In this document: in pieces, positions 1 to 64,000 of the stretch
Layout of the letters: each line of letters begins with the position of its first letter
Numbering within the stretch: position 1 is the first letter of the stretch
The notes under the pieces: generated by a model
What the model was told of the DNA's origin: nothing
The model's database searches: none
The model's input: only the letters and a program-made list of their open reading frames with translations
IMG/VR virus record: IMGVR_UViG_3300020045_003390
Location: 1 to 64,000 of that record
Length of the DNA: 64,000 bases
Reading direction: 5' to 3' (one strand)
DNA from: a virus
Lineage: Duplodnaviria > Caudoviricetes
Position numbers and translations under genes: made by a program

Positions 1-116
1 TATTGGAATTCTTCATCTACAAGAGAGCGTACAGACTCATCCCCATGCAGGTAAAGATTCCACCTCTGGTTGATCCAGATAAGTCTACAACCTTTGATAC
101 GGTCAATGGTGTTCAT
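1..116 (-). CDS. hypothetical protein, runs off the window edge
   Basis: SD AAAGGAG then ATG at 116 (MNTIDRIKGCRLIW...), open to position 1. Confidence 0.55.
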   Translation of the reverse strand, partial: MNTIDRIKGCRLIWINQRWNLYLHGDESVRSLVDEEFQ

Positions 117-537
117 TTCACTCCTTTCATTAAAATTTAAGATAGCAATTATTCTAGCACAACTTAATCAATTATGCTGTATCATTTACACAACACTCAA
201 ACAAACCCAATCTGGGGTTGATCATACCTAAACTGGGTGTTGTCCGTAAAGATAAGCCTTATGGACTTAAGGACTAGGATTACGGGCTTTACTGAATTAT
301 TTCTTTATTTAAGTGCAAACGAAGGCTTTATTTTGTGCTAAAGACACACGATTTCACTCAGTCATGCTTGCATGAAGGTGATATTTGTTGCAACAGATGC
401 TCGGATTTGGTACTCAGTATTAGGTCTAATCTTTGTTGTGCTTTTATTGTATATAACACCGCAAGCTGGAGAGTTGGAACTATCAGGTTTGACACATGTG
501 AAAAGTGAGTCAAATTACACAGCACTCCAAGACTAAT

Positions 538-1083
538 TTATAAATCCTCTACCTCAAAAGCCTTCCTTCTCATCAACTCAAAGAACCTACTTTCAGCAAT
601 AAAGTCCTCTTGCAAGTGCTCCCGTGCTGTGATGTTCTTGTCGTTGATCTGGAAGGGTGGCATCATGAGCGTACTGCTAAACAACACCTTATTCAAGATC
701 AAAGGTAAGAGCCTAGACTTGATGTTGTTCTTTCTCATACCAGAGAACTTAGAATAATATTCAATCACTTGTTCAATGTTTGGTGATATACCTCTTCTTT
801 TGTTTCTGAACAACAGTACAAACAAAGCAAACTCTTTTACTTCTTTACGAAGTGAGTCAAGTATCTCATTTCTTTCTTGTGTAAGTGGCTCATAATCAAA
901 TTCTGTTATGCCAATTTGTTTAGCAAAATTGAAGGGTATAATCTCTCCTGTTTTTAGGTTAACATACTCCAGTACTTTGTGCCTTACAAATCTAAAGGAC
1001 TTTTTAAGAATCTTGCTCTTATAAATCTTACTTTCTTTTTGTGTACGGAAGATTGCTAAATCTTCAACCTGTTGTGTCATCAA
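538..1083 (-). CDS. hypothetical basic protein, possibly DNA-binding
   Basis: 181-aa Lys/Arg-rich ORF; no family recognised. Confidence 0.6.
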   Translation of the reverse strand: MMTQQVEDLAIFRTQKESKIYKSKILKKSFRFVRHKVLEYVNLKTGEIIPFNFAKQIGITEFDYEPLTQERNEILDSLRKEVKEFALFVLLFRNKRRGISPNIEQVIEYYSKFSGMRKNNIKSRLLPLILNKVLFSSTLMMPPFQINDKNITAREHLQEDFIAESRFFELMRRKAFEVEDL

Positions 1084-1240
1084 CCTTCACCCGGATAATA
1101 GCATTCAAAGGTTGACCCTCAAAATGATTAATCTCTACATCTTGGATGTCAGACAGGGTGAATCCACCTGTAGAAATAAAAACATCATCAACCCATCTCT
1201 GCATATATGTAAGTTCAGCAATCAGTTGTTCAATTTTCAT
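1064..1240 (-). CDS. small hypothetical protein (58 aa, below ORF-track cutoff)
   Basis: ATG 1240, MKIEQLIAELTYMQRWVDDVF...DDTTG*, preceded by GGAGG. Confidence 0.6.
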   Translation of the reverse strand: MKIEQLIAELTYMQRWVDDVFISTGGFTLSDIQDVEINHFEGQPLNAIIRVKVDDTTG

Positions 1241-1526
1241 TATTTACCTCCTTTGCATCAAAATCCCTATCATAGTCTGTTTTCATCCGTTGCAAGAACA
1301 CTTCTTTCCAATAATTCATATCAGGGTCTCCAATATGCTCACCGAGAAGACTAACCTCCACCCATGTGATCTGTTCGTCGTGCCAAAGATCAAGCTGTTC
1401 TTTTGTTGGGTCACGAAGTTCTCCGTAGAGTTCAAGACGATCTTCTTGCCAGTGCTTAGTAACAGACTCCTTGGAAATAAACCAAGTTCCGTACTCTTTG
1501 CTTTTCCAAACCCATCCTTGTTTCAT
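1230..1526 (-). CDS. hypothetical protein
   Basis: SD AAGGAG before MKQGWVWKS. Confidence 0.6.
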   Translation of the reverse strand: MKQGWVWKSKEYGTWFISKESVTKHWQEDRLELYGELRDPTKEQLDLWHDEQITWVEVSLLGEHIGDPDMNYWKEVFLQRMKTDYDRDFDAKEVNNEN

Positions 1527-1585
1527 GTAGGCTCCTTTCATAAAACCCCAAGTTTATCACACAATTCTTTCTTTGTCTATCCCTC

Positions 1586-1614
1586 TTGTTAAATCCCTTT
1601 TCCTATGCTATAAT
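1586..1614 (+). promoter_or_regulatory. sigma70-type promoter
   Basis: TTGTTA-17 nt-TATAAT with extended TG, at the point where the two gene blocks diverge. Confidence 0.65.
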
Positions 1615-1677
1615 TACATCTACGGCAAGAAGAAATTCTTCTATTTTATCTAACTTTATCTCTGAAAGGATAATCCA

Positions 1678-2088
1678 ATGGCACTTACAATTCAACAACA
1701 ACTAGAACTTCGACACGTAGAGGCTTACGACTTAGCTACGTTCCTACAAGGAGTGGAACAAGCAATCAAAGACGGTTACAAAATCTCCCTTGAGCACAAT
1801 GAAACCTACCCCTATGGGTCTTTCGGGCACTACATTGTGAAGATGGTAAAGGAAGAGTTTTCTATTGATAAACTTACCCTTAATGTAAAAGTAGATACGA
1901 CTGAAGTACAGAAGGTTATCACAGATGCTCTAGAAGGGCTTAAAACCCTTCAGGAAGCCTCTGAAAGCACCGAGGAAGGTGCTAGTACCACAGAAGGTAC
2001 AAAAGAGGTTGTAGAGGCTCCTAAGCGCGCTGAAACGGCTGCACAAGACGTTAAGGCGAAGCCGGGTCGGAAGGCGAAGAGCGAGTAA
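1678..2088 (+). CDS. hypothetical protein
   Basis: 136-aa ORF with SD AAAGGA. Confidence 0.7.
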   Translation: MALTIQQQLELRHVEAYDLATFLQGVEQAIKDGYKISLEHNETYPYGSFGHYIVKMVKEEFSIDKLTLNVKVDTTEVQKVITDALEGLKTLQEASESTEEGASTTEGTKEVVEAPKRAETAAQDVKAKPGRKAKSE

Positions 2089-2114
2089 GTTTAATAATAC
2101 TTAAAGGAGAACTA

Positions 2115-2885
2115 ATGACCACTGCACGTAAAATCACCAGGAATAAAAAAGAAGGTGCTGGACCAGTTGTATCAGAAAAGTTTGCTGAGATTAGAGCACA
2201 GAAGGTGTTTGAACTGAAACCAAAGACTGAGAATCAGGCAAAAGCACTGAAGTTGCTGAAGGAGAAGAAAGTCACAGTGCTTCGAGGCAGTTCTGGCTCT
2301 GGCAAATCGTATCTTGCTTGCATTCATGCAGCAAACGAGTACCTTAAGGGTAATGTAAAGAAGATCGTCTTGATTCGACCATATGAAATGGTTGGGCGTA
2401 CAATTGGCCTGCGGCCCGGGAGCGCCGAAGATAAACTTCGTCCCCTAATGCAGAGTATGTTGCAATATCTTGAACTTGTTTTTGGTAAAGCAGAACTTGA
2501 AGCCAAGATTGCAACTGGTACTGTGGTTCTTGAAGCCCTAGAAGATTGCAGGGGGCGCTCATATGAGAACTCATGGATTATTTGCGATGAGGCACAGAAC
2601 ATTGACTCTCATGGAATGAAAGCACTTGTCACCCGACTGAACGAAAACAGTAAGATTTGCTTCTGTGGGGATGGCAAGCAAAAGGACACTAAGTCTGACT
2701 CTGGCATTGACAGTCTGTGCAACATCATTAGTAAGGTTCGTAAAGAGTCTCCATCATATCTAAACGAAAAAGACATGTGGGAGGCTAACAATAATTTTGG
2801 TGTAGTTACTTTTACGCATGATGATGTGGTACGTTCTGGATTTACTGCCCTTATGGTAAAAGTAATTGATAACGACTGGTCTTAG
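2115..2885 (+). CDS. phoH: PhoH family ATPase
   Basis: Walker A GSSGSGKS, IVLIRP, RGRS and ICDEAQN motifs typical of PhoH. Confidence 0.92.
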   Translation: MTTARKITRNKKEGAGPVVSEKFAEIRAQKVFELKPKTENQAKALKLLKEKKVTVLRGSSGSGKSYLACIHAANEYLKGNVKKIVLIRPYEMVGRTIGLRPGSAEDKLRPLMQSMLQYLELVFGKAELEAKIATGTVVLEALEDCRGRSYENSWIICDEAQNIDSHGMKALVTRLNENSKICFCGDGKQKDTKSDSGIDSLCNIISKVRKESPSYLNEKDMWEANNNFGVVTFTHDDVVRSGFTALMVKVIDNDWS

Positions 2886-2893
2886 GGAGGAAT

Positions 2894-3643
2894 ATGGTAA
2901 ATAAGATTGACCTAACAGGTGACAAGATTGGAAACTGGGAGGTGCTAGGTTTTTCTGGTAGAAGCCCTAAGACTCGACAAGCAAAATGGTTGTGCAGATG
3001 TGTTTGTGGTGTGGAAAAAGAAGTCTTGCAGGATAGTCTTCGTGCTGGCAGTTCCAAGTCTTGTGGTTGCTCTAAACCAAGAGGAGAAGCCAATGTCCAT
3101 TTTAAGCATGGCTTGGCCCACAAGACAAAAGTGTATAGTTCATGGAGTCACATAAAAGCACGTTGTTATAACCCTAGTAACATAGACTACCCCACGTATG
3201 GTGCTGCTGGTATTAAGATGGAAGAAGAATGGAGAAATGACTTTCTTGCTTTTTATTCAGAAATCGGAGAACCACCAGAAAATACAGCCGAATGGGGTGT
3301 TGAGAGGATTGATACCACCAAGGGTTATATCAAGGGAAATATAAAGTGGGCAACCCAAGACGAGCAAGCAAGGAATAGAGTGAAACCCGCTAACAACACC
3401 TCTGGTGTGATGGGGGTTGGTTGGAAGCATCAAGGGAATTATACCGCTGCATATGCGTGCTGGATGGGGTTGGACGGGAAGAAGATGGCTGTATATTTTA
3501 GTGTTAATAAATATGGGCTTTTACCAGCTTTTCAGATGGCAGTACTAGCAAGGGATGGGGCGATTACAGGTTTGATTCTGAACGGGAATTATAAAGAAAG
3601 TCATGGAAAGGACAAAAATGAATACAAAATTTGCACGAAATAA
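2894..3643 (+). CDS. HNH/AP2-type homing endonuclease
   Basis: WLCRCVCG...SCGC, RCYNP...YG..GI, ERID..KGY..GNIKWAT, NNTSGVMGV. Confidence 0.85.
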   Translation: MVNKIDLTGDKIGNWEVLGFSGRSPKTRQAKWLCRCVCGVEKEVLQDSLRAGSSKSCGCSKPRGEANVHFKHGLAHKTKVYSSWSHIKARCYNPSNIDYPTYGAAGIKMEEEWRNDFLAFYSEIGEPPENTAEWGVERIDTTKGYIKGNIKWATQDEQARNRVKPANNTSGVMGVGWKHQGNYTAAYACWMGLDGKKMAVYFSVNKYGLLPAFQMAVLARDGAITGLILNGNYKESHGKDKNEYKICTK

Positions 3644-4298
3644 AGACGAAGATGATGAAGATGACGGTTTTCCAAAACAAAAGAAAGTTCAGTATTACAA
3701 AAGAGCAATCCCTTCTTTTGAACTGATTGTAAATCTTAAAGATGAAATCCGTGATCCTAATCATTACTTTGAACTTGTTGAGGAAATGGATTCTTTGAGT
3801 GAAGACGATCTTGTGGACTTCAAAGTATCGTCGCCCGGAGGCCGCATCGACGGTTTAATTGGATTAATCAATGCTATCCGGGATTGCCAAGCACCTGTCA
3901 TTGGAACACTAGACGGCGAGGCTGCAAGTGCTGCTACTGTGCTGCTTCTTGTCTGTGATGGTATCCGAGTTAAGCCTTACTCTACGATGATGATTCACTC
4001 TGCTAGTTTTGGTGGGCACAATCATCAATCTAATATGGTCAGTCAATCTATTTTTGTGGACCAACAATGCAGAGAGATTCTCACTGACGCATACAAAGAC
4101 TTCTTGAGCACTGACGAACTTTCTCAGATATTCTCCGGCCTTGAAATCCGATTGAACTACGATCAGATTAACGAACGCCTTGAAAGCAGGGACCAGACTC
4201 GTAGACAACGTATGAAAGAAGAGATGGAAGCACGAGAGAAGGTTGGAACTACCCCCAAGAAAACCCCTCGTAAAAAGAAAGAACCCCCTCAGGAATGA
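3618..4298 (+). CDS. ClpP-like serine protease
   Basis: SSPGG, AASAATVL (catalytic Ser) and MMIH (catalytic His) motifs. Confidence 0.8.
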   Translation: MNTKFARNKDEDDEDDGFPKQKKVQYYKRAIPSFELIVNLKDEIRDPNHYFELVEEMDSLSEDDLVDFKVSSPGGRIDGLIGLINAIRDCQAPVIGTLDGEAASAATVLLLVCDGIRVKPYSTMMIHSASFGGHNHQSNMVSQSIFVDQQCREILTDAYKDFLSTDELSQIFSGLEIRLNYDQINERLESRDQTRRQRMKEEMEAREKVGTTPKKTPRKKKEPPQE

Positions 4299-4795
4299 AC
4301 AAACAATCTCTAGAGCGACTAAAAGAGCTTCTGGAGTACAACCCTGAGACTGGTAAGGTGACTATAAAGAAATCTAATCGTGTTTTGACATGTGATAACG
4401 ATGGAATTGTAGTCATCTTTGATTCTAAAGCCAAGCCTAAAACAAGAAAATATAAACTAGAGCGCATTGCTTACTACTTGGCTTTTTCTATCATACCAAG
4501 GGAAGAGCAAAAAGTTCTTCACAAGAATCTTGATACAGAAGATAATAGAATCCAGAATCTTTCCTTGGTGTCTAGGGCGGTTTTCAGGCAAATCAAAGAA
4601 GCTCATAGAAATCTTACTGGTGGGATACATATTATTCCTCATGCTGCAGATCAGTTCTCGTATATCTTGAAGTACTTTGATGGTGGAATTGAGAAGAGTA
4701 AGATTATCCAAGATATTGTTGTTGCTAGGAGGCAGCAATTAAAGTTGCAGTTGAAATATAGTAAAATACTCACAAAGTTCTGCGTATTTGACTAG
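4295..4795 (+). CDS. degenerate HNH-family protein
   Basis: LKELLEYNPETG N-terminus and LHKNLDTEDNRIQNL resemble HNH_3, with altered active-site residues. Confidence 0.6.
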   Translation: MNKQSLERLKELLEYNPETGKVTIKKSNRVLTCDNDGIVVIFDSKAKPKTRKYKLERIAYYLAFSIIPREEQKVLHKNLDTEDNRIQNLSLVSRAVFRQIKEAHRNLTGGIHIIPHAADQFSYILKYFDGGIEKSKIIQDIVVARRQQLKLQLKYSKILTKFCVFD

Positions 4796-4821
4796 ACTTT
4801 TAAGTATTTTGATGGTATAAT
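4793..4821 (+). promoter_or_regulatory. sigma70-type promoter
   Basis: TAGACT-17 nt-TATAAT with extended TG. Confidence 0.7.
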
Positions 4822-4827
4822 CAAGAT

Positions 4828-5024
4828 TAGCAATAATTCTATTAAAGCTTTACTCAAGTTCAATGACCTCCAGTGCGTATTCTGGGTCTTTAATCTCCTT
4901 TCAACTCAGGCTAACCACGCACTTCCTCCTTCTAATGAGCCACTGAGTAAAGCCTAACTGTCTGTGTTCGCTGTATGCTTGCATACGGTCTACGGCAGAC
5001 CCGGAACCATTACCGGGACTTTTT
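4828..5024 (+). ncRNA. putative structured small RNA with anti-SD tracts
   Basis: upstream promoter, 10-bp closing stem 4847-4856/4944-4953, several hairpins, terminator-like end; no ORF. Confidence 0.5.
5000..5024 (+). terminator. intrinsic terminator candidate
   Basis: CCCGG-aaccatta-CCGGG followed by ACTTTTT. Confidence 0.55.
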
Positions 5025-5170
5025 ACGACAACCGAGTACTAGGATTGACTAGGAACAGGCGGGTTCTGATTCACAAAACCATTTTAGGTCCCGATATGCA
5101 TCAGATGTGAAGACTCAAGCTTCATGGTTGTCATTTTACATCAACTCTTATAAGAATAATAACAAACATC

Positions 5171-5347
5171 ATGGCTATTTGCATCACTTGCCAAAGCTAC
5201 TACAGGCAATCTCAATACAACGCTTCACAGCAATGTGATGAGTGCGTTGATTCCTTGGAGGTTCCTCTTTTCGATGAAGAGGACACTCTTGAAGTTGAGC
5301 ACTTGCTCCATCCATCTGGAAAAACTCCTGCTCGTTTTTACGAGTAA
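5171..5347 (+). CDS. small CxxC...CxxC protein (58 aa)
   Basis: MAICITCQSYYRQSQYNASQQCDECVD...; fills the gap before 5392. Confidence 0.6.
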   Translation: MAICITCQSYYRQSQYNASQQCDECVDSLEVPLFDEEDTLEVEHLLHPSGKTPARFYE

Positions 5348-5391
5348 GTCTTAATAACATTCTAATACAACTAAACTTAAGGAACTAAATC

Positions 5392-5769
5392 ATGGCAGGT
5401 TACATCTCTTCTGACGTTCTTGACGCAGCACTTAATCTTATTGACACCGCAGGTAATAAACTAGTTATTTGCAGTGCGCTTCCAGTTACTTACGCTGAAG
5501 CTAACGCAACTTATGCACTTGGTAGCAAGGTGTCTCCTACTATTTCTGCACCGCAAGCACGTACACCGGATGGTCGTAAAGTTGTTGTGAGTGCTATTAC
5601 TGACGGTACTGTAACTGCTACGGGTACAGCTACGCACTTTGCAGTGCTTGACACAACTGGTTCGCGCTTGCTTGCAGCACAGGCATTGAATGCTTCACAA
5701 GCTGTTACTGCTGGTAATACTTTTACCCTGGCTGCTGTTGATATTGGTATCCCCGGCACTGTAGCTTAA
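5392..5769 (+). CDS. putative virion structural protein
   Basis: Ala/Thr/Gly-rich, beta-rich composition; strong SD. Confidence 0.6.
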   Translation: MAGYISSDVLDAALNLIDTAGNKLVICSALPVTYAEANATYALGSKVSPTISAPQARTPDGRKVVVSAITDGTVTATGTATHFAVLDTTGSRLLAAQALNASQAVTAGNTFTLAAVDIGIPGTVA

Positions 5770-5790
5770 TAGATTTAGAGGATTACCATT

Positions 5791-6189
5791 ATGGACCTCT
5801 ATACAGAAATTCAAGGTTTAGATGCGACTTTAGTCGCATCTCATGATTATCAGGTTATAGCTGATGTATTGTCAATCAATCGCAAGAAGGTTGTTACACG
5901 ACTTGGTGGTATTGGGCTTGTACTAGAAACCCTTGGTCCAACTGAGGGTGCTGCTTTGCTGGACGCCTTGGAGTTGCAAGCATCATCTGTACCTGCTCTC
6001 AAGTGGGCATGGATTCTGGTAAACCGTGGAGAATTGGACTTTGGTTCACCAGCTACTCGTGCAATGATTGATGCGCTAATCCCAGAGCCAAATCGAACAT
6101 TGCTTAAATCAGTAGCGGAAGTGCCAGACCTGATTAGTCCAGCACAAGTTGAAGTGGCTATGAAGAATGCAAATGGGACTAACAAATGA
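5791..6189 (+). CDS. hypothetical protein
   Basis: 132-aa ORF with SD GAGGA, coupled to next gene. Confidence 0.7.
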   Translation: MDLYTEIQGLDATLVASHDYQVIADVLSINRKKVVTRLGGIGLVLETLGPTEGAALLDALELQASSVPALKWAWILVNRGELDFGSPATRAMIDALIPEPNRTLLKSVAEVPDLISPAQVEVAMKNANGTNK

Positions 6190-6590
6190 GCACTACAACA
6201 CTAACAAAAGCCGTTAGAACCTTAATCGCAGCAGGTACATCTAATGCTGCTGGTGCTACCCTGCTTGGCACTCCGGTTGATTTGCGTACAGCATTGGGTG
6301 GTTTGCTTACTATTAAGACCACCAATAGCGGAACCCTTGGAGTTCAAGCTACAGTCAGTATTCTAGCTGCACATAATGCTGGCGCTACCCCCTCTGCAGC
6401 AATAGCAGGAACAGACTGGAAAACACTACATCAAGTCGGCACAGGTTTGGTCAGCGGTACGGTAAATGAATGGTCCTATCGTGTACCTGAAGGTGTAATG
6501 CATGTTAATGTAGCGATAACTGGTAATACTACTAACGCAGTAGTTTGCGAAGCATTCATGAGTGAGGTTTCTTCAGCAGCGAGTGCATAA
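6186..6590 (+). CDS. putative structural protein
   Basis: Ala/Thr/Gly-rich; ATGA overlap with upstream gene. Confidence 0.6.
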   Translation: MSTTTLTKAVRTLIAAGTSNAAGATLLGTPVDLRTALGGLLTIKTTNSGTLGVQATVSILAAHNAGATPSAAIAGTDWKTLHQVGTGLVSGTVNEWSYRVPEGVMHVNVAITGNTTNAVVCEAFMSEVSSAASA

Positions 6591-8288
6591 ATGGCTTTCG
6601 TAAAGATCAAAGTACCTCGTACTCGTCAGCCACAAGATGTATGTGGGATTGATTGGTCAAACCCGATTACAAAGCACTTAACTTCTGCATGGACGGGTGG
6701 AAGAAGCACTGGACTCTCAGACGCTCCTGCAGTTTTTGGGGCTAAGGCCATAAACCCTATTGGTGTTGGTGGCGCAGGTAACGGCACTTCTGATTTCACG
6801 AATCTACCGCTTAATGCTTTATCTAGCCGTGATCCTGATAATGTATTCGGAACGAAAATTGTTCTGATGACATTAGGTGCTGGTGGGTCCAGCAGATGTA
6901 TTGTTGGTGGTTCAACTCCCTCTACTGTTTGGCAATGCGATGGTGGAACTGTAGGTATTAGACAACCCGGTTCGTACACTCATTATACAAGTCCAACGAT
7001 TATGACAGCAGGTGAAACCTGCATGATTGCATTGGCGGTAGACGGTACAGCCATTGGTTCGGCAGTCAGGTGCTATAAAAATGGGATGTTGGTTGATAGT
7101 TCAACCACTGGCACCATTGCTTTGACTGGATTTGTTGGCATCCCCACGCTCGGAAGTGCTGGTGCTCAAGGACGTTATTTTGATGGTGTAATATATTTGC
7201 ACTTATCATTTGATACACCGCTGTCAACCAAGGAGGTTAAATCTTTATATGATAATCCTTGGCAAGTTTTCGAGCCAGAAGAGATTTCAGTATGGGTGCC
7301 AGATGTCGTAGCCAGTACTACAGACAGCCTCACCCCTAAGAGTATTGTGATTAGTGCACTAACATCAAGTGCACCGACCATTGGTCAGATTCATGTTCTG
7401 CCAGAGAAGGCTATCAACCTTTCACCTGTATCCACTACGTCTATAGGAATTAGTCAAGTTCACCAACTAGTTGGCGGCACTATTAATTTAGGTGCAACAA
7501 CAGTAGCCAATCCAGCAATTGGACAAGCACATGCACTGATACCACAATCGGTAAATCTGGGTTCTCTAGGTGTTAGTTCTACGGCTGTTGCACAGGTACA
7601 TGCACTTGTAAGAAACAATCTTACTATTTCTTCTGTAGTTACCACTCCAGCTATATTTAGTCAGGCTCATACACTTACTGCTCAGGCTACCAATCTAAGT
7701 GCAATTACAGTAGGTCACCCTGCGTTAACTTCTGCATCAAATGTAAATAATTTGAGCGGAAAGAGCATTGCACTTGAAGCGGTGCAGATTACCAAACCTA
7801 GTATTGAACAAATACACATACTGACAGGTCTTGGTGTTAGTCTTAATAATCTGACCACTACAAAACCAGAAATTGGTCAGATTCATGTACTTCCTGCACA
7901 GCCGATTACTCTTTCGGAATCTGTAGTTAGCAAGCCAGATTTAACCTCTCTCGCTAACACAGATAACTTGTCTACAAGAGATATAGTCCTAGGGGCATTC
8001 ACTGCAAGTAATCCTATAGTTGGACAGGTACATATTTTGGTTGGTAGGCCGCTTGTTACAGGTTTAGTGCAAGCACTTACACCTATGATTGGTCAAGTTC
8101 ATGGGTTAACATCAAGGAGTATTGTTCTGGGTTATTGGGGGGTAAGCAATCCTACTCTATCTGGTTCACCAGTTCCACCACCCGGCGTTACCACACACGT
8201 AGAGTTTATTTTTTCGGAAGTTGTAGATGACAAAGTAATGGTAGTTCTACAAGATGACGTTATCCAAACAAATATTATCTGGAGATGA
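6591..8288 (+). CDS. fibre-like protein: LamG/ConA-like N-domain plus 23-aa QxH repeats
   Basis: YKNG.LV...LG...YFDGVIY...PLS..EV..LY.NPW motif of LamG-like domains, then about 12 tandem repeats. Confidence 0.65.
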   Translation: MAFVKIKVPRTRQPQDVCGIDWSNPITKHLTSAWTGGRSTGLSDAPAVFGAKAINPIGVGGAGNGTSDFTNLPLNALSSRDPDNVFGTKIVLMTLGAGGSSRCIVGGSTPSTVWQCDGGTVGIRQPGSYTHYTSPTIMTAGETCMIALAVDGTAIGSAVRCYKNGMLVDSSTTGTIALTGFVGIPTLGSAGAQGRYFDGVIYLHLSFDTPLSTKEVKSLYDNPWQVFEPEEISVWVPDVVASTTDSLTPKSIVISALTSSAPTIGQIHVLPEKAINLSPVSTTSIGISQVHQLVGGTINLGATTVANPAIGQAHALIPQSVNLGSLGVSSTAVAQVHALVRNNLTISSVVTTPAIFSQAHTLTAQATNLSAITVGHPALTSASNVNNLSGKSIALEAVQITKPSIEQIHILTGLGVSLNNLTTTKPEIGQIHVLPAQPITLSESVVSKPDLTSLANTDNLSTRDIVLGAFTASNPIVGQVHILVGRPLVTGLVQALTPMIGQVHGLTSRSIVLGYWGVSNPTLSGSPVPPPGVTTHVEFIFSEVVDDKVMVVLQDDVIQTNIIWR

Positions 8289-8289
8289 C

Positions 8290-8640
8290 ATGAGTATTAT
8301 TACTAGAGTTAGAAACAGCACTAAGCGAATCACCTTCAACTGGTCAGTGGTGAGTGACAAAGTAACCATTCCGCTTGATCTTTCTGGCATGACTTTGCAG
8401 ATGCTGGTTGATACAGAAGATGTAGAGTCAAATCCAGCTAGCCCCTTGCGTATTGCGACAATCGATGGTATAATTACAGATGCAACAAATGGGGAAGCAT
8501 ATTTCCCATTGACAACAACCATAACTGGAACTATCCAGAGATTGTTCTTTGAGGTGTGGGTTGCTGACACTAACAGTGAATCGTATCCGATTGATTCGGG
8601 GAGTTTGATTGTTGTAGGTAGCTTGAAAGAAAATCCGTAG
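8290..8640 (+). CDS. putative structural/adaptor protein (BppU-like beta fold)
   Basis: PLDLSGMTLQM...ITDATNGEAYFPLT...FFEVWV pattern; ATG at 8290. Confidence 0.45.
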   Translation: MSIITRVRNSTKRITFNWSVVSDKVTIPLDLSGMTLQMLVDTEDVESNPASPLRIATIDGIITDATNGEAYFPLTTTITGTIQRLFFEVWVADTNSESYPIDSGSLIVVGSLKENP

Positions 8641-8692
8641 TGTATCTCACAGTGAGCATTCTTTGAGTGCTCATTTTAAGAAATACTTTTTA

Positions 8693-8768
8693 GCCGATTT
8701 AGCTCAGTTGGTAGAGCAACCGCCTTGTAAGCGGTAGGTAGTGAGTTCAAATCTTACAGTCGGCACCA
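8693..8768 (+). tRNA. tRNA-Thr(UGU)
   Basis: cloverleaf GCCGATT...AGTCGGC-A-CCA, anticodon loop CTTGTAA, TTCAA T-loop. Confidence 0.95.
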
Positions 8769-8947
8769 AACAAGGGTTAACCCCTAATCATCCACGCTAC
8801 CTGTGGAACGTTATGGCTATGGCAGCACCGCCAAGTGCTTCAGGCGTCATGATAAGGTTAATCTAGTGCGCTTGCGTTATCAACGTAGGTAAGGGCCATT
8901 AGAGCCGCCAGCACTCCTGTATTATAGTACGCAGGACATATTCATTC

Positions 8948-8965
8948 AGCCCGAATTCTCGGGCT
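8948..8965 (+). terminator. hairpin / weak terminator
   Basis: AGCCCGA-attc-TCGGGCT, poor U tract. Confidence 0.4.
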
Positions 8966-9016
8966 ATTAGTATTGTTGGAACTCGCGCAACGAGTAAAAG
9001 CAAAGCAACTGCCGGT

Positions 9017-9094
9017 CTTTTAAAGTTAAGTTACTCTGATTAGGGTATATAGCTTTGCACCCTGTTGCGAATCTTAGTAACTTAACTTTAGGGG
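9017..9094 (+). promoter_or_regulatory. long hairpin sequestering the RBS of the HNH gene
   Basis: perfect 15-bp inverted repeat 9021-9035/9076-9090, extended by CTTT pairing with SD GGGG (9091-9094). Confidence 0.65.
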
Positions 9095-9098
9095 ATTT

Positions 9099-9764
9099 AT
9101 GCAAAATTTAGACATTGGTACACGTTTTGGAAGACTTGTTGTCACTGGTTTACCATATAGACATGACACAGATGGTGGTTATTTCTATATGAAGTATCCA
9201 TGCAAGTGTGACTGTGGTGGGATAAGGGATGTGCGCAAATCGCAGCTTAAATCTGGTGTGGTGTTTCATTGTGGGTGTGTTCGTTTTACAAAAGAGGGTG
9301 TAGAACACGAAACACATGAATTTAGTGATACCCCGATTTGGCGTTCTTGGCTTAACATGAAGCAACGTTGCACAAATATAAATTCACCCAGGTATCATGA
9401 TTACGGTGGACGTGGAATTACCATTGATCCGAAGTGGAATACTTTTGTAGGCTTCTATGATGACATGGGAGACACCTATGAAGAAGGTTTGAGTATAGAC
9501 CGTATTGATGTGAATGGAAACTATTGTAAAGAGAATTGCCGTTGGGCAGACGACCACATTCAAGGTTATAACAGACGTATTTCTAATCTAAATACTTCTG
9601 GAAAGACAGGGGTCTCGTGGCACAAAGCGTCAAAAAAGTGGTATGTAAGATTTTACCTCCCAGACAATCAAAAAGAAATTGCTGAGCTGTATGTCTATCT
9701 TTGGGAAGCTATTTACAGACGAATGCAACTTGAGCAATTATATTATGGAAAAGTTAAGGACTGA
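9099..9764 (+). CDS. HNH/AP2-type homing endonuclease
   Basis: CKCDCG...HCGC, MKQRC, YGGRGI, SIDRIDVNGNYCKENCRWA, NTSGKTGV. Confidence 0.9.
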   Translation: MQNLDIGTRFGRLVVTGLPYRHDTDGGYFYMKYPCKCDCGGIRDVRKSQLKSGVVFHCGCVRFTKEGVEHETHEFSDTPIWRSWLNMKQRCTNINSPRYHDYGGRGITIDPKWNTFVGFYDDMGDTYEEGLSIDRIDVNGNYCKENCRWADDHIQGYNRRISNLNTSGKTGVSWHKASKKWYVRFYLPDNQKEIAELYVYLWEAIYRRMQLEQLYYGKVKD

Positions 9765-9766
9765 AT

Positions 9767-10159
9767 ATGCCATTTGTAAGTACAAAAGATAACGGCGGGA
9801 AGAGGGACAGCAATATTAATAAGGCTGGTCGGCCTCTAAAGAAAGATACGCAGACCTTGACCCGGCGAGAGGCCAAAGACAAGGAAATGCTGACACTGGC
9901 TCGCAAGCTGAAGCCCGGCGCACAAATTGCTTTGAAGGAAGCTCTTAAAATTTTAAATAATGAAAAAGCTAGTGAAGCTGCCAAACTCAAAGCAGCAGAG
10001 ATTTATTTGAAGTATTTTCACTTGACAGTGGACAAGTTATATCAGCCTTCAGGGGCTGATGAACTCCCTGAGAGCGAAACCAATGTGGAAGACCTACAGC
10101 CACAGCATAAGCCAGCATTTTCTTTGCACATGCTGCCTCCAAAGGCTGAAGATGAGTAA
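9767..10159 (+). CDS. probable terminase small subunit
   Basis: N-terminal NKAGRP motif, helical, immediately upstream of and overlapping TerL. Confidence 0.6.
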   Translation: MPFVSTKDNGGKRDSNINKAGRPLKKDTQTLTRREAKDKEMLTLARKLKPGAQIALKEALKILNNEKASEAAKLKAAEIYLKYFHLTVDKLYQPSGADELPESETNVEDLQPQHKPAFSLHMLPPKAEDE

Positions 10160-11878
10160 TCTTGTCTTTTCTCCAGCGTCAGAACCCCAGAGCCAGTTCT
10201 TGTTATCTGATGCCTTTTTCACTATCTACGGCGGCGCGGCCTTCGCAGGCAAGTCCTACTGCTTGCTAGGTAGTATGCTACCAATTATTCATGATCCCGG
10301 TACTCGTGCGGTGATCATCCGTAAGACCACCAAAATGTTGACTGGTTCTGGGGGTTTGTTTGATGCAGCAATTGATTTGTACTCAAAGATTGATCCTAAA
10401 ATCAGAATTAAAAGTAGAGACTTGATTATCATTTTTTCATCTGGTGCTGAATTGCAGTTTACTTATTTAGATAAGCCAGCAGATAGAATGAATATTCAAG
10501 GCAGAGAGTATAGCCGAATCGCATTTGATTGTAATTGTCCTTTCAAGCAGTAATGTTTGATCGAAACCTCCTTAAACGGGGAATATCTCTTAACGAGACA
10601 ACCTACCGTGCTAAATTGCGAAAGCATAAAAGCCTAACGACTAGCCGAAAGGCGTAACAGCAAGTGCTGTGAAATGGGAGGAACCCTTCAATATAGGGTT
10701 TTGATATAGTCTGAACTTTATGGTGACATAGAGCAGCCGAAAGGCGGGTAAAGAGTAACGAACTTTACTGAACAAATTTGGAATGCCAACAGCTTGACGG
10801 CGATAATGTATTTTATGCATTGTCTCGTCTACGGTCTACTCGGGTAAATTACCAACTGCAAGCACACGCAACTTGCAACCCTGATCCCGACAGCTTCTTG
10901 ATGAAGTTTGTTGAACATAGTCTAGATGAGTATTTAGTTCCTATCAGAAAAGAACAGTATGAAAAAAGATACTTTGTTCGAGAGGGACAAGAGATTAAGT
11001 TCTTTGACTCTCTTACAGATGCTAGAGCAATATATGGTAGTAGTGGGACATCCCCCATCAAAGACTACCTCTTTGTGCCCGGTTCGATTCTGGACAATCC
11101 TGTAGGTTTGGCTCAGAACGAGGGATATATCGCAACGCTTAAATCTCTCCCGCCAGTAGAGTGCAGAAGACTACTTCATGGTGCGTGGGTACGTGAACAA
11201 AAATCAGGGTACTTTAAACGAGAGTGGGTTAATTTTGAACCTTATCCAAACCTTCAAGCAAAGAAACGTACTAGGTGCTGGGACTTAGCTTTCTCAGAAC
11301 CGTCTGAAGCAAGACCACGTGTTGACGCTACAGCAGGCGTTTTGATGAGCAAAGATCAGTATAGCACATATACAATTGAAGATTGTGTAATCATGCGTGA
11401 GCGTGTCGGCCCTGTTGAAAAGGCTATTTTTGAAACAGCAGAACGTGACGGTCGAGGTGTCATCATTGGTCTTCCAAAAGACCCAGGCGCTACAGCGGGT
11501 GCATACTGTCAGAATCTGGCTCGTAGACTAAGTGAAAAAGGCTACATCGTCAAACTGATAAAGCCAGATAAGGGTAAGTTACATCGTTTCCTGCCATTTG
11601 CATCGGTGGCAGAGGCTGGGTTTGTACGAATCGTTAATAGCTCATGGACTGAAGCCTACGTGAACGAGCTGGAACAGACAGAATTCAATAATAAAACACA
11701 TGATGATAGAGCAGACGCCACTTCGGATTGTTTTTGGGTTCTGAATCAAGGGATAACACTTCCTGTTATGACTATGCCCAACATCCAAGTCTCCAATCAA
11801 CCCTTGCAATCATTCCACAACTCTTACGGCCAAAACCGTGGCAACTTCACTCTGCCTACGTTCAATATTACATCATAA
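10152..11878 (+). CDS. terL: terminase large subunit (exon 1 10152-10529, exon 2 10781-11878)
   Basis: Walker A YGGAAFAGKS; joining the exons restores Walker B RIAFD|ECQQ; nuclease motifs WDLA and HDDRADA. Confidence 0.92.
10530..10780 (+). ncRNA. group I intron, subgroup IA2-like, no internal ORF (251 nt)
   Basis: 5' exon ends in U, intron ends in G; P3 CCTCC/GGAGG, P4 ACGGGGAA, P7 GACTA/TAGTC with R-like CTAACGACTAG and S-like GATATAGTCTG; P7.1/P7.2 and GNRA-capped hairpins. Confidence 0.9.
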
Positions 11879-11887
11879 AGGAGCCTT

Positions 11888-13360
11888 ATGGCTACAAGAA
11901 AAAAAGCAATTGAAAAGGCTGTAAGTCCTTTGGATCAACCTGAGCGGTTCAGAATGGGCGAAATCGGATCAATTGGCAGACCTACTTTTGCAGGCGTAAC
12001 CCAAGATGAACTCAAGCGTGAACTGAACTGGCCCCAGAGTATTAATACGTTTAAGTCCATGACTGAACATTCAGCAGTGAATGCTCCCTTGACTCTCTTT
12101 GAGAACATCATCTCGAAAGCAACTTGGAATTACAAACCTCCAGAAGAACCAACAGAGCAAGAAAAAGAACAAGCCAAGATTATCAACCAGATGATGCAAG
12201 ACATGGAACAACCATGGAGTGAATTCGTCCGTGATACCCTTAGTGCTAATATCTTTGGCTTCTCTGTTCACGAGAAAGTATTCCGTAAACGCCTAAAAGC
12301 TAACGGTAGTCTTTATGATGACGGTGTAATTGGCTGGAAGAAACTTCCTATCCGTGTTCAGGAAAGTATCTCTAAATTCTTGTTCAGTGACGATGGTAAT
12401 GAAATCATCGGTGTTCAGCAAAACCTTTCTGCAATCAACGATATTTATAATCGTTTCAGTAAGCGCAGCAACCTGATCAACCTCCCACGCAGTAAGTTCA
12501 TGCTGTTCCGTACAGGTAAACACAGGGGTGATCCTTTTGGCAAGTCCCCTCTGCGTGACGCTTATCTTGCTTGGAGATTTCTTACTGCATTGGAAGAACT
12601 TGAAGCAACTGGTGTAGCCAAGGACTTGAACGGCTTGCCCGTCCTGTACCTCCCAGCACAATATCTTGCTGCTGATGCACCTCCAGAAGTACAAGCAATT
12701 CGTTTGTATTATGAGAACGTCATGCGGAACTTGCAGATGAATGAACAGTCTGCCGTGATTTTGCCACAAGTCATCGACAGCGAAAGTCGGATGCCGATGT
12801 TCAAATTGGACTTGCTTTCTGTTGATGGTAAGAAAAACTTTGATATTAGTAAGATCAAAGAGTATTACAAGAACCTAATCTTTACTTCACTCTTTGCCGA
12901 TGTGCTCCAAATGGGACAGTCAACTACAGGTTCTTTTGCTCTAGGCGCTATCAAGAATAGTCTTTCTGGTGCATATGCTGAAAGGTTGATTTCTAATATT
13001 GCAGAGGTTCTCCAAAACGATCTAATAAAAATGACGTATGAACTCAACGGATGGGAAACCTCCAGAATGGGTAAGTTCGACTTTGACGGTATTGAGCCTG
13101 CTGATTTGGAAACATTCTCTAAAGCTGTGCAACGTATGGGTGCTACTGGGTATATTCCTAAGAGTCTTGATGTTGTTAATGCTGTGCTGGAAAGTTTGGG
13201 GATTGATACGTTGCCTGAAGGCACGGATATTGAAAGTCTCCTACCGGACTCTACTTCACGTAGTGGAGATGGAATGTCTTCTGGTTCAGGTGGTTTGAAC
13301 GGTACTGCAGACTCTGCTGCAAGTTCAGACACCTCCATCTCAAATGTAGAAAACGCGTAA
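11888..13360 (+). CDS. portal protein
   Basis: follows TerL; 490 aa; FGFSVHEKVF, GDPFGKSPL and GSFALG motifs. Confidence 0.88.
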   Translation: MATRKKAIEKAVSPLDQPERFRMGEIGSIGRPTFAGVTQDELKRELNWPQSINTFKSMTEHSAVNAPLTLFENIISKATWNYKPPEEPTEQEKEQAKIINQMMQDMEQPWSEFVRDTLSANIFGFSVHEKVFRKRLKANGSLYDDGVIGWKKLPIRVQESISKFLFSDDGNEIIGVQQNLSAINDIYNRFSKRSNLINLPRSKFMLFRTGKHRGDPFGKSPLRDAYLAWRFLTALEELEATGVAKDLNGLPVLYLPAQYLAADAPPEVQAIRLYYENVMRNLQMNEQSAVILPQVIDSESRMPMFKLDLLSVDGKKNFDISKIKEYYKNLIFTSLFADVLQMGQSTTGSFALGAIKNSLSGAYAERLISNIAEVLQNDLIKMTYELNGWETSRMGKFDFDGIEPADLETFSKAVQRMGATGYIPKSLDVVNAVLESLGIDTLPEGTDIESLLPDSTSRSGDGMSSGSGGLNGTADSAASSDTSISNVENA

Positions 13361-13387
13361 AGCACAAACAAAAACCAAGGAATAAAA

Positions 13388-13813
13388 ATGCCAGATAATA
13401 TTTTAGAACAATACGGACTTCCAGTTAATACTGAAGGTGAAGTTGTAGCAACACTGGGTACAGGTGGTAGGGGTGTAGCGGGGAGTCTTCCTCCGTCCCT
13501 CATCCCTGTTAATGCAGCAGGAGAGATGGTTATCAACCTTAACACTACAGGTGGTAGTACTGGACCTTCTGCATTCACGTCACGTACTTTGACATCAGCC
13601 GACAATGGAGCAACACTTGTTTGTGCTTCTGCACAAGTTGCTACAGTTAATACTGGTCTTCCTACAGGTTTCGGTGTTGCATTTAAGGGTGTTATAACTT
13701 TTAACGGCACAGCAACTGTAACTGATGTTCGGACAACTGGTGCAGCAAACCCATGGTGTTCGTTGGTGCAAACTGGTACCAATACCTATGATGTTGTAGG
13801 CTCTAAGGCTTAA
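13388..13813 (+). CDS. putative virion protein, fibre-like domain
   Basis: Gly/Thr-rich, RTLTSADNGATLVC. Confidence 0.45.
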   Translation: MPDNILEQYGLPVNTEGEVVATLGTGGRGVAGSLPPSLIPVNAAGEMVINLNTTGGSTGPSAFTSRTLTSADNGATLVCASAQVATVNTGLPTGFGVAFKGVITFNGTATVTDVRTTGAANPWCSLVQTGTNTYDVVGSKA

Positions 13814-13818
13814 CTACT

Positions 13819-15132
13819 ATGGGTATTAATAAGACACTATTGGCGCAGATTATTGCTAGTATGGGTAGTGTTGCATCTGCTGTGCTTCGCACGGTAGCAA
13901 ACAACGCCCTACCGCAATCTGATGATTCAAGTGGGACGAACACTGCGCAAGCCGCTAGGTGGAGATACTACATTGGTTCAGGTGCAGTAAAGCGCATCAA
14001 AATAAGCCACCACAACTGGGCGTTGACAAGTGCGGCCTCGAACGCGGCAGATACGCTGTATGGGTCAACGCTGACGATCGAATCTTGCTACGTCGTAGCG
14101 AACGGTGTTGCCGTGGCAACAACCTATGGCGGATCAGCATCAAAGGTCTTGGCCGATGGCGACGCTAATATTCAGAGTGACTGGATTAACGCATCAGACT
14201 TTGGTTTGGTGAGGTTTCCAAGGGATAGCTTCATTGATGTGCGTCTTATTGTTAGTCGGCCTACTGCTATTGCTATTCCAACATCACAACAGGTCGTGGT
14301 AAGCAATGATTCTACTAATAATCAAGTAGGCTGGTACAACCCAGCTAACACTACTGTAACAAATATCGGAGGTACAGGGACATTTACCGTAACAGGTACT
14401 GCACTCTCCGCACGAGCGTCTGGTTATCGCCCACTTATTCTAGGTGAATATGAAACTGGTGATCCAGCAACTTGGTTAATCTTTGGTGACTCAATCTCTG
14501 TAGGCCAAGGGGATACCCAAACTTCTGCAGGCCCTTATGGGGTAGCAGCAATGGGGAGAGCTTTACATGATTTAGCTGGCCTTACAAATTGCACTTCTTA
14601 CTTGTCCATGGCAAAAGGCGGCTCAGGGTACTACGACTTCGACACGGTAAACACGACTCGTGCTGCGCTCTACAAGGGTTACTGTAACAGAGCATGGGAC
14701 AATATGGGTACCAATGATTTTGGTGTAGCAGGGACATCTCGAACACCGGAAACAGTCATTGCTAGTGCACGTGTTGCTTGGGCTGCTATGCGTGCAGCAG
14801 GGATCACAAAGATTGTTCGCGGTGGTTTGCTTACTCGTGTTAATAATACAACGAGGACAGCAGTTGATGGCTCGGATCAAACTCTCGGGGGAACTGGCTG
14901 GGGCGCTGGTGGCAATGTCGAACTCTGGCACGCAATGATGGCCGCTGAGGTTGCAGCGGGGCGTATTGATGTTTGGGCACCTTTCTCAAGCTGGAAGAAT
15001 CCGTCAGACCCCTATAAGTGGGTTCAACCATCAGGTACAAATTGGGCGTCTGGAGACGGAACGCACCCTTCACCCGCTATGTATGCACTGCTAGCAGAGG
15101 AAGTAAGGACGGTTGTAGCTAGCGTAGGGTAA
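13819..15132 (+). CDS. SGNH/GDSL hydrolase domain protein
   Basis: FGDSI (block I), GG, MGTND (block III), DGTHP (block V). Confidence 0.85.
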   Translation: MGINKTLLAQIIASMGSVASAVLRTVANNALPQSDDSSGTNTAQAARWRYYIGSGAVKRIKISHHNWALTSAASNAADTLYGSTLTIESCYVVANGVAVATTYGGSASKVLADGDANIQSDWINASDFGLVRFPRDSFIDVRLIVSRPTAIAIPTSQQVVVSNDSTNNQVGWYNPANTTVTNIGGTGTFTVTGTALSARASGYRPLILGEYETGDPATWLIFGDSISVGQGDTQTSAGPYGVAAMGRALHDLAGLTNCTSYLSMAKGGSGYYDFDTVNTTRAALYKGYCNRAWDNMGTNDFGVAGTSRTPETVIASARVAWAAMRAAGITKIVRGGLLTRVNNTTRTAVDGSDQTLGGTGWGAGGNVELWHAMMAAEVAAGRIDVWAPFSSWKNPSDPYKWVQPSGTNWASGDGTHPSPAMYALLAEEVRTVVASVG

Positions 15133-15177
15133 ATTAATACCTTATAAACAGATAAATCAGTATCTACATAAGTAAAA

Positions 15178-15206
15178 TTGACTTGTAATTATTACAAAAG
15201 TATGAT
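15178..15206 (+). promoter_or_regulatory. sigma70-type promoter
   Basis: TTGACT-17 nt-TATGAT upstream of the protease/scaffold/capsid genes. Confidence 0.65.
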
Positions 15207-15253
15207 ATAATTGATTTATCTGTTATCTAGAATGCTAAAATAAGAAGGAAAAG

Positions 15254-15667
15254 ATGACGAAAGAAATTAGATTAGTTTCTGTAGCTAAATCTTTAGACAT
15301 TGAGAAACGAAGAGCTACTTTTGTAACTCTTGAACCTCAAGACGAAGATGGAATGACTACAGACCTTCAGGGAGATTGGTACTCTGAAGAAGAAGTAGCA
15401 GAAGCATGTTACTCATTCAATAAATTCTGCCGTAAGGCAAATCTCTTACACTTAATTGATACCAATGGTTTTCAGTTCATTGAGTCTTATGTTCTACCTA
15501 CGAAAGCAACCATCGGTGAAACCCAAGTAAAAAAGGGTAGCTGGGTGCAGACAATCGAAGTTGAAGATGAAGAACGTCACGATTGGATTTGGGAAGGCAT
15601 TAAGGATGGTACATTTAACGGATTATCCATTCAGTGCGATGCATATGAAGAATTAATGGAGGACTGA
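15254..15667 (+). CDS. prohead protease (XkdF-like)
   Basis: DLQGDWYSEEEV..A..F, NL.H, ESYVLP, KGSW, F.GLSI. Confidence 0.8.
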   Translation: MTKEIRLVSVAKSLDIEKRRATFVTLEPQDEDGMTTDLQGDWYSEEEVAEACYSFNKFCRKANLLHLIDTNGFQFIESYVLPTKATIGETQVKKGSWVQTIEVEDEERHDWIWEGIKDGTFNGLSIQCDAYEELMED

Positions 15668-16608
15668 TGGAAAATAAACGAAAAGCAACGCGAAAGCTGA
15701 AAGGCTTTGATTTCTCAAAGAACGGTGCAGCCGTTGCACTAGTAGGCCCATCAGTTGGTGGTCCAGCAAATGGGATTCCTACACTGATTGCTAAGGCGAA
15801 TAACTTCTCCCCTGAGTTTATTAAGAAAGCTCAAGAAGTTCAGATCACTATGGAACTCCCAGATTTCTTGGAAAAGTTCTTTTACATTTGGGGTGAAGAC
15901 GCGAAGTTTCTGGCGGGGCTTATGGGTTACGTAGAGCCCCCTGAAGATGAAGTTCAAGAAGCTAAAGATGAATACATGAACTGGGTTGAAGATCGTTTCA
16001 CATCCTTTAGTATTATCAAATCCCTGCATGAAGCAAAGAATCTTCCAGAAGCCCTTTCGCAACTGACAGAACAAGATTATTTGGACGTTCTCACCGATCA
16101 GGTAGAAATTGAGAAAGCCTTAAAAAGTTTCGATGATAAAAAGTCGGAAGCCTCAACCAAAGTTGAGAAACAAGTTGAGGCCCCCGCCTCTAAGCAAGTA
16201 AAGAAAAACAAGGAAAAAGTAATGACCCAAGCCGTTGATATGGTTGAAAAGTCTGAACTTGTTGCATTGCAAAAATCGCTAGAAGATCAGAAAGTCTCTC
16301 TGGAGAAAGCGCTCGCACAAGTCAAACAATTTGAAGAAGAAAAGAAACAAGCAATTGTTAAGTCCAAGACTGATGCTGTCAAGGCTGTGGTCAAAGATGA
16401 AAAGCAAGCTGCTGTGATTGTGAAGGCAGCACTGGCTTTGGAATCGCAAGAAGATTTTGATGCACTGGTTGAAGTGTTCAAGAGCCTGAATGAACTGGTT
16501 GAGAAATCGGATGCTTTCAAGGAAATCGGTGTATCGGCTGAAGCTGGTGAAACACCAAAAAAGAACGGTGTTCTTGAAATCATCAAGTCGCAACAGTCTA
16601 AGAAATAA
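15667..16608 (+). CDS. capsid scaffold/assembly protein
   Basis: position before head decoration and MCP; coiled-coil C-terminal half. Confidence 0.65.
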   Translation: MENKRKATRKLKGFDFSKNGAAVALVGPSVGGPANGIPTLIAKANNFSPEFIKKAQEVQITMELPDFLEKFFYIWGEDAKFLAGLMGYVEPPEDEVQEAKDEYMNWVEDRFTSFSIIKSLHEAKNLPEALSQLTEQDYLDVLTDQVEIEKALKSFDDKKSEASTKVEKQVEAPASKQVKKNKEKVMTQAVDMVEKSELVALQKSLEDQKVSLEKALAQVKQFEEEKKQAIVKSKTDAVKAVVKDEKQAAVIVKAALALESQEDFDALVEVFKSLNELVEKSDAFKEIGVSAEAGETPKKNGVLEIIKSQQSKK

Positions 16609-16627
16609 ATAATACTAGGAGAAAAAT

Positions 16628-17023
16628 ATGGCTACAATCGCTGTTGAAAAATATCGCTACTCTAATCTTGTCAAAGAAGAACTGTGGCACGAAAAGGGCT
16701 TCTGCACTAAACAAGTAGTTGTTAACGATGCTGCTGCTACATTGGCTTTGGGTACTGTTCTTGGGGTAGTTACTGCTACTGGTAAGTACAAAGTTGCTAA
16801 GGAAACTGCTGTTGACGGTTCTAAAGTCGGGGGTGCTATTGTCGTGGAAGCTATCACGATTCCTGCAACTACTGACACCAAAGTTCTGGTGATGTATCGC
16901 GGTCCTGCTGAAGTCTCCAAGGGTGCTTTGGTAATTGACGCTACCTACAATGACGCTACTAAGCTCGGTGTGCTGTACGCAGACCTTGAAGCTAAGTGGA
17001 TTCAAGTGTCGGATTCGATTTAA
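16628..17023 (+). CDS. head decoration protein
   Basis: lambda D-like size and position; LGTVLG..TATGKY motif. Confidence 0.8.
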   Translation: MATIAVEKYRYSNLVKEELWHEKGFCTKQVVVNDAAATLALGTVLGVVTATGKYKVAKETAVDGSKVGGAIVVEAITIPATTDTKVLVMYRGPAEVSKGALVIDATYNDATKLGVLYADLEAKWIQVSDSI

Positions 17024-17053
17024 TTTATAACTACAACAATAAGGAAATAAATC

Positions 17054-18067
17054 ATGGCAATTCGTGATTATGCAGAACCGTTTAAGGTCATTGACCAAAC
17101 AGAAGCTATTATCTCTATCCCTAATCAATGGGGTCTGATCAATGAACTTGGTCTGTTTCAACAAGAGGGTGTTACACAGCACACTGTTTCTGTTGAAAGC
17201 CAAAATGGTACTTTGGCTCTGATTGGTGATACCAAACGTGGCACCCGCAATCAAGTCAATAAAGATGACCTCCGTACTATCCGTACTTTCGCTATTCCTA
17301 ACTTCTCTGTGGATGATGCAGTGTTCCCTGAAGATGTGCAAGGTCAACGTGCTTACGGTAGTGACAATCCTGATACTACCGATGCTGTTATGGCTCGTAA
17401 GCTAGGCCGTCTGCGTCAGAACCACGCTGCTACTCTGGAGTATGCTCGTGCTCAAGCAATCTGTACTGGTGGTGTGTATGCCCCCAATGGTACTGTTGTT
17501 GCACAGAATGCATACACTGAGTTCGGTGTTGCCCGTAAAGAAGTTGACTTCGTATTTGGTACTGCTACCACGGATATGATTGCTAAGGGTGAAGAAGGAC
17601 TGGCTCATATCCAAGACAATATCCAAACTGGTGATGTTGTTAATCGTATGGTTGCACTTTGCTCTCCGGGCTTCTTTGGTAAGCTGATTGCTCATGCTAC
17701 CATCAAAGACGCTTACAGATTCTACACAAGTTCTCAGGAACCTCTGCGTAATCGCCTTGGCTCTGGTCTGTATCGCAGGTTTGAGTTTGGTGGCGTTGAA
17801 TACATTGAATATCGTGGCAGCTACGCTGGTAGCGCACTGATTACCGCTGGCGAAGCATTCCTTATGCCTGTCGGTGTGATGGATATGTTCAAGACGTTCA
17901 ATAGCCCAGCTAACAAGTTTGGCTCTGTGAACGCAACTGGTGAACCGCTGTATGCTTTCACTTACTATGATCCGAGAGATGAGAAAATTGCTATTCAAAC
18001 GGAACAAAATATGATGAATCTCGTGACACGTCCGCAAGGCGTGGTCCGTTTGTTCTCTACAACGTAA
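17054..18067 (+). CDS. major capsid protein (lambda E-like family)
   Basis: 337 aa, LGLFQ..GV, TLEY.RAQAI, SPGFFGKLI.H, FEFGGVEYIEY. Confidence 0.9.
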   Translation: MAIRDYAEPFKVIDQTEAIISIPNQWGLINELGLFQQEGVTQHTVSVESQNGTLALIGDTKRGTRNQVNKDDLRTIRTFAIPNFSVDDAVFPEDVQGQRAYGSDNPDTTDAVMARKLGRLRQNHAATLEYARAQAICTGGVYAPNGTVVAQNAYTEFGVARKEVDFVFGTATTDMIAKGEEGLAHIQDNIQTGDVVNRMVALCSPGFFGKLIAHATIKDAYRFYTSSQEPLRNRLGSGLYRRFEFGGVEYIEYRGSYAGSALITAGEAFLMPVGVMDMFKTFNSPANKFGSVNATGEPLYAFTYYDPRDEKIAIQTEQNMMNLVTRPQGVVRLFSTT

Positions 18068-18090
18068 GTAACTGGGTTCTAATGAACCCT

Positions 18091-18134
18091 TTCTTACTGC
18101 AGAATCTTGTAACAACAGGGTTCTGTGTTAAGAA
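18091..18134 (+). terminator. long hairpin after MCP (attenuator or stability element)
   Basis: TTCTTA/TAAGAA and CAGAATCTTG/CAGGGTTCTG arms; no U tract. Confidence 0.4.
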
Positions 18135-18160
18135 AATATAACCAAACAAAGGAGCCTACG

Positions 18161-18583
18161 ATGGCCTTAACAGACATAGCTAAGCTTCGAATTGAGATTG
18201 GTGACACAGACGTAAGTTTCCCAATCCTAGATGATACGTCCTATGACTATTTTCTCAGTAAGCACAGTAACAACATCCCCCGTGCAGCCTTAGACGCAGC
18301 AAGAGCTATCTTGTTTCAGTTGTCTACAATGAACTCTGAAACAGTTTCTATCTTTAGTGTAAAGAATACTTCTGCTGAGGCATATCGTCAAGCACTGTTA
18401 CTCTATATCAAAGATCAGAATTTGAATCCGCTGTATCAGAACTTGAAGGGCTACTTTGGCGGTGTCTCCATTACTGACATGGGGGCCAACGTAAACAACA
18501 CAGACAACAACATTGTACAGAATCCCGGTAAGACTGATGAGTTGTACCAAACAGGTCCGTTTACTCTTGGGAGTAGATTCTGA
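18161..18583 (+). CDS. head-tail connector
   Basis: LRIEIGDTD...ILDD..Y motif, after MCP. Confidence 0.7.
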   Translation: MALTDIAKLRIEIGDTDVSFPILDDTSYDYFLSKHSNNIPRAALDAARAILFQLSTMNSETVSIFSVKNTSAEAYRQALLLYIKDQNLNPLYQNLKGYFGGVSITDMGANVNNTDNNIVQNPGKTDELYQTGPFTLGSRF

Positions 18584-18936
18584 TGGATTGGTCTGTACGA
18601 GCCACTAAACGTGCCTTAGAGCGTCACGGACAGCTTCTCCCTTACTCTACCATCACCCGAACCGTAGACCATATCCTAGGCTCTGCTAGTGAGGTTGTAA
18701 CGACTACCAGCCTGAAGATTTATCCAGAGCCATTAGTCGCCAATCAGTACAACTACCCTACGCTTGTAGGTAAGCAAACTGTAATGTTCTATCTTGCTGC
18801 TGACGGTCTACTCTTTACGCCTAAGCCTTCTGATGAGATTACTTATCAAGGTGAAGTATACAGGGTTAATTCTTATCAAGCATTTACAGCTCACGGCAAG
18901 ACTATTCTCTACAAGCTGCTTGGTGTGAAAGGCTAG
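18583..18936 (+). CDS. head closure/adaptor protein
   Basis: synteny; PKPSDEITYQGEVYRV. Confidence 0.6.
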   Translation: MDWSVRATKRALERHGQLLPYSTITRTVDHILGSASEVVTTTSLKIYPEPLVANQYNYPTLVGKQTVMFYLAADGLLFTPKPSDEITYQGEVYRVNSYQAFTAHGKTILYKLLGVKG

Positions 18937-18937
18937 C

Positions 18938-19429
18938 ATGATTTCTGTTGACGTATCAAAGGTACTAGAAGAATTAAAAGCATACCATCAGGATACTGTC
19001 CGCAGACTCGAAAATATGGTGAAGGGTTTCTCTTACATCATATCCAAGACTGCTATTGAGAACACTCCACTTGGTGATGCGGAAACATACTTCAAGTTGT
19101 ACGAACTAAGGCAAGGTAGAACTGGACTTGAACCAACAGAAGGCTTTGCAAGAGGTTCTTGGCAAGTTAATACTTCTGGTCAGTTCAGTATGCAAGCCTT
19201 CTACGGTGCTAACTCCGGTAGTGAAGCCCTTTCGTTAGTACAGTCTGATCTTGGTAGTTACAAACTTGGTGATACTGTCTTTGTTGGTAACAAAGGTTTC
19301 TACATCAAACAACTTGAAAACAATTACAGTTCTCAGACGAACAATCTTGGTATCATGCAACCCACATTGGACAGCATCATGCAAACATACCAAGTTGATC
19401 TTGTCAGATTATTTAATGAAACCTCTTAA
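18938..19429 (+). CDS. neck/tail completion protein (HK97 gp10-like)
   Basis: TP...G.ARGSWQV, N...YI..LE motifs. Confidence 0.65.
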   Translation: MISVDVSKVLEELKAYHQDTVRRLENMVKGFSYIISKTAIENTPLGDAETYFKLYELRQGRTGLEPTEGFARGSWQVNTSGQFSMQAFYGANSGSEALSLVQSDLGSYKLGDTVFVGNKGFYIKQLENNYSSQTNNLGIMQPTLDSIMQTYQVDLVRLFNETS

Positions 19430-19448
19430 CAAAAATTAACTTTTAAAC

Positions 19449-19538
19449 ATTGGATAGGCTGATCCCCGAAAAGACGATTCATCACCGTCCTGCCAATTGT
19501 TCTTTGTGATGCATTTTCTTGATGAGGAAATAATAAAA
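19449..19538 (+). promoter_or_regulatory. structured RNA leader of HNH gene (copy A)
   Basis: closing stem, GAAAAG, stem-loop with loop complementary to two downstream sites, CCTGC. Confidence 0.6.
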
Positions 19539-20351
19539 ATGAAAAATGATTATTACGTGTATCTGCATAAGACTTTGGATGGTAAGGTGTTTTATGTGGG
19601 TAAAGGGAGAAATAAGAGGGCTTGGCAGAAGTTTAATAGAGGTAGAGGGTGGACTGAAGTTTCTTCCAATGGATATTCTATTGAGATGTACGCTGGAAAC
19701 TTATTTGAAAAAGATGCATTAGCTATTGAGCGCGGGTTAATTGAAACCCTCCCCAATCTGGTAAATATAAGAGCACTTAGTAGTGTAGAGTTTGATGATT
19801 ATTCAGAATATTTTGAATATGATTCAAACTCTCCTAGTGGGTTGACGCGAATCAAAGGTGTATTCACCGGAAGGTATGAACAAGGTAAACTTGGGCATTG
19901 TGGTTTAAAGGTAAAGCGTTCATGTGGTGGGCAACACTGGATGATCAAATTTAAAAACAGAAATACACAAATACATAGGATCATATGGCAACTAGTTAAT
20001 GGGAAAATCCCTGAAGGTTACGTTGTCGATCATATTAATGGTGATTCTCTGAATAATAATATCTTAAATCTCAGGGTAGTGGAAAAAGTTAAAAACAGTC
20101 GAAACACAAGGAAACGTAAAAATAACACTAGTGGTGTAGTAGGGGTTACTTTAATTGTAAACATTAAAAGGAATTCTGCCATGTGGCAGGCATTCTTTAA
20201 GGACTTAAGTGGTAAACAAACTAGTAAATGTTTCTCAATTGCTAAACTTGGTTACGATGAAGCTTTCCGCTTAGCCTGTGAATGGCGTGTAGAACAAATC
20301 AGACTTCTAAACGAACAAGGCGCGGGTTACACATCACGCCACGGAATATAA
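19539..20351 (+). CDS. homing endonuclease, GIY-YIG-like N-terminus plus HNH and AP2-like domains
   Basis: YYVYLH...FYVGKG; HRIIW...VDHINGDSLNNNILNLR; NNTSGVVGV; start 19539 follows SD GAGG. Confidence 0.88.
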   Translation: MKNDYYVYLHKTLDGKVFYVGKGRNKRAWQKFNRGRGWTEVSSNGYSIEMYAGNLFEKDALAIERGLIETLPNLVNIRALSSVEFDDYSEYFEYDSNSPSGLTRIKGVFTGRYEQGKLGHCGLKVKRSCGGQHWMIKFKNRNTQIHRIIWQLVNGKIPEGYVVDHINGDSLNNNILNLRVVEKVKNSRNTRKRKNNTSGVVGVTLIVNIKRNSAMWQAFFKDLSGKQTSKCFSIAKLGYDEAFRLACEWRVEQIRLLNEQGAGYTSRHGI

Positions 20352-20365
20352 TAAGAAGGGTAAGA

Positions 20366-20773
20366 ATGAGTATTATTATAGCCCAGACAGCAGTACGAAG
20401 AAGACTTGCCGCTCTTACCCCTTCCTTACCAACAGCGTTTGAGGGTATACCTTTTACAGCGCCTACAGGGATGTATCAAAGATTGCAGTTCGTGATTAGT
20501 CCTCCGACTGATCCTACTTTTGGTACTTATTTCTACAGAGAGAATATTCAAGTTCAGATATTCGTAGCTGACAAACTTGACGTTGGAACCGCTGGAGCAA
20601 TTGTTAGGGCACAACTAATCAGAGATTGGTTTCACAAGGGTTTGACGTTAGAAGAAAGCGGAGTTCGTATGCATGTACTGAGAACTCCTCAAATCGCTGG
20701 TGCAACGGTTACTAGTGATAGGATTATTGTTCCTGTACTTATCCCTCTTACTGTGGAAGTGTACAACCAATAA
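20366..20773 (+). CDS. tail terminator protein
   Basis: synteny before tail tube; AFEGIPFTAP, VPVLIP. Confidence 0.65.
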   Translation: MSIIIAQTAVRRRLAALTPSLPTAFEGIPFTAPTGMYQRLQFVISPPTDPTFGTYFYRENIQVQIFVADKLDVGTAGAIVRAQLIRDWFHKGLTLEESGVRMHVLRTPQIAGATVTSDRIIVPVLIPLTVEVYNQ

Positions 20774-20862
20774 ATACGCCTTTGGCGATGAGGAAAGCTT
20801 TGCTGTCCGAAGACCGCAGGGTGTGATAATTATTTTGCAAAATAATAAACAAGGAAATTAAA

Positions 20863-22074
20863 ATGGCAATTGCTAAAGGTGTATCGAAATTAGTGGCGGT
20901 AAAAAAAGAGACTACATGGGGGACTCCTGCAGGAGCTTCTGGAGCTAAGTTGCTCCGTCGAGTTACTGCTGATTTTAATCTCGTAAAGGAAAATTATGAG
21001 TCCGGAGAAATAAATCCTTCATTCCAAACAATTGACTCACGTCACGGTGTCCGCAGTGTAGAAGGTTCTCTGGAAGCTGAACTTTCTCCAGGTACTTATT
21101 CAGATTTTATTGGTTCTATTCTCGCCAAGGATTTCGCTGTTGGTGGTACTACTTCTGGCGCTTCATTGACTGTTGCAGCTTCTGGCTCATTCTACACCAT
21201 TACTCGGGCTGCTGGCTCATGGCTGACTGATGGCTTCTTTGTTGGCAATATTGTTCGTTTGACCGGAGCAGGTTTTGCTCCTGCAAACGTTGGCAATAAC
21301 ATTTTGATCGTTAGCTTGACAGCGTTGGTCGCTACTGTAGTGCTGCTGTCCGGTACACCGCTAGTTGCAGAAGGCCCTATCGCTACTGCTGGCATGTCCG
21401 CAATTGGCAAGCAATCGTATGTGCCTCTCACTGGTCATACTGATGATAGTTATACAGTTGAACAATACTTCAGTGATATTTCTCAGTCTGAAGTTTACAC
21501 AGGTCTTAAACCAAGTTCAATTGCTCTGTCACTGCCCTCTACCGGGTTGGTCACAGCATCTCTCTCGTTCGCTGGTAAAGACTTGACCCAAACTGGTACT
21601 TCGCAATATTTTACATCACCAACTCCGACAAATACCGAAGGTATCTTCGCTGCTGTGTCCGGTGCTGTGGTTGTGAATGGTGCACCTATTGGTTTGATCA
21701 CCAGTATGGATATGGATATTTCTCGCAATCAGGAAGTTGCAAATGTCGTCGGGTCTAATTCCGCTGCTGCTATCTTCGTGGGTCGTGTAACCGTAAGTGG
21801 TTCACTTTCCGTGTACTTCCAAGATGCTGTTTTCCGGGACTACTTTGACGATGAAGCTAAGATTAGCCTTGTTGTTGCTTTGACTACTGGGATTGAAAAA
21901 ACTGCATCAGCAATGTCCTTTACAATGGGCAAGGTTAAAGTCAACGGTTCGTCAAAAGCAGATGCGGAACTCGGTTTGATCCAATCTATGGATTTCCAAG
22001 CATTGCAGAATGACGTTACTACTGGTGGCTTGGTGGCGAGTACTATTCTGGTTCAGGATACTACGCTTGTTTGA
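20863..22074 (+). CDS. major tail tube protein
   Basis: 403 aa, VAVKKETTWG, GSLEAEL, VSGSLSVYF. Confidence 0.85.
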   Translation: MAIAKGVSKLVAVKKETTWGTPAGASGAKLLRRVTADFNLVKENYESGEINPSFQTIDSRHGVRSVEGSLEAELSPGTYSDFIGSILAKDFAVGGTTSGASLTVAASGSFYTITRAAGSWLTDGFFVGNIVRLTGAGFAPANVGNNILIVSLTALVATVVLLSGTPLVAEGPIATAGMSAIGKQSYVPLTGHTDDSYTVEQYFSDISQSEVYTGLKPSSIALSLPSTGLVTASLSFAGKDLTQTGTSQYFTSPTPTNTEGIFAAVSGAVVVNGAPIGLITSMDMDISRNQEVANVVGSNSAAAIFVGRVTVSGSLSVYFQDAVFRDYFDDEAKISLVVALTTGIEKTASAMSFTMGKVKVNGSSKADAELGLIQSMDFQALQNDVTTGGLVASTILVQDTTLV

Positions 22075-22103
22075 TTGACATAATCTAAAACCTCTGTTAT
22101 AAT
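22075..22103 (+). promoter_or_regulatory. consensus sigma70 promoter
   Basis: TTGACA-17 nt-TATAAT with extended TG. Confidence 0.8.
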
Positions 22104-22137
22104 CCTCCTTTAGCTCGACGGCTTTAGGGGGATTTTT
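22102..22137 (+). terminator. intrinsic terminator after the tail tube gene
   Basis: ATCCTCCT...AGGGGGAT hairpin followed by TTTT. Confidence 0.55.
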
Positions 22138-22161
22138 CATTTGTACTGCTGAATAATTCTC

Positions 22162-22190
22162 TTGTAAAAGCGGGGGATGTATGTTATAAT
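22162..22190 (+). promoter_or_regulatory. sigma70-type promoter
   Basis: TTGTAA-17 nt-TATAAT with extended TG. Confidence 0.6.
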
Positions 22191-22231
22191 AGAGTCTAGA
22201 TAGATAATAAAATCTAGTCATCTAATCACTT

Positions 22232-22260
22232 AAGCCCTTCGCTTTTAGTCAAGGGCTTTT
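22232..22260 (+). terminator. intrinsic terminator
   Basis: AAGCCCTT...AAGGGCTT followed by TT. Confidence 0.6.
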
Positions 22261-22290
22261 GTTCGTTATAACAAAGAAAGGAAAATAAAT

Positions 22291-22698
22291 ATGGCACTTG
22301 ATCTTGCAAAGACCAATATCGCAGCAGAGGCTGAGTCTGGTTATGAATTTGAATTGTTGCATCCTGCAACTGGAGAGGGTACTGAGGGTTTCGTCAAAAT
22401 CCGAGGTGAGAAATCCAAGGTTGTTCAGACTCATGCCCGTAAAGTAGTTACCGAAATGCAGAAGCGTGAAAAAGTAGCTAAGGGCAAAAACAAAGAAGTT
22501 GAACTCTCGATTGAGGAATTGGAAGACATGGCTATTGATCGTGCATTTGTCCGCATTATCTCTTGGCGTGGTATTCAGGAAGATGGTGTTGATATTCCGT
22601 TTAACCGTGAAAATGCAGAGCGTGTACTGAAAGAACACCCGTGGATTCGGGAAATCGTGATGGAGGAGTCTGGAACGCTCCTCAACTTTCGACTCTGA
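22291..22698 (+). CDS. tail assembly chaperone (gpG-like)
   Basis: between tail tube and TMP; FELLHPATGE motif. Confidence 0.8.
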   Translation: MALDLAKTNIAAEAESGYEFELLHPATGEGTEGFVKIRGEKSKVVQTHARKVVTEMQKREKVAKGKNKEVELSIEELEDMAIDRAFVRIISWRGIQEDGVDIPFNRENAERVLKEHPWIREIVMEESGTLLNFRL

Positions 22699-23071
22699 AG
22701 ACTTAGAACAAGCCTTAGCCTACGCAAAACAAGAGTTCCAACTGTCAGAGACTCAACCAGACGGTAATACCCTAAAAGATGCTTTACTGAATGTACAGCG
22801 TCAAATAGGTAGAGTCCCTAAAGAGTTAGAAGACTTGGTTGAGTTACCTGAATGTATGCAGGAGTACTGGTCATGGTTTCTACGGCTCTCCAATCGTAGG
22901 CCTTCAGGAATGGGAGTATCAGCAATTTCTTACGTTGAGATGCTTGCATTCTTTCAGCTCATTGGTGTTGTTCCTGAAAGCTACGAAATTGAAGTGCTTG
23001 AAGCATTCGATAAGGTAGCTTTGAAGCATTACTCCAAGCAACAGAAAAAAGAACAAAAGGAGGCTAAGTAG
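22688..23071 (+). CDS. frameshift extension of the tail chaperone (gpT-like)
   Basis: +1 frame open 22661-23071 (DSEDLEQALAY...WSWFLRLSNRRPSGMG..AISYVEM), no good own start. Confidence 0.7.
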   Translation, partial: FDSEDLEQALAYAKQEFQLSETQPDGNTLKDALLNVQRQIGRVPKELEDLVELPECMQEYWSWFLRLSNRRPSGMGVSAISYVEMLAFFQLIGVVPESYEIEVLEAFDKVALKHYSKQQKKEQKEAK

Positions 23072-23096
23072 GAATTGCCCCGAAAGGGGCGTTCTT
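23072..23096. terminator. hairpin between convergent genes
   Basis: GCCCC-GAAA-GGGGC. Confidence 0.55.
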
Positions 23097-23131
23097 AATG
23101 TGTAGTTTATTCATAGACTGCAAATTAAGGG

Positions 23132-23431
23132 TTATTGCTGTGTCATACAACGAAGAAGTGACAGCTTGCGTAAGAGGTCATCAGACAAATCTTTTCGGTT
23201 GTAGGTCCAGTACAGGCGTTCTACAAAATCAGCCTTTGCTTCTGGCGTGTTGTCAGATTTCTCAATGACACCAATCAGGTGCTGAAGGACACTTGGGTGT
23301 TTCTGCAGAAGCTGCTTTGCGACTACATCTGTTTCTGCTTTGCGATAGCAAAGTTCTTCACCCCCAATTGCAAAAGTTGCTGTTGAGGTGATCAGTGTAA
23401 GTGCAAGCGCAACGGTCTTAATAAAGTTCAT
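23132..23431 (-). CDS. exported protein with signal peptide (moron)
   Basis: MNFIKTVALALTLITSTATFA signal-like N-terminus; SD AAGGAG; own promoter. Confidence 0.7.
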   Translation of the reverse strand: MNFIKTVALALTLITSTATFAIGGEELCYRKAETDVVAKQLLQKHPSVLQHLIGVIEKSDNTPEAKADFVERLYWTYNRKDLSDDLLRKLSLLRCMTQQ

Positions 23432-23464
23432 TTGAAAACTCCTTAGTTGGTGAATGAAGCCTAA

Positions 23465-23493
23465 ATCATAAACGACAACTTCTACGTTGTCAA
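23465..23493 (-). promoter_or_regulatory. sigma70 promoter for the moron
   Basis: TTGACA-17 nt-TATGAT on the minus strand. Confidence 0.75.
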
Positions 23494-23507
23494 CACAAAT
23501 TTTGTTG

Positions 23508-23603
23508 TAAGAGAGCTACACAGGAGTAATTACCTTGTGGAAAAGCGTTAACCCTAGCCTGCTCGTCTTATTTTTCTTTAGGGTTGTTAAGTAAGGGTTT
23601 GAT
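23508..23603 (+). promoter_or_regulatory. structured RNA leader of HNH gene (copy B)
   Basis: same layout as copy A: closing stem, hairpin, GAAAAG, loop complementary to two downstream sites, CCTGC. Confidence 0.6.
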
Positions 23604-24431
23604 ATGAATAATAAATACTATGTGTATGTGCACAAGATTGCAGATACTGGTGAAGTGTTCTATGTTGGTAGCGGAACTGGGAACCGGTGGCGCACCAGCA
23701 GCAATCGATCTGAATTATGGCACGAATCTAGCGCAAATGGCTTCGCACCGGAAAAAGTTTGGTGCGACTTGACGGTAAACGCAGCAAGAGAAGTTGAAGA
23801 ACTGCTGATTGAACTTATTGGTATAGACAATCTAGTTAACAAACACCTCCCAATGAAAACTATTGTGCTAGACAATTCAGTATTGAAGCAGTTTATTTAC
23901 TCTGAAGATAGTCCTAGTGGTCTAGTTTGGGCAGTTGATCAACACAGGGGCATAAATATACACAGTATTGGTGACGTTGCTGGGGGAAAAGAGTCTAGGA
24001 ATAATCAACCTCACAGGTGGAGGGTGAAGCCATCAGGTACAAATCAATCTGTAGCTATTCACCGGATTGTATGGGCACTCCATTCCCCTATTTCAGAGGA
24101 TAAGGTGATTGACCACATTGATGGTAATCCTTGGAATAATAGAATTGAAAACTTACGAGAAGTTGATAGAGCAACGAACTCTCGAAATACAAAGAAGCAT
24201 ACCAGTAATCGTTCAGGTGTCGCTGGTGTGCATTTTAAAAGAAATAGGGATGGGCATACTTATTGGTCTGCTACGTGGAGGGACGTTGACCAAAAGTCAC
24301 GTAGCAAGAGTTATATGATAGAGAAATATGGAAATGATGAAGCCTTCAAACTAGCTTGTGATTTTCGTAAGAATAAAATAGAAGAATTAAAAGCAAGAGG
24401 ATTTGGGTACACAGATCGACACATTGCTTAA
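23604..24431 (+). CDS. homing endonuclease, GIY-YIG-like N-terminus plus HNH and AP2-like domains
   Basis: YYVYVH...FYVGSG; HRIVW...IDHIDGNPWNNRIENLR; paralogue of 19539. Confidence 0.88.
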   Translation: MNNKYYVYVHKIADTGEVFYVGSGTGNRWRTSSNRSELWHESSANGFAPEKVWCDLTVNAAREVEELLIELIGIDNLVNKHLPMKTIVLDNSVLKQFIYSEDSPSGLVWAVDQHRGINIHSIGDVAGGKESRNNQPHRWRVKPSGTNQSVAIHRIVWALHSPISEDKVIDHIDGNPWNNRIENLREVDRATNSRNTKKHTSNRSGVAGVHFKRNRDGHTYWSATWRDVDQKSRSKSYMIEKYGNDEAFKLACDFRKNKIEELKARGFGYTDRHIA

Positions 24432-24446
24432 ATAAGAAAGAAAATT

Positions 24447-27400
24447 ATGGCTTTGGAATTGTCATCCCTCCTTTTTAAAACGGATACCAGTGAACTTGAA
24501 AAGGCAAGTCAAGTTATTGGTACACTCGTTCAAAATGTCGCAAAGTTAGATAAAGCGTCTAAGGATGTAGCACGTACTGAAGCTACACTCGCAAAGGCTG
24601 CAAAAGATTCAGCTAAGGCGAATCTTGACAATGCTAAAGCCGTAGAAAGCACCGAGAAAGCTCAAAAGATCGCTGCCGTTGCTGTAGCGAAAAGTACCAC
24701 TATTCTTGAACGTCAGAAGGATATTCTTGACTTCCAAACTCAAGGTTTTTCCAAAGGTCAGTCCAGTATTCTAGCTTATGGCAAGGCTGCTGGACTTGCT
24801 GCTTCTGATATTAACGAACTTGGTAAGGTGCTGGAGACTCAGCGTAAATTAATCGGGAATGACCCGTTCGACAAGTCCCTTTCAGGTATTAAGTCTCTGC
24901 AAAACCAATACACTGAACTTAAAGAGTCTATTCGCCAGTACGCTACAGATTCTAACCTGTCTGCAAAGCAAACTCGTGAATTAGCTCGGGATAAAGAACG
25001 CCTTATTGAGAAGATGAAAGTTGAAGGTGCGTCTTTCTCTGAAATCCGTACCGCAGTTCGCGGCCATAATGATGAGTACGTAAAACTTGCTACATCTTAT
25101 AACAAAACAATCTCCGCAGAAGATGCAGTGATTAAGGGGCGTAAAGATGCAGTAAACGCCACTAACTACTTGACTCAGGCAGATCAAAGAATGTCCGCTG
25201 CTCTGAGCACTTCCAATATGGCATTAGATAAGTCTGGTACAGACTCTCTTGTGAGATATGAGTCTGCTCTAAGAAAGTCTGGTCTTGCTCAAGATATTGT
25301 TACTCAAAAACTTTCCACATACAAGGTACAACTTGCTCAGGTTCAAGCACAAGAAGCAAAACGTAGTGAACAACATCTAGCACGGGCACTGCCAGCTCAG
25401 TTTACCGATATTGGGGTTTCATTATATTCAGGACAAAATCCACTTACTGTTCTGCTGCAACAATCTGGTCAGATTTTAGACATTTTCCAACTCTCTGGTG
25501 TGGCTGCTGACAAATTTGCAGAATCTACCAAAAGGGCTTTTTACAGTATGGTCCCGGCAATGGCTACCGTCGCTAAGGGGTTAGCTGGTCTTGTCACCGG
25601 GTTGTTCATAGACGCAGGTAGTGCTGTCACTCGCTTTGTTGGTAATGTTACTGGCATCTCTGCTGCAATGGACATCGCAAAACGAGCGATTGTATCCGGT
25701 GGTGAAGAAAACTTTAAGTACGTTGCATCTTTGGAGAAGATCAGTAAGGCCGCCGCTGCAACTGCTGCTGGTGGTATCGCTGCGCTTATTCTTGTCATAA
25801 CCCTTCTTGCCCTTGAATACAAAAAGATTATTCAAGCTGAGTCTGATTTGTCTAAAGCCCTTGCTACTTCTGGTGGTGCTCTTGGTCTTACTAGGGATCA
25901 AGCTGTAGCAGCAGCAGAGGGTATGAGTTCCCTTGGTGTGGGTACTCTGAAAGCAATGAGCGCCTTTACCGAAATTGCCAAAGCTGGAAACATTGGAAAA
26001 TCCTCTCTTGAACTTGTCACTAAGGCTGCGGTTGATCTTGAGAAAACTGCTGGTGTAAGTATTGAAGAGACTGCAAAACAGTACGCTAAACTCCAGGAAG
26101 AGCCTGCTAAAGCACTGATTGAAATTGCTCAGAAAACAGGCCTTGTAGATAAGGAAACACTCGCCTACGTTGCTTCTCTTGAGCATCAGGGTGACAAAAC
26201 TGAAGCTGCTAGGATCGCTACGCTTGCTTTGGCATCAGCTCATGCTCAAGTTGCGTCTGAGATTATAAGCAATTGGGCACCTGTTGAAGTTCTTTGGAAT
26301 GACATTAAATCTGCTATCAATGGTGTAAAACAAGAAATCTATGATCTTGCTACATCTAATGCTGCTGTTGGTGCAATGCGGACCATCTGGGAGACTATCT
26401 CTGTAGTTATCTCTGAGGTGTGGTTCACAATCAAGGGTGTTGGTAAAGAGATTGGTGGTATTGGTGCACAGATTGCTGCAGTGATGCGTGGAGACTTCTC
26501 AGGTGCTGCATCAATTGGTGAGCAAATGAAGGTTGATGCTGAATCAGCAGCACAAGCACAGAAGAAGTTTGTTGCTTCAATCTTAGACCGTAGTGCAGTA
26601 GAACAAAAATCCTTCAATCAAAGCAAGGAACAAAACTCTCAGTACGCTAAGTGGCTTAAAGAAAATGATCAAGCTCTGGACAAGTCTATCAGCAAAGAAG
26701 ACAAGTACAAAGCTAAACAACTAGAAGTCCAAAAGGCTGTTCTATCTGGTACTGTAAGTCAGGCTGAAGCCGATAAGGCATTATCTGGTTGGAAGAAGAT
26801 TATCTACGGGGATAGCAAACCCAAGAAAGACCCTTCCGAAAACTACTTCGCAACCTTAATGCGCGAAGCAACAAACAACACGATCAAAGCTGACACTGCT
26901 ACACAAGGGCTTACCAAGTCTGAACTAAAACTTTTAGAAGTCCAATCTGATTCTCGTTTCGAGAAACTTACTGCTGATCAAAAGTCCCAAGTTGCTGCTA
27001 AGTACAATAATGCTGCTGCTACTGAAAAATTAGCAGAGGCTGAAAAACAGCGCTCAAAAATTGAAGATGATGCATTGGCAAGTGCCCTCAAGATCATTGA
27101 AAAGAATGATGAGATTGCTCTCTCTTATGAGAACGCACGAGAAGCAGCAATTGAATACCTTGATACTCTTCGCTTACAATCTTCTCGTACAAACGAGGGC
27201 GTAGGTAAAGGTACAGAGTATCGTGCAGATCAATCTGGGCTAAACAGTATTGAAGATAAGTTCAATACTAAGAAAGCCTCTCTAGCAAAAAGCAGCGGTA
27301 CTAAGGGTGAATATTGGTATAACCAAGAGCTTGAATTAGCGAAAAACACTTACGAACAAGAAGTAGAAATCTACAAGAAGAGTGTAGATGACAAACTTGC

Positions 27401-28091
27401 TGCACAAGGTAAGTGGTCCACCGGTGCATCTGAATCTCTTTCTAACTATCTATCAGAAATCCAAAACGTTGCTAAATCCACCGAGAACCTTTTCACCAAA
27501 GCGTTCAAAGGTATGGAAGACGCAATAGTGGAGTTTGTTAAGACTGGCAAGTTAGATTTCTCTAGCTTAGTTGATAGTATGATTGCTGACCTGATCCGTA
27601 TTCAAGTCCAAAAGAACGTAATGCCAATGTTGTCTAGTGGATTTGATTCAGCGGTTTCTTGGGCTGCGAGCCTATTCAGTGCTAACGGTAATGCCTTCGA
27701 TGGCTCTGGACAAGTTCAGAAATTCAAAAATGGTGGTACTTTTACTAACCAGATTGTTGATCAACCTACACCATTTAAGTTTGCCAAAGGTACTGGCATT
27801 ATGGGTGAAGCAGGTCCAGAAGCAATCATGCCTTTGAGCCGTGGATCAGACGGTAAACTAGGTGTGCAATCTTCCGGTGGCGGCGGTAATAATGTAATTG
27901 TAAACGTAGTTGAGTCCCCCGGTAGAGGTGGTCAACAAACCAGAACTAACGAAAATGGAACCGATATGATTACTGTATTTGTTGAACAAATTAAAACTTC
28001 TTTAGCCACGGATATCCGTAAAGGCTCTGGAGCCGTGCCTGATGCTATGAGTCAAACATACGGCCTTAACCGCGTAGCAGGAGCTTATTAA
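24447..28091 (+). CDS. tape measure protein
   Basis: 1214-aa Ala-rich helical protein; QFTDIGVSL..GQNP..VLLQQ and MGEAGPEAIMPL motifs. Confidence 0.92.
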   Translation: MALELSSLLFKTDTSELEKASQVIGTLVQNVAKLDKASKDVARTEATLAKAAKDSAKANLDNAKAVESTEKAQKIAAVAVAKSTTILERQKDILDFQTQGFSKGQSSILAYGKAAGLAASDINELGKVLETQRKLIGNDPFDKSLSGIKSLQNQYTELKESIRQYATDSNLSAKQTRELARDKERLIEKMKVEGASFSEIRTAVRGHNDEYVKLATSYNKTISAEDAVIKGRKDAVNATNYLTQADQRMSAALSTSNMALDKSGTDSLVRYESALRKSGLAQDIVTQKLSTYKVQLAQVQAQEAKRSEQHLARALPAQFTDIGVSLYSGQNPLTVLLQQSGQILDIFQLSGVAADKFAESTKRAFYSMVPAMATVAKGLAGLVTGLFIDAGSAVTRFVGNVTGISAAMDIAKRAIVSGGEENFKYVASLEKISKAAAATAAGGIAALILVITLLALEYKKIIQAESDLSKALATSGGALGLTRDQAVAAAEGMSSLGVGTLKAMSAFTEIAKAGNIGKSSLELVTKAAVDLEKTAGVSIEETAKQYAKLQEEPAKALIEIAQKTGLVDKETLAYVASLEHQGDKTEAARIATLALASAHAQVASEIISNWAPVEVLWNDIKSAINGVKQEIYDLATSNAAVGAMRTIWETISVVISEVWFTIKGVGKEIGGIGAQIAAVMRGDFSGAASIGEQMKVDAESAAQAQKKFVASILDRSAVEQKSFNQSKEQNSQYAKWLKENDQALDKSISKEDKYKAKQLEVQKAVLSGTVSQAEADKALSGWKKIIYGDSKPKKDPSENYFATLMREATNNTIKADTATQGLTKSELKLLEVQSDSRFEKLTADQKSQVAAKYNNAAATEKLAEAEKQRSKIEDDALASALKIIEKNDEIALSYENAREAAIEYLDTLRLQSSRTNEGVGKGTEYRADQSGLNSIEDKFNTKKASLAKSSGTKGEYWYNQELELAKNTYEQEVEIYKKSVDDKLAAQGKWSTGASESLSNYLSEIQNVAKSTENLFTKAFKGMEDAIVEFVKTGKLDFSSLVDSMIADLIRIQVQKNVMPMLSSGFDSAVSWAASLFSANGNAFDGSGQVQKFKNGGTFTNQIVDQPTPFKFAKGTGIMGEAGPEAIMPLSRGSDGKLGVQSSGGGGNNVIVNVVESPGRGGQQTRTNENGTDMITVFVEQIKTSLATDIRKGSGAVPDAMSQTYGLNRVAGAY

Positions 28092-28450
28092 TGGCAACTT
28101 ATCCTAGTACTTTACCATACCCGGAAACTGATTACACACTTGAGCCTGTTGATACAATTGTGCGTACTGATATGGAAAGTGGAGCCACAAGATCAAGACG
28201 GAGAACAAAAGCCCGGAATGATCATGTAAATGTTTCTTGGAATCTATCAGATGCCCAGCTAAAAACATTCAGAGATTGGTACGACGATGACACCACTGGT
28301 ATTAATGGTGGTGCTTCGTGGTTTACTATTGACTTGCTTATTGGTAATACAGGCTTTGATACTGTAACTGCAAAGTTTGCAAGTATCTATACAGTAAAAT
28401 ACACTCAAGTCATGCGGTGGGTAGTCTCTGCTAAATTGGAAATTAGATAA
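28091..28450 (+). CDS. distal tail protein
   Basis: follows TMP; VRTDMESG..R.RRR motif. Confidence 0.7.
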   Translation: MATYPSTLPYPETDYTLEPVDTIVRTDMESGATRSRRRTKARNDHVNVSWNLSDAQLKTFRDWYDDDTTGINGGASWFTIDLLIGNTGFDTVTAKFASIYTVKYTQVMRWVVSAKLEIR

Positions 28451-28974
28451 TGCCAGATACTACTTTATCACAAGCACTCAAAGAAGCATATGCAAGTGCT
28501 CCAGCAAATATAGTCATCTATCATACACTGGAACTGAATCATCCTGCGTTTACTACTCCAATCAGGGTGGTTCGAGATTATGTGGACTTAATAGCTACGC
28601 TTGAACCAACAGCCCCAATAAATCCAAGTGAAGTTGTGACATTTATTGGCTTTAGTTTTGACTTTACTAAACCTGAAGTCTCATCTACTGGTGTTCCGCA
28701 GATTACCATTACAATGGATAATGTAGATAGGAGTATTGTTGCGAACATTGAAGCTGCGTTAGGTAGTACAGAGATGGTTACGGTTATTTATAGGGAGTTT
28801 ATCAGCACTGATTTGAGTTCTCCCCAGAATGACCCACCTTTGCAATTAACTATAACTAATATTGTTGCAGATGTATTTAAGGTTACAGCTACTGCTGGCT
28901 TTCCTAATCTACAAAATAAGCGATTCCCAACTACGGAATATAGCCCTGAAGTCTTTGTAGGGTTGACAACTTAA
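28450..28974 (+). CDS. minor tail protein (DUF1833/gpL-like)
   Basis: EAYASAP..IVIYHTLELNHPAF motif. Confidence 0.75.
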   Translation: MPDTTLSQALKEAYASAPANIVIYHTLELNHPAFTTPIRVVRDYVDLIATLEPTAPINPSEVVTFIGFSFDFTKPEVSSTGVPQITITMDNVDRSIVANIEAALGSTEMVTVIYREFISTDLSSPQNDPPLQLTITNIVADVFKVTATAGFPNLQNKRFPTTEYSPEVFVGLTT

Positions 28975-28992
28975 ATAAGGAGAGATCACGCC

Positions 28993-29379
28993 ATGAGTTT
29001 TGCAAAATATATCGGTATACCTTGGGTAGAAGGTGCACAAGGACCAGATGCTTTTGACTGCATGGCATTCTTCCGGCATGTTCAAAAAGAACAATTTAAT
29101 ATTGATGTTCCAAGTATTATTGCCCCGGACTACGATGATGCAAATGCGATTGCGGATTTATTTAGTACTCACCCCGAGCGTCAAAAATGGCCAAAGATTA
29201 CTAAACCTATTCATGGTTGTGCTGTGATAATCCACAGGCCACTGCATGTTGGTACTTGGCTAGATATTGATGGTGGGGGTGTGTTGCATTGCGCACGTGG
29301 TTGCGGTGTGATCTTTACTTCTGATAGTGCATGGGCTTTAAGTGGGTTCGGACGCAAAGAATATTTTAGGCATATGTAA
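28993..29379 (+). CDS. NlpC/P60 tail-associated peptidase (gpK-like)
   Basis: YIGIPW..GAQGPDAFDC (catalytic Cys), HVG, VLHC. Confidence 0.85.
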   Translation: MSFAKYIGIPWVEGAQGPDAFDCMAFFRHVQKEQFNIDVPSIIAPDYDDANAIADLFSTHPERQKWPKITKPIHGCAVIIHRPLHVGTWLDIDGGGVLHCARGCGVIFTSDSAWALSGFGRKEYFRHM

Positions 29380-29392
29380 TGAGTACAAAAAT

Positions 29393-32300
29393 ATGAGTTC
29401 AGTAATTTATCTTGAAAATGGACTATGCCCACAAAACCGAAGAGTAGAGCAACTTACTGGAAGTATCCAAGAACTCTCCCCTGATTGGCAAACACCTTAT
29501 GTTGCGTTTGTTGATGGAAAACCTATACTTCGTGCAGACTGGAATTTAATTCCTAATGACGACCAGTCTTTAGTCTTTATTGATGCGGACGCAATACCTC
29601 AAGGTGGGGGAGGTGGTGGGTCAAACCCATTGCGTACAATTCTGATGATAGTTGTAATGATTTATGCCCCAGCGATTGCCGCCCAGATGTCCTATGCCAT
29701 GGGCGGGGGTATGGTCTTAGGGTCGGTCGGTGGACTTGCTGCTATGCAGGCTGGTGTGATGTTTGCAGGTATGGCTTTAGTCAATGCTATTGCGCCAGCA
29801 CCAAAGCCCACAAGCCCTCAACAAGCGGCGGCACTGGCGGCGGCTAGCCCCACATATAGCTTGCAAGCACAAGGTAATACTGCTCGTTTAGATGCTGCGA
29901 TTCCTGAGCATTTCGGACGGCATATAGTATACCCGGACTTTGCCGCAACCCCCTATACGGAGTATGCAGGTAATGAACAATACCTTTATCAACTCCTTTG
30001 TGTAGGCAGGGGTAGCTACGATCTTGAACCTTTAAAGATTGAAGACACCCCAATTTCAAGTTTTGATGAAATCACCACTGAAGTTATTCAGCCGTACGGC
30101 CAAGTCACCTTATTCCCTGCTAGCGTCACTACAAGTATAGAGGTTGCGGGGCAGAGTCTCTCTACTGCCTTTACTGGACCATTTATCGCAAATGCCTCTG
30201 GAACTGAAACAAACAGACTGTCATTTGATTTTGTAGCGAGTAGGGGACTTTATTATGCTAACGACAATGGTTCATTGTCGGCAGTCAGTGTGGATTTTCA
30301 AATAGAGGTTGCCTCCGTAGATGATTATGGTAACTTGATTAGTGGCTGGACAGCACTTACTATGTCATATACTAGCTGGTCAGACTGGACGTTTGTCTCG
30401 ACTCAACAAACATCAGTTAATCCATATACAGATACAGATACCCAACAGTGGCAAGTTAGCGACAAGCCATTAGGATCACTTGCTGGTCAACTAGCACAGC
30501 AAGGCTTATCAACTTGGGCACTTTATACAAGAACTAGATCAACTCATGTAGGGCTTATACAATCTGGAGCGACGACAACTGCACAACGCTGGAGCTGGAG
30601 TTTTGATATCCCTGTTGGTCGGTACACTACTCGTGTCAGGAGGCTTTCCACAGAAAGTACAGATACAAGATATTCTGATGGTATATCTTGGGTTGGCTTA
30701 CGTGCATATCACCCTGATCCGGTTGGTAAGAACTACGGCGACGTTACCTTAATCGCAGTTCGAATGAGAGCGACCGATAGCCTCAGCTCGCAGTCAAGCC
30801 GGAAACTAAATCTCATTGCAACACGAAAACTTCCTATTTGGAATGGTTCATCTTGGAGTGGATTGACTGCTACACGAAACCCAGCTTGGGCACTTGCATA
30901 CGCAGCTAAGCAAGTTGGGCAAAATGATTCAACCATTGACCTTTCTGGGCTATTAACACTCGCGAATGGGTGCACCGCTAGAGGTGATAATTTCGATGCC
31001 CGGTTTGATAGCTTTTTAAGTTTCTGGGAGGCAGCAACAAAAATATGCCAAGCAGTTAGAGCAAAACCCTTCATCCAGGGTAGTGTTTTAAGGGTTGTTC
31101 GTGACCAATCAAGTACTATTCCAGTTGCGATGTTTAGCCAAAGAAACATTGTAAAAGGCTCTTTTTCAGTTAACTATTTAATGCCAACTGAAGATACCGC
31201 TGATAGTGTTGACGTTTCTTACTTTGATGAGATTACTTGGAAGAGCGCCAAGGTACGCTCTACCCTTGCGGGTAGCACAGCAGACAAGCCAGCTAAAATT
31301 GATTTGTTTGGGGTGATTGATCGCACCAAGGCTTGGCAAGAGGGGTTATACCAAGCTGCTTGTAATAGGTATCGTCGTAAGATGATAACCTTTAAGACAG
31401 AGATGGAAGGTTTCATCCCTTCATTCTTAGACCTCGCTACAGTTCAGCATGATATGCCAGCTTGGGGGCAATCTGGTGAAGTTGTTGCTTGGAATTCTGG
31501 TACAAAAACCTTGACCCTAAGTGAACCTCCTGTTTTTACGACAGGTACTCATTATATCGCTTTACGTGATAGAGGTGGCGCTCCCAAAGGGCCGTATGCT
31601 TGTGTAGTAGGAAGTAGCCCTTACGAAGTTGTACTATCAGAATTACCTGCAATAACACCGTATGTAGGAATGGATGAAGAGCGTACTCATTTTGCATTTG
31701 GCCCTGGAATTGCTTGGAGTCAACCGATACGTGTACTTACAGCAAAGCCCACTGGTGTTAATCAAGTAGAGATAACTGCTGTAAACGAAGATGCAAGTGT
31801 ACACACTGCGGATGTCGGTGTAACAATGCCAAGGCAGATATTTTCGCAGTTAGCAACTTATCAAAATGCACCTACTGTTTTAGGTGTAACTGCATACCCT
31901 GCACCATTTGCACCAAATAAACTCCTCGTTCAATGGAGTCCTAGCCCGTGGGCAACGCACTATTATGTAGAACAAAGTCAAGATAGGGTTAACTGGACTA
32001 GAAGTGCTGATGTTGAGTCTAATAATGTAACATTTCAGAAGCTTTTTTCTGGTAGTGCTTACGTCCGTGTTGCTGCAGTTAACCTTACCCGAGGTCCATG
32101 GTTTGAAGTTCCTATAACACCATCCCCAGTACCTGAAGATGTTTCTGCATTAGCCATAGAAGATATTAATCTATCTTGGCCTGCGGTTAGTGATCAGGAT
32201 ATTGTAGGTTATAGAATTAAGTTTCATTATGGCACAAATCTAGAATGGGGGACAGCAAACCTTCTTTATGATGGTCTAGTGACATCATCCCCATACCTCA

Positions 32301-33142
32301 TGCAAGTTGTCCCCCCCGGACAAATAACGATTATGGTCCGGGCTGTTGATAGTGAAGGACAGGAGTCTAAAAATTCTGCATATGTTATCAAAGATATGGG
32401 CGACCCATTAGTTGAAAACGTTCTAGAGACTTATGACTACAAAGCGGCATCATGGCCGGGGGCTATTACAAACGGATCAATAATCAGCGGTAATCTAGTT
32501 GCAAGCCAAGGGGATATATTTTATCGCGTGGATGAATCTAATTTTTACAGAATAGATACCTCCATTTTTTACAGTGATACTTATAATTCTTTAATCTGGG
32601 AGAGTTCTGGTTGGACACCTAGTTCTGCAGCGGTTGGATACAACATGACAGTATCTTGGTCACTTAATGGTAACACCCAAAGTATCGAATATAGAAAAAC
32701 GTCCAATGACCCATTCTATAAACCTGATGCGGATGCATTTTATAATACCGATGATTCTTCTCGGTATTATACAGAGACTGCAATTTGGCAAGCGTGGCCT
32801 GGGGCTATAGTTGCAGAATTTGTAGAGTACCAATGGCGTGTGGAATCCGGTGCTGGTCCCGTCGAGGGCAGTCTATCAGATTTTACAGTGTCAGTAGATG
32901 TACCAGATAAATTGCTAAAACTAGATAATGTTTCTATATCCTCCAGTGGTACTAGACTTACAGGGGCTATAGGGCAATTTAATTCTATACAAAACATCCA
33001 ATTAACATTACAAGGAAGTACGACTGCAATGAAAGTTGAAGTTATTGACAAATCATTATCACTAGGCCCATTAGTTATAGCAAAAGATGCTTCTAACACT
33101 GGGGTTTCCGCAATTATCGACGCTTTAATTCAAGGATTTTAA
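29393..33142 (+). CDS. tail tip / host specificity protein (gpI+gpJ-like)
   Basis: about 1250 aa; IPEHFGRH..YPD, RNPAWALA, FN3-like C-terminal region. Confidence 0.85.
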   Translation: MSSVIYLENGLCPQNRRVEQLTGSIQELSPDWQTPYVAFVDGKPILRADWNLIPNDDQSLVFIDADAIPQGGGGGGSNPLRTILMIVVMIYAPAIAAQMSYAMGGGMVLGSVGGLAAMQAGVMFAGMALVNAIAPAPKPTSPQQAAALAAASPTYSLQAQGNTARLDAAIPEHFGRHIVYPDFAATPYTEYAGNEQYLYQLLCVGRGSYDLEPLKIEDTPISSFDEITTEVIQPYGQVTLFPASVTTSIEVAGQSLSTAFTGPFIANASGTETNRLSFDFVASRGLYYANDNGSLSAVSVDFQIEVASVDDYGNLISGWTALTMSYTSWSDWTFVSTQQTSVNPYTDTDTQQWQVSDKPLGSLAGQLAQQGLSTWALYTRTRSTHVGLIQSGATTTAQRWSWSFDIPVGRYTTRVRRLSTESTDTRYSDGISWVGLRAYHPDPVGKNYGDVTLIAVRMRATDSLSSQSSRKLNLIATRKLPIWNGSSWSGLTATRNPAWALAYAAKQVGQNDSTIDLSGLLTLANGCTARGDNFDARFDSFLSFWEAATKICQAVRAKPFIQGSVLRVVRDQSSTIPVAMFSQRNIVKGSFSVNYLMPTEDTADSVDVSYFDEITWKSAKVRSTLAGSTADKPAKIDLFGVIDRTKAWQEGLYQAACNRYRRKMITFKTEMEGFIPSFLDLATVQHDMPAWGQSGEVVAWNSGTKTLTLSEPPVFTTGTHYIALRDRGGAPKGPYACVVGSSPYEVVLSELPAITPYVGMDEERTHFAFGPGIAWSQPIRVLTAKPTGVNQVEITAVNEDASVHTADVGVTMPRQIFSQLATYQNAPTVLGVTAYPAPFAPNKLLVQWSPSPWATHYYVEQSQDRVNWTRSADVESNNVTFQKLFSGSAYVRVAAVNLTRGPWFEVPITPSPVPEDVSALAIEDINLSWPAVSDQDIVGYRIKFHYGTNLEWGTANLLYDGLVTSSPYLMQVVPPGQITIMVRAVDSEGQESKNSAYVIKDMGDPLVENVLETYDYKAASWPGAITNGSIISGNLVASQGDIFYRVDESNFYRIDTSIFYSDTYNSLIWESSGWTPSSAAVGYNMTVSWSLNGNTQSIEYRKTSNDPFYKPDADAFYNTDDSSRYYTETAIWQAWPGAIVAEFVEYQWRVESGAGPVEGSLSDFTVSVDVPDKLLKLDNVSISSSGTRLTGAIGQFNSIQNIQLTLQGSTTAMKVEVIDKSLSLGPLVIAKDASNTGVSAIIDALIQGF

Positions 33143-34093
33143 ATGGCACTCTTACCCGCACGAAATATTTTTGATGGTAGTTCTATACCTACAACTGGTA
33201 CAATGAAATCTGCAATGGGGAGTCTAAGAGACTTCCTTTCTGATTTGCTTGGAGCGGACAGTGGTAACCCAACTGCAGCCCGTGCTGCACTGGTAGCAGC
33301 TAAATCTGGTGCAAATGATGACATCACAAGCCTGGGTACAATTGCAAATATCAATGGAGGGCAACTTGCTGGAATGCGAAGTCGCATTATCAACGGTAAT
33401 TTTGCAATCAATCAACGGATGATGTCAGGTACTGTTACGCTGGCTGCTGGAGCATACGGACATGACCGTTGGAAAGCGGGTTCTTCCGGGTGTACATATA
33501 CTTTCTCCACAACTAGTGGGGTTACTACGCTGAATATTACGGCAGGTTCATTGATGCAAGTGATTGAAGGGGTAAATCTTGATAGTAACTCCTTCATTTT
33601 ATCTTGGGGGGGGACCTCAACAGGTCGTATTGATTCGGGCACCTTTGGTGTATCAGGTAGAGTTGGTACTGCTGTTGGTGGTACAAATCAGACAGTCGAA
33701 TTCAGCACCGGAACTCTTAGTCGTGTGCAGTATGAAGTGGGGACAGTATCCACAACATTTGAGCAACGACCTTACGGGCTTGAATTAAGTCTGTGCCAGA
33801 GATATTTTGAGCGTATGGGCTTTGGCTCAACCGCTGCACTATCATTACAGGGATATTCAACCAGTCCTATTATATCGTTGGCATCTTGGATTCCATTTAA
33901 AGTTGAAAAACGGGTAATCCCCACGATTGGGATATTTGGAGTATTTGTTGCTACTAATTGTGGACAGCCACAAATAGGGGGGATTACAGTTGATGGATTT
34001 AGCAGGTATGTAATCACATCCGGTGCGGCAGGGCAAACAACATCAGAGACAAATAATACATCATCGGGCATTACTGCCACATCTGAATTATAA
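33143..34093 (+). CDS. tail fibre protein
   Basis: RSRIINGNF.INQR and FEQRPYG.ELSLCQRYF motifs. Confidence 0.8.
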   Translation: MALLPARNIFDGSSIPTTGTMKSAMGSLRDFLSDLLGADSGNPTAARAALVAAKSGANDDITSLGTIANINGGQLAGMRSRIINGNFAINQRMMSGTVTLAAGAYGHDRWKAGSSGCTYTFSTTSGVTTLNITAGSLMQVIEGVNLDSNSFILSWGGTSTGRIDSGTFGVSGRVGTAVGGTNQTVEFSTGTLSRVQYEVGTVSTTFEQRPYGLELSLCQRYFERMGFGSTAALSLQGYSTSPIISLASWIPFKVEKRVIPTIGIFGVFVATNCGQPQIGGITVDGFSRYVITSGAAGQTTSETNNTSSGITATSEL

Positions 34094-34100
34094 GAATAAA

Positions 34101-34421
34101 ATGTATAAATTAACTAACTCAACATCAATTATACGTATTTTAGATTCTGCAATTATCCCACCCGATAAAGAAAATATTGATTATATTAACTATCTAAAAT
34201 GGAGATCTGAGGGTAACAAACCTCATCCATGTGATGATCAAGTTCCATATGCAGAAATTGCATATGAACAGATTATTCGTCTTGAACGCGAAAATATTTT
34301 ACCAAGAATCTTGCGTGAGGATTTGCTTAATAGGGCTACTGAACTGGATTTGTTAACCCCTGGATACCAAAAACTAAAAAAATTGGATGACACAATTAAA
34401 TTACTGAGGAATTCATTATGA
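34101..34421 (+). CDS. tail fibre assembly-associated protein
   Basis: IPPDKENIDY..YLKW..EGN.P motif. Confidence 0.6.
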   Translation: MYKLTNSTSIIRILDSAIIPPDKENIDYINYLKWRSEGNKPHPCDDQVPYAEIAYEQIIRLERENILPRILREDLLNRATELDLLTPGYQKLKKLDDTIKLLRNSL

Positions 34422-34942
34422 GCTTTTTATTGATAAAAAATACAGTAGGAGTAGTGATCGGTCATCTGGACTTTGATGCGGTGGTGTTGGCTGAAGGTTT
34501 CACAAAAGAAATTGTCGATACACCACCAGACGGAACGGTTGTAGTTCCACCAGCTACAGTCAGTAGACTGCTAGCCTATGCTCAAAACACTGCATTTACT
34601 CCACAGACCACTCAAACAATTGATGACTGCCTTGGGTTATCAATTACCATTAATGTACTTGAGGGGCAGGTTGTCAAACTATCCGCTTATCAACCCGCAA
34701 TGTCTTGCTTTGTGACAACTGATAGATCGGATTTTTCAATTTGGGAGGGTGACACCCAGATTCAATGTGCGCAGGGTGCATCAACTCCAGTTGGTGTTGC
34801 ATTAAGTCCCTCTATAGTTTTGATGCCCTCCCCCGGACAACATACATTCCGTGCTCGGTTTGCCAGTGCGACTGGTACAAATACAATGATTTGTAATGTA
34901 TCGTCGTCTATGCCTTCTTATATTATGGCAGAACTTTTATGA
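34418..34942 (+). CDS. hypothetical protein, possible receptor-binding beta domain
   Basis: 174-aa beta-rich ORF coupled by ATGA overlap. Confidence 0.5.
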   Translation: MSFLLIKNTVGVVIGHLDFDAVVLAEGFTKEIVDTPPDGTVVVPPATVSRLLAYAQNTAFTPQTTQTIDDCLGLSITINVLEGQVVKLSAYQPAMSCFVTTDRSDFSIWEGDTQIQCAQGASTPVGVALSPSIVLMPSPGQHTFRARFASATGTNTMICNVSSSMPSYIMAELL

Positions 34943-35667
34943 CTTACTTTTCATCATTATCAAAGAGCAATGTTTATGCTAATGAATTTGACGTAACTAT
35001 TCGTAATCTGAGTGGTCCAAAGAAACGTGGAGTTTTATATGTGCATGGCTCTGAGGGGGTTAATGGTGGTGCATTCGAATGGCTAAAGCATTCCGAAAGG
35101 ACAAAAATTATCACTGCACTAGTGATGGCTGGATTTACTGTTGTATCTGCGGATCTTGGAGGTAATTATACCTGGGGTAATGATACTTCTATGTCTCGCA
35201 TTACTGCAGCCAAAAATTATCTACACACTCTAGGGGTTCTTCCGGGAAAGATCGGTCTTATCGGATCATCTATGGGGGCGCTAAACGCACTCAACTGGGC
35301 TGCTGTAAACCCGTCCGATGTTGCTTGCGTTGTTGGAATGATCCCAGTTATTGACCTCACTGATGTACACGCAAATAATCGTGGAGGTTGTGCTGCATCA
35401 ATCAATACCGCCTATACAGGTGGATACTCCGAAGGTGCATTTGGTGCAGTTCATAACCCTTCCACTAATGCCGTTACAAAATTCTCTAGTTTTCCCATTC
35501 AACTCTGGTACGGCGTGTCTGATGTTATCGTTGCCCCGTCTACAGTTACTGCATTTAAGGATGCAGTAGGTGCCTCTTGCTCCACATATGCATTGGCGGG
35601 AGGACATGCCGAATCGACGTATGGTCTAATTGATATAAATAGTATCGTTTCTTTCATAGGCGCGTAA
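34939..35667 (+). CDS. alpha/beta hydrolase (esterase)
   Basis: YVHG, nucleophile elbow GSSMG, D in GVSDVIV, H in GGH. Confidence 0.82.
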   Translation: MTYFSSLSKSNVYANEFDVTIRNLSGPKKRGVLYVHGSEGVNGGAFEWLKHSERTKIITALVMAGFTVVSADLGGNYTWGNDTSMSRITAAKNYLHTLGVLPGKIGLIGSSMGALNALNWAAVNPSDVACVVGMIPVIDLTDVHANNRGGCAASINTAYTGGYSEGAFGAVHNPSTNAVTKFSSFPIQLWYGVSDVIVAPSTVTAFKDAVGASCSTYALAGGHAESTYGLIDINSIVSFIGA

Positions 35668-35722
35668 ATTAATAAAAGCCAAGAACTAAAATTGGCTTAT
35701 TATAAAATAATAATAAAAGTGT

Positions 35723-36094
35723 ATGGGAATTATGGAATATAAAAGAAAAGACGATAGTACAGTGCAAGTAATCGCTGAACGAATTGATAACCTCCACACT
35801 CACATTAGTGACCTACGGGATTCGATGAAGGACAGCATGAAAGAAATGGCCGCTGCTGTTAATAAACTAGTCAAAATTGAAGAGGGGCAAGTACACATGA
35901 TGCAAGCTCATATCCGATTGGTTGAATTGCAAGATAAACAAGTACAGCGATGCGATGAATTGGAGAAACGCTTGGATGCTCTAGAAGCAGATGTTCCGAT
36001 GAATCGGCAGATTCGTAACTGGGTGATCAGTGCTGTAACAGGCATTGTAGCACTAGTAGGAATGTTTGCAGCTAAGTTCATGGGTTTGATGTAG
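35723..36094 (+). CDS. holin-like / XhlA-like membrane protein
   Basis: coiled coil plus single C-terminal TM helix, directly before the endolysin. Confidence 0.55.
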   Translation: MGIMEYKRKDDSTVQVIAERIDNLHTHISDLRDSMKDSMKEMAAAVNKLVKIEEGQVHMMQAHIRLVELQDKQVQRCDELEKRLDALEADVPMNRQIRNWVISAVTGIVALVGMFAAKFMGLM

Positions 36095-36115
36095 CTATAG
36101 AAAAGAAATCAGCAT

Positions 36116-36655
36116 ATGTCTAAATTAAAATACTTTCCGCATATTGCTGGCTCCTTAGTCTTGGCAAGTGCAGCAAGTGTAGGTATTCTACACAAGTGGG
36201 AACCTGCTAAGGGTGCTCCTGATGCTCATCTATTTGTGTACGAAGATAAGATTGCCCACAATGTTTTGACTGTCTGTTCTGGGATAACCAATGCAGTCAG
36301 CAAGAAAAAACTTCTCAAGGGTGATAAGTGGACAGAGCAGGAGTGCACTGAAAATGAAGAGTACGCCTTGGAGAAACTTCAAACTAAACTTGCTTTGTGC
36401 TTTACTAGATTACCACCTCAAAGTATCTTCGATGCTGCTACATCACACGGATGGAACTTTGGTGTAGGAAAGACTTGTGGTTCTGTTGCTATGACGCAAT
36501 GGAATCTAGGAAATTATAGAATTGGTTGTCAACTACTTGCTTATCAGTACGATGGCAAGACTCCCGCTTGGAGCTACTCCGATGGGAAGTTTTACAAAGG
36601 CTTGCATAATCGTAGAATTGATGAAATGAATGTTTGCTTAAAGGATGTGAAATGA
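36116..36655 (+). CDS. endolysin, GH24 lysozyme with SAR domain
   Basis: weakly hydrophobic Gly/Ala N-terminus, catalytic E, YED..LTVCSGIT, WNFGVG, GLHNRR..E..C. Confidence 0.85.
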   Translation: MSKLKYFPHIAGSLVLASAASVGILHKWEPAKGAPDAHLFVYEDKIAHNVLTVCSGITNAVSKKKLLKGDKWTEQECTENEEYALEKLQTKLALCFTRLPPQSIFDAATSHGWNFGVGKTCGSVAMTQWNLGNYRIGCQLLAYQYDGKTPAWSYSDGKFYKGLHNRRIDEMNVCLKDVK

Positions 36656-37176
36656 TTAAAGACATGCTATCATTTTTTGTTGATTGGAAAGTCAAGTTAG
36701 CTATCGTCCTCTTTGTTCTAGCTGGACTATTCACTTATCACAAAGTGATTGTACATGAAGCTGTCACAGAAGCTATTTCAGATATTCAAACCCAGCAAGT
36801 AAAAGAAAACTTCAAGCTAAAAGAACGCTCTCTTAATACTCAGATTGCTCTGCAAGAATATTTCGATAAAATTCAAAAGGACAAGGATGAAAAACTTAAA
36901 TCTCTTAATTCTCGTGTTGCTTCTCTCACTCTCAGCCTGCAGCAACGTCCCTCTCGCGCAGAGCCAAGCGGAGTTTCCGACAATCCCGGAAATGAAGAAA
37001 CTAGACAAGGAAGTACTGGAGCTGAACTTTATAGAGAGGATTCAGAATTTTTACTCAGGGAAGCTACCAGAGCAGAACTGATTAAGGAAGAGTTGCTCAC
37101 CTGCTACAGAAGATATGACACAGCAAAAGAAACCTTAGACAAGTTCAAAGCAGATAATGCCTCTAGCAAGCCTTAA
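36652..37176 (+). CDS. rz: i-spanin (Rz-like)
   Basis: N-terminal TM then periplasmic coiled coil, follows endolysin. Confidence 0.78.
   Translation: MIKDMLSFFVDWKVKLAIVLFVLAGLFTYHKVIVHEAVTEAISDIQTQQVKENFKLKERSLNTQIALQEYFDKIQKDKDEKLKSLNSRVASLTLSLQQRPSRAEPSGVSDNPGNEETRQGSTGAELYREDSEFLLREATRAELIKEELLTCYRRYDTAKETLDKFKADNASSKP
36887..37081 (+). CDS. rz1: o-spanin lipoprotein (Rz1-like), embedded in Rz
   Basis: SD AAGG, MKNLNLLILVLLLSLSAC lipobox, +1 frame inside Rz. Confidence 0.82.
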   Translation: MKNLNLLILVLLLSLSACSNVPLAQSQAEFPTIPEMKKLDKEVLELNFIERIQNFYSGKLPEQN

Positions 37177-37242
37177 AACACCCCTAGAATCGTTTAGAAA
37201 TAAAAAGAAGTACAGTGGTATCAAAATCAGGGAAAGACGATT

Positions 37243-37590
37243 ATGGAAGTGTTAAAGCTCTTGAAGGATTCTCCTAAGAAAAGCAATTGCTTGCTATGGG
37301 CAATCCCCAGATGGATTGCTAAAGGTAGACAAGACCAGTCTCCTTATTTTATTATCCCATTGGGTAAATGGAAATTACTCCTGAGATGGTCACGTATCCC
37401 TTGGGGATTCCTTCATTGTCTCTTAGGGGAGATGGACCCAGTAACAGGACAGATACAAGTCATAAGCTATAAGCCTCCGCTTGGTCATCATAAGACTGGG
37501 ATTGCACTTACTTTTGAAGGCCATGTAGTTGAAGGTGATTCTATTATTCGATGGGTAGAAATGTCCGAAGAAGTATCAGGGCATGGTTAG
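37243..37590 (+). CDS. hypothetical protein
   Basis: 115-aa Trp-rich ORF, last + strand gene. Confidence 0.55.
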   Translation: MEVLKLLKDSPKKSNCLLWAIPRWIAKGRQDQSPYFIIPLGKWKLLLRWSRIPWGFLHCLLGEMDPVTGQIQVISYKPPLGHHKTGIALTFEGHVVEGDSIIRWVEMSEEVSGHG

Positions 37591-37608
37591 TACAATTTAG
37601 AAATGAAT

Positions 37609-37648
37609 AAACCCCGTACGGCATCTCGCTATACGGGGTTTTGTTTTT
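37609..37648. terminator. terminator between the convergent blocks
   Basis: AAACCCCGTA...TACGGGGTTT followed by T tract. Confidence 0.8.
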
Positions 37649-37649
37649 G

Positions 37650-38000
37650 TCAGCGCGGAATATTATTCTCGTCACACCACTTATAGAAGCTCTTTTCTGA
37701 AAATCCATCACTAATACTGATGAAATCATGGCCAATCTTTTTCATATACGCGCAACGTTGAAGTTCAGCTTTCCATGCTTTTATATTGTCTTCGTAGAAG
37801 TACCAACTTCCCATCCACGATGTATCACCTCTAGATGAGTTCTCATACTTCCAGCCGAAAAGTTTAGGCAAGAGTTTATTTTCATATTCAACCTTGCACT
37901 TTTGGTAGTCTTCTTTCGCTTTTAGGTTCTTGTGCTCAGCCAGCCCCAATTGAAGTCTGATGTATGGGGTATAGTCTTGAATCCTAATTAAATCTTTCAT
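37650..38000 (-). CDS. hypothetical protein
   Basis: 116-aa ORF in minus-strand operon. Confidence 0.6.
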   Translation of the reverse strand: MKDLIRIQDYTPYIRLQLGLAEHKNLKAKEDYQKCKVEYENKLLPKLFGWKYENSSRGDTSWMGSWYFYEDNIKAWKAELQRCAYMKKIGHDFISISDGFSEKSFYKWCDENNIPR

Positions 38001-38017
38001 GTTTTTCCCTTCTTTGT

Positions 38018-38269
38018 CTATTCTTTTACTTTATCAAAGCTCAGATAGTCTGTGTAGATATACTCAACCGTTTCAGCAGGCACATCTTCAAACTTAAAGC
38101 TAAAATAATCTGAAGGGTCACTGATTTTTGCCCCTAGTTTTTCTTTTGTATCAAAGTCTTCTAGAGATGGGCTGCCACAACAACCACATCCATAAATGAA
38201 AATTTTGTACTTCTGGCTGAGATTTGTAAGTTCTTTCAGGAACTCTTGTTCACGTTCTTCGTAGTTCAT
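38018..38269 (-). CDS. hypothetical protein with GCGCCGSP motif
   Basis: SD AAAGGAG, MNYEERE. Confidence 0.6.
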   Translation of the reverse strand: MNYEEREQEFLKELTNLSQKYKIFIYGCGCCGSPSLEDFDTKEKLGAKISDPSDYFSFKFEDVPAETVEYIYTDYLSFDKVKE

Positions 38270-38280
38270 TTGTACTCCTT

Positions 38281-38508
38281 TCATTTACTATCCTCTATCA
38301 TCTTAGAGACAATCCCTTTCAGAACATCCCACTCTTCATTGCCAGATTCCCACCACTGTACTAACTCTGTCCAACTTACTTTCATTGATGATGTAGTAAA
38401 TTCTTCTGGAAATGAGAAGACTTCTTCTACGTGCAAGCTTCTGCACTGTCCTGCAATACAATCTTGATTACCACAGAATGGGCATCCACCAATTAGAAAA
38501 GTTTGCAT
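38281..38508 (-). CDS. hypothetical protein (CPFC...C...C)
   Basis: 75-aa ORF, possible Zn ligands. Confidence 0.55.
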   Translation of the reverse strand: MQTFLIGGCPFCGNQDCIAGQCRSLHVEEVFSFPEEFTTSSMKVSWTELVQWWESGNEEWDVLKGIVSKMIEDSK

Positions 38509-38729
38509 TTAGATTCCTTTAATTTACGTTTCTCAAACATTATATACCGAGCATGGTGACAGTAGTGATAGCCCTGTGTGAGTAGCCATTCAAAATCAAG
38601 TACAGCCTCGTGTATCGTATCTTTGCAACCTACTGGTTCCATGCACACAATGTAGTGCTCTGTCTCTGCTATAACATTATACTTAGTTCCACGAGGGGTT
38701 TTTATCGTTCTTAATATAGGTTGAATCAT
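38493..38729 (-). CDS. hypothetical protein
   Basis: 78-aa ORF with SD AAAGGA. Confidence 0.55.
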   Translation of the reverse strand: MIQPILRTIKTPRGTKYNVIAETEHYIVCMEPVGCKDTIHEAVLDFEWLLTQGYHYCHHARYIMFEKRKLKESKCKLF

Positions 38730-38733
38730 CTTG

Positions 38734-39300
38734 TTATCCTTTCAAAACTTTCATATCGTTCGCAGCAAAGCTGTTCACTTTCAATTCATAATACCTAGCC
38801 AAGAACAAATTCTTAGCATCTTCTGGTGACAACGGAACAATCTTCTCAGGATGTGGTTCGATCCCTTCAATGCACTCCCAAGGTAAACCATCAATAGCGT
38901 CCGGCATTAGATCACGTTTTTCAGTAGCTAAGGCTCGTAGATCAGCCTGCTTAACACTCGGATGCATTATAACAGGTAAACCGAAGTGTCCTAGCACTGC
39001 TGCTTCTACTCTGTGTTCAATAGTCTTGTAATCTGAGAGCATAGCCTTCAAAGGTGTTGCTACGTCACCAATGTATGCTTCTCCAGCATCATGCATAAGA
39101 CCTTCCATTGCATGTTCTGGTGGGACTAAGTAGCTGACTAAAACACAATGTTGCGAGACTGGGTAGAACAAAGTCACATGACCTGTAAACCTACAGATGT
39201 GACTCAGTGCATGAGCAATTGTATCAATATCAATGTAGCTCTTCTCAGGTTCATCAAAGTTGAAGTAATGTCCTGATTGTGTAAGAATACTCGGATGCAT
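38734..39300 (-). CDS. HD-domain phosphohydrolase (YfbR-like 5'-deoxynucleotidase)
   Basis: IAHALSHICRFTGH, VSQHC, LMHDAGEAYIGD, D..AL..EKRDL. Confidence 0.88.
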   Translation of the reverse strand: MHPSILTQSGHYFNFDEPEKSYIDIDTIAHALSHICRFTGHVTLFYPVSQHCVLVSYLVPPEHAMEGLMHDAGEAYIGDVATPLKAMLSDYKTIEHRVEAAVLGHFGLPVIMHPSVKQADLRALATEKRDLMPDAIDGLPWECIEGIEPHPEKIVPLSPEDAKNLFLARYYELKVNSFAANDMKVLKG

Positions 39301-39310
39301 TATTTTCCTT

Positions 39311-39505
39311 TCAAATAGCAGGGAGTTTAAGCACTAAACAAACATATCCAGCACCTTGCTTGAGTAGTTCATCTTTGTTTTCTTGATTCTGCTTCTGTGC
39401 ATCAATCAGACAAGACTCAACTGATTTGTAAGGTTTAACGAGTGTAGGTGCTTCTGTTCCTATAGCAGATGCAGCAGTGATAAGACTTAAGATGGCTTGA
39501 ATCAT
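39311..39505 (-). CDS. small exported hypothetical protein
   Basis: hydrophobic N-terminus, two Cys. Confidence 0.5.
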   Translation of the reverse strand: MIQAILSLITAASAIGTEAPTLVKPYKSVESCLIDAQKQNQENKDELLKQGAGYVCLVLKLPAI

Positions 39506-39508
39506 GGG

Positions 39509-40264
39509 TTACTCCTCTGGTTTAGGTGGTAAGTTATTCTCTGCTACATTCTTTGCAATAAGTTGTTCTGTCATCTTCACTGCATGATTAACAGCATCTT
39601 CAGTAGCCCAGAATGCATAGCAGTTGTCATGATTTACAACATTTACCCACTGAGAGTCCCAAAGGCGAACTTCTGTAGGTTCTGTGCATACTGTAAGTAA
39701 GTCTCGTAAATCTTGGGCAAACGATTCCAAAGTAGAACTCTTCACAGTGACGTTGTTGATGGCTCGGGTATCCATGGCGTCTGCGAGTTCATACAACTTT
39801 GATACTGCACTTTCAATCTTCCGTCCCTGCAATTGCCCAAAGTCACTGATGTATTGCAGGTTTAGTTCTTGGATTTCTTCACGAAGCCTGTTACGCTGCT
39901 TGCGATACGCATCCGCTGCGAGGGATTTGGCATCTAGTTTAGCTTGTAGTTCCTGATTTTCTTTCCGAAGTTCGTAGTTTCGAGTTGACACTTTATCTAG
40001 CTCTTCACGGTATGCCTGCTCCAAGTATGCAAGTGCTACACGAAGTTCATCATTCTCTGCTTTCATTCCCGCCATTATACTATGTGGGCCTGCGTTATGC
40101 GAGACACGTTTGTTCCATGTCTCGATTTTACTTGTAGATAACTTCTTCAGCAATGCAGCCTCAATCTCAGCAGCAAAGCACCCCTCAAGATCGCGTCCTT
40201 CTCCCATCACCTTACGGGCAGCAGTCATGCACTCTTGGATTTCATCTGGTGTAAGTATACTCAT
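39509..40264 (-). CDS. coiled-coil hypothetical protein
   Basis: 251-aa ORF with SD AAGGAG. Confidence 0.65.
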   Translation of the reverse strand: MSILTPDEIQECMTAARKVMGEGRDLEGCFAAEIEAALLKKLSTSKIETWNKRVSHNAGPHSIMAGMKAENDELRVALAYLEQAYREELDKVSTRNYELRKENQELQAKLDAKSLAADAYRKQRNRLREEIQELNLQYISDFGQLQGRKIESAVSKLYELADAMDTRAINNVTVKSSTLESFAQDLRDLLTVCTEPTEVRLWDSQWVNVVNHDNCYAFWATEDAVNHAVKMTEQLIAKNVAENNLPPKPEE

Positions 40265-40358
40265 TGTTCGTCTCCTTCACACATTAGCACTACAGCAATA
40301 AGCATAATAAAGTACAAAGCAGAGTCTGTGATGAAGTTCTTGATTTTGGTGTAAGTGT

Positions 40359-40675
40359 TCATTGCTGGCCTTTCATGGCTGCGTCTACAAGCGCGTCTGC
40401 TTCTTCTTCATACACAGCTTCTTCATCACTTGCACGGACAAGTAGAAGCCAATCCTCTGCAACAGGTACAGCATTTGGATCGCGCAGCCACCGATACCGC
40501 TCCGCATCAGCCTTGTCCGAGTTGCAATCATTGCTTCGTTCAAGTCAACCTTGTATTGCTCAAGCTCCATCTCCAACTGTCGCAATACACCCCTATTGAT
40601 CAGCAGTGTATTGTGGTCTGTAATTTTGCCTGTGATATCATAAAGACTTGGCAGGTCATCACTCATTGTAGTCAT
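40359..40675 (-). pseudogene. frameshifted hypothetical gene (DAERYRWLR family)
   Basis: start and SD are in one frame; the DAERYRWLR segment and ATGA-coupled stop are in another. Confidence 0.5.
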
Positions 40676-40699
40676 TTCAAACTCCTTTCGTATAGATAA

Positions 40700-40736
40700 A
40701 AGAAAACCCAACACAAACCTTGCGATCCATGTTGGG
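40700..40736 (-). terminator. intrinsic terminator after RNR
   Basis: CCCAACA...TGTTGGG followed by TTTTCTTT on the minus strand. Confidence 0.7.
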
Positions 40737-40737
40737 C

Positions 40738-40766
40738 ATCTTACTGCATTAAATTTTAGTTGTCAA
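40738..40766 (-). promoter_or_regulatory. sigma70 promoter
   Basis: TTGACA-17 nt-TAAGAT. Confidence 0.7.
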
Positions 40767-40789
40767 GTGGTTTTGCTGAAAACTTTTGT

Positions 40790-42718
40790 TTACTTGATTG
40801 GGCACATCCCGCCAGCACAGTCATCAGCAGCTTCAAAGTCAATGCCACCAGCAACACCAGTGATCAAACGAGTCCTAGCCACAAGTTCATTGTACTGCTG
40901 TTCAGAGATTTCTTCCATAGGAGCCTGATCAAATCCATGATCATTGTGCAAAAGAAATGATAGACTCTTGTGACAGTCTTTGTAGTTCTTTGCAAGGTAC
41001 TCCTTGATTGTAGGGAGTTCCTCTTTACGATAATACACTGTACAGCTTACACTGTTGTCTGACCAATCCTTCTGGAGTTTCTTCACCGCTTCAAGTTGCT
41101 GAATTGCAGTCATCTCAGATGCCAACACTGTACCTCCTGGGTACTTGAATGGAAAAGAAACAACAACTGTACTACGGTCTTCTGAACCATCAAAGTTCCG
41201 TTGGTATTCAACAGGATAACCATGATCTTTACAGACTTGCACCAGAGAGTGCGAAGAACTGATACGAATACGGCGAATCATGAACTGACTGTAAGCAGGG
41301 TGAATACCTGGGGTTACACCGGGCAATAAACTCAGTGTTCCTGATGGTTTGCATGTCGCCAACTTGATACTGACAGGCCATTTCTGTTTTGCTGAATACT
41401 CCTTATCGAATGCCCTCAATTCTACATACGCCTTTTCTAGCCAACTTCTTTGCTCTGCTGTAGCCTGTAGTACGCCTGTCACTCCAATGCCCATACGCAT
41501 GTTCGTATTCACAACTTTTTCTGTTTCCTTGTTGTGGCAAGGCAAAGCAAGGCTGTGTTTGTTAATACGGTATAGCAGTTTTGAAAGATCAACAAACTCT
41601 TCATAAGAAGGTACGTTTGGTAGGAACACTTCTGCAAGGCAGCAAGTTTCAAAGTTAGCCAGAGATTGCTCAGCACAAGGATTGTAACCTTGCACATCAG
41701 GATCAGGATAATTAGTATCTCCCAATCGTCCAACCTTACGGCTAAGATCAAGATTAATCAAACCAAATGGTTCACCTTTACCTTCGTAGCCTTCCCAGAA
41801 GTAATCATGCAATTCACTGATGTCATTACAGACTACACTGTTATTTGACATTGCTCTCCACGAAGGAATCGTGCCCATGTCCCAACGCTTGGACAACAAG
41901 AATTCCACATCGTCAGCATCACCGATTGCAATCTGAGCACTTCTACGAACATTACCTGCAACCACTACAGCACCAATGATGTTCATAATATCAAGGCAGT
42001 CAATCGGTCGAACTTTTTTACCTTTTCGTTTCTCAAGTACTTTAGAGATTTGTTCAACTCCCCAGCAAAGGTCTTCAGGACCTGAAGCAGTACCACCAAA
42101 GCCTTTAATTGGGGCACCCTTACCACGAATCAATTGTGTGCTGTATGTAAACGTCTGATGACCTGTTTCATGCGCAAGGAAGGCAGCTTTTAGAGTCTTA
42201 CCTAGGAGTGCTACCCAACCCTCTCGCGTGTCTGGAACAATGAAATCTGCACTAGACAAGTCAACCCTTTTAGGTGCTTTAAAATTCTTTCGTACTTTCG
42301 GTAGCTTGTCTACATTATATTTCTGAATGTTGTAACCAACCCCAGAACCAAGCATTAGCATATCCATGGCCCAAGTAAAAGGTCTAACAGGAGCATCGAC
42401 TACAACAAAGGCACAATTCTGAAGTGAAGCCAGCCCAAGTTTACCTACTGTATCAGTTCCGAGTTGCCAGAGGAAACGACCTGCTACTGTACCTTTCAAT
42501 TGCAGCATGTAGTCTTTAAGTCGGGTTTCTTCTTCTGTGGTGAAGTTACATTTCAATTGGGACTGTGAAGCAGACACAACACGGTTGACTGTATCTTTCC
42601 ATTCTTCGGTTGTACTGTTTGTATCTTGCTCATCTAACCTTCGAGCGTAGGTTCTTTTATATGTGAGGTAGCCAACACTAGACCACGGGGTTGTTTGTTC
42701 TTGTTTTGTTTCTTGCAT
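40790..42718 (-). CDS. nrdJ: class II (adenosylcobalamin-dependent) monomeric ribonucleotide reductase
   Basis: AGRFLW, LQNC, GNVRRSA, YNPCAEQ, KPSGT, C-terminal CxxGxC. Confidence 0.93.
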   Translation of the reverse strand: MQETKQEQTTPWSSVGYLTYKRTYARRLDEQDTNSTTEEWKDTVNRVVSASQSQLKCNFTTEEETRLKDYMLQLKGTVAGRFLWQLGTDTVGKLGLASLQNCAFVVVDAPVRPFTWAMDMLMLGSGVGYNIQKYNVDKLPKVRKNFKAPKRVDLSSADFIVPDTREGWVALLGKTLKAAFLAHETGHQTFTYSTQLIRGKGAPIKGFGGTASGPEDLCWGVEQISKVLEKRKGKKVRPIDCLDIMNIIGAVVVAGNVRRSAQIAIGDADDVEFLLSKRWDMGTIPSWRAMSNNSVVCNDISELHDYFWEGYEGKGEPFGLINLDLSRKVGRLGDTNYPDPDVQGYNPCAEQSLANFETCCLAEVFLPNVPSYEEFVDLSKLLYRINKHSLALPCHNKETEKVVNTNMRMGIGVTGVLQATAEQRSWLEKAYVELRAFDKEYSAKQKWPVSIKLATCKPSGTLSLLPGVTPGIHPAYSQFMIRRIRISSSHSLVQVCKDHGYPVEYQRNFDGSEDRSTVVVSFPFKYPGGTVLASEMTAIQQLEAVKKLQKDWSDNSVSCTVYYRKEELPTIKEYLAKNYKDCHKSLSFLLHNDHGFDQAPMEEISEQQYNELVARTRLITGVAGGIDFEAADDCAGGMCPIK

Positions 42719-42742
42719 TAATTATTTCCTTTGTTGTTAATC

Positions 42743-43087
42743 TTACTCAATTTCTACCTCACCACGCAATCTGTAGCAATCCACCAAAAGACGATTTCCA
42801 ATTGCTTTATCTTTTGCTGCCTTAGATGCATATGGACTATCAATCCATGCCTTATCCAAACGGGAATTACACACCCAACGCCAAGTAGTTATGATATTTC
42901 CAAAACGATTCCTGTGTGTACAGTACTGTTTATCAACAGGAAAGTTATATACATCCAGTCCCAGATCAAAGAGCATCTCATTAAGCGTATCTGGATTTTC
43001 ATCAATCCACTCTTCTATCAACCATGGCATAACCGTTTGTAGTTCTGAGAGGCTGATTGCCTCAAAAGCTGCAATATTTAAACTCAT
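42743..43087 (-). CDS. hypothetical protein
   Basis: 114-aa ORF between thyX and nrdJ. Confidence 0.65.
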   Translation of the reverse strand: MSLNIAAFEAISLSELQTVMPWLIEEWIDENPDTLNEMLFDLGLDVYNFPVDKQYCTHRNRFGNIITTWRWVCNSRLDKAWIDSPYASKAAKDKAIGNRLLVDCYRLRGEVEIE

Positions 43088-43153
43088 TTTTCTCCTTTCA
43101 CGGAAGAAAGGGAATAGTCATTATACCCTTGACTTCCTTAATTGTCTAGTTAA

Positions 43154-43912
43154 TTATTTTGCTTCCAACAAAGCAGGCACTGATACAGGGAACAAAGGTT
43201 CAATGATTGCCTTTACTTTCTCAGCAACAATTCGACTTTCCTTTTGTGTATGTGGATCAAGCCTGAGTTTCAACATATCGCAATATGCCCCTAGAGTTCC
43301 ACTCCACCACCAACTCGTTAGCATATTCTGAGGAAGAATCATCCTGGCTTGTTCTGCTGCGATGCCTGCATGAATCATAGCCTTGTACAACGTAACAGTA
43401 TTTGCGAGATGACTCTCAAGCATCTCTACCCCTTGATCAACACCCCACTGAAACTCCTGCGGGACATCCTTACCAAACTCGTGAACAATGTACCCTTCGA
43501 AACGTTCATCTGAACTTCCTTGCTTTACATTCTCTGCTTTCTTACGCCAGTATTCTGGAAAGTAAAATTCAGGCTCTGAATCGACGTATCTTCGACTGAC
43601 TTCATTAATTGGCATGAACTTATGTTTCACTAACTGGCGGGCAACAAATATCGGAGCCTTGATTCGTAGAGTGATAAACGAATGATTAAACGGAGAGAAG
43701 TGCTTGTGCTTTGCTAGGTACTTAATCAGATTGGTGTCTTTTTGTGAAAGTACATTAACAAACTCAGCGTTGCGTTCCCGCTCATCTTCTCCGTAAGTCT
43801 CTACGACATCCCAAGAACTTTCCTTATCAAAACTCACCCTTGCTGCGTTAGCCACCATAAGGTCACTGCCTGTATGCTGGATATACTCAACCGAAATATC
43901 TGCTGTTTTCAT
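43154..43912 (-). CDS. thyX: flavin-dependent thymidylate synthase
   Basis: NAARVSF, HFSPFNH, PIFVARQLVKH, NEVSRRY, EQARMILP, LRLDPHTQKE. Confidence 0.93.
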   Translation of the reverse strand: MKTADISVEYIQHTGSDLMVANAARVSFDKESSWDVVETYGEDERERNAEFVNVLSQKDTNLIKYLAKHKHFSPFNHSFITLRIKAPIFVARQLVKHKFMPINEVSRRYVDSEPEFYFPEYWRKKAENVKQGSSDERFEGYIVHEFGKDVPQEFQWGVDQGVEMLESHLANTVTLYKAMIHAGIAAEQARMILPQNMLTSWWWSGTLGAYCDMLKLRLDPHTQKESRIVAEKVKAIIEPLFPVSVPALLEAK

Positions 43913-44136
43913 TTATACTCACCTACAGTAAAAACTGCATCTGTGATTCGCCAAACTACTTGATCTTTTCCAATCTTTTCAGTTTCGCCTGCGTTCATCA
44001 ATCCTGCAACCTTGTAGATAACTACAGCCGTATCATCAGATGTTTTTAAGTAAACACCTGTCTCATAATGAAATAGTTTTCCTTTATAAATCTCGGAAAA
44101 ATTGCACTGACCGGGTTTAATTATTTGAATTTTCAT
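43909..44136 (-). CDS. hypothetical protein
   Basis: start at MKIQIIKPG with SD AAGGAG. Confidence 0.55.
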   Translation of the reverse strand: MKIQIIKPGQCNFSEIYKGKLFHYETGVYLKTSDDTAVVIYKVAGLMNAGETEKIGKDQVVWRITDAVFTVGEYK

Positions 44137-44323
44137 TATTCTCCTTATACTTTTTAAAAACTTGCAACTCGTGCTCACATGCCCATGCTTTCGTACCGTC
44201 TACCATTTGGACTAAAAGTACTTTTGGATTTTCAGTATATCCTAGACACTTAACAAGTCTCCGGTAGAGTGTCCTATTAGATGTATAAGTATAGAGGTGA
44301 GTAGCTTCACTCCACATTTTCAT
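44117..44323 (-). CDS. hypothetical protein
   Basis: 68-aa ORF with SD. Confidence 0.5.
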   Translation of the reverse strand: MKMWSEATHLYTYTSNRTLYRRLVKCLGYTENPKVLLVQMVDGTKAWACEHELQVFKKYKENNENSNN

Positions 44324-44342
44324 TCTTCCCTTTCATTCGGTC

Positions 44343-44510
44343 TTAGTACGCAAGTGTTTCGCATCGTTTCAGCATAGAACTCAAATCTACTGGTTTATCC
44401 GGTCCTGCAACTGTAATCTCGTTGTTGATTACTACCTCAAGCCTTGCATTGATCTTCTTCAACTCAACCAAAATCTGAGCAAGTGCTGCAGACGTTTCTT
44501 CTTTTGTCAT
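44343..44510 (-). CDS. small hypothetical protein (55 aa)
   Basis: SD AAAGGA, MTKEETSAALAQIL... Confidence 0.55.
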   Translation of the reverse strand: MTKEETSAALAQILVELKKINARLEVVINNEITVAGPDKPVDLSSMLKRCETLAY

Positions 44511-44512
44511 AT

Positions 44513-44998
44513 TTAGTTTCCTTTCTTCTTTGCTTCTTCAAGTTCAAGTTCTAAATTAGCCAATGCCCTCCAAGCAAGCTTTGCACTATGCCGTTGACCA
44601 TCAGTATCAAACTTACCCCTATCAATCAGGTGTCTACCAATACAATCTGGGTGATCAATAGATTTAGTCCTATCCCAGAATAATTCTTCACCCGGATGGT
44701 GTTGGTCATTCCCTGCTTTAGAGCACTTAGCAACCTCTGCAATCGCAAGTGGAAAGTAATCTAGTACACCTGTAACAATCGGAATTTGTTTTCGTTCTTG
44801 AGCATCTGTTGGGAGGATCATGTTTACTGTAAATGGAATTTCTTTTAAGTCCTTCTGAAAAATAGTCCATCTCTCTCCATTACTTCGGAGAACAATTGGG
44901 CACCTTTCCGTCCCCCAAGGATAGAACCCACCAACAAGTACATTTTCATTGGGGAAATCTTTTCCAATGTAGCGATAATATTTACCATTTTCAATCAT
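44513..44998 (-). CDS. dATP/dGTP diphosphohydrolase domain protein (DUF5664-like)
   Basis: RK..PI..GVLDYFP.AIAEVA..S..GND.HHPGE.L.W.R.KS.DH.DCI.RHL...H.A.LAWRALA.L. Confidence 0.72.
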   Translation of the reverse strand: MIENGKYYRYIGKDFPNENVLVGGFYPWGTERCPIVLRSNGERWTIFQKDLKEIPFTVNMILPTDAQERKQIPIVTGVLDYFPLAIAEVAKCSKAGNDQHHPGEELFWDRTKSIDHPDCIGRHLIDRGKFDTDGQRHSAKLAWRALANLELELEEAKKKGN

Positions 44999-45009
44999 TA
45001 AATCCCCTT

Positions 45010-45420
45010 TCAGTAAGCCTTTCCATTATCCTTCATACGACTCTCGATCTTGTGATCAGACCTTGTGGAGTTATAGGCCAACTTCTCCTGAATAGCCCCA
45101 GCAAGATCAAGGTTCAAAGCACCGCACAAATCCAAAATACGAATCACAGCATCTGCAAGCTCCACTTCAATACCCTTACGATGTGGAAGTTTATCATCCA
45201 TGAGGTTCTTCCGCGCAGCTTCCATAGACTCAGAAACTTCACTGTGGATCAAAACTAGTTTCTCAGCAACAAGAGCTTTACCAAATCGAGTACCTTTTCT
45301 GCATTCTTCTGCTAGGTCTTGATTTGTACTAAGACCGGTCCACCAACCAGCTGCAATATTTCCTTGGTGAATCTTTCGTTGTAAAGTTTCAATAGCGTAC
45401 TGTTCATCCATATCCATCAT
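45010..45420 (-). CDS. MazG-like NTP pyrophosphohydrolase
   Basis: LIHSEVSESMEA.RK...EVELADAVIRILD, EK.AYN..R. Confidence 0.85.
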   Translation of the reverse strand: MMDMDEQYAIETLQRKIHQGNIAAGWWTGLSTNQDLAEECRKGTRFGKALVAEKLVLIHSEVSESMEAARKNLMDDKLPHRKGIEVELADAVIRILDLCGALNLDLAGAIQEKLAYNSTRSDHKIESRMKDNGKAY

Positions 45421-45795
45421 TCAATCTTCCTCCTTTACTTCTTTATCAATTTTCTGGATGTTTTCCACAGGAATAATCTCATAAGTCAAGGTAACAGTTG
45501 GAATTTCCCCAGGGACAACTCTTAATTTTGACTCGCAAAATCCCATGCGTTGCGTTCCACAGAAAGAGATAATCTCTTGTGGGATACCCATCACACTCTG
45601 TAAAGAAAATTCTGTAGGTTGTTTCTGAACAGCACCTCGGCCTCTATAAGAGTCATTGAAAGTAAAGTATCTACCGTCAATGTTTTCAGTATATTGCAGC
45701 TTAGAAAATTGGTCTGTATCGTCCACAAGCCCCGCAAGTCCTTTTATCCAAAACCAAACACCAGTTACACAGTCCATCATTCAATCTTCCTCCTT
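45413..45795. repeat. identical 23-nt direct repeat (45413-45435 and 45773-45795), with a variant at 46247-46265
   Basis: minus strand reads AAGGAGGAAGATTGAATGATGGA at both sites. Confidence 0.9.
45421..45780 (-). CDS. hypothetical protein
   Basis: 119-aa ORF flanked by the 23-nt repeat. Confidence 0.6.
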   Translation of the reverse strand: MMDCVTGVWFWIKGLAGLVDDTDQFSKLQYTENIDGRYFTFNDSYRGRGAVQKQPTEFSLQSVMGIPQEIISFCGTQRMGFCESKLRVVPGEIPTVTLTYEIIPVENIQKIDKEVKEED

Positions 45796-45796
45796 A

Positions 45797-45898
45797 TTAA
45801 CGACGCAATGCTTTGCAATACTTTCCCTCAATGTGGGTTCGCAGCTTGTACCCACTAATAAGAGCCTCTCCACAATACTGGCACCTATAGTAACCCAT
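45797..45898 (-). CDS. 33-aa zinc-finger microprotein
   Basis: SD AAGGAGG; MGYYRCQYCGEALISGYKLRTHIEGKYCKALRR. Confidence 0.65.
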   Translation of the reverse strand: MGYYRCQYCGEALISGYKLRTHIEGKYCKALRR

Positions 45899-45930
45899 TT
45901 ATTCAACCTCCTTATCTAATACTTTGCAAT

Positions 45931-46254
45931 CTATACCTTCTCTAGATAAGACTTTAGGGTTGTAACCTTCTCTCCACAACAACGTAGAATTTGACAATTG
46001 AGCCGATCTTTTCTAGACCGGATACATTTTACGAACTCGTGTGGGAAGTCTGGTCCAACGTATTTATAGCAATCTTCTTCCATAACCTCAAAAGAATCTA
46101 GCCCCATTATCTCTCCAATTTTTTCGAGAGATTCTATATAGTAGGCGGTAGTATCATCCCGAGCTGCTTGAATATCCAAGTGGTGCCTAACCATTGGTTC
46201 AACATAGGGTTGCCGAATTAACCACCAAAAACAGTCCTGATAAAAATCCATCAT
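45931..46254 (-). CDS. hypothetical protein
   Basis: 107-aa ORF, ATGA overlap. Confidence 0.6.
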   Translation of the reverse strand: MMDFYQDCFWWLIRQPYVEPMVRHHLDIQAARDDTTAYYIESLEKIGEIMGLDSFEVMEEDCYKYVGPDFPHEFVKCIRSRKDRLNCQILRCCGEKVTTLKSYLEKV

Positions 46255-46433
46255 TCTTCCTCCTTCTCTAATACTTCACAATCTTTCTTGAGCACAATAT
46301 TCAAGCATCCGTATTCATTCCTCTCACGGCACCAGAATACATCATGACTAATACGTTGTACGTCAAAGATTTCTCCAACGTGAGAACTGTACCAGAACAT
46401 ACTATCGCTGCAATCAATGATTTTGATTTTCAT
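46251..46433 (-). CDS. hypothetical protein
   Basis: MKIKIIDCSDSMFWY..., coupled to the phosphoesterase stop. Confidence 0.6.
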   Translation of the reverse strand: MKIKIIDCSDSMFWYSSHVGEIFDVQRISHDVFWCRERNEYGCLNIVLKKDCEVLEKEEE

Positions 46434-47296
46434 TCTGGTCCTTTCCAACACCCCGAAGGAAGCAATACCATTGGCTCGACAATTGGGAGTGAATCAATAA
46501 TTAGTCCAGTTCCAATCAACTGCTTTTTGACATTCACATTAGAGTAAGCGTATGCATAAGAGTCACGATCAATTAAACAACCACATTGTAAACCAAAATA
46601 CAGCCCAGTTGGGTTAGCCCAATATTTAGCTCCAAGATCACAGTGGTAATGTCCTTGTACAGCACTCATCCCCATTAGCTGTGACAACTTTAGAACATCT
46701 GCTGCTTTACCATGATGCACATAACATTGTGTACCATCAGGCAAAGTAAGTGTCATATCAAAGTGCCACTTCCATCCAGACCCTACACCCAACACATCTT
46801 GATAACTCTTAATGTAATGCTTAGGAATACCATTAGTCTTCGCTTTACGCCACACAAGACTACCATGATTGGACTCTAGGATATCCATCTTTGGAAAGAT
46901 TTCTTCAAGTTCTTGAATGAACGGAAGGCTTACTTTCAGCTCATGTCCTGGGGAATAAAGGTCAGGGTCTTTCTCATGATAACTTAAACTATGTTGGTCC
47001 AATTCATCACCCAAGCAAATCACGCGTGTTGGATTGTACTTCTGTTTGAGGTGTAGGAGAAATGCAAAGCTGTCCTGATGATGAAAAGGTATGTGTAAGT
47101 CTGAAATGAAAAGAATTCTAGAATTATCTTCTTTGCTCTGGTTTACTTTGGTATTCTTATTTCCCGAATTCAGAATGTTGCAAACACTACTCTTCTTACT
47201 CTCTGACCCAAGAACAATCTTAGCAATCTCCCGAGAAGAAAATCCAAGTTCACTCAGAGCTTTAATTTTATCTTTTGTTTCTTGTGGATGTTGCAA
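46430..47296 (-). CDS. HTH-fused calcineurin-like metallophosphoesterase
   Basis: GFSSREIAK HTH; ISDLHIP, LGDELD, SNHG, HHG, GHYH. Confidence 0.85.
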   Translation of the reverse strand: MQHPQETKDKIKALSELGFSSREIAKIVLGSESKKSSVCNILNSGNKNTKVNQSKEDNSRILFISDLHIPFHHQDSFAFLLHLKQKYNPTRVICLGDELDQHSLSYHEKDPDLYSPGHELKVSLPFIQELEEIFPKMDILESNHGSLVWRKAKTNGIPKHYIKSYQDVLGVGSGWKWHFDMTLTLPDGTQCYVHHGKAADVLKLSQLMGMSAVQGHYHCDLGAKYWANPTGLYFGLQCGCLIDRDSYAYAYSNVNVKKQLIGTGLIIDSLPIVEPMVLLPSGCWKGPE

Positions 47297-47299
47297 GTC

Positions 47300-47518
47300 T
47301 CACTCCTCTTCAAATGTAGTAATATTAGCTAGTGGGTAGTCTTCAATGCCATAATGATTAAGGGAGATATTAATCCCTACGCTATTATTTTCAATATCAT
47401 ATCCACACCCACGAAGAAACTTCACAAACTGATCCAAGGCTAGATACCACACTGGACAATCAGATTCGTGAGTGATAACAGTTCCTTCATCATCCGTGGC
47501 TTGAAATGTAAGTTTCAT
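47300..47518 (-). CDS. hypothetical protein
   Basis: 72-aa ORF, FVKFLRGCGY motif. Confidence 0.65.
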   Translation of the reverse strand: MKLTFQATDDEGTVITHESDCPVWYLALDQFVKFLRGCGYDIENNSVGINISLNHYGIEDYPLANITTFEEE

Positions 47519-48018
47519 TTATCTTTCCTTTCTTGAATTAACTTCTTTACTTCTGCAAACGTAAACTTCCTAGTCATCAAGGCCGAACGAAAAAGTTTCT
47601 TACGTTCAGTTGCATTACTACCTTGAGGTTGTCCCAGTAAGTGCAGGACTTCTTTCTTTTGTCCTTCTGGGAGTTTATTGAACAATATTCCAGACTTCTT
47701 CAACCACTGATCATGCCGAAAGCGTTTATCATGAGGTCTTTCGAGAAACGTCGCACACTGCCTCAAGAACTCCGATATTGTACCACTAAACCACCACGAC
47801 ATGTAACGTTTAAAATTATTTTCTATGACACCTAGTAGACTATTTGCTGCTCTACTAGTAACACCACGAACAAACATTTCGTCATCGTGAGCATGTTCCA
47901 AAATTGCTTGGGACTTATCTAATGGTAAACCTGTTAGTGCACACTTGTTTCCTTGCTCTTTCAGGAGTAAGTCTCGAACTTCTGCTTTATCTTTGGGGCT
48001 GTACAACTCACGAGTCAT
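47515..48018 (-). CDS. endonuclease VII-like resolvase
   Basis: QGNKCALTG...LEHAH...VRG...AN..LG. Confidence 0.8.
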   Translation of the reverse strand: MTRELYSPKDKAEVRDLLLKEQGNKCALTGLPLDKSQAILEHAHDDEMFVRGVTSRAANSLLGVIENNFKRYMSWWFSGTISEFLRQCATFLERPHDKRFRHDQWLKKSGILFNKLPEGQKKEVLHLLGQPQGSNATERKKLFRSALMTRKFTFAEVKKLIQERKDK

Positions 48019-48215
48019 ACACTGAAGAACTCCTGCCAACCCTCAGAACCAAAGAAATCTTCTGCTGAGAGTGGGTCTAGAAAGTATTCAACCAAAACCT
48101 CTAGGGCAAGATCAACTTCATCAGTATCTTCATTTTCTGCTGCATCTTGAATGTACTTTGCAACCTTTGTGAGAATTTCACGCTTTGCTTTTGTGTTTAG
48201 TTTATTAATGTTCAT
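48015..48215 (-). CDS. hypothetical acidic protein
   Basis: LDPLSAEDFFGSEGW motif. Confidence 0.65.
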   Translation of the reverse strand: MNINKLNTKAKREILTKVAKYIQDAAENEDTDEVDLALEVLVEYFLDPLSAEDFFGSEGWQEFFSV

Positions 48216-48230
48216 ATTTCACCTCCAAAG

Positions 48231-48452
48231 TTACTCACCATAAACAACCTCACGCCAATTGTCAATCTCATCATCAGTTAACTGAATGTGCTCTACATAT
48301 TCAGCAACCCCTTGATAATTCTTGAAGAACTGCACAAACCAATATCCTCGTGGATAGTCATGGCCTTCGTGAACCACTTCACCATCTAGGACAACTACAC
48401 ACCAATCTCCTGATTCATCGTTGTTGTCAATGAATTTAATGTTGCTGCTTAT
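48231..48452 (-). CDS. hypothetical protein with putative AUA start (73 aa)
   Basis: SD GAGGA-6 nt-ATA overlapping the upstream TAA; fills an otherwise empty gap. Confidence 0.6.
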   Translation of the reverse strand: MSSNIKFIDNNDESGDWCVVVLDGEVVHEGHDYPRGYWFVQFFKNYQGVAEYVEHIQLTDDEIDNWREVVYGE

Positions 48453-48649
48453 TCTACATCCTCATAAGCAAATAGTTCATTACCGTCAAAGTAATAGATT
48501 GTTTGCTTACCATTTCTTTCATAAGTCTCGTGGCAGAAATTCCCTGAAAACTGCCCGTCACTACTGTCAATTAATTCAGCATGTTCTTTACTGAATTCGT
48601 AAGTTGCTTGAACAGCATTACGTTGTTGCTGTGTTTTGATTTCAATCAT
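48449..48649 (-). CDS. hypothetical protein
   Basis: 66-aa ORF, ATGA overlap. Confidence 0.6.
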   Translation of the reverse strand: MIEIKTQQQRNAVQATYEFSKEHAELIDSSDGQFSGNFCHETYERNGKQTIYYFDGNELFAYEDVE

Positions 48650-49623
48650 ATTTCCACCCCCAATCCTTTAAAAGCTTTTCTAAGGTCAATCTTGTCACCT
48701 TCCCAACGCCTCAGATGTGCAAGTTGGAACATCTCATTCATTACATAAAACCAATCAATCTCGAAAGATTCGTTACGCCAATTGGTTATTACTTTTGGTT
48801 CCGGGTAGAGATATTGGAAATGATCTTTCATAGCAATAAAAGCCTCTGTGTCGTTCTTGCAATCCTTGAGGGCATTGTAGGCTGTTACAGGGCCGTTCTC
48901 TTTGTCGGAGAAGCAGTGTGCTCGGTAGTTATCAGAATCATCTGAACTACAAGCCTGATAGTACTTAAACATCCTGCCATAACCATCAACACCATCTGGC
49001 CCTCGCCACAGTTTACCAAACCCTCTGATTTTCTTCATGTCCTGCTTGGTGTAATCATACCAGTCACCGTCACAACCTTTGTAGTCCTTTTCAGCAATAA
49101 TTCCCAGCCAAGGTTTCTTTTCTTTTAATGCCTTATAAGCATCAGTCACGAGATGATCGTCACTCTCGGAACCGTTAGCTACTTTTGCATTATGATTTGA
49201 AATCACATAGTCTCTGCAAGCTGCATGATGTACAGGTTTTGGTGCAGTGCGGTTTCCCTTATAGGGAAGTAAAGTAGCAATGTCAAGTCTAAAGTTTCCA
49301 GTGCCCCCAACATAACCATAATAGTTCTTGCAATCAAACTTATCAAGAATAGCTCCAATAGTCACCTTTACTGTATGCAAGGCATTCTCTACAGGTTCTG
49401 GTGTAACTACACTCTGAATCTCAAAGTCTTCCAGTACGAAACCCTCTTGACCAGATAACCATCCACCAGATTTCTTCTTATCACGCCCATAGAATTCAGT
49501 GCGGGTATCAAAAGTAAAAACTTCTCCTGTAGGTTTGTGCAAACATGAAATACTATTCTTTTGTGCCATTGCAGAACTTCTGTGAATTACTGCATCGTAA
49601 TCAAAGCATAAAATCTTACTCAA
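48646..49623 (-). CDS. 5'-3' exonuclease (T7 gp6-like)
   Basis: FDYD, NFR..IAT..PYKGNR, ESDDHL, EKDY..CDG, SDDSDNY. Confidence 0.85.
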   Translation of the reverse strand: MSKILCFDYDAVIHRSSAMAQKNSISCLHKPTGEVFTFDTRTEFYGRDKKKSGGWLSGQEGFVLEDFEIQSVVTPEPVENALHTVKVTIGAILDKFDCKNYYGYVGGTGNFRLDIATLLPYKGNRTAPKPVHHAACRDYVISNHNAKVANGSESDDHLVTDAYKALKEKKPWLGIIAEKDYKGCDGDWYDYTKQDMKKIRGFGKLWRGPDGVDGYGRMFKYYQACSSDDSDNYRAHCFSDKENGPVTAYNALKDCKNDTEAFIAMKDHFQYLYPEPKVITNWRNESFEIDWFYVMNEMFQLAHLRRWEGDKIDLRKAFKGLGVEI

Positions 49624-49664
49624 TAACTACCCCCTTTCCTAGAAAGACCCTTTCGGGTCAATCC

Positions 49665-49907
49665 TTAACTCCGAACCTCCTCAATAATCTCCTGAATCTC
49701 TTCAGACTGTGCAAGCAACTCACCAGTCTTTGCTGCACAGATTGCTTTTGCAACCTTAGCTAGCAGGGCAGATTTATAGCCAATTTTCTTGGCTTCATCT
49801 TTCACTTCCCTTACCTGTTCATTGATCGAATCCTGTTCACTGTACAAACGAACCAAGCGGTTAACGATGTCTTTTTGTGATTGATGTACTTTTTCTTGAT
49901 TTTCCAT
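49665..49907 (-). CDS. GapR/DsbA-like dsDNA-binding protein
   Basis: RL..L..EQDSINEQVREVKDEAKKIGYKSALL pattern. Confidence 0.6.
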   Translation of the reverse strand: MENQEKVHQSQKDIVNRLVRLYSEQDSINEQVREVKDEAKKIGYKSALLAKVAKAICAAKTGELLAQSEEIQEIIEEVRS

Positions 49908-50025
49908 ATATTTCTCCTTTAAATTAATCCTTTAAATTACAGAATGTAAGCCAGTGAACTTAACAGTGGACTAAAATAAATTATAACCGACACCACAGCC
50001 ACCACTGCACCAACAATAAGATACT

Positions 50026-50211
50026 TCATTTCTTGTCCTTAGTAAATTTACTCAATACCCACTCCCACACCCTAAACGGATAATACCCCACCAAAGCAAT
50101 CCCCGCTGCTGCAATACTCAGAACACCTCCGATGCTAATCACAGCAAGCAAGAAAAGAACAAAGGCCAGATATCCGATTACTACAATGAATGCACGATAG
50201 CTATTCATCAC
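50026..50211 (-). CDS. small membrane protein
   Basis: two hydrophobic segments. Confidence 0.55.
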   Translation of the reverse strand: MMNSYRAFIVVIGYLAFVLFLLAVISIGGVLSIAAAGIALVGYYPFRVWEWVLSKFTKDKK

Positions 50212-50423
50212 CGCCCCGGAATTACTTGAATAGCAATTTTGCGAACGTGAAGTTTTGCATCCTCCTCATATTCAATCAATGATGCATTACGAATCCAACG
50301 TGCAGTACTACGAGTCTCAAAAATATTTGAAGGCTCAATTCCTCCGTTTACCTCCACTGCCCATGCAATAATAGGAATTTCTCGTGCTGTTTTGGTGACA
50401 GAGTTTTTAACTTTGTTAGTCAT
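50208..50423 (-). CDS. hypothetical protein
   Basis: SD AAAGGA before MTNKVKN. Confidence 0.55.
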   Translation of the reverse strand: MTNKVKNSVTKTAREIPIIAWAVEVNGGIEPSNIFETRSTARWIRNASLIEYEEDAKLHVRKIAIQVIPGR

Positions 50424-50719
50424 TGTTCTTTCCTTTCTTTGGTTTGTTAGCCTTGTTCCACTCTGCGTTCTTACGCAAACGGTCTGCTGCACGTTTCTTC
50501 TCCGCTTCGTTACGCTCTTTGGCTTCTTTGCGCATATCTTCCAAAATCTCTTGTTCACTCATTACTTACCTCCTCGTTGGTTATTCATCCGTTTAACTGC
50601 TTCATCCACATCACGCTGAAGATAGAAAACACGAATGTTCTCATAGGCTTCTGTGTCGAAAATACAGTGGTAGCCATTTACAAATTTAGCCACGTAGCGT
50701 TCTTGATTGTTTTGCATGT

Positions 50720-51010
50720 TTACTCCTTATTAGCTAATTTAGCTGCTTCTTTTTGGTTAATCCAATTACGCAGACCTTTACCGTAAGAACCTGCTACAAG
50801 TTTCATCTTACCTTCACTGCAAAGACGATCACGGACTAATTGTCGAGTAGTTCGTTTACCTTGACCAATGCTTGCATTAGCTTTTGCCATAGCATTGGAT
50901 TCATTACGACGAGAACGATAGTCCTCAAAGGATTCACCCTCGTAGCGAGCTGGGTTATGGATATTCTTTTCTTCTTGCTTGGCGCTCGTAACTTCGTTAC
51001 TCTCTTGCAT
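50720..51010 (-). CDS. hypothetical protein
   Basis: SD AAGGAG; RYEGESFEDY..RR motif. Confidence 0.6.
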   Translation of the reverse strand: MQESNEVTSAKQEEKNIHNPARYEGESFEDYRSRRNESNAMAKANASIGQGKRTTRQLVRDRLCSEGKMKLVAGSYGKGLRNWINQKEAAKLANKE

Positions 51011-51056
51011 GTATTTTCTCCTTTACATTAATTCATTTTACCCTAAGACCCTTAGA

Positions 51057-51132
51057 TGGTCCGTCTGGAGAGATTCAAACTCCCGGCTAATCGTGTAGAA
51101 AACGACTACTCTATTCACTGAGTTACAGACGG
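51057..51132 (-). tRNA. tRNA-Arg(UCU)
   Basis: acceptor CCGTCTG/CAGACGG-A-CCA, anticodon loop TTTCTAC. Confidence 0.9.
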
Positions 51133-51225
51133 TCAATCTAAAGGCCCTAGAGCCTCGTATAAGCCCCTGAAACAATCTAGGCTAAGGCAGAGTACCTTGA
51201 ACCTAGAAAGTTTAACTGAGGGTGT

Positions 51226-51720
51226 TTAATCATCACCATAAACCCTATGCACTTTTCCATGACAACTGGTACAAAGCCAAGTAACCAGTAAAGCCATTTC
51301 AATAGAGTACGAAGAATGGTGTCCGTGAGGGGTACATTGCTTACCACAAAATTCACAAAAACCAGGCCTAAAGATTTTACCATCCCTAATAGCATTTGAG
51401 AGGGTGTACCTGCATACACTTTTGTGTGGGTATCTATCCGCAGACATCTTCTTAATAACTCTACTCCGTTTGAGAACTTCTGGTCTTTTACTATATTCCC
51501 TCTGCTTTTGAATTCTGTCAGACTCACGATCTTTACTTCGCTCTCTGTCATATTCCTGATAGTAATCCAATCTAGTTTCTCTGTTTTCACGTACATCTTT
51601 CTTATTGCACTCTTTGCACTTGTTAACATGTCCGTCAGCCATCTTTGGGTGCTTGTAAAAGTCGGAGAGTGGTTTAGTCTCTCCGCACTTGAAACACCTC
51701 TTATGTTCCTCTTCTTGCAT
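51226..51720 (-). CDS. Zn-finger HNH-like endonuclease
   Basis: CFKC...CKEC; CEFC...HGHHSSY...VTWLCTSCH...H. Confidence 0.75.
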   Translation of the reverse strand: MQEEEHKRCFKCGETKPLSDFYKHPKMADGHVNKCKECNKKDVRENRETRLDYYQEYDRERSKDRESDRIQKQREYSKRPEVLKRSRVIKKMSADRYPHKSVCRYTLSNAIRDGKIFRPGFCEFCGKQCTPHGHHSSYSIEMALLVTWLCTSCHGKVHRVYGDD

Positions 51721-51725
51721 TTACA

Positions 51726-52772
51726 TCAAAAAGGATCGGAATCCGAGTTTGGATCAAAATCATCCACAGGAGGCTTCGCAGCCTTCTTAGGAACAGCCTT
51801 AGCCTTTGCTTTCTCTGGTACTTTGACCTCGCCTCCATTACCATCATCAGCACCATCAGAATCATCATCCTGGGGTGTGTCTCGTTGGTTGTTGTCATAC
51901 AAAGCATCAAGTTGTTTTTGAATCTTGCTACCTTCGTAGTTAGATGCACGTTTGATTGTGTTCTTCACATGATTACGCAACTCCTTCAAGGCTTCAGGAT
52001 CATTGTCTTGATTGAACTGAATTAAGTTCTTTGCAACTTCACAATCGGGGGCTTTCTGACCACGCCCAAGACCACTCACGAACTTGATGTACTCTGTGAA
52101 GTATTCCTTACCTTTGGACTCTTTGAAGAACACCTGTGCTTCAAAACAGAAAGCCTTACCAACCAACTTGTCAATATCCTTTGGCAAGAAAGGTTCGTCC
52201 TTGGATGGGTCAATCAGCTTTGCAGCAGATGCCATCTGATAGAACAGGTGCTTCTTGTTGAATGACCACTGGTCCTTAGTGTTCTTTGTAACCTTCAGGG
52301 GAGTTGGGCGTCCCACGATCATTCCGACCTCTGGGACGTAGAAACTACCACCAAGCCACAAACGAAGAGGTTTTTCTTCAGCTTCTTTACTGCCAAAGAA
52401 CTGACCTTTGTCCAGCATGATATCTGGGAAGTCAACCGAGATTGCAACAGACTGAATAGGCTTCTGAGGCCACCGTTTCAGACGAACTTGTTTCTTTCGC
52501 TTTGGATCATTGGGGTCAATACCATCTTCAAAGTAAGTATTGGGATTCTTAGCAATCTCTACTGCTTCATCATCTTCATTACCTGTGAACGGAACTGCTG
52601 CATCATCTTGTGCTTGTGTGCCAAGATCAACAATAGAGGACACAACACCAACAAGAACCTCTCGATTCTGCAACCCTGCTGCTTCAACCACATAGTGATT
52701 CAGAGCATCAAAGTCAACTTCAGTTTTTTGTTTACCGGAACTAGAACCAGTACTATACGCATCAAAACTCAT
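51726..52772 (-). CDS. probable single-stranded DNA-binding / annealing protein
   Basis: acidic tail ending in DPF; position in the replication cluster. Confidence 0.55.
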   Translation of the reverse strand: MSFDAYSTGSSSGKQKTEVDFDALNHYVVEAAGLQNREVLVGVVSSIVDLGTQAQDDAAVPFTGNEDDEAVEIAKNPNTYFEDGIDPNDPKRKKQVRLKRWPQKPIQSVAISVDFPDIMLDKGQFFGSKEAEEKPLRLWLGGSFYVPEVGMIVGRPTPLKVTKNTKDQWSFNKKHLFYQMASAAKLIDPSKDEPFLPKDIDKLVGKAFCFEAQVFFKESKGKEYFTEYIKFVSGLGRGQKAPDCEVAKNLIQFNQDNDPEALKELRNHVKNTIKRASNYEGSKIQKQLDALYDNNQRDTPQDDDSDGADDGNGGEVKVPEKAKAKAVPKKAAKPPVDDFDPNSDSDPF

Positions 52773-52845
52773 ATTTACTCCTTTTAAAAATATCCCTTTT
52801 CGGTAGAAGGACTAACTACATAAATTCCTAACGAAGTAGGAAATT

Positions 52846-52920
52846 TGGTGCAACAGAGTTGATTCGAACAACTGACCAAGAAATTATGAGTTTCCAGCTC
52901 TTCCACTGAGCTACTGTTGC
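52846..52920 (-). tRNA. tRNA with CAU anticodon (elongator Met or Ile2)
   Basis: GCAACAG/CTGTTGC-A-CCA, loop CTCATAA, TTCGAAT; paired position 1-72, so not initiator-like. Confidence 0.9.
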
Positions 52921-52929
52921 TTAAACCGA

Positions 52930-52938
52930 ATTATAGCA
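52930..52938 (-). promoter_or_regulatory. extended -10 promoter for the tRNA
   Basis: TGcTATAAT about 10 nt upstream of the tRNA 5' end. Confidence 0.55.
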
Positions 52939-52977
52939 CAGATTTTGCAGGTTTACTCATCTATTTGATCTTTTTGT

Positions 52978-53343
52978 TTATGTGTTGTTTGATTGCAACA
53001 AGTCTGGTGTAAACCCATCAAGAATAAAAATCCTCTCCGGCATAGAAAGAGTTGAAGTCTTGTTGTCAACTTTAGATTTTTCTTCTTCGGACATTTCTTT
53101 GAAGTGCGACTCTCCTCCTGGATTGTAAACAAATTTGCAGTACTTTCGTGGTGCAGTTTTACCATCTTGTAAATTGACATCCCAATTCGGTTGTCCATAA
53201 GACGATTCAAGTTTGATTGCCTTAATCTTATCCTCAAGAACTTCCTTCACTTGGTACACAGCAAGATTTGCTGATCGTCCAACTGTAAGAGCATAGCAGA
53301 TGTAGTGCCCAACTTGGACTTCTCTTCCTAGTAGGTCTTTCAT
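52978..53343 (-). CDS. hypothetical protein
   Basis: MKDLLGREVQVG..I.Y pattern. Confidence 0.65.
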   Translation of the reverse strand: MKDLLGREVQVGHYICYALTVGRSANLAVYQVKEVLEDKIKAIKLESSYGQPNWDVNLQDGKTAPRKYCKFVYNPGGESHFKEMSEEEKSKVDNKTSTLSMPERIFILDGFTPDLLQSNNT

Positions 53344-53591
53344 ACCTTCTCCATATATTTCAAAGTTTGCCAGAACATAGGTGCAGCCATATCCATGAAG
53401 GTGTCTTTTGCAAGCGGACTCAAACGAAGTTCATCCTCTAAATAGAACCACTGAACTTGTGCATGATACGTATCCCCAGCGATTTCTTTTCCTAGTGCCT
53501 CAAAGAACGATGCTTGTTGATCAGCGCACATACTCCAGAAAGTCTTTGCCATCATTTCAGGCGTAATTTCAACTTCTATAGGAATTTCCAT
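53340..53591 (-). CDS. hypothetical protein
   Basis: start MEIPIEVEITPE with SD GGAGG. Confidence 0.6.
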   Translation of the reverse strand: MEIPIEVEITPEMMAKTFWSMCADQQASFFEALGKEIAGDTYHAQVQWFYLEDELRLSPLAKDTFMDMAAPMFWQTLKYMEKV

Positions 53592-53592
53592 G

Positions 53593-53967
53593 TTACTCCT
53601 CCAACTCTTTGATGTACGATTTGACCTTAGCAATGTTGCCATCTCTATCATTATCATAACCACCACACGACAAGTAGAATTTATCAGACTGCAAATACTC
53701 TACTGTAGTTTCTTCTGGTTCAAACTGTCCTTCAAACCCATAGCAAGAGCAATGGCTTCCATGTGTTTCATACAGATTACCGGACTTTCTATCTCTAAGC
53801 AGGAACCAAGATGAACTATCACAACCCCATGAGCCTACACTTTCGTAAGCCACAAGCACTTGATACTTCTTTACTTCGCTCAGCGGTACTTCATAGTTAT
53901 CAGAAATATGTTTATACACATCTTCTTGTGTGTAGGTTGCCAAATCTTCAAGATACAATCGTTTCAT
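53593..53967 (-). CDS. hypothetical protein with GSHCSCYG motif
   Basis: YE..GSHCSCYGFEGQFEPE conserved-looking motif. Confidence 0.7.
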   Translation of the reverse strand: MKRLYLEDLATYTQEDVYKHISDNYEVPLSEVKKYQVLVAYESVGSWGCDSSSWFLLRDRKSGNLYETHGSHCSCYGFEGQFEPEETTVEYLQSDKFYLSCGGYDNDRDGNIAKVKSYIKELEE

Positions 53968-53969
53968 AT

Positions 53970-54137
53970 TTACTCCTTTTCCAAATTAAGTTTATCAATT
54001 GAATTCTCCCAGCAAACCAAGGCTAACTCCATCAGGTCACATCTCTGGATGAAGAAGCGTTGGATGATTTCTCCTGATTCGGTTAGCTTGAGTATACAGG
54101 AGAATTTGGTGTCGTAGAGGTAGTGATAGATAGTCAT
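53970..54137 (-). CDS. small hypothetical protein (55 aa)
   Basis: TAATG overlap with the polymerase stop. Confidence 0.5.
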   Translation of the reverse strand: MTIYHYLYDTKFSCILKLTESGEIIQRFFIQRCDLMELALVCWENSIDKLNLEKE

Positions 54138-56278
54138 TAGTGAATCTCCGAGTAACGCTTACCCACTTGGCTTTCACAACCCAACAATCTACGAAGTTTA
54201 AAGTCTTTATTCACTTTGTCAATAGAAGTCTTAACAATCTCTGTCACAACCTCAATGACTTTAGGGTCATCCTTGACTGTAATAATTTGTTCATCATGAA
54301 ATCCCCCTGTTAAAGTTTTCCTACGCCAACGTCTTTGCATTTCTTCTAAGATGTTGTCCACCCACATATCAAAGAAAAAACTCCCAGTCCCTTGAGCTAA
54401 TGTAGAGAACCTATCAGAGTCTTTACGCAAAGAGTAGCAGAATCCGTTTACAGGATTAACCAACCACTTAGCACCTCTTGAGTCTTCAATCACAATTTGC
54501 TCCTCAGCGATAGCCTTTACGGACCAGTTAAGTTTCCAATATGCAGTGTGCAGAGTCTTACCCTCTTCCAGTGATACACCTGCAGCTTGGGCAATCTTTG
54601 GTGCCCCCGCGTTGTACACACTAGCATAATTTGTAGTCTTGCCCTTCTTTCGACTAGCTTTTGCGTTATCTGATTTAATCCCCTTCTTAAAGTCATCATA
54701 CTCTTTCTGAGTAACCATTTTAGCGGTCAAGGCCATCAAAATATGCGGATCATAATCGTCTTCCTGCATTGTTTTCACGTATTCTGGGTCATGAGGCAAC
54801 ATCAGGTGATGCTTAACGCGGTCCTCAAGGCTGCTCATGTCTGAGCCTATGTGAACTTTACCCTCACCAGCAATCAAAACTCCACGGACAATCTTACCGT
54901 ACATCTTGTCAATCCCAGGCAGATTTACGATTTCGGCATGCCGAACCCTGAGCGTATTAGTCAGACCTCCAATACGAGCACGTAAGAACTTTCCGTCAAC
55001 CAAATCCCGCTCAAAGCCCTTCAAAATACTGAGTCGGTGCTTTGCAACATTGAATGCAGCATAAGCTTCAATCTCAGGAACTTCTTCTGACAATCGTTCA
55101 ACAGAAGGGCACAACTCTTTTCCGCTTTCACCTGTAACCGTAATCTGTGGAATTGCCCTTTCTTTTGGCTTAGTGTCTTTCCAGTGAGTCCATGCAGAGT
55201 GATGAGAGCCTTCTTTTGGCTTCTTTGAAATCCACTTATTGAATGCCTCTTCGTCCTTCTCGAATTTAAAACTCTCTGGCTTCCAGCCTTTTGAGTACAG
55301 CAATGCTTTGATCTGTTCTGAACTATTAGCGTTCGGCTCTTCATAAGACTTCAGGACTTTTAATTCATCTGGCTTATCACTCCTAGCTACAATCAAAGTA
55401 CCAAACTCGTCCACTGCTTTTGTACGAAACTGCTCAATAACTTCTTCCCATGACTTACCCGAAGAAGACAACTCACCATTTTTCAAATAAGGTTTAGCTG
55501 GCTTATGTTTTGGTGAATACTTAGGAATCTTGGGCATCACAGCCTCAAGGGCACTCTTGGACTTCTCTACTTCTATTTCCAATTCTGCAATCGAAGTCTC
55601 AAGTAGTTCAACATCAACCTCCCAACGAGTCTTTTCTTGAAGCCTTGCACAGTCAGCTTTGAACATCAAGAATGTCAAGATACGATCAATAGCATCATCT
55701 ACGGACTCTTCCCGGAATTGGTCTAGATAAATCTCTTCATCTGGACTCACCCTCGTACCACCTACAGAACCATTTGCTACAAGAGGATTAGACTTGGAGT
55801 AAATGTCAATCAACCTTGCCTTCTGATCTTCCCAAAGTGCTTTGTTGATTTTAACGTCCTCTTGGCAACGGTACGTGTACTCTTCACGAGTTAGGTTTTG
55901 CCAGTCATCAATCTTTGGCTTCGCAATACCGAAGTCTTCAAAGAAAGAATCCAAGCCATGTTTCATTCGGTTAAAGTACAAGTACCAAGACACATACAAA
56001 GAGTCAATCAACATTACTTCTGATAAGTCAATTCCAAGTAATTTTTCAATCAGTGGAATGTCATAAGTAATGCCGTTGTGGATGACAATAGGAATACCGT
56101 TGTCAATGTGGTATTGGAAAAACTTCTGAATCCGTTGGTGATCTTCCCCTTGAATATCAAAAGTCTTTCCATCTTGAAGTTCACAACACAAGATGTGAAT
56201 CAAGGTTGCTTCATCAAGTAGGGCATCAGCCTCCAAGTCAGCAACAGTAGCATTCTTCCAGTTTGTGATTTTCTTCAT
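54137..56278 (-). CDS. family A DNA polymerase with 3'-5' exonuclease (T7-like)
   Basis: DLEAD, HNGITYD, YRCQED; motif A SDMSSLEDR, motif B KTTNYASVY, motif C FHDE. Confidence 0.95.
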   Translation of the reverse strand: MKKITNWKNATVADLEADALLDEATLIHILCCELQDGKTFDIQGEDHQRIQKFFQYHIDNGIPIVIHNGITYDIPLIEKLLGIDLSEVMLIDSLYVSWYLYFNRMKHGLDSFFEDFGIAKPKIDDWQNLTREEYTYRCQEDVKINKALWEDQKARLIDIYSKSNPLVANGSVGGTRVSPDEEIYLDQFREESVDDAIDRILTFLMFKADCARLQEKTRWEVDVELLETSIAELEIEVEKSKSALEAVMPKIPKYSPKHKPAKPYLKNGELSSSGKSWEEVIEQFRTKAVDEFGTLIVARSDKPDELKVLKSYEEPNANSSEQIKALLYSKGWKPESFKFEKDEEAFNKWISKKPKEGSHHSAWTHWKDTKPKERAIPQITVTGESGKELCPSVERLSEEVPEIEAYAAFNVAKHRLSILKGFERDLVDGKFLRARIGGLTNTLRVRHAEIVNLPGIDKMYGKIVRGVLIAGEGKVHIGSDMSSLEDRVKHHLMLPHDPEYVKTMQEDDYDPHILMALTAKMVTQKEYDDFKKGIKSDNAKASRKKGKTTNYASVYNAGAPKIAQAAGVSLEEGKTLHTAYWKLNWSVKAIAEEQIVIEDSRGAKWLVNPVNGFCYSLRKDSDRFSTLAQGTGSFFFDMWVDNILEEMQRRWRRKTLTGGFHDEQIITVKDDPKVIEVVTEIVKTSIDKVNKDFKLRRLLGCESQVGKRYSEIH

Positions 56279-56290
56279 TGTTTCCTCTAT

Positions 56291-56842
56291 TTATTTTCCG
56301 TGGCGTTCAGTGTAGTCAGCACCTTCACTAACTAACTTAAGAATCATATCATCCCTGAGTTTTGAGGCCAGTTCAAACGCTTTCTCAGTGCCATATTTAT
56401 TACAAGAAAAACTTCTAAGTTTCAACTTCCCACACTTATCAACCCAACAAGCACACCATGCGTTGTGGTTTGCTGAGTACGAAACCCCGACTTTACCTGA
56501 TGAGTTACGTTTGGTTATCCCCACATTCTTTGAGTTATCAGGTGCTGGCTTTAGCTTTAAGTTTGAAATGCGATTGTCAAACGGTATGCCATTAAGATGA
56601 TCCACAATCATACCCTCTATAATTTTGGCATTAAACATTTCCCAAATTACTACATGAACTTGGTATCCACTCCCGTCGACTACTACCCGCCAGTAACTAG
56701 GTTTTCCTTTTCTCTTGTACTGACAGCCAACACGATCACCACTCCTGTGTAAAAACTGCCCCCAATTTCCCTTTTTAGAATTTTTCCAAATCAGACAAGA
56801 TGGGGACGATTCGTCATAAATAAAATAATCACTCCAATTCAT
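56291..56842 (-). CDS. HNH/AP2 homing endonuclease
   Basis: HVVIW...VDHLNGIPFDNRISNL; NSSGKVGV. Confidence 0.88.
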   Translation of the reverse strand: MNWSDYFIYDESSPSCLIWKNSKKGNWGQFLHRSGDRVGCQYKRKGKPSYWRVVVDGSGYQVHVVIWEMFNAKIIEGMIVDHLNGIPFDNRISNLKLKPAPDNSKNVGITKRNSSGKVGVSYSANHNAWCACWVDKCGKLKLRSFSCNKYGTEKAFELASKLRDDMILKLVSEGADYTERHGK

Positions 56843-56844
56843 TT

Positions 56845-58584
56845 TTAGACTTGTTTATTTAAATAATCTTCCAAATCCCACATTGTATGCGATTCATTGT
56901 CGTAGTAGTACTTCCCGGCGATACCTGTCTTACCAGTCCACCTGATTTTAGTAGCTTTCATAATAGTTGTATTCCTTTCAATGTCGTCCTCAGATTCTTT
57001 ATTTCTACTGAACATTAAGTTACAAGCTGCACTTTTGTATAAATCTGAAGTGCCCATCATATCCTCTTCATGTAAATCAGCGCCTGCACTACCCGCTTTC
57101 TGACCATTTTGGGTCTTTCTGGTGTGTGCCACATTGTAGAACGTGCAAGAATGAGATTTTACCATACCTTTCTGCCAGTTCACAAACTTAATTTGCTCTT
57201 CTAGCGGTAGGCAGGACACGATGTCATGAACAGGGTCAAGAACAATGACCTTACACCCGCAAGCTACAATGAGATTTTCAATCGCCTCTTGCACCCCCAC
57301 AACTTCACCTCCCCGATCATCCACTAGATAGAAGCGTGGCTCTCCGTTTTCAAGGTTAAAAAGTTCGTACTCCTTCTCCTTGATGTCCTCCCTTCCAAGA
57401 ATAGCCAATGCATCCGAGTTTTCTAACAACTCAAGTTTTTGACTGATATGTCGAGAGAGTAACTTAATACCATACTGACCCTTTGTACTCTCTAAAGTAA
57501 CAACCCCAACCTTATGTGGAGAGTTAAAAAGCATATAGTAGATAATTTCGTCAACAATGGTCGATTTGCCAGTTCCACTGGCTGAACTCAAGTTCAGGAT
57601 TCTTCCGAGGGGTACACCCCCTGCCATCATACCTTGCAGCTTATGCATAAATGGTGGCAGGGGGATTTTGGGGACCATGAACTCTTCCCGCATTGAATCA
57701 GAAATCTGGTTACTACCAACTACGCCCACAGGCACATACGTCTTAGCATTGTAGAAATCACTGATAAAAGACTTTTGATCACCTTTTGTCAAATACTCGT
57801 TTGCATCCTTATGCTTCATCTGCATGATCTTAATTTTGCCTTTTGGCATAACCTTCACAATGCTATCAATAGCTTTCTGTCCAGGCTCATCTCCGTCATA
57901 TGAGATTATGATTTGTTCAAACATGTCATAGAAAGCATAATTGTTTGCAATCTGCTTTGCTGACTGCGCACCAGTAGTTGCAGAAACAACTGCTACTTCA
58001 TAATCACTTCCTCGTTTCTCATTATACTCCTTGAGCATCTGATACGCGGATAGGGCATCAATTTCCCCCTCCGTCAAAATAACGTACTTCCCGCCACGAG
58101 GAAAACGGAACTGCATGAAGCATTCTGTAGTTGCTCCTGTACGACCAATACTCTTAAAGTCCTTTGGAACTTCACGTACCTTGTACCCTGTCAACTTCCC
58201 CTGTTGTGTGCAAGGGTAGTATTGTTCAATCACAGAGCCATCTTCCTCGGAGAAACTATGACGTACACCGAAGTAAGATGTAATACTGTCACTCAGCCCA
58301 CGGTAGCCATTACAACGTGTAGAAGTCTCATCCTTGATCTGCTGTGCTTTCTCTTCTGAGATAGCCTCTTTTTCTTTAACAGGTTTTCCTGTAGTTTCTT
58401 GTTGCATTACTTCCTTTCGTATTTTTGGTTTATTCTTTGTGTTGTGTTCTTCTTTGTACTCTTCACTAGGAATTGTGTATCCGCACCCTGCAACGAAGCA
58501 ATGCACTGATCCATCATCATACTCAGCACAACCATCTGAGCTTCCGCATTTGGGGCAGCTTGTGTGTTTAACGAAGTTTGCTAT
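56845..58584 (-). CDS. primase-helicase (T7 gp4-like), putative AUA start at 58584
   Basis: Zn-binding CPKC...HCF, TOPRIM TEGEIDA and YDGD..G, Walker A SGTGKS, VLDP. Confidence 0.92.
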   Translation of the reverse strand: MANFVKHTSCPKCGSSDGCAEYDDGSVHCFVAGCGYTIPSEEYKEEHNTKNKPKIRKEVMQQETTGKPVKEKEAISEEKAQQIKDETSTRCNGYRGLSDSITSYFGVRHSFSEEDGSVIEQYYPCTQQGKLTGYKVREVPKDFKSIGRTGATTECFMQFRFPRGGKYVILTEGEIDALSAYQMLKEYNEKRGSDYEVAVVSATTGAQSAKQIANNYAFYDMFEQIIISYDGDEPGQKAIDSIVKVMPKGKIKIMQMKHKDANEYLTKGDQKSFISDFYNAKTYVPVGVVGSNQISDSMREEFMVPKIPLPPFMHKLQGMMAGGVPLGRILNLSSASGTGKSTIVDEIIYYMLFNSPHKVGVVTLESTKGQYGIKLLSRHISQKLELLENSDALAILGREDIKEKEYELFNLENGEPRFYLVDDRGGEVVGVQEAIENLIVACGCKVIVLDPVHDIVSCLPLEEQIKFVNWQKGMVKSHSCTFYNVAHTRKTQNGQKAGSAGADLHEEDMMGTSDLYKSAACNLMFSRNKESEDDIERNTTIMKATKIRWTGKTGIAGKYYYDNESHTMWDLEDYLNKQV

Positions 58585-58595
58585 TTTAATCCCCC

Positions 58596-58886
58596 TTAAC
58601 TCACATGCGGTGTAACATACATCAACAATTCAATATCATCCCGAATTAAAATCTCCGGTACTTCTTCATGAATATTAGAGATTTGATACCCAAGATCATA
58701 GTGGCTTTTCTTTTTCGCTGGAATCTCCACCCCAACAATCCAATAATCCCTATCAGAATCATACCAAGGACTTGCATAATCTAAATCATCGTTATCAAGC
58801 ATTTCATCGACTTCATCCAAAATATCTTCTGGAAGGTCTTTATACTTTACTCCGTATATCAACTTAGCTTCAATATCAATACTCAT
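58596..58886 (-). CDS. hypothetical protein
   Basis: 96-aa ORF with SD AGGAGG. Confidence 0.65.
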   Translation of the reverse strand: MSIDIEAKLIYGVKYKDLPEDILDEVDEMLDNDDLDYASPWYDSDRDYWIVGVEIPAKKKSHYDLGYQISNIHEEVPEILIRDDIELLMYVTPHVS

Positions 58887-59217
58887 AATCTCCTCCTTTC
58901 AACCAACCCTGAATAGCCTCCGCTGCTTTCTCCAAATATTCTAGCCGTTCCTCTTCATCATCGAAGCAACCCTTCCAGTCATCATCAAAGCTACAAGGGT
59001 AAACTTCTTTACCATAGACATCAGGACACTCTGCACGAAGTCTCCCGTGCCGCAAGCGAACGTAACCAACTTGAAATCGTTGGTCATCCTTCAATAAAAC
59101 CACATCATACTGCTCAGGACAAGCTCCGCAAGTGCACAAAAACGAAAGGTTATCAAATACATAACCCGGCGCATTGTTTTCATATCCACTCTTATCATAA
59201 ACCCTAAGATCAGTCAT
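58876..59217 (-). CDS. hypothetical protein
   Basis: TCGACPEQYD...VGYVRLRHG motif. Confidence 0.7.
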   Translation of the reverse strand: MTDLRVYDKSGYENNAPGYVFDNLSFLCTCGACPEQYDVVLLKDDQRFQVGYVRLRHGRLRAECPDVYGKEVYPCSFDDDWKGCFDDEEERLEYLEKAAEAIQGWLKGGDYEY

Positions 59218-59446
59218 ACTCAACCTCATTCTCCAGAACAGCCTTATAAGCAAAATACAGATATTCAATATCGGAATAATCCAAATTAAACACACGATCA
59301 GGTTGAACGGAAGTATAACTCTTACTTTTCACATAGTACCCATTTCCGTTATCCTTGAGAATCAGTAAGTCTTTTACATTAGAGCAATAACCTTCTTTCG
59401 CTTGGACTTTGATCTTATTACCTTTGATTTTTACTTTGACTGTCAT
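59210..59446 (-). CDS. hypothetical protein
   Basis: 78-aa ORF, ATGA overlap. Confidence 0.6.
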   Translation of the reverse strand: MTVKVKIKGNKIKVQAKEGYCSNVKDLLILKDNGNGYYVKSKSYTSVQPDRVFNLDYSDIEYLYFAYKAVLENEVEYD

Positions 59447-59850
59447 ACAAGTCCTTTCCTAAACTCAATCTCATCAATAAACATATCCTTGATATGCTCA
59501 GGAATATGCCTCTGTGTTTCAATAATAGCTTGGATATGAGATGTCTCTAAATCCTTTAGAAGAACCCACTTACAAGGTTGATCTCCTTTAGGTCCGTAGG
59601 TTCCCCACCTGAATGCTTCCCGCTTCTTCTCGTGCAAGTCATCCGAATATACACAGAGATTCTCCCACTTAGCATCATCCCAACCAAGGCAGTCTGCACC
59701 ACCCATACGAATATAACCTTCTAGACCACCATCTATGAAATAGCCATATTCATCTTGCACGAAGTCATACCTATGTTTACTCTGCAAGATAGCACCCGAT
59801 GGTGTACGCCAGATATTAGCGATTAGTTTAGGTTCTTGAGTATCTTCCAT
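59443..59850 (-). CDS. conserved phage hypothetical protein
   Basis: LQSKHRYDF...IDGGL.Y.R, WGTYG..GDQP. Confidence 0.7.
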   Translation of the reverse strand: MEDTQEPKLIANIWRTPSGAILQSKHRYDFVQDEYGYFIDGGLEGYIRMGGADCLGWDDAKWENLCVYSDDLHEKKREAFRWGTYGPKGDQPCKWVLLKDLETSHIQAIIETQRHIPEHIKDMFIDEIEFRKGLV

Positions 59851-59851
59851 A

Positions 59852-60013
59852 CTAATCGTGCATGAGACTAAAGAGAGCATTTAAAATTTGCACTAACTGG
59901 ACTTGTTCCACAGGATGAAGATCATGGTATTTCCGATGTACTCCAAATTTAGCAGAAGTTGCATCCCAGAACTTTTCTACTTCGCTGCGTGTATCTTGTT
60001 TATCTTCACTCAT
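59852..60013 (-). CDS. small hypothetical protein (53 aa)
   Basis: ATGA overlap; MSEDKQDTRSEVEKFW... Confidence 0.55.
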   Translation of the reverse strand: MSEDKQDTRSEVEKFWDATSAKFGVHRKYHDLHPVEQVQLVQILNALFSLMHD

Positions 60014-60333
60014 TCTGATTCCCCTTTAATATCATCCCAAGTAAACTCCCCGAAGCCATCGTTGTAAATTTCAACCCAGTTGGCCCCCATGAAGTCACGA
60101 CCAGCCATGCACTGCTTAAGGCGGTAATGAAAATCTTCAAAAGTCTCAATGACGTTTTCACGATCATACCTGCACTTAGCAATGTACTTGCCATCAATAA
60201 AGTACAAGTGCAATTCTGATTTCATTCCAGTATTGAAATCAATATACCACTCACCCATGTGATCTGTGCAAATTGTAATAGGTACACCACAAAGTTCAAT
60301 AAGTTTCAGTGGCATATTATGCAGGATACTCAT
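60010..60333 (-). CDS. hypothetical protein
   Basis: 107-aa ORF, ATGA overlap. Confidence 0.6.
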   Translation of the reverse strand: MSILHNMPLKLIELCGVPITICTDHMGEWYIDFNTGMKSELHLYFIDGKYIAKCRYDRENVIETFEDFHYRLKQCMAGRDFMGANWVEIYNDGFGEFTWDDIKGESE

Positions 60334-60650
60334 AATACCTCCTTTCGTTCCAAATATCTCCGTTTCAACTCCTCCTGAAAAGCAGGAGACACAACAAACT
60401 TCATTGTCATTCCAGCAGGAACTTCATAATCCTTGTCCGTAAGTCCTGAGTGCATCACCCTTGGCTTGCTGTATTTTGGACTGAACGTACCAAATCCTGT
60501 AAGAGACACCTGAGAACCTTCAAGCATCAGTTCTTCAATCGTCTTACGGAAGATATCCAAGAAGTCTTGGCACTCGTAGATAGTGTACATCTTATCGGAT
60601 GTATTTGACATAGCTTTTGCTAGGTCTTTTGGGAAGAGTTTGGTTGTCAT
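60330..60650 (-). CDS. HU/IHF-like DNA-binding protein
   Basis: VSLTGFGTF...R....T....VPA...KF..S. Confidence 0.85.
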   Translation of the reverse strand: MTTKLFPKDLAKAMSNTSDKMYTIYECQDFLDIFRKTIEELMLEGSQVSLTGFGTFSPKYSKPRVMHSGLTDKDYEVPAGMTMKFVVSPAFQEELKRRYLERKEVL

Positions 60651-60859
60651 TTAATAACAACATCCATTCCAAACAACACTAGATGGTCAGATTTGTCTTT
60701 TGATTCTTGGTATCCAATATACTGCTTAAAATACTTATCAATTACATCAATCTCTTCCTTCGTCATTTCAATCTTATTTGGTACTTTACCAGTCAAGACC
60801 TCATAATCACAAGCAAGTTTGATTGCTGCATTTATCAACTTTTCAGCAGTAGGTTTTTC
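60647..60859 (-). CDS. hypothetical protein
   Basis: MKVYYEKPT... Confidence 0.55.
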   Translation of the reverse strand, partial: EKPTAEKLINAAIKLACDYEVLTGKVPNKIEMTKEEIDVIDKYFKQYIGYQESKDKSDHLVLFGMDVVIK

Positions 60860-60875
60860 GTAGTAGACTTTCATT

Positions 60876-61289
60876 TTACTCCCAATTAATAATTTTCCAA
60901 GATTCAATCTTATCGTTTGAATTTAGATTATCAAAGAACTTATCCTGAGCAATCTCAAAAGCATAAGCAGCTTCATCATAAAGACGGTCTGTATCATCAG
61001 TACCAACTTCGTCTGCAATCTGTTTGTACGTTGCAACTTCCTTTTCAGTTGTGCTGGTGTTGCTGACTGCTACATTGTTGCCAGATTGCAGTGCAAGGAG
61101 GGTACGCTCTTGACAAAATGAATGTGCTTTTCCAAGCAGGCTTGGGTTGAAGACATACGTACCATCCTGTTGAATAAAGTACTCGTCAGCTTCAATGACT
61201 GCATCAACAACCCCACCTTGAAAAAGATCATGCGCAAAGCTACTTTTTCCTGAGCCTGGGGCACCCCTAATCAAATACAGTGTTTTCAA
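60876..61289 (-). CDS. AAA_33/PNK-like P-loop kinase, possibly chimeric
   Basis: LIRGAPGSGKS, EADEYF, AH..CQ, VAVSNT; atypical C-terminus. Confidence 0.7.
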   Translation of the reverse strand: MKTLYLIRGAPGSGKSSFAHDLFQGGVVDAVIEADEYFIQQDGTYVFNPSLLGKAHSFCQERTLLALQSGNNVAVSNTSTTEKEVATYKQIADEVGTDDTDRLYDEAAYAFEIAQDKFFDNLNSNDKIESWKIINWE

Positions 61290-61320
61290 TCTCTACTCCT
61301 TTGGTTAAACTTCTCTCTGC

Positions 61321-61348
61321 ATTATAACAGCCTCTTTCTTGGAGTCAA
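61321..61348 (-). promoter_or_regulatory. sigma70-type promoter
   Basis: TTGACT-16 nt-TATAAT with extended TG. Confidence 0.55.
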
Positions 61349-61635
61349 GAACTTTCATTGATCTTTTTCTTCATGATGCTAAACTTAAGCGTAGTGATGT
61401 CATACCCACGAAGTTCAAGTTCCTTGATTAGACTTGGGTTCATCTTACTGAAAAGTGGTTTCGTATGCAAATCAGGTTGATCTGTTGCCATTGCACAATA
61501 CAACAAAGTACTATCCCTACGCATACTTGAATCACCTTGCCAAGCAAAAATGATATCGGGATTGTCATTAGGAAGTCTTCCCCAGTACACCCGAAGTTCT
61601 CCATCTTTAAGTTTTGGTTTACGAAGTCGTTTCAT
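61345..61635 (-). CDS. hypothetical protein
   Basis: ELELRGYDITTLKFSI motif. Confidence 0.65.
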   Translation of the reverse strand: MKRLRKPKLKDGELRVYWGRLPNDNPDIIFAWQGDSSMRRDSTLLYCAMATDQPDLHTKPLFSKMNPSLIKELELRGYDITTLKFSIMKKKINESS

Positions 61636-61637
61636 AA

Positions 61638-62195
61638 TTACGTCCACATCGAAGAAAAGTACACCCCAAAAAGTCTATGTCCATTTTCCATGCGTTTGTC
61701 GTGTACTTGATACTTATCAAAATCATGGTTAGAAGCACCAAACCCATATTTCTCTTCCCAATCAGGATCAAAACTCCAGATCATTTCGTCTAGTGCCCAC
61801 GACCAAGCTTCTTCGCTGTATGCGTCTGTAAAGTCCCCAAGTTTACCATAGGTGTCATGAAACTCTTCCGGTACATCTGCTTTGTCTACTGCTGGTGTTC
61901 CAGCTTTAGCCTCTTTGAGTTTAATCAACATTGGATGAATGATGTAACACAAAGTGCTATCCATAGAGAACAAATCATAGCCGTCAATCCTGACATTGAT
62001 CTTACGTTTCCTCTTAGAATGAATCCATTCACAAGCTTTTGCAAATATAGATTCATCCCCATTCTTATCCTTGGCTAACCACTTACCAAAGTTGTATACG
62101 CTTTCATCTTCATCTGTGTCTCGCCAGAATAGAATCTTTTTAGCGATTTGAAAAGGCCCAGTCCATGATGGGTAATCACCAATATGTACTTTCAT
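61638..62195 (-). CDS. conserved phage hypothetical protein
   Basis: VRIDGYD.FSMD.TL..IIHPML, W.WALDEMIW, G..LFG.YF. Confidence 0.75.
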   Translation of the reverse strand: MKVHIGDYPSWTGPFQIAKKILFWRDTDEDESVYNFGKWLAKDKNGDESIFAKACEWIHSKRKRKINVRIDGYDLFSMDSTLCYIIHPMLIKLKEAKAGTPAVDKADVPEEFHDTYGKLGDFTDAYSEEAWSWALDEMIWSFDPDWEEKYGFGASNHDFDKYQVHDKRMENGHRLFGVYFSSMWT

Positions 62196-62393
62196 TTATT
62201 TCTCCACTTCAATCACACCATCAGAGAATCGCTTAGACCGATCAATCTCCTCTTCATTCTCTAATTCATTTGCCCAAATCTCAATAAAATCTTCACCGAA
62301 ATTTTCACAAGCAATATCAAGCGCGGCGTCTGCATTCTCTGCTTGAATCATATATACCTTATTTGCTACTACAGTTACCTCAAAATACTTCAT
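62196..62393 (-). CDS. hypothetical acidic protein
   Basis: MKYFEVTVV... Confidence 0.55.
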   Translation of the reverse strand: MKYFEVTVVANKVYMIQAENADAALDIACENFGEDFIEIWANELENEEEIDRSKRFSDGVIEVEK

Positions 62394-62485
62394 AAAACCT
62401 CCCATGATTGGTTGTTTATCTATTAGGCTACCAACACCCTTACCTCATGCATTTACAAGCCCCGTAGGGGTTATAAAGTGCCCTA

Positions 62486-62845
62486 TTAAGCCTTTGCTAT
62501 AATCTTATGCTTCAGCCTGTGCTGCAAAGCAGCTAGCTTCTTCAAATAAGCCTTCACTTCTCGATGTTCTTTGAAAAGAAGATGACGAAGAGTATCCTTA
62601 ACTTCATACGTAAGTGCTTCTTCCTTGATTTCCTTTCGGACTTGATCTGCTGCTTTGATATGTTTTGAAACGATGTGAGTAAGTATCTGTAAGTCACGTT
62701 GTGTAAGGCTTTCACTGTGCTTGTAAGACAAAGATAGAAAATTAGGCCAATCACTCACTGCAAAAACAGGTGGTGCAAACTGCCCACCAGAGCCTTTAAA
62801 AATAAACAAAGCATCACGAAAGATATTACGAATAAATCCAAACAT
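62486..62845 (-). CDS. hypothetical protein
   Basis: SD AAGGAG before MFGFIRN. Confidence 0.55.
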   Translation of the reverse strand: MFGFIRNIFRDALFIFKGSGGQFAPPVFAVSDWPNFLSLSYKHSESLTQRDLQILTHIVSKHIKAADQVRKEIKEEALTYEVKDTLRHLLFKEHREVKAYLKKLAALQHRLKHKIIAKA

Positions 62846-62899
62846 TAGGTTCTCCTTTAGGTTAAGTTCAATCAATTTTCTTCTGAATAACGTTCGCTG

Positions 62900-63067
62900 C
62901 TAATATGCAGTGTTTGTAGCAATGACTACAGCGGAGTATACACCATCTGCGATGCTACCACAAGCAACTAAGATTGCAGCACTCAGAATAGCTAAGGCTG
63001 CAATGATGAACTTACGTGAAAGCAGATGTGAGTAGTCTTTAATAACTTCAAGTTCTTGAGATTCCAT
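62900..63067 (-). CDS. small membrane protein (SRKF motif), possibly truncated
   Basis: MESQELEVIKDYSHLLSRKFIIAALAILSAA... Confidence 0.55.
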   Translation of the reverse strand: MESQELEVIKDYSHLLSRKFIIAALAILSAAILVACGSIADGVYSAVVIATNTAY

Positions 63068-63077
63068 TACAATTCCT

Positions 63078-63737
63078 TTACTTATTTAATAGATTTTCTG
63101 GTGAGACTTCGTAGATTGCACTGATATCATCTTTAATCCAGTGGTAGTTATCCCTACTTTCATCAACTACAGAAAGCATATCATGTGTTTCTTCTGTTAC
63201 AACACATGCCATCAACAGGTTCAATGATTCACTCTCCACAACAACCCTCTTCCCAACCAACGTAGAAACAAAAGGTCGAGTAACTGCAGCTTCAATTTTT
63301 GGTTCTGAGAAGAAAAGTGCTCGTGGTCCTTTTGTTTCAAACTTACCATCAAGTGTATAGTAATTAAAGTCCCCATGGTCATAAGCAACTCGAACAGGGT
63401 AAACTTCATCTTCACTTTCAATAAGACTTACCTTGCCTTTCCCGTGGTAAATATCCCAAACAACATCCCCAACCTGAAACTCATCTTGCTTCTCAGTCAC
63501 GATAAAAGATTTCTCCCAGTCTTCTTGGGTTACAGATTTAATAGTGTCATTGCTGTTTTTCATCTCTCCTCCTTGTTTAATAAAGCCTAGTGAAATTGGA
63601 TACCATCCGTAGTATTTACTACCATCCTTATCTTCTTCAACAACGCGTAATGAATCGGAGTCATTGTTTACGTCAATCACTTCAAGAAATTCTTCCCATT
63701 CTTTCAACTTCACAAAATCACCGATTTTAAATTGCAT
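63078..63737 (-). CDS. hypothetical protein with SH3/KOW-like repeats
   Basis: FKIGDFV and FQVGDVVW...HGKG.V motifs. Confidence 0.65.
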   Translation of the reverse strand: MQFKIGDFVKLKEWEEFLEVIDVNNDSDSLRVVEEDKDGSKYYGWYPISLGFIKQGGEMKNSNDTIKSVTQEDWEKSFIVTEKQDEFQVGDVVWDIYHGKGKVSLIESEDEVYPVRVAYDHGDFNYYTLDGKFETKGPRALFFSEPKIEAAVTRPFVSTLVGKRVVVESESLNLLMACVVTEETHDMLSVVDESRDNYHWIKDDISAIYEVSPENLLNK

Positions 63738-63755
63738 TCTTTTTTCCTTAAAAGC

Positions 63756-63986
63756 CTAAGAAATCACAAGACACACATCATAATTCCCACAGGGATTTGC
63801 GTCAAGGATTTTCTTCAAATCCTCTTCAGCATCTTCCGGTGTTGCGTAAGAATTACGAGTGTCGCATTGCTTACCTGTGTAAGTGCAATGAGCACTGTAA
63901 CTTACGTGACATCCTACTTTAGGATCGTCATAAAAGTACGTCTCCCAAGCACCATCTGCTGCGTGTTTTACGATAATATAACTCAT
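63756..63986 (-). CDS. hypothetical protein
   Basis: 76-aa Cys-containing ORF. Confidence 0.55.
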   Translation of the reverse strand: MSYIIVKHAADGAWETYFYDDPKVGCHVSYSAHCTYTGKQCDTRNSYATPEDAEEDLKKILDANPCGNYDVCLVIS

Positions 63987-64000
63987 TGTGATTCCTTAAA

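Follow-up and report, generated by a model that had tools for sequence, protein, structure and literature searches.

A family of structured phage RNAs displaying anti-Shine-Dalgarno-like tracts as candidate competitors for ribosome-binding sites

Repeated anti-Shine-Dalgarno (anti-SD) motifs in loops are found in the cuckoo/CcsR sRNAs of bacteria (PMC4615179, PMC8034643). In these cuckoo, or alpha-r14, sRNAs of Alphaproteobacteria (CcsR1-4, NfeR1), an CCUCCUCCC loop occurs in each of two to four adjacent hairpins, with no multiloop (PMC4615179). The C-rich loops of RNAIII-type RNAs have been reviewed in the same work (PMC4615179). Among phages, the c4 antisense RNA of P1 and P7 (RF01695; PMC12197685) is a leader RNA whose loops are complementary to a ribosome-binding region, at specific sites on its own transcript. 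The ncRNA candidates in the 5' untranslated regions of Pseudomonas phages PAK_P3 and phiKZ, one of which is conserved within its genus, are short structured RNAs behind promoters of lytic myophages (PMC10914365). A copy of the 16S rRNA anti-SD is also present in P6 of OLE RNA, a bacterial RNA of ~600 nt (PMC12054373).

Here we analyzed an RNA locus at positions 4793-5024 (+) of a freshwater phage; the window refers to the whole 64,000-nt stretch of phage DNA examined. An RNA fold lies behind a sigma-70 promoter whose -10 element is extended, and sequence comparison identifies it as a non-coding RNA domain of ~180 nt. All sequence elements named in the earlier, sequence-only reading occur at the positions given there. 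The features of the locus are as follows.

4295..4795, + strand: 166-aa HNH_3-like gene (Pfam HNH_3 and phrog_99), the syntenic anchor, always 5' of the RNA
4793..4821, + strand: sigma-70-type promoter, TAGACT (4793-4798), 17 nt, TATAAT (4816-4821), 10/12 consensus matches
4813-4821, + strand: TGn extended -10 element TGGTATAAT, with TG at 4813-4814
4847..4953, + strand: 5' domain of the RNA, helices P1-P4, from RNAalifold and pair counts
4847-4856/4944-4953, + strand: P1, the closing stem, covarying in the family-wide alignment
4858-4862/4936-4940, + strand: P2, covarying in the family-wide alignment
4865..4871, + strand: tract A, GACCUCC, anti-SD-like, on the 5' side of the P2-P3 internal loop, unpaired probability 0.71-0.89
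4872-4878/4917-4923, + strand: P3, AGUGCGU/ACGCACU, a nested helix with compensatory changes in 7/8 pairs
4881-4887/4904-4910, + strand: P4, covarying in the family-wide alignment
4888..4903, + strand: loop B, CUUUAAUCUCCUUUCA, the 16-nt apical loop of P4, core CUCCUUUC, unpaired probability 0.82
4894-4901, + strand: TCTCCTTT, a tract listed in the sequence-only reading
4923-4931, + strand: TTCCTCCTT, a second tract listed there
4924..4933, + strand: tract C, UCCUCCUUCU, anti-SD-like, on the 3' side of the P3-P2 internal loop, unpaired probability 0.71-0.84
4961..4999, + strand: P5/P5a hairpin, outer stem 4961-4967/4992-4999, inner stem 4970-4977/4982-4989
5000..5017, + strand: P6 hairpin, CCCGG-AACCAUUA-CCGGG, compensatory changes in 4/5 pairs, conserved family-wide
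5018..5140, + strand: variable spacer outside the conserved RNA, present in the window phage and a few relatives and missing from 9/14 close variants
5141..5347, + strand: A-rich, SD-less leader (~5141-5170) and 58-aa CxxC...CxxC zinc-ribbon open reading frame (ORF; 5171-5347), always 3' of the RNA

The RNA shares with the cuckoo sRNAs multiple unpaired copies of an anti-SD-like motif whose surrounding scaffold varies. Both kinds of RNA have a fixed motif and drifting stems, a varying number of modules, and a co-transcribed small protein gene (PMC4615179, PMC8034643). The series of adjacent simple hairpins that characterizes the cuckoo RNAs is, however, missing. The phage motifs are CUCCUUUC with a CUUU-N3 flank, GACCUCC and CUCCUUCU, displayed by a closed multi-helix domain, which carries two of the three in an internal loop and is followed by two 3' hairpins. 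The phage RNA also differs in its phage origin and in having its small ORF downstream rather than upstream, and it has no sequence or Rfam similarity to the cuckoo RNAs.

The other described systems resemble the phage RNA in single respects. Pairing of C/U-rich loops with the G-rich SDs of several mRNAs, as proposed here, recalls RNAIII of S. aureus, RsaE/RoxS and LhrC of Bacillota, but those RNAs are chromosomal and Gram-positive, their motifs are UCCC or CCCC, their folds are unrelated, and no Rfam match links them to the phage RNA. Like c4, the RNA comes from a phage, lies in an operon leader and has loops that can pair with a ribosome-binding region; unlike c4, it usually precedes an SD-less ORF and has no conserved target in cis, a 10-nt match to the downstream ribosome-binding site being found in a single relative (L322). 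No c4 match was returned by cmscan even at E up to 10. The OLE mimic is base-paired, whereas that of the phage RNA is single-stranded in loops. PAK_P3 belongs to a related phage group, and the PAK_P3 and phiKZ candidates are set apart by their description, which holds no anti-SD display.

Searching the whole window against Rfam 15 yielded two tRNA matches only, and no family reached its gathering threshold at the RNA. When E values up to 10 were admitted for region 4500-5500, the sole match was a chance snoRNA (E = 9.9). ARAGORN placed neither a tRNA nor a tmRNA at the RNA locus, and a blastn search with the region matched none of 50,697 phage records. The stable RNAs rnaC and rnaD of T4 showed no similarity to our model of the RNA (R1). 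The RNA represents a new family of a known mechanistic kind and matches no Rfam 15 family; the sequence-only reading likewise had not recognized it.

The + strand is significantly structured (z = -3.9; 0/200 shuffles folded as well), in contrast to the - strand (z = -0.6). In the consensus fold of 14 distinct natural variants, 95.8% of the cells were paired and 17 pairs had changed on both sides; none of 500 shuffles reached this level, and slid controls were 35-42% paired. The covariation that the sequence-only reading had named as a check is therefore present among the 14 close variants, and it extends to the family-wide alignment, where 46/50 pairs show compensatory changes. The P5/P5a helix, also foreseen by that reading as a long hairpin, is paired in 100% of cells in the 14 variants; the inner stem consists of wholly different yet complementary sequences in relatives, with 5/6 inner pairs compensatory. 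Many pairs are G-U, e.g., in 14/14 variants at one P5 pair. Because these would be A-C mismatches on the opposite strand, the + strand is the RNA strand.

The closing stem held up in the same way, but other structural proposals did not. AGUGCGU and ACGCACU, first interpreted as a kissing loop or pseudoknot, are the two sides of the nested, covarying helix P3. The small hairpin GAC..CCAG/CTGG.GTC shows no covariation and has two pairs broken in 10-11 of the 14 variants. Nor was a possible tertiary contact of the P6 loop with the J3/2 strand conserved when alignment A2 was inspected by eye.

The locus had also been described as a discrete, terminator-bounded RNA of ~195 nt. A T5 run does follow the CCCGG/CCGGG hairpin in the window (5020-5024), so that the terminator-like element is present there, but the T run is missing in most relatives, and in 9/14 close variants P6 abuts the leader of the 58-aa ORF with no U-run. 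An intrinsic terminator (GC hairpin plus U-run) is thus found in some variants only, and P6 is a conserved 3' structural element rather than a conserved terminator. Its loop has the consensus A-N-C-C-G-U-A-A, usually followed by ACU(A/U). The spacer beyond it has no significant fold (z = -0.34). Across relatives, P6 and the start codon lie ~30 to ~150 nt apart, with unrelated inserts between them, some bearing terminator-like hairpins.

The three CU tracts are unpaired with a probability of ~0.8, compared with 0.44 over the entire RNA, and they are near-invariant among the 14 variants while the stems drift. Tract A reads GACCUCC in 13 variants and GACCUCU in one; loop B is invariant in 14/14; tract C, which faces tract A across one internal loop, keeps Y-Y-Y-UUCU throughout, mostly as CUCCUUCU, with CCCCUUCU in two variants and CUCUUUCU in one. 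The display of anti-SD-like tracts proposed from the sequence is in this respect borne out. The core of loop B, CUCCUUUC, resembles the 3' tail of 16S rRNA. For this comparison the tail was taken to be the betaproteobacterial ...CCUCCUUUCU, our assumed stand-in for the 3' end of the host's own 16S rRNA.

The RNA family is much wider than the window's own clade, and it includes two cultured phages with known hosts, Limnohabitans phage DC31 and Curvibacter phage P26059A. With filters off, model R1 scored 53.9 bits at L321, ~36 bits at L322 and L329, and 19.5 bits at DC31 (E = 0.003), and every match fell in the syntenic gap. The arrangement is constant in the window and its relatives: an HNH-like gene of ~166 aa upstream, a TGnTATAAT promoter, and the zinc-ribbon ORF downstream. 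The promoter, which the sequence-only reading had placed correctly and which gains an extended -10 TG, has the motif TAGACTTTT...TG(G/T)TATAATCAAGA, near-invariant in all close relatives; an analogous TGnTATAAT + CAAG promoter is found in DC31, L321 and P26059A. Transcription is predicted to start at ~4828 from the promoter position. Loci reached via a 125-aa downstream protein (L002-L052) belong to unrelated smaller phages in which the RNA is absent; the five-gene block with this protein is an insertion peculiar to the window phage.

The window carries both features that define the family, a CUUU-N3-CUCCUUUC apical loop (4888-4903) and a 3' hairpin with an A-N-C-C-G-U-A-A loop. The CUCCUUU-core loop is the sole feature common to all sampled lineages. 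Its usual form, CUUU-N3-CUCCUUUC, recurs as an apical loop in DC31, L321, L322, L323, L325, L328 and L329. Exact scans for 17-mer and 16-mer loop patterns returned mostly chance or minus-strand ribosome-binding-site matches and were filtered by context. The loop sits on P4 in some lineages and on P5a in others, DC31-type RNAs using a different hairpin and having one clear anti-SD loop only; one sub-lineage has an additional hairpin bearing CCCUCCUU. Since the core loop moves between hairpins yet persists, selection acts on the displayed sequence and not on its position.

The complement of the loop matches many ribosome-binding sites of the window phage over 9-11 nt, as UUGAAAGGAG. With genes called crudely, from the first ATG of long ORFs, the non-structural genes of the minus arm had strong GAAAGGAG-type SDs and the late genes weak ones (Mann-Whitney p about 1e-3); by the same calls, pairing with loop B had a median energy of -9.5 kcal/mol in the minus arm (48 genes) and of -5.5 kcal/mol among late genes (36 genes; p about 0.003). 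The minus-arm SDs in this comparison are much stronger than those of late genes. A specific conserved phage mRNA target beyond generic SDs did not emerge: the best sites differed from phage to phage, and none were orthologous between sub-families. Of the phages compared, G027 alone shared orthologous top predicted sites with the window phage; G028, G029 and DC31 did not, and a 14-nt loop match in DC31 lies in gene 00061, which has no homologue in the window group.

Our best reading, to which we assign a probability of about 0.45, is that this is a base-pairing RNA that sequesters SD regions. It draws on the fold and its strand, the promoter, tracts that are both conserved and exposed, synteny, the asymmetry of SD strength and the SD-less linked ORF, all of which are shown here; from these we infer RNA accumulation, SD pairing in vivo, and the direction and timing of the effect. 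Host RNA polymerase would transcribe the RNA from its strong extended -10 promoter, usually continuing into the zinc-ribbon ORF, so that the RNA forms the 5' part of the transcript. The P1-P6 fold would serve as a scaffold keeping pyrimidine tracts that resemble the 16S tail single-stranded, and these would pair with purine-rich SD regions of mRNAs, compete with 30S subunits and lower initiation. The effect would be greatest on messages whose SDs are long and strong, among them those of the non-structural GAAAGGAG-type genes of the window phage and possibly host mRNAs, while late genes, with their weak SDs, and the co-transcribed SD-less ORF would be spared. Several points count against SD sequestration. 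The sub-families share no orthologous phage mRNA target, DC31-type RNAs have one clear anti-SD loop only, the SD asymmetry depends on crude gene calls, and the 16S tail used for comparison is an assumed one. A general SD competitor would need to be very abundant to matter against ribosomes, and loop conservation is wider than the anti-SD core, taking in the CUUU-N3 flank, which generic SD pairing does not explain.

The width of loop conservation is one of the points that favor a protein decoy. The exposed loops could bind and titrate a protein that recognizes the 16S 3' tail. Candidates include bS21 or S1 of the ribosomal platform, a factor involved in initiation or maturation, and an endoribonuclease toxin of the host that cleaves the anti-SD; ribosomes would then be reprogrammed or protected with no mRNA pairing. 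MazF-mt3, for example, cleaves UCCUU in the 16S anti-SD. The loop is conserved beyond the needs of SD pairing, CUUU-N3-CUCCUUUC resembles ...GAUCACCUCCUUUCU as a sequence, and some lineages have two or three copies of the motif per RNA, as in protein-sponge RNAs. Precedents are the anti-SD mimic of OLE RNA, which is bound by bS21 (PMC12054373), and the 16S tail of Bacteroidia, which is held by bS21/bS18/bS6 (PMC7797042). We nevertheless consider a decoy unlikely: no candidate partner was identified, the OLE mimic is paired with an SD-like strand while that of the phage RNA is unpaired, and, by Pfam and PHROG annotation, neither a toxin-antitoxin nor a ribosomal protein gene adjoins the locus.

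The strict linkage of RNA and ORF behind one promoter, with no terminator or spacer between them in 9/14 close variants, would fit an RNA that acts in cis as the leader of the zinc-ribbon ORF, stabilizing its own transcript, governing how the SD-less ORF is translated, or acting on elongation or termination. In L322, the SD of the ORF, AAAGGAGAUC, is a 10-nt complement of the RNA's own loop, and the minimum-energy fold pairs the two; the leader-borne c4 RNA of P1/P7 blocks a downstream ribosome-binding site (PMC12197685). L322 is an exception, however. The pairing energy of the ORF leader with the anti-SD is -1.4 kcal/mol in the window and -2.7 kcal/mol or weaker in 13/17 members, which offer the loops nothing to pair with. 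An SD-less ORF is what SD sequestration would lead one to expect, because a cis-linked anti-SD would otherwise silence it. Control in cis is also hard to reconcile with the variable and sometimes terminator-like sequence between P6 and the start codon, and a stabilizer or anti-terminator would need no invariant 16-nt loop movable between hairpins. We consider this explanation unlikely as well.

The zinc-ribbon ORF itself (56-70 aa in the family, CxxC...CxxC...NPSG) is under purifying selection. A profile search found 137 cluster representatives; there was no match in Pfam or PHROG, and the Atlas search returned hypothetical proteins alone. RNA and ORF co-occur strictly over proteins merely ~40% identical, as would be expected if the two formed a ribonucleoprotein with a function unrelated to SD pairing, in which the protein would bind to the CU loops or to the P6 loop. 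The conserved P6 loop, which SD sequestration leaves unexplained, agrees with such a scaffold, and the CcsR anti-SD sRNAs are co-transcribed with the small RNA-binding protein CcaF1 (PMC8034643). The zinc-ribbon protein, however, lacks a known RNA-binding domain, its structure model is of low confidence (pLDDT 63.7), and the acidity of its tail speaks against this part binding RNA directly; we regard a scaffold of this kind as quite improbable.

That the locus makes no functional RNA, the tracts being minus-strand SDs of micro-ORFs or the region a DNA-level element or a small coding gene, is very improbable despite short ORFs of 27 aa on both strands (4863-4946, + strand; 4901-4984, - strand), since both frames are disrupted by 1-2-nt indels that distinguish relatives, substitutions track base pairing and not codons, the G-U pairs fix the + strand as the RNA strand, the minus-strand fold is not significant, and the tracts lie inside the minus-strand ORF, not upstream of it.

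A broader view, which we put forward with considerable reserve, is that the RNA, perhaps with the zinc-ribbon protein, forms a widespread phage device that imitates the 16S tail and alters which mRNAs start translation. Such a device would either mask the strong SDs of mRNAs from the host and from early phage genes or sequester a factor acting on the tail, and it would favor late messages with weak or no SDs, its own ORF included. If true, phages would possess an RNA-based switch that changes the mode of initiation in the infected cell. The zinc-ribbon family may supply the RNA's partner. Strong covariation, a fixed neighborhood and two cultured members with known hosts make these proposals directly testable. 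T4 RegA and RegB are protein tools that shut off classes of messages. If the RNA does sequester SD regions, lytic phages would carry an RNA counterpart of such tools, dedicated to competing with the ribosome's own mRNA-docking sequence, and this would add a new layer to translational takeover.

The 79,311-bp record is estimated to be 97% complete, and the window covers its first 64 kb. The portal protein is nearest to that of Limnohabitans phage DC31 (61.5% identity), whose record is filed under Pakpunavirus, and then to that of Curvibacter phage P26059A (51.7%). On the positive strand, genes for PhoH, a ClpP-like protease and HNH proteins, followed by the structural genes, occupy ~1.1-37.6 kb; negative-strand genes run from 37.6 to ~65 kb (the minus arm). 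The RNA locus lies in a 375-nt gap between two ORFs. All features listed in the sequence-only reading were found in the window, and a promoter scan recovered its TAGACT-17-TATAAT promoter, with a TG ahead of the -10 element.

Features of the RNA locus
4295-4795, +, HNH_3-like ORF of 166 aa, 5' of the gap
4793-4821, +, promoter
4847-4856 / 4944-4953, +, helix P1
4858-4862 / 4936-4940, +, helix P2
between P2 and P3, +, large internal loop
4865-4871, +, tract GACCUCC
4872-4878 / 4917-4923, +, helix P3
4881-4887 / 4904-4910, +, helix P4, capped by a 16-nt loop
4888-4903, +, P4 loop (loop B), CUUUAAUCUCCUUUCA
within 4924-4933, +, tract C(C/U)CCUUCU
4961-4999, +, P5/P5a
5000-5017, +, P6
5171-5347, +, CxxC...CxxC (zinc-ribbon) ORF of 58 aa, 3' of the gap

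The positive strand of 4830-5025 (196 nt) folds at -55.2 kcal/mol (z = -3.9), with no shuffle equally stable; z is -0.6 for the negative strand. G-U pairs, which are frequent, and the direction of the promoter fix the positive strand as that of the RNA. An Rfam search of the locus returned nothing at the gathering threshold or at E up to 10, and ARAGORN found nothing there. The 27-aa ORFs at the locus were ruled out by indels of 1-2 nt between relatives.

Searching with the upstream HNH-like protein yielded seven viral contigs, and exact-pattern scans added one viral copy (identical to the type in contigs L057 and L058) and eight metagenome contigs. A covariance model trained on seven sequences found 15 copies at 152-197 bits, of which 14 were distinct. 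In the resulting alignment 95.8% of cells were paired, as opposed to 87.5% in shuffles, and 17 pairs had changed on both sides, a count reached by 0 of 500 shuffles; sliding the partners by 1-3 columns lowered paired cells to 35-42%. Covariation across related phages supports a fold, though not in every detail the one first proposed. The supposed kissing interaction is P3, a plain nested helix with compensatory change in 7 of 8 pairs, and the small hairpin GAC..CCAG/CTGG.GTC showed no compensatory change, two of its pairs being broken in 10-11 of the 14 variants.

While the stems drift among window-group variants, three pyrimidine tracts outside the helices (GACCUCC, loop B and C(C/U)CCUUCU) are invariant or nearly so. 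The three tracts are largely unpaired, as had been suggested for two of them, with a mean unpaired probability of ~0.8 versus 0.44 across the whole RNA. One sub-lineage (L057, L058 and L063) has gained a hairpin of ~60 nt between the promoter and P1 (L057:640-714). Its closing stem is AGCUUGGA/UCCAAGCU, and CCCUCCUU lies close to the apex.

Of the terminator first proposed, the P6 stem held up, covarying as CCCGG/CCGGG, GAAGG/CCUUC, GGCGG/CCGCC and GUCGG/CCGAC, and the U-run did not, as only some variants have one. In 9 of the 14 variants nothing separates P6 from the A-rich ORF leader 3' of it, which argues that the RNA would normally be the 5' part of the ORF transcript. The remaining variants, including the window, have an unrelated spacer of ~45-120 nt after P6, with terminator-like hairpins in some; no significant fold was found in the window spacer. 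Promoters of the TGnTATAAT class are present on both genome arms, and the timing of the RNA therefore cannot be inferred from its promoter.

The zinc-ribbon protein is acidic in its middle part, has NPSGKT..FYD as a C-terminal motif, and matched nothing in Pfam or PHROG. A profile search gave 137 cluster representatives, almost all of 56-88 aa, and contigs were looked up for eight, one contig being too short for judging the gap. For seven, the ORF was preceded by a gap or contig edge; the gap was missing only with the most divergent protein, P0100. The upstream order, where on the contig, was PhoH (seen in L328), a ClpP-like protease, an HNH-like gene of 162-178 aa and a 235-320-nt gap. A terminase lies 3' of the ORF in L327, L329 and L330.

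These gaps hold the RNA. With filters off, the covariance model from window-group copies scored 53.9 bits in L321, 36.3 in L322, 36.2 in L329, and 13-15 in L328, L275, L323 and P26059A (L326:3421-3568), each match being the best in its own locus. The DC31 match (L074:8812-8997) reached 19.5 bits (E = 0.002-0.003 over 43-74 kb, filters off) and a fold z of -4.7. It lies behind TGATATAAT-CAAG, with the homologue of the HNH-like gene before it and, after it, a homologue of the zinc-ribbon ORF and a cluster of tRNA genes, an arrangement common to ten DC31-like viral contigs. In these, CUUUAAACUCCUUUCA caps P5a instead of P4 as an apical loop, and the stem below it covaries. A family-wide alignment fitted to the model showed compensatory change in 46 of 50 pairs, with 94% of cells paired versus 35-39% when slid; because the alignment leans to the model, the result counts as support and not as independent evidence.

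Besides the promoter type, the lineages share the P5 outer stem, with UUCG after it, and P6, whose loop is A-N-C-C-G-U-A-A and after which ACU(A/U) is usual. All sampled lineages have an apical hairpin loop that takes a common form.

Apical loops by lineage (L-numbers are contigs of relatives)
Window group, DC31 group, L328: CUUUAA(U/A)CUCCUUUCA
L321: CUUUGAACUCCUUUCA
L322: CUUUCGAUCUCCUUUCA
L329: CUUUGAUCUCCUUUCU
L323: UUCUUUCCUCCUUUCU
L325: CUUUCACUCCUUUCA, and a second hairpin with ACCUCCUUUCA
P26059A: UUAACUCCUUUUAC

The loop core resembles the 16S rRNA 3' tail, taken here in the general form ...GAUCACCUCCUUUCU found in many bacteria. Three unrelated viral contigs (L276:5553-5600, L207 and L233) also have the motif CUUUAAACUCCUUUCAG (17 nt) in an intergenic region, where it forms the loop of a hairpin of 7-8 bp, with AACCUCCUUGGAGGGAG in the same region and no zinc-ribbon ORF nearby; these copies could be due to chance.

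Many relatives have tRNA clusters just 3' of the RNA-ORF unit (L054, L055, L058, L110, L074:9453-9947), only 10 nt separating stop codon and first tRNA in L055; the DC31-group cluster has its own promoter, TTGACA-N17-TACAAT. The window phage has a block of five genes (5392-8640) between the unit and tRNA-Thr at 8693. In L056 (3490-3600), L059, L085 and L077 the zinc-ribbon ORF is followed by a conserved block of ~100 nt that is not tRNA and starts GAACACCUACCUUAGGGUGCC; it takes the place of the tRNA genes of other relatives and may be another structured RNA.

The most economical reading, tentative at a probability of roughly 0.45, is that of a scaffolded anti-SD RNA, the loops of which would base-pair with the SD regions of mRNAs. 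Anti-SD pairing has precedents in the C-rich-loop sRNAs of Bacillota and in those of the cuckoo/CcsR type (PMC4615179, PMC8034643). In the window phage, many ribosome-binding sites, the majority of them on the minus arm, match the loop complement (UUGAAAGGAG) over 9-11 nt. With starts set at the first ATG of long non-overlapping ORFs, gene calls that are crude equally for both classes, median pairing energies for 48 minus-arm and 36 late positive-strand genes were -8.75 versus -5.2 kcal/mol for a generic anti-SD and -9.5 versus -5.5 kcal/mol for loop B (Mann-Whitney p = 0.001-0.006 for the SD energy difference). Most genes at 37650-65000 (-) have an extended GAAAGGAG(G) SD, and the structural genes at 5100-37600 (+) have short or weak SDs.

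No specific phage target of the loop proved to be conserved. In the window, the best site is at a 96-aa gene starting at 58886 (11 + 4 nt) and is shared only with phage G027. The start region of the 66-aa DC31 gene JMMIOEOB_00061 (PQ492658.1, 30941-30956, -) is fully complementary to the DC31 loop over 14 nt (UGAAAGGAGUUUAA, then UAUG); window-group phages have no homologue of this gene. At 22095-22140 (+), a promoter-like TGTTATAAT is immediately followed by CCUCCUUUAGC...GCUUUAGGGGG and a U-run, which could be a very short transcript with an anti-SD-like start or merely the terminator of the preceding gene.

The zinc-ribbon ORF is essentially without an SD in 13 of 17 members. The leader of these members is 55-77% A in most (45% in L321), with almost no G, and in most members has the form (AAN)n. 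Such a leader would fit a need to evade a cis-linked anti-SD. Exceptions are L322, in which the SD AAAGGAGAUC is complementary over 10 nt to the loop of the L322 RNA itself, and L272 and L323, with weaker SDs. In P26059A (L326:3595-3632; KY981271.1) the A-rich leader runs up to an ATG that is out of frame, a 10-bp hairpin comes next, and the annotated zinc-ribbon start lies 35 nt beyond; this start codon may be wrong.

A protein decoy is unlikely, and stays viable because the loop flank is conserved and the loop sequence resembles the 16S tail; in OLE RNA, an anti-SD mimic is bound by bS21 (PMC12054373). Strict linkage of RNA and ORF likewise keeps alive a cis-acting leader of the zinc-ribbon ORF, itself improbable, and an RNP, which we consider quite doubtful. 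A non-RNA explanation is very unlikely.

Neither a review of phage sRNAs (PMC12197685) nor a full-text literature search, coverage of which is incomplete and does not prove absence, turned up a phage-encoded anti-SD mimic. The phage RNA falls outside the cuckoo, c4 and terminator-bounded sRNAs, its likeness to them lying in the proposed mechanism only. Since it belongs to none of these classes and matches no Rfam model, it is best classed as a new family of RNA, mechanistically of a known kind.

Follow-up and report, generated by a model that had tools for sequence, protein, structure and literature searches.

The catalogued RNA closest to the element described here is the int-alpA motif (Rfam RF02996), the source of which we take to be the comparative-genomics survey of Weinberg et al. 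2017. The main text of that survey (PMC5737381) does not name the motif, and in the searchable literature neither a function nor a loop/box pairing was found for int-alpA, the name occurring only as a list entry or in connection with gene order. The model describes a three-way junction of the helices P1, P2 and P3, joined by the segments UA, GAAAA(G) and C(C)UG and followed by a U-rich tail and then an AGG-type box; in E. coli, the copies are immediately preceded by a tyrosine integrase gene. A second group consists of the CI RNA of phage P4 and the c4 RNAs of phages P1 and P7 (RF01695; target family RF03163, c4-a1b1), which are closed RNAs embedded in the leader of the operon they control, with one constant hairpin and one hairpin bearing an antisense loop, loop and target varying between relatives. 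CI acts via transcription termination; c4 masks the ribosome site of icd and is excised by RNase P. Synthesis of Ant is blocked by c4 (PMC8546580). A third precedent comes from the T4 family, in which RNA structures in the leaders of the homing endonuclease genes I-TevI, I-TevII, I-TevIII, segB and mobE hide the Shine-Dalgarno (SD) sequence, such that the ribosome-binding site is sequestered on read-through transcripts and expression is kept down (PMC2988022). This T4 hairpin work was the only literature found on leader RNAs of homing endonucleases or antirepressors.

The window analyzed here, a stretch of 64,000 nucleotides, comprises bases 1-64000 of a 79,311-bp IMG/VR virus record from an uncultured freshwater-type phage, the structural genes of which have distant kin in Limnohabitans phage DC31 and Curvibacter phage P26059A. 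No match to the locus was returned by megablast against 50,697 phage records, and distant blastn retrieved only capsid-region relatives, e.g., Limnohabitans phage DC31. Two homing endonuclease genes are encoded on the plus strand, both in cassettes inserted within the head-tail operon. Nuclease A (270 amino acids; 19539-20351) matched HNH_3 (1.9e-17) and AP2 (5e-7) in Pfam and family 99, HNH endonuclease, in PHROG; nuclease B (275 amino acids; 23604-24431) is likewise HNH_3 plus AP2 by Pfam and PHROG, and is 40% identical to nuclease A. It is to be noted that the N-termini of the two (19539-19640 and 23604-23700; YYVY..G.VFYVGKG) look GIY-YIG-like, with Pfam E-values of 0.006-0.11 that fall short of the cut-off.

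Each of these genes is preceded by a structured leader, designated copy A and copy B. In copy A, the P1 helix, matched by both the Rfam model and our own model R1 (below), joins 19447-19454 to 19492-19499 on the plus strand, with a paired core of ATTGG (19449-19453) and CCAAT (19493-19497). The adjoining segment (19455-19472) contains the junction UA, the short hairpin P2 of sequence GGCUGAUCCCC (19457-19467) and the junction GAAAA (19468-19472; GAAAAG at 19468-19473), and is invariant in the A-type subfamily, aligning to UAG / P2 / GAAAA of RF02996. The P3 hairpin (19473-19489; GACG-AUUCAUCAC-CGUC) carries the variable loop (19477-19485; as DNA ATTCATCAC, closed by GACG/CGTC), which is complementary to both downstream boxes; CCTG follows at 19489-19492, the junction CU and the 3' arm of P1 (GCCAAUUG) occupy 19490-19499, and a U-rich linker leads from there to box 1. 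Box 1 (GTGATG; 19506-19511), 28-33 nt 5' of the start codon, complements CATCAC of the loop (-7.4 kcal/mol), and box 2 (TGATGA; 19520-19525) complements TCATCA of the same loop (-6.9 kcal/mol) and overlaps the SD sequence GAGGA (19523-19527; together 19520-19527) of the ATG at 19539. The counterparts of box 2 covary in related leaders, being GGAGAA in L006 and TGGAGA in L035. Every copy A element listed in an initial annotation of this locus was indeed present and could be read directly from the sequence, although the closing stem stood only in part: its ATTGG/CCAAT pairs hold, whereas the inner TAGG/CCTG pairs cannot form in copy B and are unused by the family model, in which UA and CU are junction bases and GG opens the second hairpin, P2 (GG...CC). 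An in-frame ATG inside box 1 (19509-19511) is probably not used, since it lacks an SD sequence and is not conserved in homologues.

A recurrence of this loop and box layout with different sequences had also been noticed in the initial annotation, and it is seen in copy B, the leader of which spans 23509-23606, as well as in dozens of relatives. The three-way junction of copy B (23509-23569, plus strand) is made up of P1 (23509-23516 with 23561-23569), P2 (23519-23539), GAAAA (23540-23544; GAAAAG at 23540-23545) and P3 (23545-23558), with the loop GTTAACCCTA (GUUAACCCUA) at 23547-23556. Box 1 (TAGGGTT; 23579-23585) is a perfect 7-nt complement of AACCCTA in the loop (-10.6 kcal/mol), and box 2 (AAGGGTT; 23593-23599) is itself the SD sequence, 6 nt 5' of the ATG at 23604, its AGGGTT complementing AACCCT (-8.4 kcal/mol). 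The helices differ in length between the copies, copy A having 2 bp in P2 and 4 bp in P3, and copy B 6 bp and 2 bp, respectively; in L010, a relative of copy B, a G.U pair of P2 is changed to A-U.

Both copies matched RF02996 over the whole model in a search of the genome, copy A with 26.2 bits (E 9e-5) and copy B with 22.8 bits (E 7e-4), scores that lie below the gathering cut-off of 35.8 bits. Related leaders scored above it (L006, 36.6; L034, 37.4; L082, 39.1; L077, 39.9 bits), and that of L006 is orthologous, located 5' of a homologous nuclease 38% identical to nuclease A. Since the window copies score under the cut-off while related leaders pass it, they are best described as divergent relatives on its low side. 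The junction bases UA, GAAAA(G) and C(C)UG occupy the model positions in both copies and are invariant in our alignment (A1), and the P1/P2/P3 architecture and the U-rich tail with its AGG-type box are likewise those of int-alpA. The copies depart from the canonical motif in P2, which has shrunk to GGCUGAUCCCC in copy A and grown longer in copy B, and in their context: in contrast to the setting of the motif next to integrase and alpA-type genes, they lie 5' of HNH-AP2 genes, each in a homing-endonuclease cassette of a phage head-tail operon. The element does not constitute a new system; it belongs, as a divergent member in a new setting, to an RNA family that is known but unexplained. The initial annotation had proposed an undescribed system, which does not stand, together with the suspicion that a catalogued motif might match, which proved correct. 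The C4 model (RF01695), on which P4 CI scored 74.9 bits as a positive control, gave no match at E <= 10 on either copy and none at its gathering cut-off on 18 related loci, and no riboswitch family of Rfam matched either copy at E <= 10. The same search returned zero matches at E <= 10 on either copy to guide RNAs of the HEARO or IscB omega-RNA type, another identity that had been considered. The variable loop matches the gene's own leader, whereas a guide segment would be directed at DNA elsewhere, and the partner proteins are ordinary homing endonucleases of the HNH/AP2, GIY-YIG and Vsr types, besides non-nucleases. A hammerhead-like reading of CUGAU...GAAA was ruled out by the absence of stem II.

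Relatives of the leader were collected in two ways. Protein-based searches revealed the same leader 5' of nuclease homologues in L003-L006 and L010, and its absence from more distant nuclease relatives. A scan of viral contigs for TGATCCCCGAAAAG yielded at least 120 stretches, with at least 59 true copies preceded by TAGG; since the scan pattern selects one P2 subtype, the conservation of the P2 sequence in this set is an artefact of collection. P2 is indeed nearly invariant in the A-type set; it differs in other copies of the same contigs and in the E. coli copies, where it is a 4-bp helix. A covariance model, R1, was built from 12 A-type leaders and used to align 46 copies; it misses copy B, because P2 differs there, and is a model of the subfamily only. 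In the 46 copies, 91% of the cells were paired, as against 62% after shuffling, and changes on both sides were found at 12 of the 14 pairs (all 8 in P1, and 3 of the 4 in P3), with a covariation score that was reached in none of 500 shuffles and was lost when the partners were slid by 1-3 columns. Single-sequence folding of the window copies did no better than shuffles (z of -0.5 and -0.8 for the junctions, +0.9 for the full leaders); support for the predicted fold is of a comparative, not a thermodynamic, nature. G.U pairs are present in the stems and in the box duplexes, and the element therefore works as RNA of the plus strand. Several phage contigs contain two or three copies with differing P2, namely L100 (8597-8650, 10948-11004 and 12295-12349), L061 (2165-2217 and 7242-7294) and L038 (1597-1650 and 4157-4211). 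Two of the L100 copies have almost identical loops and boxes, and thus the copies within one genome are not always distinct. As a separate observation, the P2 segment AGGCUGAUCC of the A type (19456-19465) is complementary, with one bulge, to the 3' end of 16S rRNA (GGAUCACCU); this is probably a coincidence, since other P2 variants of the family lack it.

The relation between loop and tail was then quantified by parsing P1 and P3 in every copy and computing the loop-tail duplex energies. In nearly every member, two sites are complementary to the P3 loop. Box 1 starts 3-11 nt after P1, at -21 to -32 from the start codon, and box 2 lies on the SD sequence (-8 to -20) or on the AUG itself (0); the spacing between the boxes is mostly 11-15 nt, and their energies are mostly less than 2 kcal/mol apart. 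For 26 distinct loops, the mean energy of the best site was -10.4 kcal/mol in the loop's own tail and -6.1 kcal/mol in foreign tails, and that of the second site was -7.0 and -3.5 kcal/mol, respectively (permutation p <= 5e-5 for each site), which bears out the earlier notion of a 'programmable' loop that co-varies with two downstream boxes. By arithmetic, only about 0.002 occurrences are expected by chance of two perfect matches of at least 6 nt within 45 nt of a 9-11 nt loop. Since common descent alone cannot create complementarity, the match of loop and tail represents real covariation. A compensatory example is provided by the window loop TTCATCAC with GTGATG and TGATGA, compared with the L006 loop TTCTCCAC with GTGGAG and GGAGAA. 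The E. coli int-alpA copies follow the same two-box design, pairing the loop ACCTTA with TAAGGT and the loop GCCTTA with TAAGGC, with a second box on the SD sequence of the next ORF, and the loop/two-box pairing is therefore a general property of the family. The second box was weak or missing in L004, L081 and L077. In a set of Acinetobacter-type prophage contigs (L031, L052, L083, L086 and L087), the leaders are recombinant, junction and loop being intact and the tail replaced, with no matching box; in other contigs at that locus the same P1 and P2 are kept, and loop, boxes and gene (Rha, P22_AR_N or AntA) are swapped together.

The genes downstream of the leader are diverse. Among 20 distinct proteins scanned, the nucleases were of the types HNH_3 with or without AP2, classical HNH, DUF559/NUMOD3, T5orf172/MUG113 (GIY-YIG type) and zf-His_Me_endon, and the partner homing endonucleases include Vsr-type proteins, such that at least four unrelated nuclease families are found 3' of the leader. 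The remaining genes are DNA-binding accessory genes, of the types Rha, P22_AR_N (P22 Ant), AntA and KilA-N+P63C, and a few others; in Acinetobacter phage TRS1, a Rha cassette with the leader occupies the same kind of place, inside the tail-gene block and directly after a terminator. Because the downstream genes are unrelated, the RNA is a portable leader and not the partner of one nuclease, and the view of it as a partner or guide specific to the nuclease is not supported.

That the leader travels with its gene, as had been suspected, is evident from empty sites in related phages. Cassette A (approximately 19417-20351, plus strand) comprises a short left flank, the leader RNA, the boxes and the HNH-AP2 gene, and is flanked by a Neck1-like gene (18938-19429) and the tail terminator gene (20367-20773), which abut in L003, L004, L005 and DC31. 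Homology to these empty sites ends after ...AGATTATTTAA (19416) and restarts at TAAGAAGGG (20352). Conversely, the same four genomes contain a homologous RNA-plus-nuclease cassette flanked by the major capsid gene on one side and the homologue of the 18125 ORF on the other, a site that is empty in the window, the filled and empty sites being reciprocal. In the window, 30 nt separate the left edge of the insert from P1, and in L005 no more than 11 nt do so; with the edge so close upstream of P1, the leader belongs to the mobile unit, and the promoter need not. These filled and empty sites show that RNA and nuclease gene move as one cassette. Scans for promoters and terminators found nothing upstream of copy A, with no sigma-70 consensus, and near copy B the sole strong promoter was on the minus strand.

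Taking these results together, we favor the reading, at a probability of roughly two in three, that the leader acts in cis, its loop pairing with the tail to cover the ribosome site and thereby throttle nuclease synthesis from late read-through transcripts. Each copy is the 5' leader of a free-standing homing-endonuclease cassette, in which a three-way junction, closed by P1 and with the conserved junction bases UA / GAAAA / CU, presents a P2 hairpin of variable sequence and a P3 hairpin of variable loop. Two boxes of nearly the same sequence follow within 40 nt, and the P3 loop can pair with one or the other. With the loop on box 2, the SD sequence (the AUG in some relatives) would be covered and the 30S subunit kept off, and the plentiful late transcripts running across the cassette would yield little nuclease; with the loop on box 1, the ribosome site would be free. 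Because one loop matches the ribosome-binding site, the leader most likely limits the amount of nuclease, and because the two pairings are nearly equal in strength, it may set, or be able to switch, the fraction of translatable mRNA. Since the leader is part of the mobile cassette, the nuclease gene would bring its own throttle to any operon that it invades, and the co-mobility suggests how selfish genes can settle harmlessly in highly expressed essential operons, each carrying its own translational governor. The fold, the covariation of the loop with both boxes, the placement of box 2 on the ribosome site, the family membership and the co-mobility are observed; translational repression by the pairing, a mainly cis mode of action and the role of box 1 are inferred. 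A plain lock model is incomplete, because a repressor needs box 2 only, yet box 1 is equally conserved and equally strong. Box 1 may serve to park the loop and so set or switch the fraction that is ON, or it may be a further binding site for RNA that acts in trans; given that it equals box 2 in strength and is transcribed first, ON could be the default state. The thermodynamic weakness of the window copies counts against the cis reading, as do the weak or missing second box of a few relatives and the great variety of loops. The proposed control is similar to that of the T4-family genes in that structure in the leader hides the SD sequence of a homing endonuclease. The T4-family structures, however, are simple, local and gene-specific hairpins relieved by a late promoter inside the structure (PMC2988022), whereas the window RNAs have a conserved, portable three-way junction, loop-to-tail pairing and a second, duplicate site. 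For an orphan Rfam motif such as int-alpA, the covarying loop and its two boxes supply a concrete and testable mechanism, and a module this small, with its specificity residing in 6-8 nt, may serve as a compact, programmable regulator of translation.

Antisense action in trans, of the c4/CI type, is a reading that we consider unlikely but weigh in full. Either processing or termination in the U-rich stretch that follows P1 would free the junction from the leader, and the junction would then accumulate and bind both boxes on other transcripts of the same cassette, bracketing or covering the ribosome site; the resulting repression would be dose-dependent or immunity-like, and is compatible with the cis model. 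Rfam indeed classes int-alpA as 'Gene; sRNA', and among 29 distinct relatives 16 have a -10-like hexamer placed for a start at P1, several of them with a TTGACA -35 box as well, and in 13 U accounts for at least 7 of the 11 nt that follow P1; by the same count, the U tract is absent from more than half of the members, and an efficient terminator in the head-tail operon would starve the essential tail genes downstream. The analogy to P1 c4 and P4 CI drawn in the initial annotation is apt in its logic, the P4 CI RNA also being a closed RNA with a constant hairpin and a variable loop that matches boxes on its own transcript. When examined directly, the P4 CI loop (UAUCCUGUGAAG) was found to have exactly two such boxes, TTCACAGG upstream and TTCACAGGA downstream. 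For the window RNAs, the match of one loop to two targets on the same transcript would point to a C4-like way of working, and not to membership of C4. Unlike the window RNAs, P4 CI has a 17-bp closing stem and no GAAAA junction, and its targets flank the RNA at 35-145 nt, whereas both targets of the window RNAs lie within 45 nt downstream. The P1 c4 RNA represses Ant synthesis in trans (PMC8546580), and members of the present family are found 5' of Rha, P22 Ant, AntA and KilA-N genes. The two conserved boxes with their highly diverse loops also fit a selected specificity, and a role for specificity in trans would more readily account for the great variety of loops, but the two L100 copies share nearly the same loop and boxes. 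The duplexes, moreover, are only 5-8 bp long (-7 to -11 kcal/mol), which is weak for trans action unless a chaperone helps. Within the 79-kb genome, loops A and B had no further targets beyond chance: with overlapping words and the motif's own antisense strand set aside, the 8-mer counts were near chance and none was tied to a gene start.

A broader proposal, speculative and decidedly unlikely, is that the int-alpA junction is a portable two-state controller of selfish phage cassettes (homing endonucleases, Rha/Ant/KilA-N), and more than a passive throttle, in which free RNA or a junction-bound factor shifts the loop off the decoy box and onto the box at the ribosome site. If this were true, cassette expression would be sensed and limited in trans, also between co-infecting phages with the same loop, amounting to a c4-like 'immunity' for mobile nuclease genes. 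We regard as highly unlikely a sensor switch, in which a small molecule, or else a protein of the host or the phage, is bound by the junction (UA / GAAAA / CU and the closing pairs) and the P3 loop is thereby shifted between box 1 (ON) and box 2 (OFF). Such a switch would account for box 1, which is otherwise unexplained, for junction bases that are invariant while all helices vary, and for the balanced energies of the two alternative pairings, which resemble those of an expression platform; the conserved core is very small, however, no riboswitch family of Rfam shows similarity at E <= 10, the regulated genes have no common metabolic theme pointing to a ligand, and the lack of relationship among the encoded proteins speaks against autoregulation by the gene product. 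Finally, a role at the level of DNA, as a recognition, recombination or homing site of the nuclease or as plain repeats without RNA function, is hardly credible, for although the element travels with the nuclease gene and its boxes are short repeats, its helices are kept via G.U pairs, which are A.C mismatches on the other strand, the same leader serves unrelated nuclease families and non-nuclease genes, box 2 stands in a fixed relation to the start codon, and a structured-RNA covariance model is matched.

A few further features of the window deserve mention. Two tRNA genes were found, at 8693-8765 on the plus strand (71.2 bits) and at 52849-52920 on the minus strand (64.7 bits). A 99-amino acid ORF on the minus strand (23132-23431), located between tail genes and adjoining cassette B, is without a Pfam or PHROG family and is moron-like; it is preceded by a near-consensus promoter at 23493-23465 (TTGACA-17-TATGAT). 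On the 3' side of the capsid gene, 18068-18135 contains a terminator-like hairpin (GGGTTC..GAACCC TTTCTT) followed by a second hairpin, and this sequence is common to the window and L005 up to the position of the L005 cassette. Because of this shared sequence, the GTG at 18125 probably does not mark where that ORF truly begins.

Follow-up and report, generated by a model that had tools for sequence, protein, structure and literature searches.

Organization of the locus

The window analyzed here is a stretch of 64,000 nucleotides from a virus of the Caudoviricetes. It carries two endonuclease genes, A and B, whose products are 40% identical and which lie within the structural module of a 79-kb phage, among the neck, tail terminator, tail tube and tape measure genes. 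Each gene is preceded by a leader of the same plan, referred to hereafter as copy A and copy B. The elements are as follows.

Copy A and its gene
19447–19541, + strand: leader with the same plan as copy B; P1 is TTGG(A)/GCCAA and GAAAAG is at 19468–19473
19477–19485, + strand: P3 loop, ATTCATCAC
19506–19511, + strand: box 1, GTGATG
19520–19525, + strand: box 2, TGATGA, with the Shine–Dalgarno (SD) sequence GAGGAA and the ATG at 19539
19539–20351, + strand: endonuclease gene A, 270 aa

Copy B and its gene
23508–23516, + strand: 5′ arm of P1, TAAGAGAGC, partner of 23561–23570
23517–23518, + strand: J1/2, UA, without variation in alignment A8 or the Rfam consensus
23519–23539, + strand: P2 hairpin with loop AGUAAUUAC, of the long-P2 "UAAUUA" subtype
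23519–23524 and 23534–23539, + strand: arms of P2, CACAGG and CTTGTG, with one G·U pair included
23540–23545, + strand: GAAAAG, of which GAAAA (23540–23544) is the conserved J2/3
23545–23558, + strand: P3 hairpin, with the stem pairs G23545–C23558 and C23546–G23557
23547–23556, + strand: P3 loop, GTTAACCCTA, complementary to both boxes
23558–23562, + strand: CCTGC
23559–23560, + strand: J3/1, CU, conserved
23561–23570, + strand: 3′ arm of P1, GCTCGTCTTA; 9 bp are formed, with G23565 bulged
23571–23578, + strand: U-rich linker, TTTTTCTT, at Rfam consensus positions 57–64 and also found in all leaders
23579–23585, + strand: box 1, TAGGGTT, which is complementary over 7 nt to the P3 loop and is interpreted as its decoy or pseudoknot partner
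23594–23599, + strand: box 2, AGGGTT, in the SD region, with complementarity to the P3 loop over 6 nt
23604–24431, + strand: endonuclease gene B, 275 aa, with HNH_3, an AP2-like region and a weakly GIY-YIG-like N-terminal domain

The initial annotation had described a structured leader at 23508–23606 with a loop complementary to two downstream boxes, one of them being the SD region, and all of these features are found there base for base. The elements follow in the order P1, UA, P2, GAAAA, P3, CU, P1′, U-rich linker, box 1, box 2 and ATG. The P3 loop of copy B (L3, GUUAACCCUA, 23547–23556) is a variable, anti-SD-like address loop, and box 2, 5–10 nt 5′ of the ATG at 23604, shares bases with the best site for anti-SD pairing. 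The loops and boxes of copies A and B, which reside in one genome, do not cross-react. The MFE structure of the copy B core contains P1, P2 and a hairpin in the P3 region, the pairing of which is partly unlike that of the consensus P3; the MFE structure of the L005 core, from a leader approximately 96% identical to that of gene B (coding region approximately 80%, an indication that the leader is under constraint), is the exact consensus three-way junction. A P4-like hairpin enclosing the SD can be recognized clearly in copy A and in most relatives; in copy B it is marginal or doubtful (−1.2 kcal/mol).

The HNH part of the label "GIY-YIG-like/HNH", under which the two genes had been described, is supported by the Pfam match of the gene B product to HNH_3 (2e-14). 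The GIY-YIG part comes down to N-terminal matches that fall under the Pfam cut-off (PF01541, E = 0.079–0.23; PF22945, E = 0.004–0.034), and a YYVY..FYVGKG..R..E..N pattern is conserved in the N-terminal domains of the nucleases. The AP2 match of the gene B product is likewise below the Pfam cut-off (1.2e-6), and the protein belongs to PHROG 99. Searches of the region by megablast and blastn against 50,697 phage records returned no relatives; among catalogued phages, full-length protein relatives occur only in Curvibacter phage P26059A. The promoter scan called no + strand promoter upstream of or within the leader structure of either copy, and the sole + strand call at copy B is downstream, spanning the start codon. 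An intrinsic terminator made of P1 and the U tract was considered and rejected, as the terminator scan gave no + strand call at copy A or copy B.

Conservation and covariation of the three-way junction

Judged by sequence comparison, the stretch ahead of the phage endonuclease gene is a real and conserved leader RNA with three predicted arms, the same plan recurring in 23 leaders from phages and 69 distinct ones from bacteria. The folding energy of the single sequence is unremarkable (z = +1.06 for the whole leader and −1.5 for the core), and the case therefore rests on comparative evidence. Covariation was evaluated in 21 phage leaders aligned to a model that had been built from other leaders; MAFFT alone misaligned the leaders and a structure-aware model was required. 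In this set, 94.7% of the cells were paired and double-sided change was seen in 12 of 14 pairs. None of 500 shuffles reached the observed pairing and covariation, and sliding the partners by 1–3 columns left 29–47% of the cells paired.

The changes are spread over all three stems. P1 is represented across the leaders by GAGC/GCTC, GTAGC/GCTAC, CTGGC/GCCAG, AGAC/GTCT and GTGAC/GTCAC. All four modelled pairs of P2 vary on both sides with 100% of the cells paired, and the G·U pair in P2 of copy B is replaced by A–U in L005. The P3 stem occurs as GCG/CGC, GACG/CGUC, GACU/AGUC, GAGG/CCUC and GAUCA/UGAUC. The stems thus covary and the invariant bases cluster in the junction, J2/3 being found as GACAA, GAACA or GAACG in other leaders. 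A covariance model made from other leaders only retrieved copy B with E = 0.0095 and copy A with E = 9e-8 (86 kb, unfiltered). The match exceeds chance by these E values, by a full-length match to an Rfam family and by a fit of loop to boxes that is specific to each leader, the last two of which are described below. A pattern scan of IMG/VR (GAGCTAC..GAAAAG..CCTGCTC) gave 36 matches, of which three were genuine on inspection (L026, L027 and L033). The motif-like L018 was set aside, as it has neither P2 nor a downstream gene.

Relationship to the int-alpA motif

Both copies align to the full Rfam model RF02996 (int-alpA, positions 1–71), with scores of 26.2 bits for copy A and 22.8 bits for copy B that fall short of the gathering threshold of 35.8 bits. 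On these below-threshold scores we class the window copies, going by sequence, as divergent relatives of int-alpA without formal membership. The motif does occur ahead of homologous nucleases elsewhere, as seen in five such leaders that pass the cut-off (L055, L132, L133, L191 and L138; 39.1–43.2 bits). Copy B shares with int-alpA the three-way junction with P1, P2 and P3 in consensus order, the junction bases (UA, GAAAA, the G–C pair closing P3 and CU(G)), the return strand P1′ and the tail at model positions 57–71, which consists of the U-rich TTTTTCTT and then the loop-complementary purine box TAGGGTT. The two differ in P2, which is a 4-bp GACG hairpin in int-alpA and is long with a UAAUUA loop in copy B. 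They also differ in context: int-alpA comes after an integrase gene, amid the integrase and alpA genes of integrative elements, whereas the window copies stand before HNH endonuclease genes. Furthermore, the Rfam model stops short of the second box at the SD and of the P4 hairpin. Rfam assigns RF02996 to the type "Gene; sRNA", whereas the evidence gathered here points to a cis-acting leader.

The int-alpA motif was reportedly one outcome of a comparative survey (Weinberg et al. 2017). It is not discussed in the main text of that survey (PMC5737381), and we found no functional study of the motif.

We fetched 74 bacterial loci/genomes with a pattern that fixed only the 3′ arm and loop of P2 (CGACGG), the GAAAA junction and the P3 stem. 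Their hosts range from Pseudomonas to Planctomycetes, and, with the phages included, the downstream gene starts at a fixed distance. A P4-type integrase precedes 32 of 37 bacterial members, its stop codon often lying 3–9 nt 5′ of P1. The genes that come after the bacterial members are highly variable, mutually unrelated and without assigned function; in 70 of the 74, a same-strand ORF begins 31–60 nt downstream. Given this setting, after an integrase and before variable genes, the motif is not nuclease-specific. The element had been presented as new and particular to endonucleases, which it is not: it is a relative of int-alpA, a family that mostly precedes unrelated genes after integrase genes. 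The orphan family itself is already known; what the window adds is a divergent variant of it in a new setting. The variety of the downstream genes also makes it less likely that the nuclease binds its own leader than that the leader exerts a general control of translation. Hardly any of the genes that follow the bacterial members could be annotated with Pfam or PADLOC, for which reason a reading of these genes as defence cargo stays speculative. A blastn search of the E. coli leader against phages yielded nothing useful.

Complementarity of the loop with two downstream boxes

The covariation of loop and boxes, first remarked on between copies A and B alone, extends far past two copies, to the 23 phage and 69 bacterial leaders. 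Among 15 phage loop classes, the loops fit both of their own boxes better than those of other leaders, a result matched by none of 2000 permutations. The cognate duplex energies in the phage leaders were −6.5 kcal/mol for box 1 and −7.1 kcal/mol for box 2, compared to −3.3 and −4.3 kcal/mol for permuted loops. For 54 distinct bacterial loops the corresponding values were −7.55 and −7.45 against −4.15 and −5.77 (0 of 1000 permutations). In the phage subclass with a GACG tetraloop (L056, L053 and L012a), foreign loops match box 2 equally well, the cognate loop ranking 7–14 of 15.

The geometry is constant as well. Box 1 is found in 87 of 92 leaders at a median position of −25; the median for box 2 is −14, and in 77 of 84 leaders it is located on the best anti-SD pairing site. 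The median distance from CCUG to the start codon is 42 nt (92 leaders), and two separated sites complementary to the loop exist in 63 of 69 bacterial leaders.

Loop and box swaps in near-identical leaders amount to natural compensatory-mutation experiments. In L005 and L049, the 120 nt upstream, P1, P2 and the junction are all identical, and the sequence between loop and boxes differs at one position. The loops are TTAACCCT in the former and TAAGTCC in the latter, and the boxes are AGGGTT (twice) and GGACTTA (twice), respectively. A finer exchange is seen in E. coli, where L211 has a loop ending in ACCUUA with the box UAAGGU, and L212 has a loop ending in GCCUUA with the box UAAGGC; the pairing with box 2 in L212 is preserved through a G·U wobble. 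We also compared G·U with A·C mismatches as a strand test, intended to distinguish pairing of RNA from repeats in DNA. No asymmetry was found at box 1 (23 versus 26). At box 2 the counts of 35 versus 17 are in the direction predicted for RNA, but are confounded by base composition.

Proposed mechanism and alternatives

As one loop matches both a decoy and the ribosome-binding site, the leader most likely controls the amount of enzyme. Our preferred reading, to which we give a probability of roughly 0.6, is that translation is controlled in cis, by pairing of the anti-SD-like loop either with the decoy or with the ribosome site. The 5′ leader of the endonuclease B mRNA would fold as a small three-way junction (P1, P2 and P3) that displays the 7–10-nt L3, which resembles an anti-Shine–Dalgarno sequence. 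L3 would pair with box 1 or with box 2, both of which are purine-rich, and never with both together. Box 1, approximately 25 nt 5′ of the start codon, would be the decoy or pseudoknot partner, and box 2 the ribosome-binding site, predicted in most family members to occupy the loop of P4, an additional hairpin adjoining the start codon. With L3 on box 2, the 30S subunit would be excluded and little nuclease made; with L3 on box 1, the site would be free. The comparative data demonstrate the fold and its conservation, the complementarity of each loop to its own boxes and the coincidence of box 2 with the SD; from these we infer that the leader is off by default through this repressive pairing and that the two pairings compete, such that the leader would set or switch the translation of a potentially harmful gene. 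It may be toggled by a ligand or protein that binds the conserved junction, by the sequence in which the RNA folds during transcription, or by termination of a ribosome a short way upstream.

The first of the alternatives gives the junction a larger role. The junction (UA/GAAAA/CU, often with a GACG loop in P2) might bind a small molecule or a host or phage protein, or might sense a ribosome terminating just upstream, and this event would select the partner of L3, box 1 or the SD, such that harmful cargo is turned on only upon a specific signal. Invariant junction bases among covarying stems are an aptamer-like pattern, and a choice between two pairings that exclude each other is how switches are commonly built. 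In bacterial members a ribosome terminating at the integrase stop codon, often 3–9 nt before P1, would open P1, and the very diverse downstream genes favour a general signal over gene-specific autoregulation. However, the sequence suggests no ligand or protein, the element is small, the downstream genes lack a common pathway that would hint at a metabolite, and copy B has no same-strand gene upstream. This sensing is possible, if unlikely, and it would be an extension of the translational control proposed above, not an alternative to it. The strong conservation of the junction bases goes beyond what simple masking of the SD would account for, which counts against the preferred reading and points to a further partner.

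It is improbable that the element acts in trans, as an sRNA. Here the junction would be freed by termination at the U tract or by processing, and L3 would target box-bearing mRNAs, whether its own or those of a co-resident or competing element. This would account for the orthogonal loops of co-resident copies such as A and B, and is in keeping with the Rfam type, with the U-rich tract directly after P1 in all members and with the exchange of loop and boxes as a set between L005 and L049. Yet no + strand terminator was called at either copy, and P1 closes a branched junction and not a simple hairpin. The cognate targets always follow on the same transcript, 10–40 nt downstream, and the spacing to the ORF is fixed. 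Convincing additional targets are absent from the window, where the few full-length complements of the loop (31984 on the + strand; 47002 and 50203 on the − strand) are near chance expectation in number and lie either within genes or far away from them.

It is quite improbable that the leader is a structural 5′ cap or insulator, whose paired 5′ end and compact fold protect the mRNA from 5′-end-dependent decay or shield the cassette from read-through while the loop–box pairing merely compacts the fold. Sigma-70-like −10 boxes (TGGTAGAAT, TGGTATAAT, TATAAT and TAGAAT) are present 5–18 nt 5′ of P1 in many phage leaders, which would make P1 the 5′-terminal element of the transcript. This account leaves unexplained both the choice of the SD as a loop partner in 77 of 84 leaders and the tight co-variation of loop and boxes, and transcription from the integrase gene probably continues into the bacterial members as well.

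There is very little likelihood of a DNA operator, in which three 6–7-bp words (one inverted and two direct) would bind a protein, for example through the AP2 domain of the nuclease, for transcriptional autorepression: the repeats are indeed present in the DNA, the words vary between nuclease alleles and I-TevI is a precedent as an autorepressor (cited in PMC3014915), but the inverted copy is always exactly in the loop of a hairpin with a covarying stem, one direct copy coincides with the SD, one of the pairings is preserved by a G·U wobble, dozens of unrelated genes that encode no nuclease are preceded by an identical arrangement, and the ATTCATCAC word recurs in five leaders whose nucleases include one without the N-terminal domain. 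A hammerhead or other ribozyme core was rejected, as CUGAUGA is missing between P1 and P2 and there is no Rfam match to one.

Implications

As a control of translation in cis, the leader gives int-alpA, one of many orphan RNA motifs, a concrete and testable mechanism. The motif has also been taken up by the selfish nuclease genes of a lytic-type phage, for which tight control of a DNA-cutting enzyme would be sensible. We consider it rather unlikely that int-alpA-type leaders at large constitute a widespread, programmable, address-coded translational switch of mobile elements, with the constant junction as sensor and a re-codable loop that has to fit both a decoy and the ribosome site of the guarded gene, the codes of co-resident or competing elements being kept orthogonal by selection, and with silencing in trans or signal-gated cargo as the outcome. 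If so, the leader of one phage could silence the nuclease of a rival in trans, or harmful cargo could be gated by a signal read at the junction, such as infection or induction. Were the code freely re-writable, the scaffold could give a compact set of orthogonal translational regulators.

Comparison with known systems

SD-sequestering pseudoknot riboswitches, for example those of the preQ1 classes, have a small aptamer-like fold in which a loop or tail pairs with the SD and gates translation. Their junction architecture is unlike that of the leader, and an Rfam scan of the leader gave no match to any riboswitch family. In repZ of the IncI-alpha/IncB plasmids (Rfam PK-repZ), also a mobile-element system, a hairpin loop in the leader likewise pairs near the downstream ribosome-binding site. 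The loop-to-RBS-proximal pseudoknot of ColIb-P9 repZ activates translation (PMC8053102, citing Asano and Mizobuchi 1998); the structure is remodelled by translation terminating a short way upstream, and the pseudoknot faces competition from an antisense RNA. By analogy with this activation, the pairing with box 1 could be an activator instead of a decoy. The present leaders have two boxes compared to one in repZ, and are not similar to it in sequence or fold.

RNA structures that sequester the ribosome-binding site are known for the phage homing-endonuclease genes I-TevI, mobE and segB (PMC3014915). These T4-type hairpins (I-TevI, Aeh1 mobE and T4 segB; PMC3014915; Gibb and Edgell 2009, PMC2655525) are, as is proposed here, RBS-masking leaders that belong to a selfish nuclease gene's own mRNA and limit its translation. 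Each is a simple, local hairpin with the SD inside it, and in many cases a late promoter lies within the 5′ arm, by which late transcripts escape the structure. In contrast, the main anti-SD element of the leaders described here is a distant loop and not an arm of the SD hairpin; it is carried on a conserved three-way junction 40–60 nt upstream, its predicted pairing is long-range, and it has a second, putative decoy partner. The promoter-like boxes of the relatives lie upstream of the whole structure, unlike the late promoter in the 5′ arm of the T4-type hairpins.

Organization of the leader and of its gene

The leader RNA 5' of endonuclease gene B (copy B, 23508-23606) comprises a three-way junction with arms P1, P2 and P3, the loop of P3 (L3), and two downstream words complementary to L3, of which box 2 overlaps the Shine-Dalgarno (SD) region. 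All of the elements that the initial annotation had described are in place on reading of 23300-23800.

Elements of copy B (all + strand)
23508-16 with 23561-70, +: P1, TAAGAGAGC with GCTCGTCTTA, one G bulged (by pairing)
23519-24 with 23534-39, +: P2, CACAGG with CTTGTG (by pairing)
23540-45, +: GAAAAG (by sequence)
23547-56, +: loop GTTAACCCTA of P3, on a short stem of G45-C58 and C46-G57 (by pairing)
23558-62, +: CCTGC, then a U-rich run (by sequence)
23579-85, +: box 1, TAGGGTT (by sequence)
23594-99, +: box 2, AGGGTT (by sequence)
23604, +: ATG start codon of gene B (by sequence)

The product of gene B (275 aa) has a Pfam HNH_3 match and an AP2 match below cut-off. Gene A (19539-20351) encodes a paralogue with 40% identity, and its leader (copy A, 19447-19541) follows the same plan, with loop ATTCATCAC, boxes GTGATG and TGATGA, and GAGGAA as SD. 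The N-terminal ~95 residues of these HNH_3-AP2 proteins (23604-23888 and 19539-19817 in the window; 8655-8945 in L027, a relative's locus) conserve the pattern YYVY..FYVGKG..R..E..N. The Pfam GIY-YIG matches of this region are weak and below cut-off (E = 0.004-0.2) and do not secure the earlier label of GIY-YIG-like; a second domain of nuclease type may be present in these proteins. A third HNH_3 paralogue of 183 aa (56291-56842, - strand; 37% identity with B across residues 95-273) has neither the N-terminal domain nor a leader; a 553-aa gene lies immediately upstream.

Recurrence and structure

The motif is kept 5' of homologous nucleases outside the window, a point on which the initial annotation had made its reading depend; protein-guided searches of IMG/VR and metagenomes gave 23 nuclease-gene leaders in total. 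The closest relative is the locus L005, with a nuclease of 79% identity to B and a leader ~96% identical to copy B (213-nt leader block), versus ~80% across the 2.5-kb locus; a single substitution there changes a G.U pair in P2 of copy B to A-U. Curvibacter phage P26059A has two such nuclease genes, each with an extended -10 box (TGGTAGAAT or TGGTATAAT) upstream, then the fold again, here with different loops (ACTATTCAC with GTGAATA and GAATA; TCCTAG with CTAGG and CTAGGA). Most full-length nuclease homologues carry the leader, those at loci L140, L141, L144, L146 and L080 being without it. The N-terminally shorter homologues mostly lack it, an exception being L191 (446-1030), in which a short HNH_3-AP2 gene without the N-terminal domain stands behind a leader with the loop of copy A. 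Leader and ORF are thus recombinable.

We built a covariance model on three leaders as seed and then again on eight, with both window copies outside the set. In an unfiltered run across 86 kb, its 21 top-ranked matches were true leaders, copy A having E = 9e-8 and copy B E = 0.0095. In the 21-leader alignment, which as a model-fitted one is biased to the model's own structure but still has varied pair types per position evident in its rows, standard pairs fill 94.7% of the cells and both sides change in 12 of the 14 pairs. The covariation score was 0.63, compared to 0.19 in shuffles (0/500), and pairing fell to 29-47% once the 3' partners were slid by 1-3 columns. Folding energies were modest for the cores (z = -1.5 for copy B, -2.05 for L005 and -1.97 for an E. 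coli member) and z was +1.06 for the whole copy B leader; the single-sequence fold of the L005 and E. coli cores is the exact three-way junction.

Most leaders have a further hairpin, P4, around the SD. A 5' arm behind box 1 and a 3' arm that stops a few bases short of the start codon enclose a loop made up of box 2 and the SD (for example, GUGGGA-GCGCC-UGGGAG-GGCG-...AUG). P4 is clear in copy A and marginal in copy B. A subclass with a long P2 (window 23527-23532; also L005, L049, L120, L051, L070, L138 and L129) has the self-complementary UAAUUA in the P2 loop, through which loops could dimerize or a protein could bind. In the other subclass the loop is a GACG tetraloop.

Covariation of loop and boxes

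The proposal that the loop and both boxes change together had come from two copies in one genome, and it holds in phage and bacterial sets alike. Over 15 phage loop classes, the mean pairing energy of the cognate loop was -6.5 kcal/mol on its box 1 zone (-3.3 when permuted) and -7.1 kcal/mol on its box 2 zone (-4.3 when permuted), with 0/2000 permutations as good. In one phage subclass, the complementarity of box 2 to the cognate loop was no better than background.

For members outside the nuclease context, we scanned 185,579 species genomes. The search pattern constrained CGACGG (the 3' arm and loop of P2), GAAAA and the stem of P3, and put no constraint on L3 or on any downstream sequence. 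The scan returned 74 loci, from Pseudomonas, Stutzerimonas, Nitrosomonas, enterobacteria, Planctomycetes, Nitrospirae and others, 70 of which have a same-strand ORF start 31-60 nt past CCUG. Two separated loop-complementary sites are present in 63 of 69 distinct bacterial leaders. Cognate pairing was again the stronger in the bacterial set (-7.55 and -7.45, against -4.15 and -5.77 on permutation; 0/1000). Among all 92 leaders the median start is -25 for box 1 and -14 for box 2, and the site that pairs best with the 16S anti-SD overlaps box 2 in 77/84.

Natural swaps are also seen. The loci L005 and L049 come from one metagenome and hold nuclease alleles at the same locus. They are identical across 120 nt upstream, P1, P2 and GAAAAGCG; the loop is then TTAACCCT in L005 and TAAGTCC in L049, the following 22 nt contain a single difference, and the boxes are AGGGTT twice and GGACTTA twice, respectively. 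The ORFs are near-identical over their first 24 nt and thereafter drop to ~40% protein identity. By these alignments the loop and both boxes travel as a matched set, whether the cause was patchy conversion or selection on point changes. Two E. coli members present a single-base version (ACCUUA with UAAGGU; GCCUUA with UAAGGC), the second preserving its box 2 pairing through a G.U wobble.

Relation to int-alpA and genomic context

In an E-value-mode Rfam scan, both window copies matched RF02996 (int-alpA) across all 71 model positions, with 26.2 and 22.8 bits (gathering score, 35.8); five related nuclease leaders scored 39-43 bits. The Rfam consensus junction (CUA, P2, CGAAAAG, P3, CCUG) is that of the window leaders. 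The P3 loop of the consensus, aaCCuUua, has its complement in the 3' tail, uuuuuuuauaAgGG, which places box 1 within the family model. Rfam types int-alpA as an sRNA. A full-text literature search returned the name only in a table of Rfam hits or as a gene-order string, and the main text of a 2017 survey paper does not discuss it. Judged from these matches, the window element is a divergent variant, in a new context, of the known, functionally uncharacterized int-alpA family.

Where an upstream ORF was found for the bacterial RNA (37 cases), it encodes a P4-type tyrosine integrase in 32. In integrative elements the integrase stop codon is often just 3-9 nt 5' of P1 (loci L215-L287; for example, L211 2486-2493), so that a terminating ribosome would overlap the P1 5' arm. 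The genes 3' of the RNA are highly variable and mostly unannotated; DUF6387 (5/57) was the sole recurrent Pfam family among their proteins, and PADLOC gave almost no matches to them. This variety indicates a general leader of mobile elements and argues against the nuclease binding its own leader. The leader was recruited by the nuclease genes of this phage group, or the reverse.

Proposed mechanism and alternatives

The covarying hairpin with an anti-SD-like loop, the two mutually exclusive partners of which one is the SD, the fixed distance to the start codon and the shared strand of leader and gene point to cis control of translation initiation. The comparative data support the initial reading of a structured leader whose loop pairs to two boxes, one of them the SD, and supply the int-alpA family with a specific, testable cis-regulatory mechanism. 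In the simplest model, pairing of L3 with the SD (a kissing contact where P4 is present) would block the 30S subunit, and pairing of L3 with box 1 would free the ribosome site; the leader would damp or switch the synthesis of a harmful product. RNA structure is known to mask the ribosome sites of homing-endonuclease genes in T4-type phages (PMC3014915). Control may instead run in the opposite direction, as in ColIb-P9, where a pseudoknot of a loop with an RBS-proximal site activates repZ translation (PMC8053102). The box 2 fit of one phage subclass is at background. An extra input, be it a ligand, a protein or the terminating ribosome, is suggested by the invariance of the junction bases and by the position of the integrase stop codon beside P1.

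A released sRNA is possible but unsupported: a + strand terminator is called at neither window leader, and the window is without convincing additional loop targets. That the repeated words are a DNA operator is unlikely, given that the inverted copy lies in every case in a hairpin loop whose stem covaries, that the SD is itself one of the direct copies and that the proteins encoded downstream have no relation to one another.

Other features of the window

The window, part of a 79-kb record of an uncultured virus, contains tail tube, tail terminator, tape measure and neck protein genes. Between the tail tube gene and a minus-strand gene lies ~1 kb (22100-23130) with short ORFs only and weak, sub-threshold Rfam matches (PyrR site, EF3314_EF3315), a candidate location for the tail chaperone frameshift region. 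The minus-strand gene (23132-23431; 99 aa) diverges from the nuclease B leader, and L005 and L049 conserve both its start and the sequence upstream. Its product is without a Pfam or PHROG family and has a hydrophobic N-terminus, which may be a signal peptide. The shared intergenic region contains a near-consensus sigma-70 promoter (23493-23465, - strand; TTGACA-17-TATGAT, 11/12). Three tRNA genes are present: Thr-TGT (8693-8768, +), Arg-TCT (51057-51132, -) and Met-CAT (52846-52920, -). Loop B has a perfect 10-nt complement (TAGGGTTAAC; ~0.1 expected by chance) at 31984-31993 (+), inside a 1266-aa ORF and away from start codons.
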